Source of the DNA: Bdellovibrionota bacterium
GTDB taxonomy: Bacteria; Bdellovibrionota_C; UBA2361; JBIKWN01
DNA: 21,153 bases
Assembly: GCA_044356295.1 (NCBI GenBank)
Contig: JBIKWN010000041.1
Coordinates: forward strand, 1 to 21,153
Reading direction: 5' to 3'
In this document: positions 1 to 21,153 of the stretch, piece after piece
How positions within the stretch are numbered: the first letter of the stretch is position 1
Layout: every line of letters starts with the position of its first letter
The notes under the pieces: generated by a model
The model's database searches: none
What the model was told of the DNA's origin: nothing
The model's input: the letters and a program-made list of their open reading frames with translations, nothing else
Program-made: the position numbers and the translations under genes

Positions 1-18
1 ACCTTCGCGTTACTAAAT
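1..18 (+). repeat. Truncated copy of the GxxExxY-flanking repeat (right-end orientation)
   Basis: ACCTTCGCGTTAC (1-13) is identical to 12973-12985, and 17/18 bases match over 1-18. The copy is cut by the window edge. Confidence 0.75.
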
Positions 19-24
19 TTAGCA

Positions 25-63
25 TTAATAACGTTTGCCGTTATTAACACGATGCGTTATTAT
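25..63 (+). promoter_or_regulatory. higBA promoter with tandem palindromic operators
   Basis: TTGCCG(35-40)-N17-TATTAT(58-63). Perfect inverted repeat TTAATAACG-N5-CGTTATTAA (25-47) and a second related site TATTAAC-N6-CGTTATTA (42-62) overlap the -35/-10 boxes, as expected for HigA autorepression. Confidence 0.75.
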
Positions 64-71
64 CATAAGAG

Positions 72-350
72 ATGATTAAGTCATTTCGCTGTAGAGAAAC
101 TCAAGGAATTTTCGAAAGACGTCGTTCAAAGAAATTTGGTTCGTTTCAAGAAATTGCATTAAGAAAATTGCTTCTTATCGAGGGTGCTGCTGTGTTAGAT
201 GACTTGAGGATTCCTCCAGCAAATAGGCTTGAAAAACTTAAAGGTAGTCGTCTAGGACAATATAGCATACGGATTAACGATCAATGGCGAATCTGTTTTG
301 AGTGGCGGGACGGTCATGCTTTTAAAATTGAAATTGTAGACTATCATTAA
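72..350 (+). CDS. higB: HigB toxin (RelE/ParE superfamily, plasmid maintenance killer type)
   Basis: 92 aa; MIKSF start, LRIPPANRLEKLKG and QYSIRINDQWRICFEW...EIVDYH signature; lies upstream of an HTH antitoxin. Confidence 0.95.
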   Translation: MIKSFRCRETQGIFERRRSKKFGSFQEIALRKLLLIEGAAVLDDLRIPPANRLEKLKGSRLGQYSIRINDQWRICFEWRDGHAFKIEIVDYH

Positions 351-364
351 CTGAGGACGTAACT

Positions 365-661
365 ATGGCAAAAAAAATACGAGCGATTCATCCAGGCGAA
401 ATTTTAAATGAAGAATTTTTAATTCCAATGAAAATTTCACAATATAGACTCGCCAAAGAGATCAAAGTTTCGCCGCGTCGAATTAACCAAATCATTCACG
501 GTACAAGATCTATTACTGCCGATACAGCACTTCGTCTTTCTAGGTATTTTAGTTTATCCGAAAGATACTGGCTTAACCTTCAAGCATGGTTCGATCTTGA
601 AACAGAAAAAGATAAGCTTGGTGATCGACTTAAAAATGAAGTTCATCCTTTAGCTGCATAA
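365..661 (+). CDS. higA: HigA antitoxin (XRE HTH)
   Basis: 98 aa; IHPGEILNEEFL, SQYRLA, ITADTALRLSRYF and YWLNLQ motifs; GAGGA Shine-Dalgarno upstream. Confidence 0.95.
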   Translation: MAKKIRAIHPGEILNEEFLIPMKISQYRLAKEIKVSPRRINQIIHGTRSITADTALRLSRYFSLSERYWLNLQAWFDLETEKDKLGDRLKNEVHPLAA

Positions 662-663
662 TC

Positions 664-681
664 CGGTGATGCTCACCTTTA
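664..681 (+). repeat. 18-bp dispersed motif, copy 1
   Basis: CGGTGATGCTCACCTTTA, 15/18 to AGGGGACGCTCACCTTTA; 671-684 is identical to 20191-20204; begins 2 nt after the higA stop. Confidence 0.7.
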
Positions 682-783
682 TAAGCTCCTCATTCGAGGT
701 GTTACTATGTCTCTAGGAAAGCTATCAATTGAAATCGCCTTGAAATTCCACGCTCCATACCGTTTTTACTTAATACTTTGTTG

Positions 784-1065
784 TTAAGCCGCTTTTTTAG
801 CAATGACTCGGTAGTCATACCCAAGTGCTATCAACATATTAAAGAGAACATCAAAAGTTACTTTTGCCGTTCCAATACCTGATTCAATTTGAGCTACCCT
901 TGCCTGACTCACGCCTAATTTCTTTGCTAACGTAGCTTGAGATAATTTTTTAGCTTTTCTGATCTTGTGAATCATATCAATGAGCTTTTGCTTTTCACGA
1001 ACCTCCGTAATATCTGCACCGATAGACTTAGCAAGCTCCTCTAATGTCATTTCTTTCCATGCCAT
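784..1065 (-). CDS. XRE-family HTH antitoxin of second TA pair
   Basis: 93 aa; IRKAKKLSQATLAKKLGVSQARVAQIESG is a Cro/XRE HTH; 2 nt downstream of a RelE-like toxin, with a GGAG Shine-Dalgarno inside the toxin 3' end. Confidence 0.9.
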   Translation of the reverse strand: MAWKEMTLEELAKSIGADITEVREKQKLIDMIHKIRKAKKLSQATLAKKLGVSQARVAQIESGIGTAKVTFDVLFNMLIALGYDYRVIAKKAA

Positions 1066-1067
1066 AT

Positions 1068-1400
1068 TTAGATCTCCTTTAATCTTTTCAAAATCATATC
1101 CATATCCTTGGAAGATATAGCCTGCGTTTTCTTACGATAGGCATGCAGTAAATAAATTGCATCACCACGCTTGATATAATAGATCACACGCACTTGTCCC
1201 GCTTTATCTCGGAACCTTAGCTCATGTAATCCAAATCGAATGCTTGATAAGTTTTTACTTAACGGCATTTCAAGATTCTTGCCTGCTTCAAGTTGAGCTA
1301 AAGCATCAAAAACCTCTAGCCTTGTCGGCTCCGGCAATTCTTTTAAGAATTCCTCGACAGGACTACGCCCACTCGATTTTAGGTAAAATTTAATTTTCAC
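1068..1400 (-). CDS. RelE/ParE-family toxin (Gp49/DUF891-like, HigB-type order)
   Basis: 110 aa, GTG start; FY..SSGRSPVEEFL, GLHELR, RVIY, IYLLHAYRKKTQ motifs typical of Gp49-like RelE toxins. Confidence 0.9.
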   Translation of the reverse strand: MKIKFYLKSSGRSPVEEFLKELPEPTRLEVFDALAQLEAGKNLEMPLSKNLSSIRFGLHELRFRDKAGQVRVIYYIKRGDAIYLLHAYRKKTQAISSKDMDMILKRLKEI

Positions 1401-1408
1401 TTATTTAA

Positions 1409-1444
1409 ATAATAAGCTTGAGCTTATTATAAGTCAAGGCTTAT
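1409..1444 (-). promoter_or_regulatory. Promoter and tandem operators of second TA operon
   Basis: On the - strand, TTGACT(1437-1432)-N17-TATTAT(1414-1409). Perfect inverted repeat ATAATAAGCT-TG-AGCTTATTAT (1409-1430); two ATAAG-N6-CTTAT sites (1412-1427, 1429-1444). Confidence 0.8.
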
Positions 1445-1459
1445 ATTTTGGGATAATGG

Positions 1460-1592
1460 CTTAACTATTTGATTAGAAAGCATGGTGTCATGCTTGATGA
1501 AAATCTAACTAAACTCTACGGGATAGAAACAATAAGAAGAGAATTCAGCTCTGAGATGCCAAATTGGCATCTCAGAAAAAGGGGCGCATTAG
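1460..1592 (+). pseudogene. Decayed ORF6N-domain DNA-binding protein gene
   Basis: LNYLIRKHGVMLDENLTKLYGIET resembles the ORF6N N-terminus (IRGxKVMLDxDLAxLYGVET). A different frame (1536-1592) gives EENSALRCQIGISEKG, resembling the ORF6N LRSQxxTS motif. The segment usually lying between them is absent. Confidence 0.75.
1550..1576. repeat. Perfect 13-bp inverted repeat with 1-nt centre
   Basis: TCTGAGATGCCAA-A-TTGGCATCTCAGA; encodes LRCQIGIS within the ORF6N remnant. Confidence 0.9.
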
Positions 1593-1623
1593 ATTTATTT
1601 CAATCTTCTTCATCGGTCAAATG

Positions 1624-1641
1624 TAAAGGTGAACGGCCCCC
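1624..1641 (-). repeat. 18-bp dispersed motif, copy 2
   Basis: The - strand reads GGGGGCCGTTCACCTTTA, 15/18 to consensus. It overlaps the TAG of the 1641-2525 gene and is inverted relative to copy 1. Confidence 0.7.
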
Positions 1642-2525
1642 TACTTCGTAGGAGTAACAACCGCTTCCTCAACAACCCCAATCGGCTCAACAAACTTCCC
1701 ACTCATCGTCAAAAGCCCAGAAGGATCTTCTAACCCCTCCAAAAGTATCTGCCCCGTCTCAGTCATCAAATACCAACTTGGTAATTTCTTAACTTTATAA
1801 ATCTCTGGTGGCTGCATCGTTGGAATAATCGTAAATGCAGATGCAAGGCGGCGCTGCAAAGCTTTATCGGTTTTGATCCGATTAAACAATTCATTCATTG
1901 CGTTTTCAGCAAGTCGCGGATTATCTTTAAATTTGGCTTCAAGCTCTGCCGTATTATCTGGTACACCTCTATTAATCTCTTCCTGTGCAATCGCAAAAGC
2001 TTCTTTCATTGCTTTAGTATCATCCCTTCCATTAATGACAAGAAATACAGGAGCCGGATTTAATTCACGCTCACGAGTCAAACGATAATAATGAGCAAGA
2101 GTAGTTTTCATCTGTTCCGAACCATCTGCTTCAACAATAAGCCCTATTCCCCTCAATGGAATTGCACGTTCATCTTCTTCAGCAGAACGTGAGATCTGTT
2201 TTTTATTTTTGGACAGATCTTTTTCTGGTTCAATCTCTGGTTCTAAAACCGCTACCTTCTTCTTAGGCTTACTAAACAGATTATTTTCATCAGTTTCATC
2301 AGTGACATCAGTTTCAGTTTTTTGATGATCACTCTTTACTGGCTTTTGTTCTCCTATAATCGGGGCCTCTGTTGGTAATAGCGATTCTTGTTCATTTGTG
2401 TCACTTGGTGAGGACAAGAAAATATCATCCTGCGCTACAACAGCTTGCTCATAGAACAAAAGAAAAAAAACGACTAAACCTATTTCTCGAAAGAATTTTG
2501 AAAACGAAAACACCAATCTATCCAT
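1641..2525 (-). CDS. Exported hypothetical protein, possibly distant TrbC (F-type)/thioredoxin-like fold
   Basis: 294 aa; signal peptide ending AVVA-QDD, acidic low-complexity linker, C-terminal PPEIYKVKKLPSWYL reminiscent of the TrbC DPxLFxxFxIxxVPAFV motif. The CDS is clear; the family call is tentative. Confidence 0.55.
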   Translation of the reverse strand: MDRLVFSFSKFFREIGLVVFFLLFYEQAVVAQDDIFLSSPSDTNEQESLLPTEAPIIGEQKPVKSDHQKTETDVTDETDENNLFSKPKKKVAVLEPEIEPEKDLSKNKKQISRSAEEDERAIPLRGIGLIVEADGSEQMKTTLAHYYRLTRERELNPAPVFLVINGRDDTKAMKEAFAIAQEEINRGVPDNTAELEAKFKDNPRLAENAMNELFNRIKTDKALQRRLASAFTIIPTMQPPEIYKVKKLPSWYLMTETGQILLEGLEDPSGLLTMSGKFVEPIGVVEEAVVTPTK

Positions 2526-2528
2526 CTA

Positions 2529-4967
2529 TTAATATTCTCTAATATTGAACCGCTCTACACCTAAATGAGGCCCAGGGAAAGGAATAATTCCAAACACAAC
2601 ATTTCTCAATAAAAATCCCTCAATACTATTCGGGTTCGTTGGTTCATATTCAGGGCATGATGCAAAAGCAGTCCATCTATTAAGCTGATTTGGACCTGCA
2701 CCTACAACTGACAATTTTTCATCTCCAGAAGCATCATCTGTAATATCAGGCGCTCTACAATCCTCCTCAATCTTAAACTGCATGCCACCAGCATACGGAG
2801 CTAATGCCTCTAAATGAGCTTTACTAGGCTGCACTTTGTCATTAAAAGAAGATTCTGAATATTTCTGGTTATAAATACGAGGGTTGATTGTTGCCGAATA
2901 TGGGAATCTATATTTAAAATTCGCACGTGGTCTCGTCAAGAGCGGTGTCTTCTCTTTAAAAAGAGTAATATCTTGCGCATCTTTTACAACTGCTTTGGCG
3001 ATAGCCCCCATTTCAGCATTCGACTTTGCAAGATTTAGCTCGGTGTTTATAGCAGTTTGTGTTATTGCAGTGCACGCTTTACTTTGTACTTGCCCAATGT
3101 TTCCCGATGTCAAATTGGATGCAGTGGTAAACGTCTTTTTAATATCAGAGATAACCGCAGCTGCTTCACGAGAAGTACCACCATTAAATTTCAAAAGCAT
3201 TAAGGCTCGGTCTAACTGCTGAATATATCGTATTAATTTTGCATTTACTGGATTATTGAAAGTATTTGAATTTTGAAAAGCAAGGGCAAGTGCAGGATTC
3301 GTACAAAGGTCGGGATTCTTTTTTTGCTCTAGAAAAGGGATAAAATTCGCTGCTAATACTTTATTAAACCCGATGATTGTGGGACTTCTTGCAAGAGCAA
3401 GATCATAAGGCAAGCCGCGAATAAACATGTTCAGATTGCCATCGAAAATATCTTTTGCAAACGAAAAGTTTTGCTTTGCATTAGCTCCTTGAGAAGGAAC
3501 AGCAAAATAATTGTTTTCATTTTCAAGTGGAAGCGTTCCAAAATCAGTCATGGATGTACCAGCAGAAGCAAGCCTCACTCGAGAATCCTGCAATTGATTA
3601 TCTGCAAACTGTGCATTAGGCGATTTTGTATTTAAAAACTCAGCAGCGGTTGGAGTAGAAGGCTCACGAGTAGGCGGAAGAATATTAAAAGGAATAAGTG
3701 GATCTTGAACTATTTCAAATCCAACTTGTAATCCAATAGTCACAATAAACCTAAAATTTGGATAAGTAGCTTTATTATCTTGGAAAGTTTTTGCTAATAA
3801 TCGACTAGCCACTGCTGGAGTAAGCCCGAAATTATAGTTAATTGCTCCGGGCATTTTTCCAATAGCAGCAGTTGTAAGTGCACGCTCAAGTCGTTCAGCT
3901 TGAGCCATTGTAATTTTGCCATCAAGAGCTGCTTTAAAATAGTCACCATCTTGTTTACTAGTAAGACCAAGCAGATTAATGCCGCTTGGTTTCGGCATTC
4001 CATTCGCACTTAAATTCGGTTTCGTAATACATGCTAACAGTGATTGTCCAATGTCATTAGCGTCTACATCTGCAGATTTACCAGTAGTAATTCCTGAAGC
4101 AACGCTCAGTTCATTATTCATTAGCATTGCATTCATACAATACTGTCGAAAATCTACGGTATTTAACATAACTTTTAATGAGCTTGCGACAGGCACTGCA
4201 GAAATTGCACTTTGTAAATTATTAGCAAGGTTTCTAAGAAGACTAAGAGTATACGGTGCAGAATCATTTCCACGCGCAACTGTAAGTTTTTCGGTAAAAA
4301 GCCGTGTAGTATCTGCAGGTGTAATACCCCAAGCAATACATGGGCCACCATCGTAAAGTGTTGCTTCACATCCACTACACCAATACTTAGTAGGCCAGCC
4401 ATTTTCTTGACACTGATACGTATTAAATCCGTTTCGTGCAATAGGATATAACCCTGGGATCAATGGATCTATTACCGATTTAGGATTAATCATTGTAGTA
4501 TGATTTTCAATAAATACTGGAGAGGTAGCACCACCAAGACTCGTCTCATCAGCAAGCTGAGTAGCTTTTACAGGATCAGAAATTCTTTCAATTTGATTCT
4601 TAGTCAGTGTCTCAAGCTGATCTTTACGTCTAATGCTATTAACATAATCAAGCATTCCTGCGCCGTATTTTTTTTCAAACGCCGCAGCACCTGAACCAAG
4701 ATACGTCTTAAAATCTTTTTGCTTATCAGGATCAGCAAGAAATGCTTTAGCAGTGTTTTGAATAAAAGTAATATCAAATGAGCTAAGACCACCTGAACCA
4801 CCGCCGAGCTGTTTTTTTAGCTCAGCAACATAAGGTGTATCTGGTTTTTGTGCCTGTCCATGTGCAAGACGAAGTTCAACAGATAAAAAGAGCGATACAA
4901 TGAAAATGTAAAAAATAAAAAACCTAAAAGCTCTTGGGTAAGAAATAACGTCAAAAGACTGCATCAC
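2529..4967 (-). CDS. Large exported Cys-containing protein, possibly distant TraU-like
   Basis: 812 aa; signal peptide (LAHG-Q); Cys cluster YQCQENGWPTKYWCSGC...PC; C-terminal DKVQP...DC...RWTAFASCP loosely echoes the TraU C-terminus. The start overlaps the upstream stop. Confidence 0.55.
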   Translation of the reverse strand: MMQSFDVISYPRAFRFFIFYIFIVSLFLSVELRLAHGQAQKPDTPYVAELKKQLGGGSGGLSSFDITFIQNTAKAFLADPDKQKDFKTYLGSGAAAFEKKYGAGMLDYVNSIRRKDQLETLTKNQIERISDPVKATQLADETSLGGATSPVFIENHTTMINPKSVIDPLIPGLYPIARNGFNTYQCQENGWPTKYWCSGCEATLYDGGPCIAWGITPADTTRLFTEKLTVARGNDSAPYTLSLLRNLANNLQSAISAVPVASSLKVMLNTVDFRQYCMNAMLMNNELSVASGITTGKSADVDANDIGQSLLACITKPNLSANGMPKPSGINLLGLTSKQDGDYFKAALDGKITMAQAERLERALTTAAIGKMPGAINYNFGLTPAVASRLLAKTFQDNKATYPNFRFIVTIGLQVGFEIVQDPLIPFNILPPTREPSTPTAAEFLNTKSPNAQFADNQLQDSRVRLASAGTSMTDFGTLPLENENNYFAVPSQGANAKQNFSFAKDIFDGNLNMFIRGLPYDLALARSPTIIGFNKVLAANFIPFLEQKKNPDLCTNPALALAFQNSNTFNNPVNAKLIRYIQQLDRALMLLKFNGGTSREAAAVISDIKKTFTTASNLTSGNIGQVQSKACTAITQTAINTELNLAKSNAEMGAIAKAVVKDAQDITLFKEKTPLLTRPRANFKYRFPYSATINPRIYNQKYSESSFNDKVQPSKAHLEALAPYAGGMQFKIEEDCRAPDITDDASGDEKLSVVGAGPNQLNRWTAFASCPEYEPTNPNSIEGFLLRNVVFGIIPFPGPHLGVERFNIREY

Positions 4968-5890
4968 TTACTTTTCTCCAATTTGTATAAAGACTTTATA
5001 TAAGGATGGAATTCACCTTTGGCACTCTTTGAATAATTCTTCAAAGCAGGAAGCCCTTGATCAATATACACCCTTGCACCTTGAAGCCTCATCCTAAACG
5101 GAAGGCATGGTACCCCCATTTCAGTAATGTAGCTCCATCCCTTATTCGGCACTTCTTTAACAAATGGTACTAAAATTGTTGTGACCCCATAAACAATATC
5201 TGCATCCTCTACAAAATCCTTTGGTTCGATAAAAAGCATATCTTGGTAGGGCGATTTTTGACCTTCTAAACCTTCTGGAAAGCTTTCAGACATCTGAAAT
5301 GATTCACTTTTATCTTCTAGGCATCTTGAAACTGCTGGTGGTTCAACGTTTTCGAGGATCTCTTTGGTGAGCTGTTCCTCGGTAGGCATATTCTTGGCGG
5401 ACTCGATCCATTTCTGTTTAAAGTCCTCGACGAATGCTTTGACATCAATTAAAGGAGTCGGAGTTGGACCAGGAATGAGGTCTCGGCCTTCATTAAATTT
5501 AAAATGTTTTTCAATAGGAACCCAGGTCGGTTCTGGATCAAGTCCGTCTTCTCGTTGAGGTGGACTCGGTGTGTCGGGTGGATAGACTGGTTGTCTTTTT
5601 TGCATCTCTTCTGGTTGTGCTTCAAGAGGTAATGTTTTTAATACTTCTTCCGGCATCTTCATGCCTTCAGGTGCAATTTCATAACCAATTGATCCGTCTT
5701 TATTCTTTTCAGGTGCGGCTTGCCCCATTTGCATTTCTTGCTGAGGTTTTCCAAACAGATCGTCTTGAGCAAAACAATACGAGTTAGGTGTGACGCTTAC
5801 TATTAGTAATAGTATTAGACCAAAAAATAAATTTGAAATATCTAAATATTCCAAATTGTTACTAAAGGTGAGCGTCCCCTTTTTTTTCAT
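4964..5890 (-). CDS. Exported Pro/Glu-rich protein, possibly distant TraW C-terminal-like
   Basis: Open from 5917; the ATG at 5890 overlaps the gcvP stop (ATGA), but the true start is uncertain. Signal peptide ends [14 protein letters not shown] and [21 protein letters not shown] recall TraW LxFIDxxD and FGIxxVPxxVxQxGxxLxI. Confidence 0.55.
5863..5880 (-). repeat. 18-bp dispersed motif, copy 3
   Basis: The - strand reads AGGGGACGCTCACCTTTA, identical to 20184-20201; begins 6 nt after the gcvP stop. Confidence 0.85.
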
Positions 5891-8754
5891 TTTTCGTAAT
5901 CTTCCATTGGAAGGCATGCGCAGACTAAATTTCTGTCTCCGAATCCAGCATCAACTCTGCCTACTGCTGGCCAGAATTTATAATCACGCAACCACTTAGC
6001 TGGATATGCTGCTTGTTCACGTCCATACGGTCGATCCCAAGTATCTGCAATAACACATGCTTGAGTATGCGGTGCATGTTTCAATGGATTATTTTGCTTA
6101 TCAAGTTTTCCTTGTTCAATTGATCGTGCTTCATCACGAATAGCGATCAATGCATCACAGTAACGATCCATTTCATGTTTTGATTCACTTTCGGTTGGTT
6201 CAATCATAATAGTTCCAGGAACTGGCCACGAAACTGTAGGAGCATGAAAACCAAAATCCATAAGTCGTTTTGCAACATCATCAACTTCTACAGCAGAAGA
6301 AGTTTTTAGTGAGCGAAGATCAAGAATACATTCATGAGCCACCAAACCATTTTCTCCTTTATAAAGAACAGGGTAATGGTCTTGAAGACGCTTCGCCATA
6401 TAATTTGCATTAAGTATTGCAACTTCACTTGCAGTCTTAACCCCCTCTTCGCCCATCATTGCGATGTAACTCCAAGAAATTGGCAAGATACTCGCACTTC
6501 CCCAAGGCGCAGCAGAGATAGCACCAATACCAGACTCTTTATTAATATCTGCTAAAGGGTGCGAAGGAAGAAACTCAACAAGATGTTTCGCTACACCGAT
6601 TGGTCCAACACCTGGTCCTCCACCACCATGTGGAATACAAAATGTTTTGTGCAGATTCATATGGCATACATCGGCACCGAACTCACCTGGCTTAACTAAT
6701 CCAACTAGGGCGTTTAAGTTTGCACCATCAAGATATACTTGACCGCCGTGGTTGTGGATTGTTTCAGTAATCTCTCGAACGGCGGCTTCAAAAACTCCGT
6801 GGGTCGATGGATACGTAATCATTAACGCAGCAAGATTTTTACTGTGAAGCTCAGCTTTTGCTTTTAGATCTGCAACATCAACGTTTCCGTAATCATCACA
6901 GTTAACAACAACAACTTGCATTCCTGCCATCACTGCACTTGCAGGATTTGTTCCATGAGCAGATTTTGGAATCAGACAAATATTTCTGTGACCTTCATTT
7001 TTTGTTTGATGATATTTTCTAATAACTAAAAGCCCAGCGTATTCACCCTGCGAACCTGCATTCGGCTGCAAAGTAACTCCTGCAAAACCTGTCATTGCAC
7101 ATAATACTTGCTCTAATTCATTGAAAAGAACTGCATACCCTTGAGTCTGATTAGCTGGAGCAAAAGGATGAATTCCTCCAAACTCTTTCCAAGTAACTGG
7201 GATCATCTCGGTTGTACTATTTAATTTCATCGTACAAGAACCAAGAGGAATCATTGATGTTGCAAGTGAGAGCTCACGTGATTCAAGTCGTTTTACATAT
7301 CGTAAGAATTCACTTTCAGAGTGATAGCGATTAAAAATTGGGTGCGTTAGACATTCTGTTGTTCGAAGCATCGCTTCTGGAAGTTGAGGCTTTTTGACCG
7401 CAGCAGTAGAAACAGATTTTTTCTCGCCAGTCAGAACATAAACGAGATCAGATAAATCATTTGCAAGAACAGTTTCATCGAGCGAAACACCGACTTCACC
7501 AGCTACAAAAGAATTAATATTAATACCAACACTTTCTGCGCGAGAGATAATTTTACGTTTATCATCCTCAGTAACTGTAAATGTTACAGTATCAAAAAAG
7601 TTTTTATTAGAAAGTTTTAGGGATGAACACGCATCAACAAGAGCTTGAGCATTTGCATGAACCGTTGAAGCGATATCTTTTAATCCCTTCGGGCCATGAT
7701 ACACAGCATACATTCCTGCCATAACTGCAAGTAACGCTTGAGCAGTACAGATATTACTGGTCGCTTTTTCTCGGCGAATATGTTGTTCACGTGTTTGAAG
7801 CGATAAACGTAATGCAGGATTACCATTACTATCTTTAGATACACCAATAATTCGTCCAGGAATTGAGCGCTTTAACTCATCGCGGCATGCAAAGTAAGCG
7901 GCGTGTGGACCACCAAATCCAAATGGAACTCCGAATCGCTGGGCAGATCCAACTGCCATATCGCATCCGATATCCCCCGGTGCCTTAAGCATCGTTAGTG
8001 ACAAAATATCAGCAGCAAGAATTGAAAGTATCCCTTTCGCACGAGCAGCGCTGCACGCTTGGGTAAAATCAACTACTTCACCTTTTGCATCAGGATACTG
8101 AGCAAAAAAACCAAACACATCATCGGATAGCGTTGGCGTCGTACCAGTAAAAGTCTCTACTTTAATACCAAGTGGCTCAGCACGAGTTTCAATACATGCA
8201 AGCGTTTGCGGAAATACAGTAGCAGAGACTAAAAATTTAGGTTTAGTAACTGAATCTTTATTTACAGAATGAAAAGCAACACTCATTGCTTCAGCAGCTG
8301 CAGTTCCTTCATCGAGCAGTGACGCATTGGCAACAGGAAGTCCTGTTAATTCAATTATCATAGTTTGAAAATTAAGCAGCGCTTCGAGTCGACCTTGTGA
8401 AACTTCAGGTTGATACGGAGTATACTGTGTATACCAACCAGGATTTTCAAGAATATTTCGCAAAATTACTGTTGGAGTCAGCGTTCCGTAGTAACCAAGT
8501 CCAATATATGAACGAAACACTTTATTTTGGTCGGCGATTTCTCGCATACGAATCAGTGATTCTTGTTCTGTTAACGCTTCTCTAAGAACAGGAAGTTTAA
8601 ATTCTTGCTTTGAGCGAACTGCATCAGGAATAACAGCATTGATAAAGCTCTCCATCGAACTATAGCCAACTGTTTTTAACATTGACTGAACATCTTTTGG
8701 TGAAGGACCAATATGTCGACGGATAAAGCTATTATTTTTCACTGTTTGCTCCAT
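5887..8754 (-). CDS. gcvP: Glycine dehydrogenase (decarboxylating), single-chain P protein
   Basis: 955 aa; [60 protein letters not shown] lysine motif [19 protein letters not shown]-terminal GDRNLVCAC. Confidence 0.99.
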
Positions 8755-8783
8755 ATACTTAAAGACTCGAAACTAAATTAAAA

Positions 8784-9167
8784 TTATGCGTTGATGTGTT
8801 TTTTGTAATCAGCAGCACTCATAAGGTTTGAAAGATCGGCTTGGTTAAATCCTTCAAGCTTACAGAGCCATCCAGCACCGTATGGATCATGGTTAACCTT
8901 TGTAGGATCATCTTTTAAAGATTCGTTAGCTTCCTTTACAGTCCCAGCTATCGGAGCATACACATCCGAAGCGGCTTTGGTTGATTCCAATACGCAAAAA
9001 CTAGCTCCTGCGCTGACTGACTTACCTACTGCAGGTACATCAACAAATACAATTTCGCCCAGTTCGTTTTGAGCAAACTCAGTTACACCAACCGTTGCAA
9101 CATTACCTTCAACAAGCACCCACTCATGGTCTTTTGTATATTTCAAAGTATCAGGAACATTTGTCAT
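8784..9167 (-). CDS. gcvH: Glycine cleavage H protein
   Basis: 127 aa; LKYTKDHEWV, lipoyl-lysine motif LESTKAASDVYAP, NHDPYGAGW. Confidence 0.98.
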   Translation of the reverse strand: MTNVPDTLKYTKDHEWVLVEGNVATVGVTEFAQNELGEIVFVDVPAVGKSVSAGASFCVLESTKAASDVYAPIAGTVKEANESLKDDPTKVNHDPYGAGWLCKLEGFNQADLSNLMSAADYKKHINA

Positions 9168-9222
9168 TTTTTAATCTCCAATAAAAATTTCATTTCTACT
9201 AAATTTGTTTTGCACTCACTAC

Positions 9223-10314
9223 CTATGAAGGCTTTTTATAAAAAGGTTTCTTCACTACTTCGGCACGAAGCTTCTTACCACGTACTTCTATAAATAATTC
9301 ACTACCTTCTTTGATGTGAGATGTATTCACAAGAGCCATACCAAGTGATTTTTGAATCGTTGGAGTTTTTGTACCGCTCGTTGTGATACCAATCTTGTTT
9401 CCAGCAGTATCAAAAATCTCTTGGTTCTCACGCACAATGCCAGCATCAGTTACAAAAAATCCGACGAGTCCTCTCTTTAATCCTGAAGTTTTTTCAGCTT
9501 GAAGAGCAGCTTTGCCGATGAAATCACCCTTATCAAATTTAATAACCCATCCAAGCCCACTTTCTAGTGCATTGATATCATCACCTAGTTCATGTCCATG
9601 TAATGGATAACAAGCTTCGAGCCTCAAAGAATCTCGAGCCCCTAATCCATTTGGGATTAGCCCTTCAGAAGCACCAGCTTCTAAAAGCATATTCCAAAAA
9701 GATTCAGTCACAGAAGTTGGGATAAAAAACTCAAAACCATCTTCGCCCGTGTAACCAGTACGCGCAGCAATAACCGTCGCTCCACCAACAGATACTTCTT
9801 TAAAGTGGAAATACTGCAGATCATTTACTGAAGCGAGTTCTGGGATTTTTTTAACGATTAAAGTTGCTAAAGGACCTTGCAGAGCAATCTGTCCATATTC
9901 ACTACTTTTATTTACATACGTAGCATCAAAAGTATTTTTAGAAGTGAACCAAGCAAAGTCTTTATCTGCATTTGAAGCATTCACACAAATAAGAAATTTT
10001 TCTTGGTTGTATCGATAGATAATAATGTCATCAACAACTCCGCCTTTCTCGTTAAGTATTGCGGAATACAACGCCTTTCCATCATATAATTTCGAAACAT
10101 CATTACAGGTAAGATACTGCAATGATTTTTCAGCTTCTTTACCAGTAACAAAAATCTCGCCCATATGTGAGACATCAAAGATCCCAGCTTTTGTTCGTGT
10201 CGCTGTATGTTCTGGAATCACACCTTGATACTGAACCGGAAGCTCCCACCCAGCAAATGTTACGATTTTTCCACCTAGTTTTTGATGCGTCTCATACAGC
10301 GGAGTTTTTTTCAT
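9223..10314 (-). CDS. gcvT: Glycine cleavage T protein (aminomethyltransferase)
   Basis: 363 aa; KTPLY, FAGWELPVQY, FDVSHMGE, RTGYTGEDGFE, GLGARDSLRLEA. Confidence 0.98.
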   Translation of the reverse strand: MKKTPLYETHQKLGGKIVTFAGWELPVQYQGVIPEHTATRTKAGIFDVSHMGEIFVTGKEAEKSLQYLTCNDVSKLYDGKALYSAILNEKGGVVDDIIIYRYNQEKFLICVNASNADKDFAWFTSKNTFDATYVNKSSEYGQIALQGPLATLIVKKIPELASVNDLQYFHFKEVSVGGATVIAARTGYTGEDGFEFFIPTSVTESFWNMLLEAGASEGLIPNGLGARDSLRLEACYPLHGHELGDDINALESGLGWVIKFDKGDFIGKAALQAEKTSGLKRGLVGFFVTDAGIVRENQEIFDTAGNKIGITTSGTKTPTIQKSLGMALVNTSHIKEGSELFIEVRGKKLRAEVVKKPFYKKPS

Positions 10315-10328
10315 ATCAATATTTTTCT

Positions 10329-11186
10329 TTAATTCATTCTTGTTAAATAAGCGCTCAATGTATTTTGAAGAAGCATTGCAATCGTCATTGGACCAACACC
10401 GCCTGGAACTGGTGTAATCTTTGAAGCAAATTTGGACGCTGCTTCAAAATCAACATCACCTTTTAATTTTCCATCGGGCATTCTGTTAATCCCTACATCG
10501 ATCACAACTGCACCCTCTTTGATCCAATCACCTTTCACAAATTCAGGTATACCAACAGCAGCAACAATTATATCTGCACCTTTTACAACATTTCGAAGAT
10601 CTTTTGTTTTAGAATGAGCAATTGTTACCGTTGCATTTTTTTCAAGTAACAACATTGCAGCGGGTTTACCAACAAGAATTGATCGCCCTATTACAACTGC
10701 ATTTTGTCCAGCAATAGTAACTTTGGATTGTTCAAGCAGTTCTATACAACCGGCAGGTGTACAAGGTTTAAGCTCTGCACGTCCTTGCATTAAGAGTCCT
10801 TGATTCACAGGGTGCAGTCCATCTGCATCTTTAGAAGGATCAATTAATGAAATTAAACGATCACTATCTAATCCTTTAGGAAGTGGAAGTTGTAAAAGAA
10901 TTCCATCAACTGCTTCATTATTATTAAAAGATATAATTGCATTTGAAACTTGCTCAAAAGTTGCATCCTGAGGAAGCACTGCATCAAATGTTTCAAATCC
11001 ACACTCACGTGCCGCTTTTCCTTTATTTCCAACATATGTTTTGGAGGCAGGATTATCACCTACTAATATAACTGCAAGGCCAGGAGCTCGAACTACTTTT
11101 TTTGAACGGAATTCAGCGACAACATTTTTGATTCGCTCTCTTACTTGAGCTGATATTAGTTTTCCATCGATTAATGTGGCGGTCAT
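10329..11186 (-). CDS. folD: Methylene-THF dehydrogenase / methenyl-THF cyclohydrolase
   Basis: 285 aa; PGLAVILVG, DGILLQLPLP, KDADGLHP, PCTPAG, GRSILVGKP, ITPVPGGVGPMT. Confidence 0.98.
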   Translation of the reverse strand: MTATLIDGKLISAQVRERIKNVVAEFRSKKVVRAPGLAVILVGDNPASKTYVGNKGKAARECGFETFDAVLPQDATFEQVSNAIISFNNNEAVDGILLQLPLPKGLDSDRLISLIDPSKDADGLHPVNQGLLMQGRAELKPCTPAGCIELLEQSKVTIAGQNAVVIGRSILVGKPAAMLLLEKNATVTIAHSKTKDLRNVVKGADIIVAAVGIPEFVKGDWIKEGAVVIDVGINRMPDGKLKGDVDFEAASKFASKITPVPGGVGPMTIAMLLQNTLSAYLTRMN

Positions 11187-11281
11187 CGCGGGTGGTAGTA
11201 TAACGAATCTTGTTTAAAAATCACAGTCGATTTAGAGTTCGCTCGAGGCTCTAGAACCACTTTTTTAGGAAATTAGTAATT

Positions 11282-12415
11282 ATGGCAACTTCATCAATGA
11301 CAATCGGTGTTCCACGAGAGAGAAAAACTTTAGAACAGAGAGTCGCTTTGACACCTGATGGTGCAGCAGAGCTAGTAAAACATGGCCATACTGTTCTTAT
11401 AGAGACAAATGCCGGTCAGAAATCCCATTTTGAAGATGCTCAATACACCCAAGCAGGTTGTAAGATAGTTCCAACACTTTCTGATGTTTGGACCAAATCA
11501 CAAATGGTGGTGAAAGTTAAAGAGCCCCACCAAGAAGAGTTCCAATTTTTTAGAAAAGATCACATCCTTTTTGATTACCTTCACCTTGCCAGCATGCCAG
11601 ATGTCACAAAAGCGATGCTTGACGGACAAGTAACAGGAATCGCTTACGAACTAGTAAAAATGCCTGATGGCCGGCTGCCTCTTCTTGAGCCGATGAGTGA
11701 AGTTGCGGGGAAACTTTCTGTTTTAAACGGAAGTTATTTCCTTCTTGGACAAAATGGTGGTCGCGGGGTTCTTCTTGGTGGAACTGTTGGTGTACTTCCA
11801 GCAAAAGTAGTCATCATCGGTGCAGGAATCGCAGGACGTTGTGCTTGTGAAGTTGCACTTGGAATGGGAGCAGATGTCTCAGTATTAGATGTCAATTATG
11901 CAAAGCTTGATCATATTAGGGTTCAGACATCAGGGCGTGCTCGCACAGTTCACTCAACAAAAGCTTCACTAGAGCGAGAAGTTCAAACTGCTGACCTATT
12001 AATTGGTGCAGTACTTATTCCTGGCGCAGCAGCTCCTAAACTTATCACTCGTGACATGATCAAATCCATGAAGAAAGGATCAGTTTTTGTTGATATCAGT
12101 ATTGATCAAGGTGGGTGCGGTGAAACGATTAAACCTACTAACCTTGATGCTCCAACGTTTATTGAAGAAGGTGTGATTCATTACGGTGTTTGTAATATGC
12201 CTGCTCAGACTCCTCGAACATCAACCCAAGCACTAACTGCTGCAACACTTCCTTACATAGTAAAAATAGCTAATAACGGTGGTATTGCTGCTTTAAATAA
12301 ATTCGCCGATCTTCGTGGGGCACTTAACACTCATCATGGGATGCTTACGAATCATGAAGTGAGTGAGGCAACTGGGTTTCGGTTTACTGCTATTGATGAG
12401 GCTTTGAAAGCTTAA
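11282..12415 (+). CDS. ald: Alanine dehydrogenase
   Basis: 377 aa; IGVPRE, EQRVALTP, VKVKEP, YLHLA, LPLLEPMSEVAG, GAVLIPGA.APKL, DISIDQGGC.ET, HYGVCNMP..PRTST.AL. Confidence 0.96.
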   Translation: MATSSMTIGVPRERKTLEQRVALTPDGAAELVKHGHTVLIETNAGQKSHFEDAQYTQAGCKIVPTLSDVWTKSQMVVKVKEPHQEEFQFFRKDHILFDYLHLASMPDVTKAMLDGQVTGIAYELVKMPDGRLPLLEPMSEVAGKLSVLNGSYFLLGQNGGRGVLLGGTVGVLPAKVVIIGAGIAGRCACEVALGMGADVSVLDVNYAKLDHIRVQTSGRARTVHSTKASLEREVQTADLLIGAVLIPGAAAPKLITRDMIKSMKKGSVFVDISIDQGGCGETIKPTNLDAPTFIEEGVIHYGVCNMPAQTPRTSTQALTAATLPYIVKIANNGGIAALNKFADLRGALNTHHGMLTNHEVSEATGFRFTAIDEALKA

Positions 12416-12425
12416 TGAGGATCTT

Positions 12426-12461
12426 TTTTGTAACGCGAAGGTCGCGAAGTACGCGAAGGGG
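12426..12461 (+). repeat. Left 36-bp inverted repeat of the GxxExxY cassette
   Basis: TTTTGTAACGCGAAGGTCGCGAAGTACGCGAAGGGG; three CGCGAAG units at 9-bp spacing; exact reverse complement of 12954-12989. Confidence 0.97.
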
Positions 12462-12548
12462 ATATTTTTGAAATTCGTGCTTTGACCCTGACGGTTTGAG
12501 TTTTTCTCGCAACTTTTTTTTGGAATTCATCGACCATTACTTATTAAA

Positions 12549-12947
12549 ATGAGTAATTGGAATAAAATGAATTTTGAGCCTTTGAGTAATCAAGTAATTA
12601 GAGCAGCTATGAATGTTCATACTGCTTTAGGTCCAGGCTTATTCGAAGAAGTTTATAAGGCCTGCTTATTTTACGAATTATCGAAAATTGGTCTTAAAAC
12701 ATTTTCCGAAGTAAAGCTTCCAGTTCTATATGATGAAAAAAAGTTAGAAATTGGCTATAGAATTGACCTGCTGATTGAAGATAGCCTCATTGTAGAATTA
12801 AAATCTGTAGAGCAACTTCGTCCGATTCATAAAGCTCAACTTTTGACGTATTTAAAGCTTTCAAAGAAGCCGATTGGCTTACTAATAAACTTTAATACAC
12901 CACATCTAAAAAACGGGATAATCAGAGTAATAAATTCCCAACCCTAA
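12549..12947 (+). CDS. GxxExxY protein (PD-(D/E)XK nuclease superfamily)
   Basis: 132 aa (alternative ATG at 12567); [14 protein letters not shown] contains GxxExx[18 protein letters not shown] nuclease core; [11 protein letters not shown]...GLLINFN. Confidence 0.95.
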
Positions 12948-12953
12948 TACTCC

Positions 12954-12989
12954 CCCCTTCGCGTACTTCGCGACCTTCGCGTTACAAAA
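12954..12989 (-). repeat. Right 36-bp inverted repeat of the GxxExxY cassette
   Basis: CCCCTTCGCGTACTTCGCGACCTTCGCGTTACAAAA, starting 6 nt after the GxxExxY stop. Confidence 0.97.
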
Positions 12990-13004
12990 TCCAAACAACA
13001 AAAA

Positions 13005-13033
13005 CTGTCACTTTCCTCCACTATTCAGTAGAA
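13005..13033 (+). promoter_or_regulatory. Candidate sigma70 promoter of fumarase
   Basis: CTGTCA(13005-13010)-N17-TAGAAT(13028-13033), 11 nt before the ATG; no obvious Shine-Dalgarno. Confidence 0.5.
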
Positions 13034-13044
13034 TCAATGACACC

Positions 13045-14655
13045 ATGGCAACATTCGAATACGAAAAATCAATCCAATTATCAGAAGACAAAACAGTCTA
13101 CCGCAAACTTCCTGGCGATTTTGTCAAAGAAGTAAAACTAACAGACGGCAGAACATTTTTAGAAGTAGCCCCCGAAGGGCTAGCACTTTTAACCAAAACT
13201 GCATTCGCCGACCTTTCGTTTTTTCTAAGAAGTGAACACTTAGAATCACTTCAAAAAGAGTTAGATGATCCAGAAAGCTCAGATAACGATAAATTTGTCG
13301 TCTATACACATTTACAAAATGCAGTAATCGCTGCAAACGGAGTCCTTCCTATCTGCCAAGATACAGGTACTGCCCAAATAATTGGATGGAAAGGAAAAAA
13401 CATTCTTACTGATGGAAACGATGCAAAGTATATCTCGCAAGGAGTATTCGAAACCTATCAAGAAAAAAACCTACGGTACTCACAGATAGCACCAGTAGAA
13501 ATATTCAAAGAGAAAAACACAGGTAACAATCTTCCTGCACAAGTCGAAATATACAGTGATGCTTCCGAAGATTACCGCTTTCTTTGCATAGCTAAAGGCG
13601 GAGGCTCTGCAAGTAAAATGTTTCTGTATCAAGCATCACCTGCAGTGCTTAACGAAAAAAGCTTTGAAGATTTTATTACTAAAAAATTGGCAGATATTGG
13701 CACATCCGCTTGCCCACCCTATCACTTAGTTGTTGTCATTGGTGGAACAAGTGCAGATGACACAATGAAAGTGCTAAAACTTGCATCAGCTAAATATCTA
13801 GACTCGCTTCCACTAACCGGAAATGAAAAAGGAAGAACATTTAGAGACATCGAGTGGGAAGGAAAAATCCTAAAAATTGCTCAGAAACTTGGAATCGGCG
13901 CACAATTCGGAGGAAAACACTTTGCCCATGACGTTCGAGTCATTCGCCAAGCTCGCCATGCAGCAAATTGTCCGATTGGACTTGGTGTTAGTTGCTCAGC
14001 AGACAGAAACCTTAAAGCTAAAATTAATAAGGATGGAATCTTTATTGAACAGCTTGAATTTAATCCAGCAAAGTACCTTCCAAAAGTTGCCCCCGAGATG
14101 GCGCCTCCGGTTGTCGTTAATCTTAACGAAGGAATGGATAAAGTCCGAAAACTTCTTTCTCAATTCCCGGTAAAAACTAGGGTTAGCCTTAATGGTTCTG
14201 TCATTGTTGCAAGAGATCTTGCACATGCACGAATCAAATCAATGATTGAAGCAGGACAACCTATGCCTGAGTATTTCAAAAAATATCCTGTCTATTATGC
14301 AGGACCTGCGAAAACTCCTGCTGGTATGGCGACTGGAAGTTTTGGCCCAACAACTGCTGGACGGATGGATAGCTTTGTTGATCAATTCCAAAGTCTTGGC
14401 GGTTCAATGATCATGCTTGCCAAAGGAAATCGATCACAACAAGTTACTGATGCATGTAAAAAATGGGGCGGATTTTATCTTGGGTCTATTGGAGGCCCAG
14501 CAGCAAGTCTAGCGCTGAATAATATTACAAAAGTTGAAGTAATAGATTTTGAAGATTTAGGAATGGAAGCTATTCGTAAAATCGAAGTAGAAAACTTCCC
14601 AGCCTTTATCGTGATTGATGATAAAGGCAATGATTTTTTTCAGATGCTAAAGTAG
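13045..14655 (+). CDS. fumA: Class I (Fe-S) fumarate hydratase, FumA/FumB type
   Basis: 536 aa; [87 protein letters not shown]. Confidence 0.96.
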
Positions 14656-14705
14656 ATCGGAACAGTCATCAGCTAGCGAAGACTGACAATAACAATAAAA
14701 AATTA

Positions 14706-14981
14706 CTAAGCAGCCCTAGCTGAACTTTTAGCTCGCTTAATCACAATCGGAGAATTGATAAGCAGCGTCGTCGTATCAGACTCACGCTTATAATTGATAT
14801 CGAAACCATTCTCATCAATCACAAAGAATTTCTCTATTACTGACACAAGCTCTTTTCGAAAAGCTGTAAGCTCTTCACTTGAAAGCCCTGCTCTATCCTG
14901 TACAAGACAGAAGTGGAGACGGCTTTTAGCCAAATTTTTACTTTCACGACCTGCGAAGAGTTTTTTGAATGAATTAAACAC
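14706..14981 (-). CDS. minE: Cell division topological specificity factor MinE
   Basis: 91 aa, GTG start; SKNLAKSRLHFCLVQDR (cf. SAxxAKERLxxxLxxDR), RKELVSVIEKF; directly downstream of minD. Confidence 0.92.
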   Translation of the reverse strand: MFNSFKKLFAGRESKNLAKSRLHFCLVQDRAGLSSEELTAFRKELVSVIEKFFVIDENGFDINYKRESDTTTLLINSPIVIKRAKSSARAA

Positions 14982-15027
14982 TTTTTTACCACCCCTATTT
15001 TGTATTATCCGTTATTGTTATCTGAAA

Positions 15028-15846
15028 TTACCCAAACGCCAATCGGGAAAGTTTGCCAAACAGCCCTGTTGGATTAAAATCTGGAAATGGAACCACTTCT
15101 CCAGTGATTCGAGCCGCGATTCGCGAGAATGCCGCCCCTGCTTTTGCCTTAATGTTATAAACAACCGGCTCACCAGTGTTGGCAGCTATAATTACGCTCT
15201 CATCTCGCTCAATAACACCAATCAGTTCAATTCCAAGTATCTCTTGAACATCTTTTACTGAAAGCATGTCCCCACGCTTCACCATATCGAAATCAATACG
15301 ATTTATAATCAATTTTGGCTCAATGCTTTTTGCTGCTAGAAGCCCAACAACTCTGTCAGCATCCCGTATTGAGGCTACTTCAGGTGTACAAACAACAAGT
15401 GCACTATCTGCTCCTGCACAAGCGTTTCTAAAGCCCTGCTCAATACCTGCAGGTGAATCGACTAGAATATAATGAAATTCGCGGCGGTACTGATCCAGAA
15501 CATTTTTAATCTCTGTTTCAGATATTACATCTTTATCATCAGTCTGAGATGCTGGAAGAAGATAAAGATTATTGGATTTTTTAGACTTAATTGTTGCCTG
15601 ATTTGGCTTACAAGCATTCTTTGCAACATCAACTAAATTGAAAACAATTCTATTTTCAAGTCCAAGTATCACGTCAAGGTTTCTAAGACCAATATCAGCA
15701 TCAACAACTAATGTACGATGCCCTTTGAGTGCCAACGCAGCACCAATACTTGCTGTAGTAGTTGTTTTACCAACTCCTCCTTTACCAGAGGTAACGACGA
15801 TAATCTCACCTAGCTTTTTACCAGCTGCACCGTTTTTATTATTCAT
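15028..15846 (-). CDS. minD: Septum site-determining ATPase MinD
   Basis: 272 aa; TSGKGGVGKTT, DADIGLRNLDVILGLENRIVF, LLPASQT, DSPAGIEQGF, PEVASIRDADRVVGLL; C-terminal amphipathic GLFGKLSRLAF. Confidence 0.98.
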   Translation of the reverse strand: MNNKNGAAGKKLGEIIVVTSGKGGVGKTTTTASIGAALALKGHRTLVVDADIGLRNLDVILGLENRIVFNLVDVAKNACKPNQATIKSKKSNNLYLLPASQTDDKDVISETEIKNVLDQYRREFHYILVDSPAGIEQGFRNACAGADSALVVCTPEVASIRDADRVVGLLAAKSIEPKLIINRIDFDMVKRGDMLSVKDVQEILGIELIGVIERDESVIIAANTGEPVVYNIKAKAGAAFSRIAARITGEVVPFPDFNPTGLFGKLSRLAFG

Positions 15847-15896
15847 ACGCTTATCCCTTTTACTCTTAAAACTTTATTCAAAAAATTGATATTAAT

Positions 15897-16802
15897 TTAC
15901 GCATCCTTGCGACGTGATAACATTGCTTTTGCCTGATACGGCTCAACTACTATGGATGTTCCATCCACGCGAGCAATCTCTGAGACATGCGCAGTAGTGC
16001 TCTTATCAACAGCACCTCGCGAAATCACGGCACCGATTCTTAACTGAGTTGGCTGCAAATTCAAAGCAAAAATTACACGTCCACCACCTGTTTCATCATA
16101 TGCACCAGCATGGGCAACGCCGCGAAGTGTTCCAAGAACGATAATATCGCCACCTGCTATAAGTTCTGCACCTGAATTAACATCACCAAATACTACAATT
16201 GAATGTTCTGTTTCGATCTTTTGTCCGCCACGAATGGTAGAAGCAATAATTCTTGCATCAGCTTCATCAAAAAGCGCTGCATCACCTAGTTTTGATGAGT
16301 ATCGATCAAATTTCACTGCTGAAGTTTTTGCTTCTCCATCAACAGAGAACGAATCAATCCCACCAAATAAACCACGCGAACTTGTTGAAGTTTGAGCTTG
16401 TGAATTCATGCCGAATGTTTCAATTGACTGGGCAAGGGTTGTTTTTTGGGAAACATCCTTTGCAGACTCACGAATGGTTGGCTCCTTAAGATGTGAAGAT
16501 GCAATATCGACATCCCTCGATTTTGCATAAGCAATCAGGGCATCAACAAAATCAACTTGCGGAACTTCAGAAGTCCACTCAATTGATACGTCATTACCTG
16601 CCAAAAAGCGCCGGCGAGAATCAATAAAAGATTCAAAGGCTTCTTTGATTGAATCTCGTCCTGCACGACCATCGACTCGGATAACTAATCCTTCGCCTGT
16701 GCCTCGTGCTGTTATAATGCTTCTATCTAGAGACAGATCTACAGAAAAATCATCACCCTTACTGCCAAAAAAATCTTGGCCTCTCGTTTCCTCGTTGTCC
16801 AT
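15897..16802 (-). CDS. minC: Septum site-determining protein MinC
   Basis: 301 aa; C-terminal beta-helix IRGGQKI...VVFGDVNSGAELIAGGDIIVLGTLRGVAHAGA...LQPTQLRIG; upstream of minD. Confidence 0.95.
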   Translation of the reverse strand: MDNEETRGQDFFGSKGDDFSVDLSLDRSIITARGTGEGLVIRVDGRAGRDSIKEAFESFIDSRRRFLAGNDVSIEWTSEVPQVDFVDALIAYAKSRDVDIASSHLKEPTIRESAKDVSQKTTLAQSIETFGMNSQAQTSTSSRGLFGGIDSFSVDGEAKTSAVKFDRYSSKLGDAALFDEADARIIASTIRGGQKIETEHSIVVFGDVNSGAELIAGGDIIVLGTLRGVAHAGAYDETGGGRVIFALNLQPTQLRIGAVISRGAVDKSTTAHVSEIARVDGTSIVVEPYQAKAMLSRRKDA

Positions 16803-16868
16803 TAATTCCTATCTTTCGAAAACTGCGGTTTCTCGTTACTTTAAGTAACTTATAGCAAACGAGGTTTC

Positions 16869-17372
16869 ATGACGTCAACAAATATCGTCCCGGCGAAAAT
16901 TTTAGATCAGATCGCTTGGGTACTTGCCACTGGGCTTGGATCAGGGTTAGCACCAGTTGCATCTGGTACGTTTGGGTCTGCTGCCGCTCTCATTGTGTGG
17001 TATTTACTAGGTTTTGACCCATTTTTTGGAATTTCTGTTCCAGCTCGAGTGCTACTGATTATCTCTGTTTCTGCACTCGGAATTTGGGCTGGGCAAAAAG
17101 TTATCGATGCAAAGAAAAATCTCGATCCAAAAGAAGTTGTCATCGATGAATGGGCTGGAATGTGGATAAGTGCGCTACTGCTTACCCCTCAAAGCTCTTG
17201 GATTCTTTGGTTTGCTAGTTTCTTTTTCTTTCGCTTATTTGACGTTATGAAACCTGGACTCGTTGGTACAGCAGAGAAATTACCTGGAAGTTTTGGAGTA
17301 ATGGCAGATGATATTTTGGCTGGAATGCTAGCGTTAATCTGCACAACTACTATAGCTATTATATTTTTTTAG
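16869..17372 (+). CDS. pgpA: Phosphatidylglycerophosphatase A
   Basis: 167 aa hydrophobic; GLGSGLAPVASGTFGS, DPKEVVIDEWAGMW, FRLFDVMKP, GVMADDILAG. Confidence 0.95.
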   Translation: MTSTNIVPAKILDQIAWVLATGLGSGLAPVASGTFGSAAALIVWYLLGFDPFFGISVPARVLLIISVSALGIWAGQKVIDAKKNLDPKEVVIDEWAGMWISALLLTPQSSWILWFASFFFFRLFDVMKPGLVGTAEKLPGSFGVMADDILAGMLALICTTTIAIIFF

Positions 17373-17388
17373 TAGCGAGTACTCGCCA

Positions 17389-18444
17389 ATGCTAAAAAGT
17401 CGATATGGTTATTTTGTTGCTACATTAATTTGCATCGCTAGTTTGCAAGGCTGCAGCCCATTCTATGTATTTGATGCAGCTATTGAACAAGTTTCTATTC
17501 TTTCCAAACGGCAAGATATTTCTGAGGCACTTACTGATCCCGATGTGCCACAAGAAGTAAAAGATAAACTATCCTTTGTTCAGCGTGCTCGAGTATTTGC
17601 TAAAGATTCTCTGCTATTAACTCCTGATGGTTCATTTACTTCTTATGTTGATATTCAAAGGGATCAACTGTCTTGGATAGTCATGGCAGTTAAAAAAGAT
17701 AGCTTTGAACTGCAATCTTGGTGGTTTCCTATTGTTGGTACTGTTCCGTACAAAGGTTTTTTTAAAAAAGAAGATGCTGAAGCTTATGCCAAAGAATTAG
17801 AATCTGATGGTTTTTTTGAAACTTGGGTTCGCTCAACAGATGCATACTCAACTCTGGGATGGTTTGACGATCCAATTCTATCGACAACACTAAGACATCC
17901 CGTTACAAGTATTGTTGAAACGGTACTGCACGAGTCATTTCACCAAACGGTATGGTTTAAAGGTGAGGCAGCTTTTAATGAAACTGCTGCAAATCTTGTA
18001 GGGCTAGCTGGAGCAGCACTTTTTTTTCAGTCAATACAACCTGGAAGTGACTATGAAAAGAGTTCCAAACAACGGCTCCTCGATGCAACTTCGGTAGGCG
18101 CGATTGTCAATGAACTGTACTCAAAATTGCAGGAGCTCTATGTCTCACCAAAGACCCGGGAGCAGAAAATTTTAGAACGTGACCAACTGTTCAATGAAAT
18201 AATGATGCCTTGGAGGAAGAAATTCCCTCAGATGAAATCATTTGCAAAACTTAATAACGCCGAGATTCTTCAACTAAAGACGTACTTCACTGATTTTGAT
18301 ATTCTTATGAAGCGATTTGAAGAAGCCGGTTCACTACCTGCTTTTATTCAGTATCTTACAAAACTAAAAACAACTGCTGAAGAAAAAGAGATTAGCCCAA
18401 ATGAAATTTATCGATTACCTCTCACAGACAGCGCTTCGAAATAA
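17389..18444 (+). CDS. Predicted zinc aminopeptidase lipoprotein (DUF2265-type)
   Basis: 351 aa; lipobox LQG-C; WWFPIVGTVPYKGFF, AYSTLGWFDDP, HESFH (HExxH) followed by FNETAA. Confidence 0.88.
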   Translation: MLKSRYGYFVATLICIASLQGCSPFYVFDAAIEQVSILSKRQDISEALTDPDVPQEVKDKLSFVQRARVFAKDSLLLTPDGSFTSYVDIQRDQLSWIVMAVKKDSFELQSWWFPIVGTVPYKGFFKKEDAEAYAKELESDGFFETWVRSTDAYSTLGWFDDPILSTTLRHPVTSIVETVLHESFHQTVWFKGEAAFNETAANLVGLAGAALFFQSIQPGSDYEKSSKQRLLDATSVGAIVNELYSKLQELYVSPKTREQKILERDQLFNEIMMPWRKKFPQMKSFAKLNNAEILQLKTYFTDFDILMKRFEEAGSLPAFIQYLTKLKTTAEEKEISPNEIYRLPLTDSASK

Positions 18445-19300
18445 TAGTGCGCTCTGTGCAGGTTTTGATCCTGTGATTGAAACTGTGCCGCTTTGTTTTA
18501 AAAAACTTGGTGGTAAAGAACTAGGAAATGTCGATGCTACGACAACTGTGCTTACTGAGTTCTACCGATTTGCAATTGAAATACTTTCTGGATCAATTGC
18601 GTGCATAAAACCTAATATCGCTTTTTTTGAGCAATACGGAATTGCTGGGCTGGTTGCACTAAAAAATATTTTGGCGATTTCACGTGAACATAAAATTCCT
18701 TCTATTCTTGATGCCAAGCGTGGCGATATAGGAACAACTGCAAAAGCTTATGCAGATGCTTATTTTAAAACTTCAGATTTTGAAGCTGATTCCGTAACAG
18801 TAAATCCATTTTTAGGATTTGATACTGTCAAAGTATTTCTTGATGGTGCAGTCGAAAATAATAAAGGAATTTTTATACTTGTTAAGACTTCAAATCCTGG
18901 ATCAGATGATTTGCAAGATCTTTTGGTGAACGAACTCTCAATCTCAGATAGAGTTGCAAAGTGGGTAGCTGATAATAGTAAATATCTTTCAGGAGACTCA
19001 GCCGAAGCAAAAAATCTAAGTGGTCTTGGCGCAGTTGTTGGAGCAACTCATCCCGCTCACCTATTAAAACTTCGAACGCTTATGCCACAGTCCTTGTTAT
19101 TAATTCCTGGCTATGGTGCTCAAGGTGGTACTGCAGAAGATGTGCTGCCTGCTTTTATAAAACCTCAGTTAGGAGCTGTCATCAATGCATCCAGAGGCCT
19201 TATGAATAATTTCAAATCTTCCGATGCATCAATTGAAATATTAAAAGAAGAGCTGAAAAACACTGCTAACAATTTATCGCTACCACTCAATAAAAAGTAA
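18401..19300 (+). CDS. pyrF: Orotidine-5'-phosphate decarboxylase
   Basis: 299 aa; LCAGFDP, KPNIAFFEQYG, catalytic DAKRGDIGTT, LVKTSNPGS, GAVVGAT, LIPGYGAQGG, NASR. Confidence 0.97.
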   Translation: MKFIDYLSQTALRNNSALCAGFDPVIETVPLCFKKLGGKELGNVDATTTVLTEFYRFAIEILSGSIACIKPNIAFFEQYGIAGLVALKNILAISREHKIPSILDAKRGDIGTTAKAYADAYFKTSDFEADSVTVNPFLGFDTVKVFLDGAVENNKGIFILVKTSNPGSDDLQDLLVNELSISDRVAKWVADNSKYLSGDSAEAKNLSGLGAVVGATHPAHLLKLRTLMPQSLLLIPGYGAQGGTAEDVLPAFIKPQLGAVINASRGLMNNFKSSDASIEILKEELKNTANNLSLPLNKK

Positions 19301-19303
19301 ACT

Positions 19304-20176
19304 ATGAAACTTCCTGACCTCCATCCTATTGATGCTGAACAACGATTTACTGATGTTTTTTCAAGGCTGAAAAAAACAGTTCAAACTTCACCGAATGCAG
19401 ATGAAAAGATTGCAACTTTTTGGGATGCGGATTGGCAACGAGCCCCATTTGAAGAGGAACTTACACTTAGGCAGCTTGCTTCACTTACGGTCGATACACT
19501 TACAAAAAAGAAATCATTTAATACTGAAAAAATGATAGCGCTTGCGCTTGCACTTGAACGAGGCTTAGGAGATGGCAAAAAAACTCTTTCTCTTGTTACA
19601 AACAATCATACCGAATCAGATAAAAATCTTTTCTATAAGGCTGACTTTACCGAATCGGTTGAAACAATTATTTATTTTTATGGTAGACAAAAACTTGCTC
19701 AAGAAGTTTTTAAAGGTACACAATTTGAAAAGTTTTTTACCTCAGTATTTGGAGCGATATCCCGAAAGGACATACAAGACCCTTGGGCAACAGAAAGTAA
19801 AATTAAAGATGAAAAAGTAATTTTACAATACGCTCAAGATACAATCCCAGAAGTACTGATTCATTTTCGAACCGCATTAACTGGACCTGGCACCTCCACG
19901 AAACACTTACTTCTTTCATATAACATCGCACAAGAAACACTGGCCGCGGCTGAAGAACTTATTCTGCCACTTCTCTTCAGTATTAAAGCAAAACAAGTAG
20001 TAATAAATAAAAAAATCATCCCTTCACACTATTCCCTCCATCCCGAATCATCAGCAACAATTTTCAAAGCACTCAAAGGTCATACGATAAAATCAAAAGA
20101 AAAGTTTAAAGATACGTTCTCTTTGCCGTTTCCATTTTTTGATGTTGAGTTGATTTTTCGGATTGTTAAGAAGTAG
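19304..20176 (+). CDS. Hypothetical protein
   Basis: 290-aa ORF starting 3 nt after the pyrF stop; no family recognised. Confidence 0.8.
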   Translation: MKLPDLHPIDAEQRFTDVFSRLKKTVQTSPNADEKIATFWDADWQRAPFEEELTLRQLASLTVDTLTKKKSFNTEKMIALALALERGLGDGKKTLSLVTNNHTESDKNLFYKADFTESVETIIYFYGRQKLAQEVFKGTQFEKFFTSVFGAISRKDIQDPWATESKIKDEKVILQYAQDTIPEVLIHFRTALTGPGTSTKHLLLSYNIAQETLAAAEELILPLLFSIKAKQVVINKKIIPSHYSLHPESSATIFKALKGHTIKSKEKFKDTFSLPFPFFDVELIFRIVKK

Positions 20177-20183
20177 GACAATC

Positions 20184-20201
20184 AGGGGACGCTCACCTTT
20201 A
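20184..20201 (+). repeat. 18-bp dispersed motif, copy 4
   Basis: AGGGGACGCTCACCTTTA, 7 nt after the stop at 20176; identical to copy 3. Confidence 0.85.
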
Positions 20202-20356
20202 TAACATATTGTTTTTTAAGCTGAATTTATCAAGATCTCTATAATAATTAACCCTCTTGGTCGTATAGCGAGTCCCACGGGCATCGTCGTCGTTAAATTT
20301 TTACTACACCTTGATTAAAAAACTATCATAACTGAGATGAGATTAAAGGGGATGAT

Positions 20357-21153
20357 ATGCTTCAAGAACCAAACAAAGAACCAATTAAACGCGGTGGCGG
20401 CTCTAGCGATGCCCACATTCCGAGTGCTGGCGATACGCTATTCAATTTGAGTCCAGATTTGACTGCTGAGAATCTTGTTAAGTCACTAGACTACCAAATC
20501 ATTAGAATTTTTAATGAAGGTATATGGGGTATTTTATGTCGTGAATCAGGTGACCTTCCGTGCAAGACGGACTCATGGTTTTATTATAATAAATGGTCCT
20601 TCGAGAATGAGCAGAATAAAATTCGCAGAGCTCTCGCGCCAATTAAAGGGATTACCGTTGGTGTGCAAGATCTACTTCTTGATGATACCCGACGTGCGAT
20701 CGCAGATGATGGGTATGGATACAGAACTGGATATATCGAGCATGAAGCAAAGTGTTTGTTGAGTTTTGACGAACAATCATTGACTGTATTGAAGGCCGTT
20801 GCTGCTGATATTAATACCATTGTGGCTGAATCGTATCGTGAATACAAAGAATCTGCTTCAAGAATGTCTGCTTCAAGAATATCATGTGAATATAAAACTC
20901 TACAATCGACACAAAACGGACGAACAGTACAGAAGTATGTTATCGATAACGCTCAACGCGAGATTGAAAGCTATCTGGAAAACTTATCTAAAGGATTAAT
21001 TATAGGACAAGAAAGGCGTTTTGAAGTTGTTTCGCCCTCTTGGTTTGAGGGACCTTACCTTAGATCTTTCAAAGGTATAATTCGATACTATGGTGAACCT
21101 ATAGGGGTATCAGCTGTCTTTGATGGTAAGAGTGTAAAAGTCTATGAGCATGG
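20357..21153 (+). CDS. Hypothetical protein, 3' truncated by window edge (absent from the ORF track)
   Basis: AAAGGGGA Shine-Dalgarno, then ATG at 20357. Manual translation is open for 265 codons to the window end (MLQEPNKEPIKRGGGSSDAH...VFDGKSVKVYEH). No family recognised. Confidence 0.8.
   Translation, partial: MLQEPNKEPIKRGGGSSDAHIPSAGDTLFNLSPDLTAENLVKSLDYQIIRIFNEGIWGILCRESGDLPCKTDSWFYYNKWSFENEQNKIRRALAPIKGITVGVQDLLLDDTRRAIADDGYGYRTGYIEHEAKCLLSFDEQSLTVLKAVAADINTIVAESYREYKESASRMSASRISCEYKTLQSTQNGRTVQKYVIDNAQREIESYLENLSKGLIIGQERRFEVVSPSWFEGPYLRSFKGIIRYYGEPIGVSAVFDGKSVKVYEH
20852..20880 (+). repeat. 15-bp-period tandem duplication
   Basis: TCTGCTTCAAGAAT at 20852-20865 and 20867-20880; in frame (SASRM-SASRI). 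Confidence 0.85.

Follow-up and report, generated by a model that had tools for sequence, protein, structure and literature searches.

Silent codon sites beside hairpin repeats carry a strand-polar skew in the genome of an uncultured Bdellovibrionota bacterium

Strand asymmetries in base composition arise from time spent single-stranded, as in the GC skew between the leading and lagging strands of bacteria and in the A>G and C>T gradients of the vertebrate mitochondrial H strand. Transcription-associated asymmetry appears as an excess of G+T on the sense strand. Palindromes of the REP/REPIN-RAYT type reportedly bear a GTAG or CGTC tag at their edge. In yeast, palindromes raise mutation in the flanking genes on both sides, in dependence on distance and resection; the proposed route leads from a break, through the opening of the hairpin and resection, to long single-stranded regions, and the effect is an experimental rise in rate that extends over kilobases of a eukaryotic genome and depends on Pol zeta (PMC3681665).

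The locus described here lies in a contig of 21,153 nt (the window) from an uncultured lake bacterium of the Bdellovibrionota, called G000 among the compared genomes, whose assembly is 93.6% complete. A GxxExxY gene stands between inverted short-unit arms in the window, and gene-less hairpin copies of this layout are found elsewhere in the genome. The relevant features are as follows.

1644..1724, minus strand: second strong G/T-ending tail in the window, 26/27 codons; gene at 1641-2525; no family A/C repeat beside it
11282..12415, plus strand: ald, alanine dehydrogenase gene; ORF; TIGR00518 alaDH, 437.8 bits (cut-off 391.85)
12332..12412, plus strand: G/T-ending tail of ald, last 27 sense codons; 24 G/T, 3 A, 0 C
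12426..12461, unstranded: family A inverted repeat, left arm; 36 nt; TTTT, then GTAACG, then three ~9-nt CGCGAAG-type units
12549..12947, plus strand: GxxExxY / PD-(D/E)XK_3 gene; TIGR04256 E=7e-43; PF13366 E=3e-41
12954..12989, unstranded: family A inverted repeat, right arm; 36 nt, a 100% complement of the left arm
13005..13034, plus strand: promoter-like site before fum (CTGTCA, 18 nt, TAGAAT), from a consensus scan only
13045..14655, plus strand: fum, class I fumarate hydratase gene; NF011920 E=9e-224, 743.8 bits (cut-off 1094, not reached); domain model TIGR00723 above its own cut-off
13048..13107, plus strand: A/C-ending head of fum, 20/20 codons after the ATG; the sole such head among 2437

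Like the asymmetries of single-strand exposure, the composition around the repeats combines a G+T excess on the presumed exposed strand with A>G alongside C>T, graded with exposure. Those asymmetries span replichores or whole genomes and follow replication, whereas the hairpin skew flips at ~100 small repeats and ignores local GC skew. Gene tails share the sense-strand G+T excess of transcription-associated asymmetry, but repeat-adjacent gene heads are A/C-rich in the sense strand and the effect follows distance from the repeat, unlike that asymmetry or a generic terminus bias. The scale differs: strand asymmetries are known for replichores, transcription units and organelles, and this one covers ~200 nt, flips at ~100 palindromes and is seen in the silent sites of housekeeping genes. 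No description of skew beside REP-like repeats was found in the open-access literature searched. A hairpin palindrome as apparent trigger, an effect on both flanks and a fall with distance are shared with yeast repeat-induced mutagenesis (PMC3681665); here, unlike in yeast, we see a standing, transition-dominated skew in a natural bacterial genome, known from composition alone.

Genes were taken as the 2437 longest-ORF calls of at least 100 aa in G000, so start positions are uncertain. The tail score counts G/T-ending codons among the last 27, and the head score A/C-ending codons among the first 20 after the ATG. Comparisons were made with G002, a relative of the same genus without family A/C repeats (sampled as 772 kb, 80 of ~260 contigs); with G031, an unrelated genome with related arms; and with runs X2–X5 from other samples, of which X2 is nearly identical to the window and X3–X5 are short contigs. 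Local GC-skew orientation served as a proxy for replication direction.

The earlier note on this DNA had counted 24 G/T-ending codons and no C among the last 27 codons of ald, and A/C endings in all 20 fum codons after the ATG, in a window where T-ending codons are otherwise common. Both counts were exact: the third letters of the ald tail are T in 15 codons, G in nine and A in three, and those of the fum head are A in 13 and C in seven. The fraction of T at third positions is 0.30–0.47 across the 17 ORF-called genes of the window. The binomial tail probability is 2.0e-4 for ald, given the gene's own third-position composition, and 1.9e-5 for fum, or 9.7e-5 once generic 5' A/C richness is allowed for. 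Because the limits of these stretches were picked after looking, rank within the genome is the fairer test. Tails with at least 24/27 G/T occur in 20 of the 2437 genes, ald included (12 of those 20 are without C), and the 20/20 head is found in fum only. The fum head skew is, in part or for the most part, intrinsic to the gene: the first ~300 codons are rich in A/C endings, the whole-gene A/C fraction at third positions (0.58) ranks sixth among the 1789 genes with 200 aa or more, and the orthologue in G002, which has neither cassette nor repeat, has 16/20 A/C-ending head codons.

Across the genome, tails followed within 150 nt by a repeat of family A or C scored 18.1/27 (n=122), compared with 14.7 in the 2315 others (p=1e-22); the same 122 tails also exceeded 536 controls with long downstream spacers (15.07, p=6e-16). 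Heads preceded within 80 nt by such a repeat scored 13.1/20 (n=15), against 10.1 in 823 controls (p=2.3e-4), and still 12.6/20 when fum was left out (n=14, p=7.9e-4). Equal skew is not found at ordinary gene termini without repeats, which scored 14.4–15.3/27 (tails) and 9.4–10.2/20 (heads) at any intergenic length. Beside ordinary unique hairpins the effect is almost absent (tails only 15.0–16.1/27). Gene heads genome-wide lean to A/C at a low level, and among genes without repeats those with a convergent neighbour score slightly higher at their tails (15.0–15.7 versus 14.4–14.7).

The skew decays with distance from the repeats throughout the genome. In 9-codon bins counted back from the stop codon of repeat-adjacent tails, the G/T fraction at third positions (GT3) was 0.69, 0.69, 0.63, 0.61 and 0.57, and beyond these bins it dropped towards the control level of 0.53–0.57. 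The effect fades over about 150–250 nt, and repeats more than 150 nt away had no effect, with only 3–7 tails per comparison. On both sides, G/T is enriched and A/C depleted at synonymous sites on the strand that reads 5' to 3' into the repeat, so that the sign flips across each ~70-bp element. The polarity that the earlier note had read from this one locus, with the G/T-rich strand directing its 3' end towards the cassette in mirror image, recurs at the repeats genome-wide. Given the genome-wide association and its decay, the ald tail is a typical member of a class rather than a chance run; it belongs to a compositional footprint that has the hairpin repeats at its centre. The shift is confined to third codon positions and is therefore no sequencing artefact. 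It was larger beside arms identical to the consensus (0.68 versus 0.61–0.63; rho -0.34, p=0.006), and the G+T content of family A spacers rose with tail skew (rho 0.40, p=0.0014).

A scan of all positions found 92 clusters with at least 24/27 G/T-ending codons; 23 end within 10 codons of a stop codon, ~7 times the share expected from window counts, and 67 are internal to genes. Some 30 tails are just as skewed with no repeat recognisable beside them, and the minus-strand tail at 1644..1724 is one of these. A 20-nt motif, AGGGGACGCTCACCTTTATAA, is present in 19 copies and follows some skewed tails; the 11 upstream tails that were scored ranged from 7 to 26 of 27 G/T, with no clear association between motif and skew.

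Repeat-adjacent tails scored 18.0 when co-oriented with local GC skew (n=46) and 18.1 when head-on (n=34), and exposure of the lagging strand only was rejected on the grounds of this independence. Convergent and tandem neighbours were likewise similar (18.2 and 17.9). Together with the mirrored heads, these two symmetries disfavour a cause in replication direction or in transcription only.

At fourfold sites, the passage from controls to repeat-adjacent tails took A from 0.34 to 0.18, G from 0.11 to 0.23, C from 0.12 to 0.08 and T from 0.43 to 0.51. The purine share moved only from 0.45 to 0.42, and families A and C behaved alike. On the strand with its 3' end towards the repeat, the changes are mostly A>G and C>T, and about one third of the A lost relative to control tails goes to T. 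The spacers between stop codon and repeat responded differently. Their G+T content was 0.54–0.55, against 0.505 in controls, and their G/(A+G) was ~0.35–0.36 beside repeats and in controls alike and came up to 0.45 only where the skew was greatest; for fourfold sites the same ratio rose from 0.24 to 0.56.

The skew is absent from same-genus orthologues. Twenty-two orthologous repeat-adjacent tails scored 17.9 in G000 and 14.3 in G002, where the background is 14.6; the G002 orthologue of ald has 13/27. Orthologues of the extreme tails without a repeat scored 15.4 in G002, the gene ends of which show no heavy tail of skewed scores, and no abundant repeat family was found in its 772-kb sample. 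Only four genes could be compared for heads, too few to be informative. Since 64% of fourfold sites differ between G000 and G002, no substitution was polarised. Amino-acid-changing differences from G002 leaned in the same direction only weakly (96:84 in tails versus 301:349 in gene bodies, p=0.11). In the ald–fum spacer of G002, a hairpin with a T-run, an ordinary terminator, occupies the place of the window's palindrome; no terminator-like site was found between ald and fum in the window. Run X2, an independent sample, spans the ald tail at a depth of 5.32, and no difference there is among the differences listed. A 95%-identical strain in run X4 retains the G/T-rich ald tail, and its divergence from the window begins right after the stop codon.

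The skew is carried by two hairpin families. In full form, each family is a small cassette with a gene inside, a GxxExxY gene in family A and a four-helix-bundle gene in family C; the hairpins, of which there are ~100, are copies of these cassettes that have no gene. Family A has 99 arms in the genome, mostly in hairpins with a 12-nt loop (44 arms lie in hairpins with loops of at most 20 nt), and the arm copies are mostly identical or nearly so. In the window, the arms are perfectly inverted and 492 nt apart, and the GxxExxY gene takes the place of the 12-nt loop. This gene fits the length of about 125–130 aa expected of its class, scores 145.6 bits with TIGR04256 (cut-off 35) and 140.7 bits with PF13366 (cut-off 22), and tblastn found a single copy in the assembly. 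Of the two participants that the earlier note had put forward, the repeats are therefore tied to the skew through the ~100 gene-less hairpins, and the PD-(D/E)XK protein, encoded once in the assembly, is not. Like REP/BIME and REPIN-RAYT elements, the hairpins are short intergenic palindromes at gene ends in ~100 copies. They differ in that their arms consist of 6- or 9-nt units in array, edged by GTAACG, that no Y1 transposase adjoins them and that full forms carry the genes named above. The GTAG or CGTC tag is absent from the palindrome edge, family A arms starting with GTAACG. A search for the Y1 (RAYT) transposase gave four weak PF01797 matches, two above the cut-off and none within 3 kb of a family A/C repeat. 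The palindromes have no U-tract, and no Rfam family reached its gathering score in the window. An extended inverted repeat was rejected as the source of the mirrored composition, as none continues past the 36-nt arms save a 12-mer of chance size.

The earlier note had also proposed that the cassette site may be remodelled or the cassette exchanged, and the other samples do not bear this out. Apparent cassette-free alleles in runs X2 and X4 (joints of 12458-12461 to 12956-12957) had sides of only 26–32 nt with 10–14 other letters between them, and were rejected as other hairpin copies. In the contigs of other samples no break, empty site or rearrangement was seen at the ald–fum locus, the apparent joints matching only 26–32 nt of the arms.

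The effect was also sought in other genomes. In G031, sense third positions beside 29 of its 42 arms were at 0.64 and 0.59 within 120 nt and ~0.55 further out; per flank, the values were 0.546 versus 0.523 (p=0.41, 26 flanks), a weak and non-significant trend. Seventeen loci of other species found by the arm pattern gave a pooled 0.51 versus 0.50, which is uninformative because the stop-to-stop ORF picks are unreliable; several are apparent chance matches in high-GC coding DNA. As beside the hairpins, tails adjacent to REPs in E. coli K-12 shift significantly at third positions in a distance-dependent manner (+0.056 versus -0.007, n=117 and 184). This shift is smaller than the hairpin skew, is confined to ~18 codons and comes without mirrored heads (no effect in 17 heads). 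It consists of a gain of G and a loss of C and A, with no gain of T, and looks more like selection than deamination.

We favour, tentatively and with somewhat less than even confidence, the reading that the skew is a strand-polar mutational footprint of a DNA transaction recurring at intact hairpins. The transaction could start with a cut or nick and proceed by resection, with the GxxExxY protein perhaps acting as a nuclease, or it could be a gap left by stalled synthesis. The 3'-inward strand would repeatedly be left single-stranded and accumulate A>G and C>T there, amino-acid-changing mutations would be removed by purifying selection, and the same events could keep hairpin copies alike through copying from one another. 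A palindrome, an effect on both flanks, dependence on distance and a switch of polarity are all present, as composition rather than as observed mutations. The origin in deamination of single-stranded DNA that the earlier note suggested is in keeping with the dominance of A>G and C>T at fourfold sites. It sits badly with three other observations: spacers lie nearer to the hairpin yet shift far less than fourfold sites, deamination does not explain the A>T part of the change, and the spectrum at E. coli REPs is a different one. The equally skewed tails without a recognisable repeat, the weakness of the G031 trend, the faint lean of amino-acid-changing differences and the lack of a visible break or empty site at the locus also count against a footprint. 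Furthermore, the arms are near-identical and the flanks changed at no fewer than one fifth of silent sites, which means that a very high local rate or homogenised arms would be needed. A wider claim, which we regard as doubtful, is that hairpin-armed repeats, perhaps REP-type palindromes generally, are recurrent natural sites of cleavage or gapping, with ~200 nt of 3'-inward strand exposed per side and A>G and C>T leaving a kataegis-like scar, coordinated by strand, in the neighbouring genes.

Selection on RNA could produce a similar pattern, although we think it rather unlikely to be the cause. Silent sites would be tuned to make the RNA that emerges from the hairpin, on either side, rich in A/C, poor in G and unfoldable; such RNA might suit Rho loading on read-through or antisense transcripts and the translation start of the next gene, an idea we hold to be just as unlikely, with the G/U-rich sense tail as its complement. 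The strong shift in silent codon sites next to a weak one in the spacer speaks for tuning of this kind, yet spacers, being free to vary, should respond no less than codons do. The A>T component fits avoidance of A/C better than it fits deamination, and the gain of G and loss of C and A without a gain of T in E. coli REP tails points the same way. The terminator present in G002 and missing between ald and fum fits selection too, and a Rho loading site is on the order of ~100–250 nt, as is the skew. Against it, convergent and same-strand neighbours are alike, where antisense entry should make them differ. The generic A/C lean of heads and the raised tails of repeat-less convergent neighbours are consistent with selection, but ordinary hairpins show little effect, and heads and tails would require two separate selective reasons. 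Weak selection also needs long times, yet the strongest skew lies next to arms that match the consensus exactly. Nor is there avoidance of pairing between tails and arms: selection against such pairing was rejected because RNAduplex energies of tails were not weaker than those of gene bodies and, for the right arm of family A, were slightly stronger (p=0.03).

A reversed cause, in which repeats insert or survive at pre-skewed flanks or recombination carries 100–250 nt of donor flank along, appears improbable. It would make the repeat-less skewed tails unoccupied targets and account for young-looking arm copies beside strongly altered flanks, and the ald tail kept by the X4 strain up to its stop codon agrees with it. 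We know of nothing, however, that would create such targets, and in G002 the orthologues are unskewed both at occupied sites (14.3) and at unoccupied extreme ones (15.4, background 14.6). Donor codon usage would give G/T-rich heads, whereas heads are A/C-rich, and a target motif would not lead one to expect decay of the skew with spacer length. For the ald–fum locus by itself, we consider it very improbable that two unrelated ordinary biases came to lie opposite one another by coincidence, with a chance run on the ald side and codon usage plus 5' A-richness on that of fum. The A/C richness of fum throughout and the 16/20 head of its repeat-less orthologue fit this, as do the limits set after looking and the 67 internal clusters, which we estimate to be roughly as many as heterogeneous composition allows. 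The genome-wide association with its decay and the shift of repeat-adjacent heads other than fum do not. The coincidence is largely refuted on the ald side and is a partial explanation on the fum side.

If the skew is mutational, it lets habitual DNA breakage and resection be read from the sequence of an organism that is uncultured, with no other data, and small selfish hairpin elements would be local mutators of their neighbours. Should the wider claim hold, genome sequence alone would record habitual break sites and the reach of resection, and host genes would owe local changes in their codon usage to these selfish elements. If it is selective, an RNA hairpin next to a gene sets the choice of silent letters across tens of codons, which bears on codon-usage models, on dN/dS near gene ends and on gene design. 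Either way, the skew gives a handle on the role of the widespread, unstudied GxxExxY and four-helix-bundle cassette hairpins, and, with the hint of a related effect by E. coli REPs, it becomes accessible to tests in a model organism.

Two minor observations concern repair and the fum promoter region. PF04493 (hypoxanthine repair) was not found in the 93.6%-complete assembly of G000, in which UDG is present; its absence was rejected as the reason for the dominance of A>G, since it was also not found in five other genomes, G002 and G031 included, and so does not discriminate. In the promoter-like site before fum, the stretch TTCAGTAGAATCA is common to the orthologous spacer of G002.

The silent-site bias at the ends of ald and fum that flank the GxxExxY cassette was examined in its source assembly (G000; 2.96 Mb, 128 contigs, 38.6% G+C), of which the window is all of contig C30. 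Lake-water metagenomes contain close copies of the stretch, which carries these features:

11282–12415, + strand: ald, alanine dehydrogenase (TIGR00518, above cut-off)
12426–12461: left arm of repeat family A, 36 nt, a perfect inversion of 12954–12989
12549–12947, + strand: GxxExxY / PD-(D/E)XK_3 gene, 132 aa, between the arms
12954–12989: right arm of family A, inverted match of 12426–12461
13045–14655, + strand: fum, class I fumarate hydratase (above cut-off for the domain model TIGR00723; NF011920 reaches E = 9e-224 yet stays under its cut-off)

A terminator-like site was sought in the ald–fum interval and none was found, an Rfam scan of the window gave no family match, and the ald and fum flanks have no complementarity past the arms. 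The hand counts in the earlier note were exact. The last 27 sense codons of ald (its tail) end in T 15 times, G 9 times, A 3 times and never in C, and the 20 codons after the fum ATG (its head) end in A 13 times and C 7 times. Binomial tail probabilities, conditioned on the third-position composition of each gene, are 2.0e-4 (ald) and 1.9e-5 (fum). Because the limits of the stretches had been picked after looking, both were ranked instead against 2437 genes (the longest ORFs without overlap, 100 aa or more, covering 86% of the genome). Tails average 14.9 G/T-ending codons (sd 3.2), with at least 24 in 20 genes; heads average 9.8 A/C-ending codons (sd 2.5), with 20/20 in fum only. The upper end of the tail distribution is heavy, and repeats come after many of the extreme tails.

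These repeats fall into two hairpin-forming families, defined by k-mer counting and pattern matching. Family A has 99 arms at up to 4 mismatches, mostly hairpins with a 12-nt loop and many of them at contig ends; family C consists of GTGACC/GTGAGC-type hexamer units (124 matches). The GxxExxY gene occurs once in the assembly against about a hundred arms, which ties the skew to the hairpins and not to the gene. Outside the window, a single ORF lies between two family C arms spaced 498 nt apart (C60:3763–4300); its reading frame seems interrupted, and we presume it to be similar to the four-helix-bundle proteins encoded by 23S rRNA intervening sequences. Together with the window cassette, this ORF suggests that the repeats of both families derive from small cassettes and have no gene of their own, family C being a second cassette type. 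Matches to Y1 transposases in the assembly were weak, and none lay beside a family A or C repeat.

Genome-wide, the 122 tails followed within 150 nt by a repeat of either family hold 18.1/27 G/T-ending codons, compared with 14.7 in the 2315 others (Mann-Whitney p = 1e-22) and 15.07 in 536 repeat-free controls with a downstream spacer of at least 100 nt (p = 6e-16). Heads with a repeat within 150 nt upstream (n = 53) hold 11.4/20 A/C-ending codons versus 9.8 (p = 3.5e-5). Within 80 nt (n = 15) the figure is 13.1 versus 10.1 in 823 long-spacer controls (p = 2.3e-4), or 12.6 with fum removed (n = 14, p = 7.9e-4). The mirror polarity described for one locus recurs beside repeats across the genome, and the ald–fum observation is one conspicuous case of a strong silent-site skew that is centred on the repeats and mirrored on their two sides.

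The skew decays with distance, as the mirror-footprint reading had predicted. In 9-codon bins back from the stop, the share of G/T-ending codons is 0.69, 0.69, 0.63, 0.61, 0.57, 0.58 and 0.58, later 0.52–0.57 (controls 0.53–0.57). Measured from the repeat, sense third positions give 0.66–0.70 within 90 nt, 0.64 at 150 nt, 0.58–0.59 to 240 nt and baseline values of 0.53–0.55 beyond. The tail effect is seen for stop-to-repeat spacers up to 150 nt and is absent beyond, where n is only 3–7. The head effect is strong at 40–80 nt (0.65, 0.675, 0.556 versus 0.51, 0.47, 0.45; n = 13), weaker at 80–150 nt (n = 37) and absent farther out. Codon positions 1 and 2 are unshifted, a specificity that rules out an assembly or read-error artefact. 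Fourfold sites change from A 0.34, C 0.12, G 0.11, T 0.43 in gene bodies to A 0.18, C 0.08, G 0.23, T 0.51 in the last 18 codons near repeats, and G/(A+G) at twofold purine sites rises from 0.24 to 0.51. The dominant shift is A>G plus C>T, with an A>T share of about 0.05 relative to control tails; families A and C are similar in this. The most enriched codons are CGG (4.8-fold), TTG (2.5-fold) and GGG (2.3-fold).

Equal skew at ordinary termini was not found: repeat-free gene ends differ little from baseline, whatever the spacer length or the orientation of the neighbour, and tails ahead of ordinary unique hairpins reach only 15.0–16.1/27. Tails were alike before convergent and same-strand genes (18.2 versus 17.9), and alike whether co-oriented with (18.0, n = 46) or head-on to (18.1, n = 34) the local GC skew, a proxy for replication direction. 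No avoidance of pairing between tails and hairpin arms was found. An independent 2024 metagenome run (X2) spans the ald tail, with no change there among the differences listed. The strain in a further run (X4) has 16 differences over 12108–12415 (about 95% identical), 3 of those listed falling in the final 81 nt of ald, and retains the G/T-rich tail; its contig departs from the window right past the ald stop, with 91 further letters there.

Family A arms were present in 4 of the 31 related genomes searched (G000 99, G002 1, G017 2, G025 22), counts that may be affected by the incompleteness of these assemblies, in which repeats are often left unassembled. In G002, a relative of the same genus, ald is 92% identical and adjacent to fum, and a canonical hairpin with T-run terminator lies exactly at the cassette position (L002). 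The two genomes share ATCTTTTTT before the terminator site and TTCAGTAGAATCA ahead of fum, and it looks as if the element inserted into a terminator or took its place. The ald tail has 13/27 G/T-ending codons in G002 and is A-rich in another relative (G001). In the G002 sample (772 kb, 80 of about 260 contigs, 636 ORF genes) the tails have no heavy upper end, with at least 23 in one gene versus 0.4 expected and at least 24 in none. Reciprocal-best pairs whose C-termini aligned numbered 443. In these, the 22 G000 genes followed by a repeat average 17.9 in G000 and 14.3 in G002, where the background is 14.6 (Wilcoxon p = 5.6e-4); 17 repeat-free skewed tails average 21.8 and 15.4. Since the G002 orthologues are unskewed, the skew is a trait of the G000 lineage rather than one conserved with the genes. 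The changes are not polarisable, as 64% of fourfold sites differ between the two genomes.

The fumarase side is partly something other than a repeat effect. A/C-ending codons are abundant over about 300 codons of fum (share 0.58, rank 6 among the 1789 genes of 200 aa or more), and G002 fum, with no repeat upstream, has 16/20 in its head and a whole-gene share of about 0.55, the baseline in G002 being 0.45. Beyond this intrinsic bias and a generic 5' trend, the 20/20 run adds at most a few codons.

About 30 tails in the genome are skewed without a recognisable repeat. In the window, the gene at 1641–2525 (− strand) has 26/27 G/T-ending codons in its tail (1644–1724), with no family A/C or other multicopy sequence after it. 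Two convergent genes elsewhere (C70:91564–92772, + strand, and 92784–93740, − strand), with stops 11 nt apart and no hairpin between them, have tails of 24 and 25/27; the pair could mark a vacated site or a different cause.

We tentatively read the skew as a strand-polar mutational footprint, although we place this somewhat short of an even chance. On each side of the element, the strand that has its 3' end towards it carries mainly deamination-type transitions, and the effect does not differ with replication or transcription context. Tail skew is greatest beside consensus-identical arms (0.68, n = 34, then 0.625, n = 16, and 0.61, n = 14; rho −0.34, p = 0.006), in keeping with a continuing process that depends on the element being intact. 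Family A spacer G+T rises with tail skew (rho 0.40, p = 0.0014), and nonsynonymous differences from G002 point in that direction too, non-significantly (tails 96:84, bodies 301:349, p = 0.11). A study of yeast palindromes (PMC3681665) describes raised mutation in flanking genes on both sides, dependent on distance and resection, which also argues for a footprint. The polarity argument of the earlier note survives; its breakage mechanism, the role it gave the nuclease and remodelling at the ald–fum locus are hypothetical.

Several observations count against a mutational origin: the residual A>T share, the skewed tails without a recognisable repeat, and arms that are near-identical beside heavily changed flanks (a process acting at the intact element could also keep repeat copies alike). 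Spacers, too, lie nearer the hairpin than the codons yet shift far less (G+T 0.54–0.55 versus 0.505), their G/(A+G) being about 0.35–0.36 with repeats, as in controls, and 0.45 only at the most skewed loci. This codon-versus-spacer contrast fits selection on the flanking RNA: transcripts that run out of a non-terminating palindrome, whichever way, would be held rich in A/C and poor in G, which would keep them unfolded and accessible to Rho and ribosomes. Such selection leaves the equality of convergent and tandem contexts and the greater skew at intact arms unexplained, and we consider it somewhat less likely than the footprint. Reversed causality or hitch-hiking appears improbable, and the remaining probability falls to mixed or other causes.

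An arm pattern (GTAACGCGAAGG, any base, CGCGAAG) matched 17 loci in other species' genomes (L123–L139); several are apparent chance matches in high-GC coding DNA, where ORF picks are unreliable. Related arms number 42 in G031, an unrelated genome of 3.8 Mb; from 29 flanks (L141–L169), sense third positions gave 0.64 and 0.59 within 120 nt versus about 0.55 farther out (per-flank p = 0.41, 26 flanks). E. coli K-12 (NC_000913.3; 86 loci, L170–L255, 352 ORF genes) was sampled around REP elements. Where a REP follows within 150 nt (n = 117), the G/T-ending share of the tail lies 0.056 above that of its gene body, compared with −0.007 without a REP (n = 184, p = 2.5e-5) and +0.006 in 54 long-spacer tails (p = 0.016). 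The excess falls with stop-to-REP distance (0.08, 0.08, 0.036, 0.009). The E. coli shift is limited to about 18 codons: G rises (0.47 versus 0.30 in the last 9 codons), C and A fall, and T does not increase. Nothing was seen in 17 heads beside REPs (p = 0.86). Genes that stop shortly ahead of a stable palindrome may thus, as a general rule, show a related tail effect; the mirror-image pattern dominated by transitions has so far been seen in G000 only. In the open-access literature searched, including papers on GxxExxY, we found no account of compositional skew beside REP-like repeats, nor of the E. coli shift.

Two further repeats were noted. A conserved 20-nt intergenic motif, AGGGGACGCTCACCTTTATAA, lies at 20187–20207 (+ strand) and about 5863–5880 (− strand) of the window, with 19 copies genome-wide, usually a few bases past a stop codon; its 11 scored upstream tails range from 7 to 26/27 with no consistent skew. 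The genome-wide k-mers also include about 67 copies of a 29-nt repeat, which we take from its look to be a type I-E CRISPR repeat, indicating a large array in the assembly.
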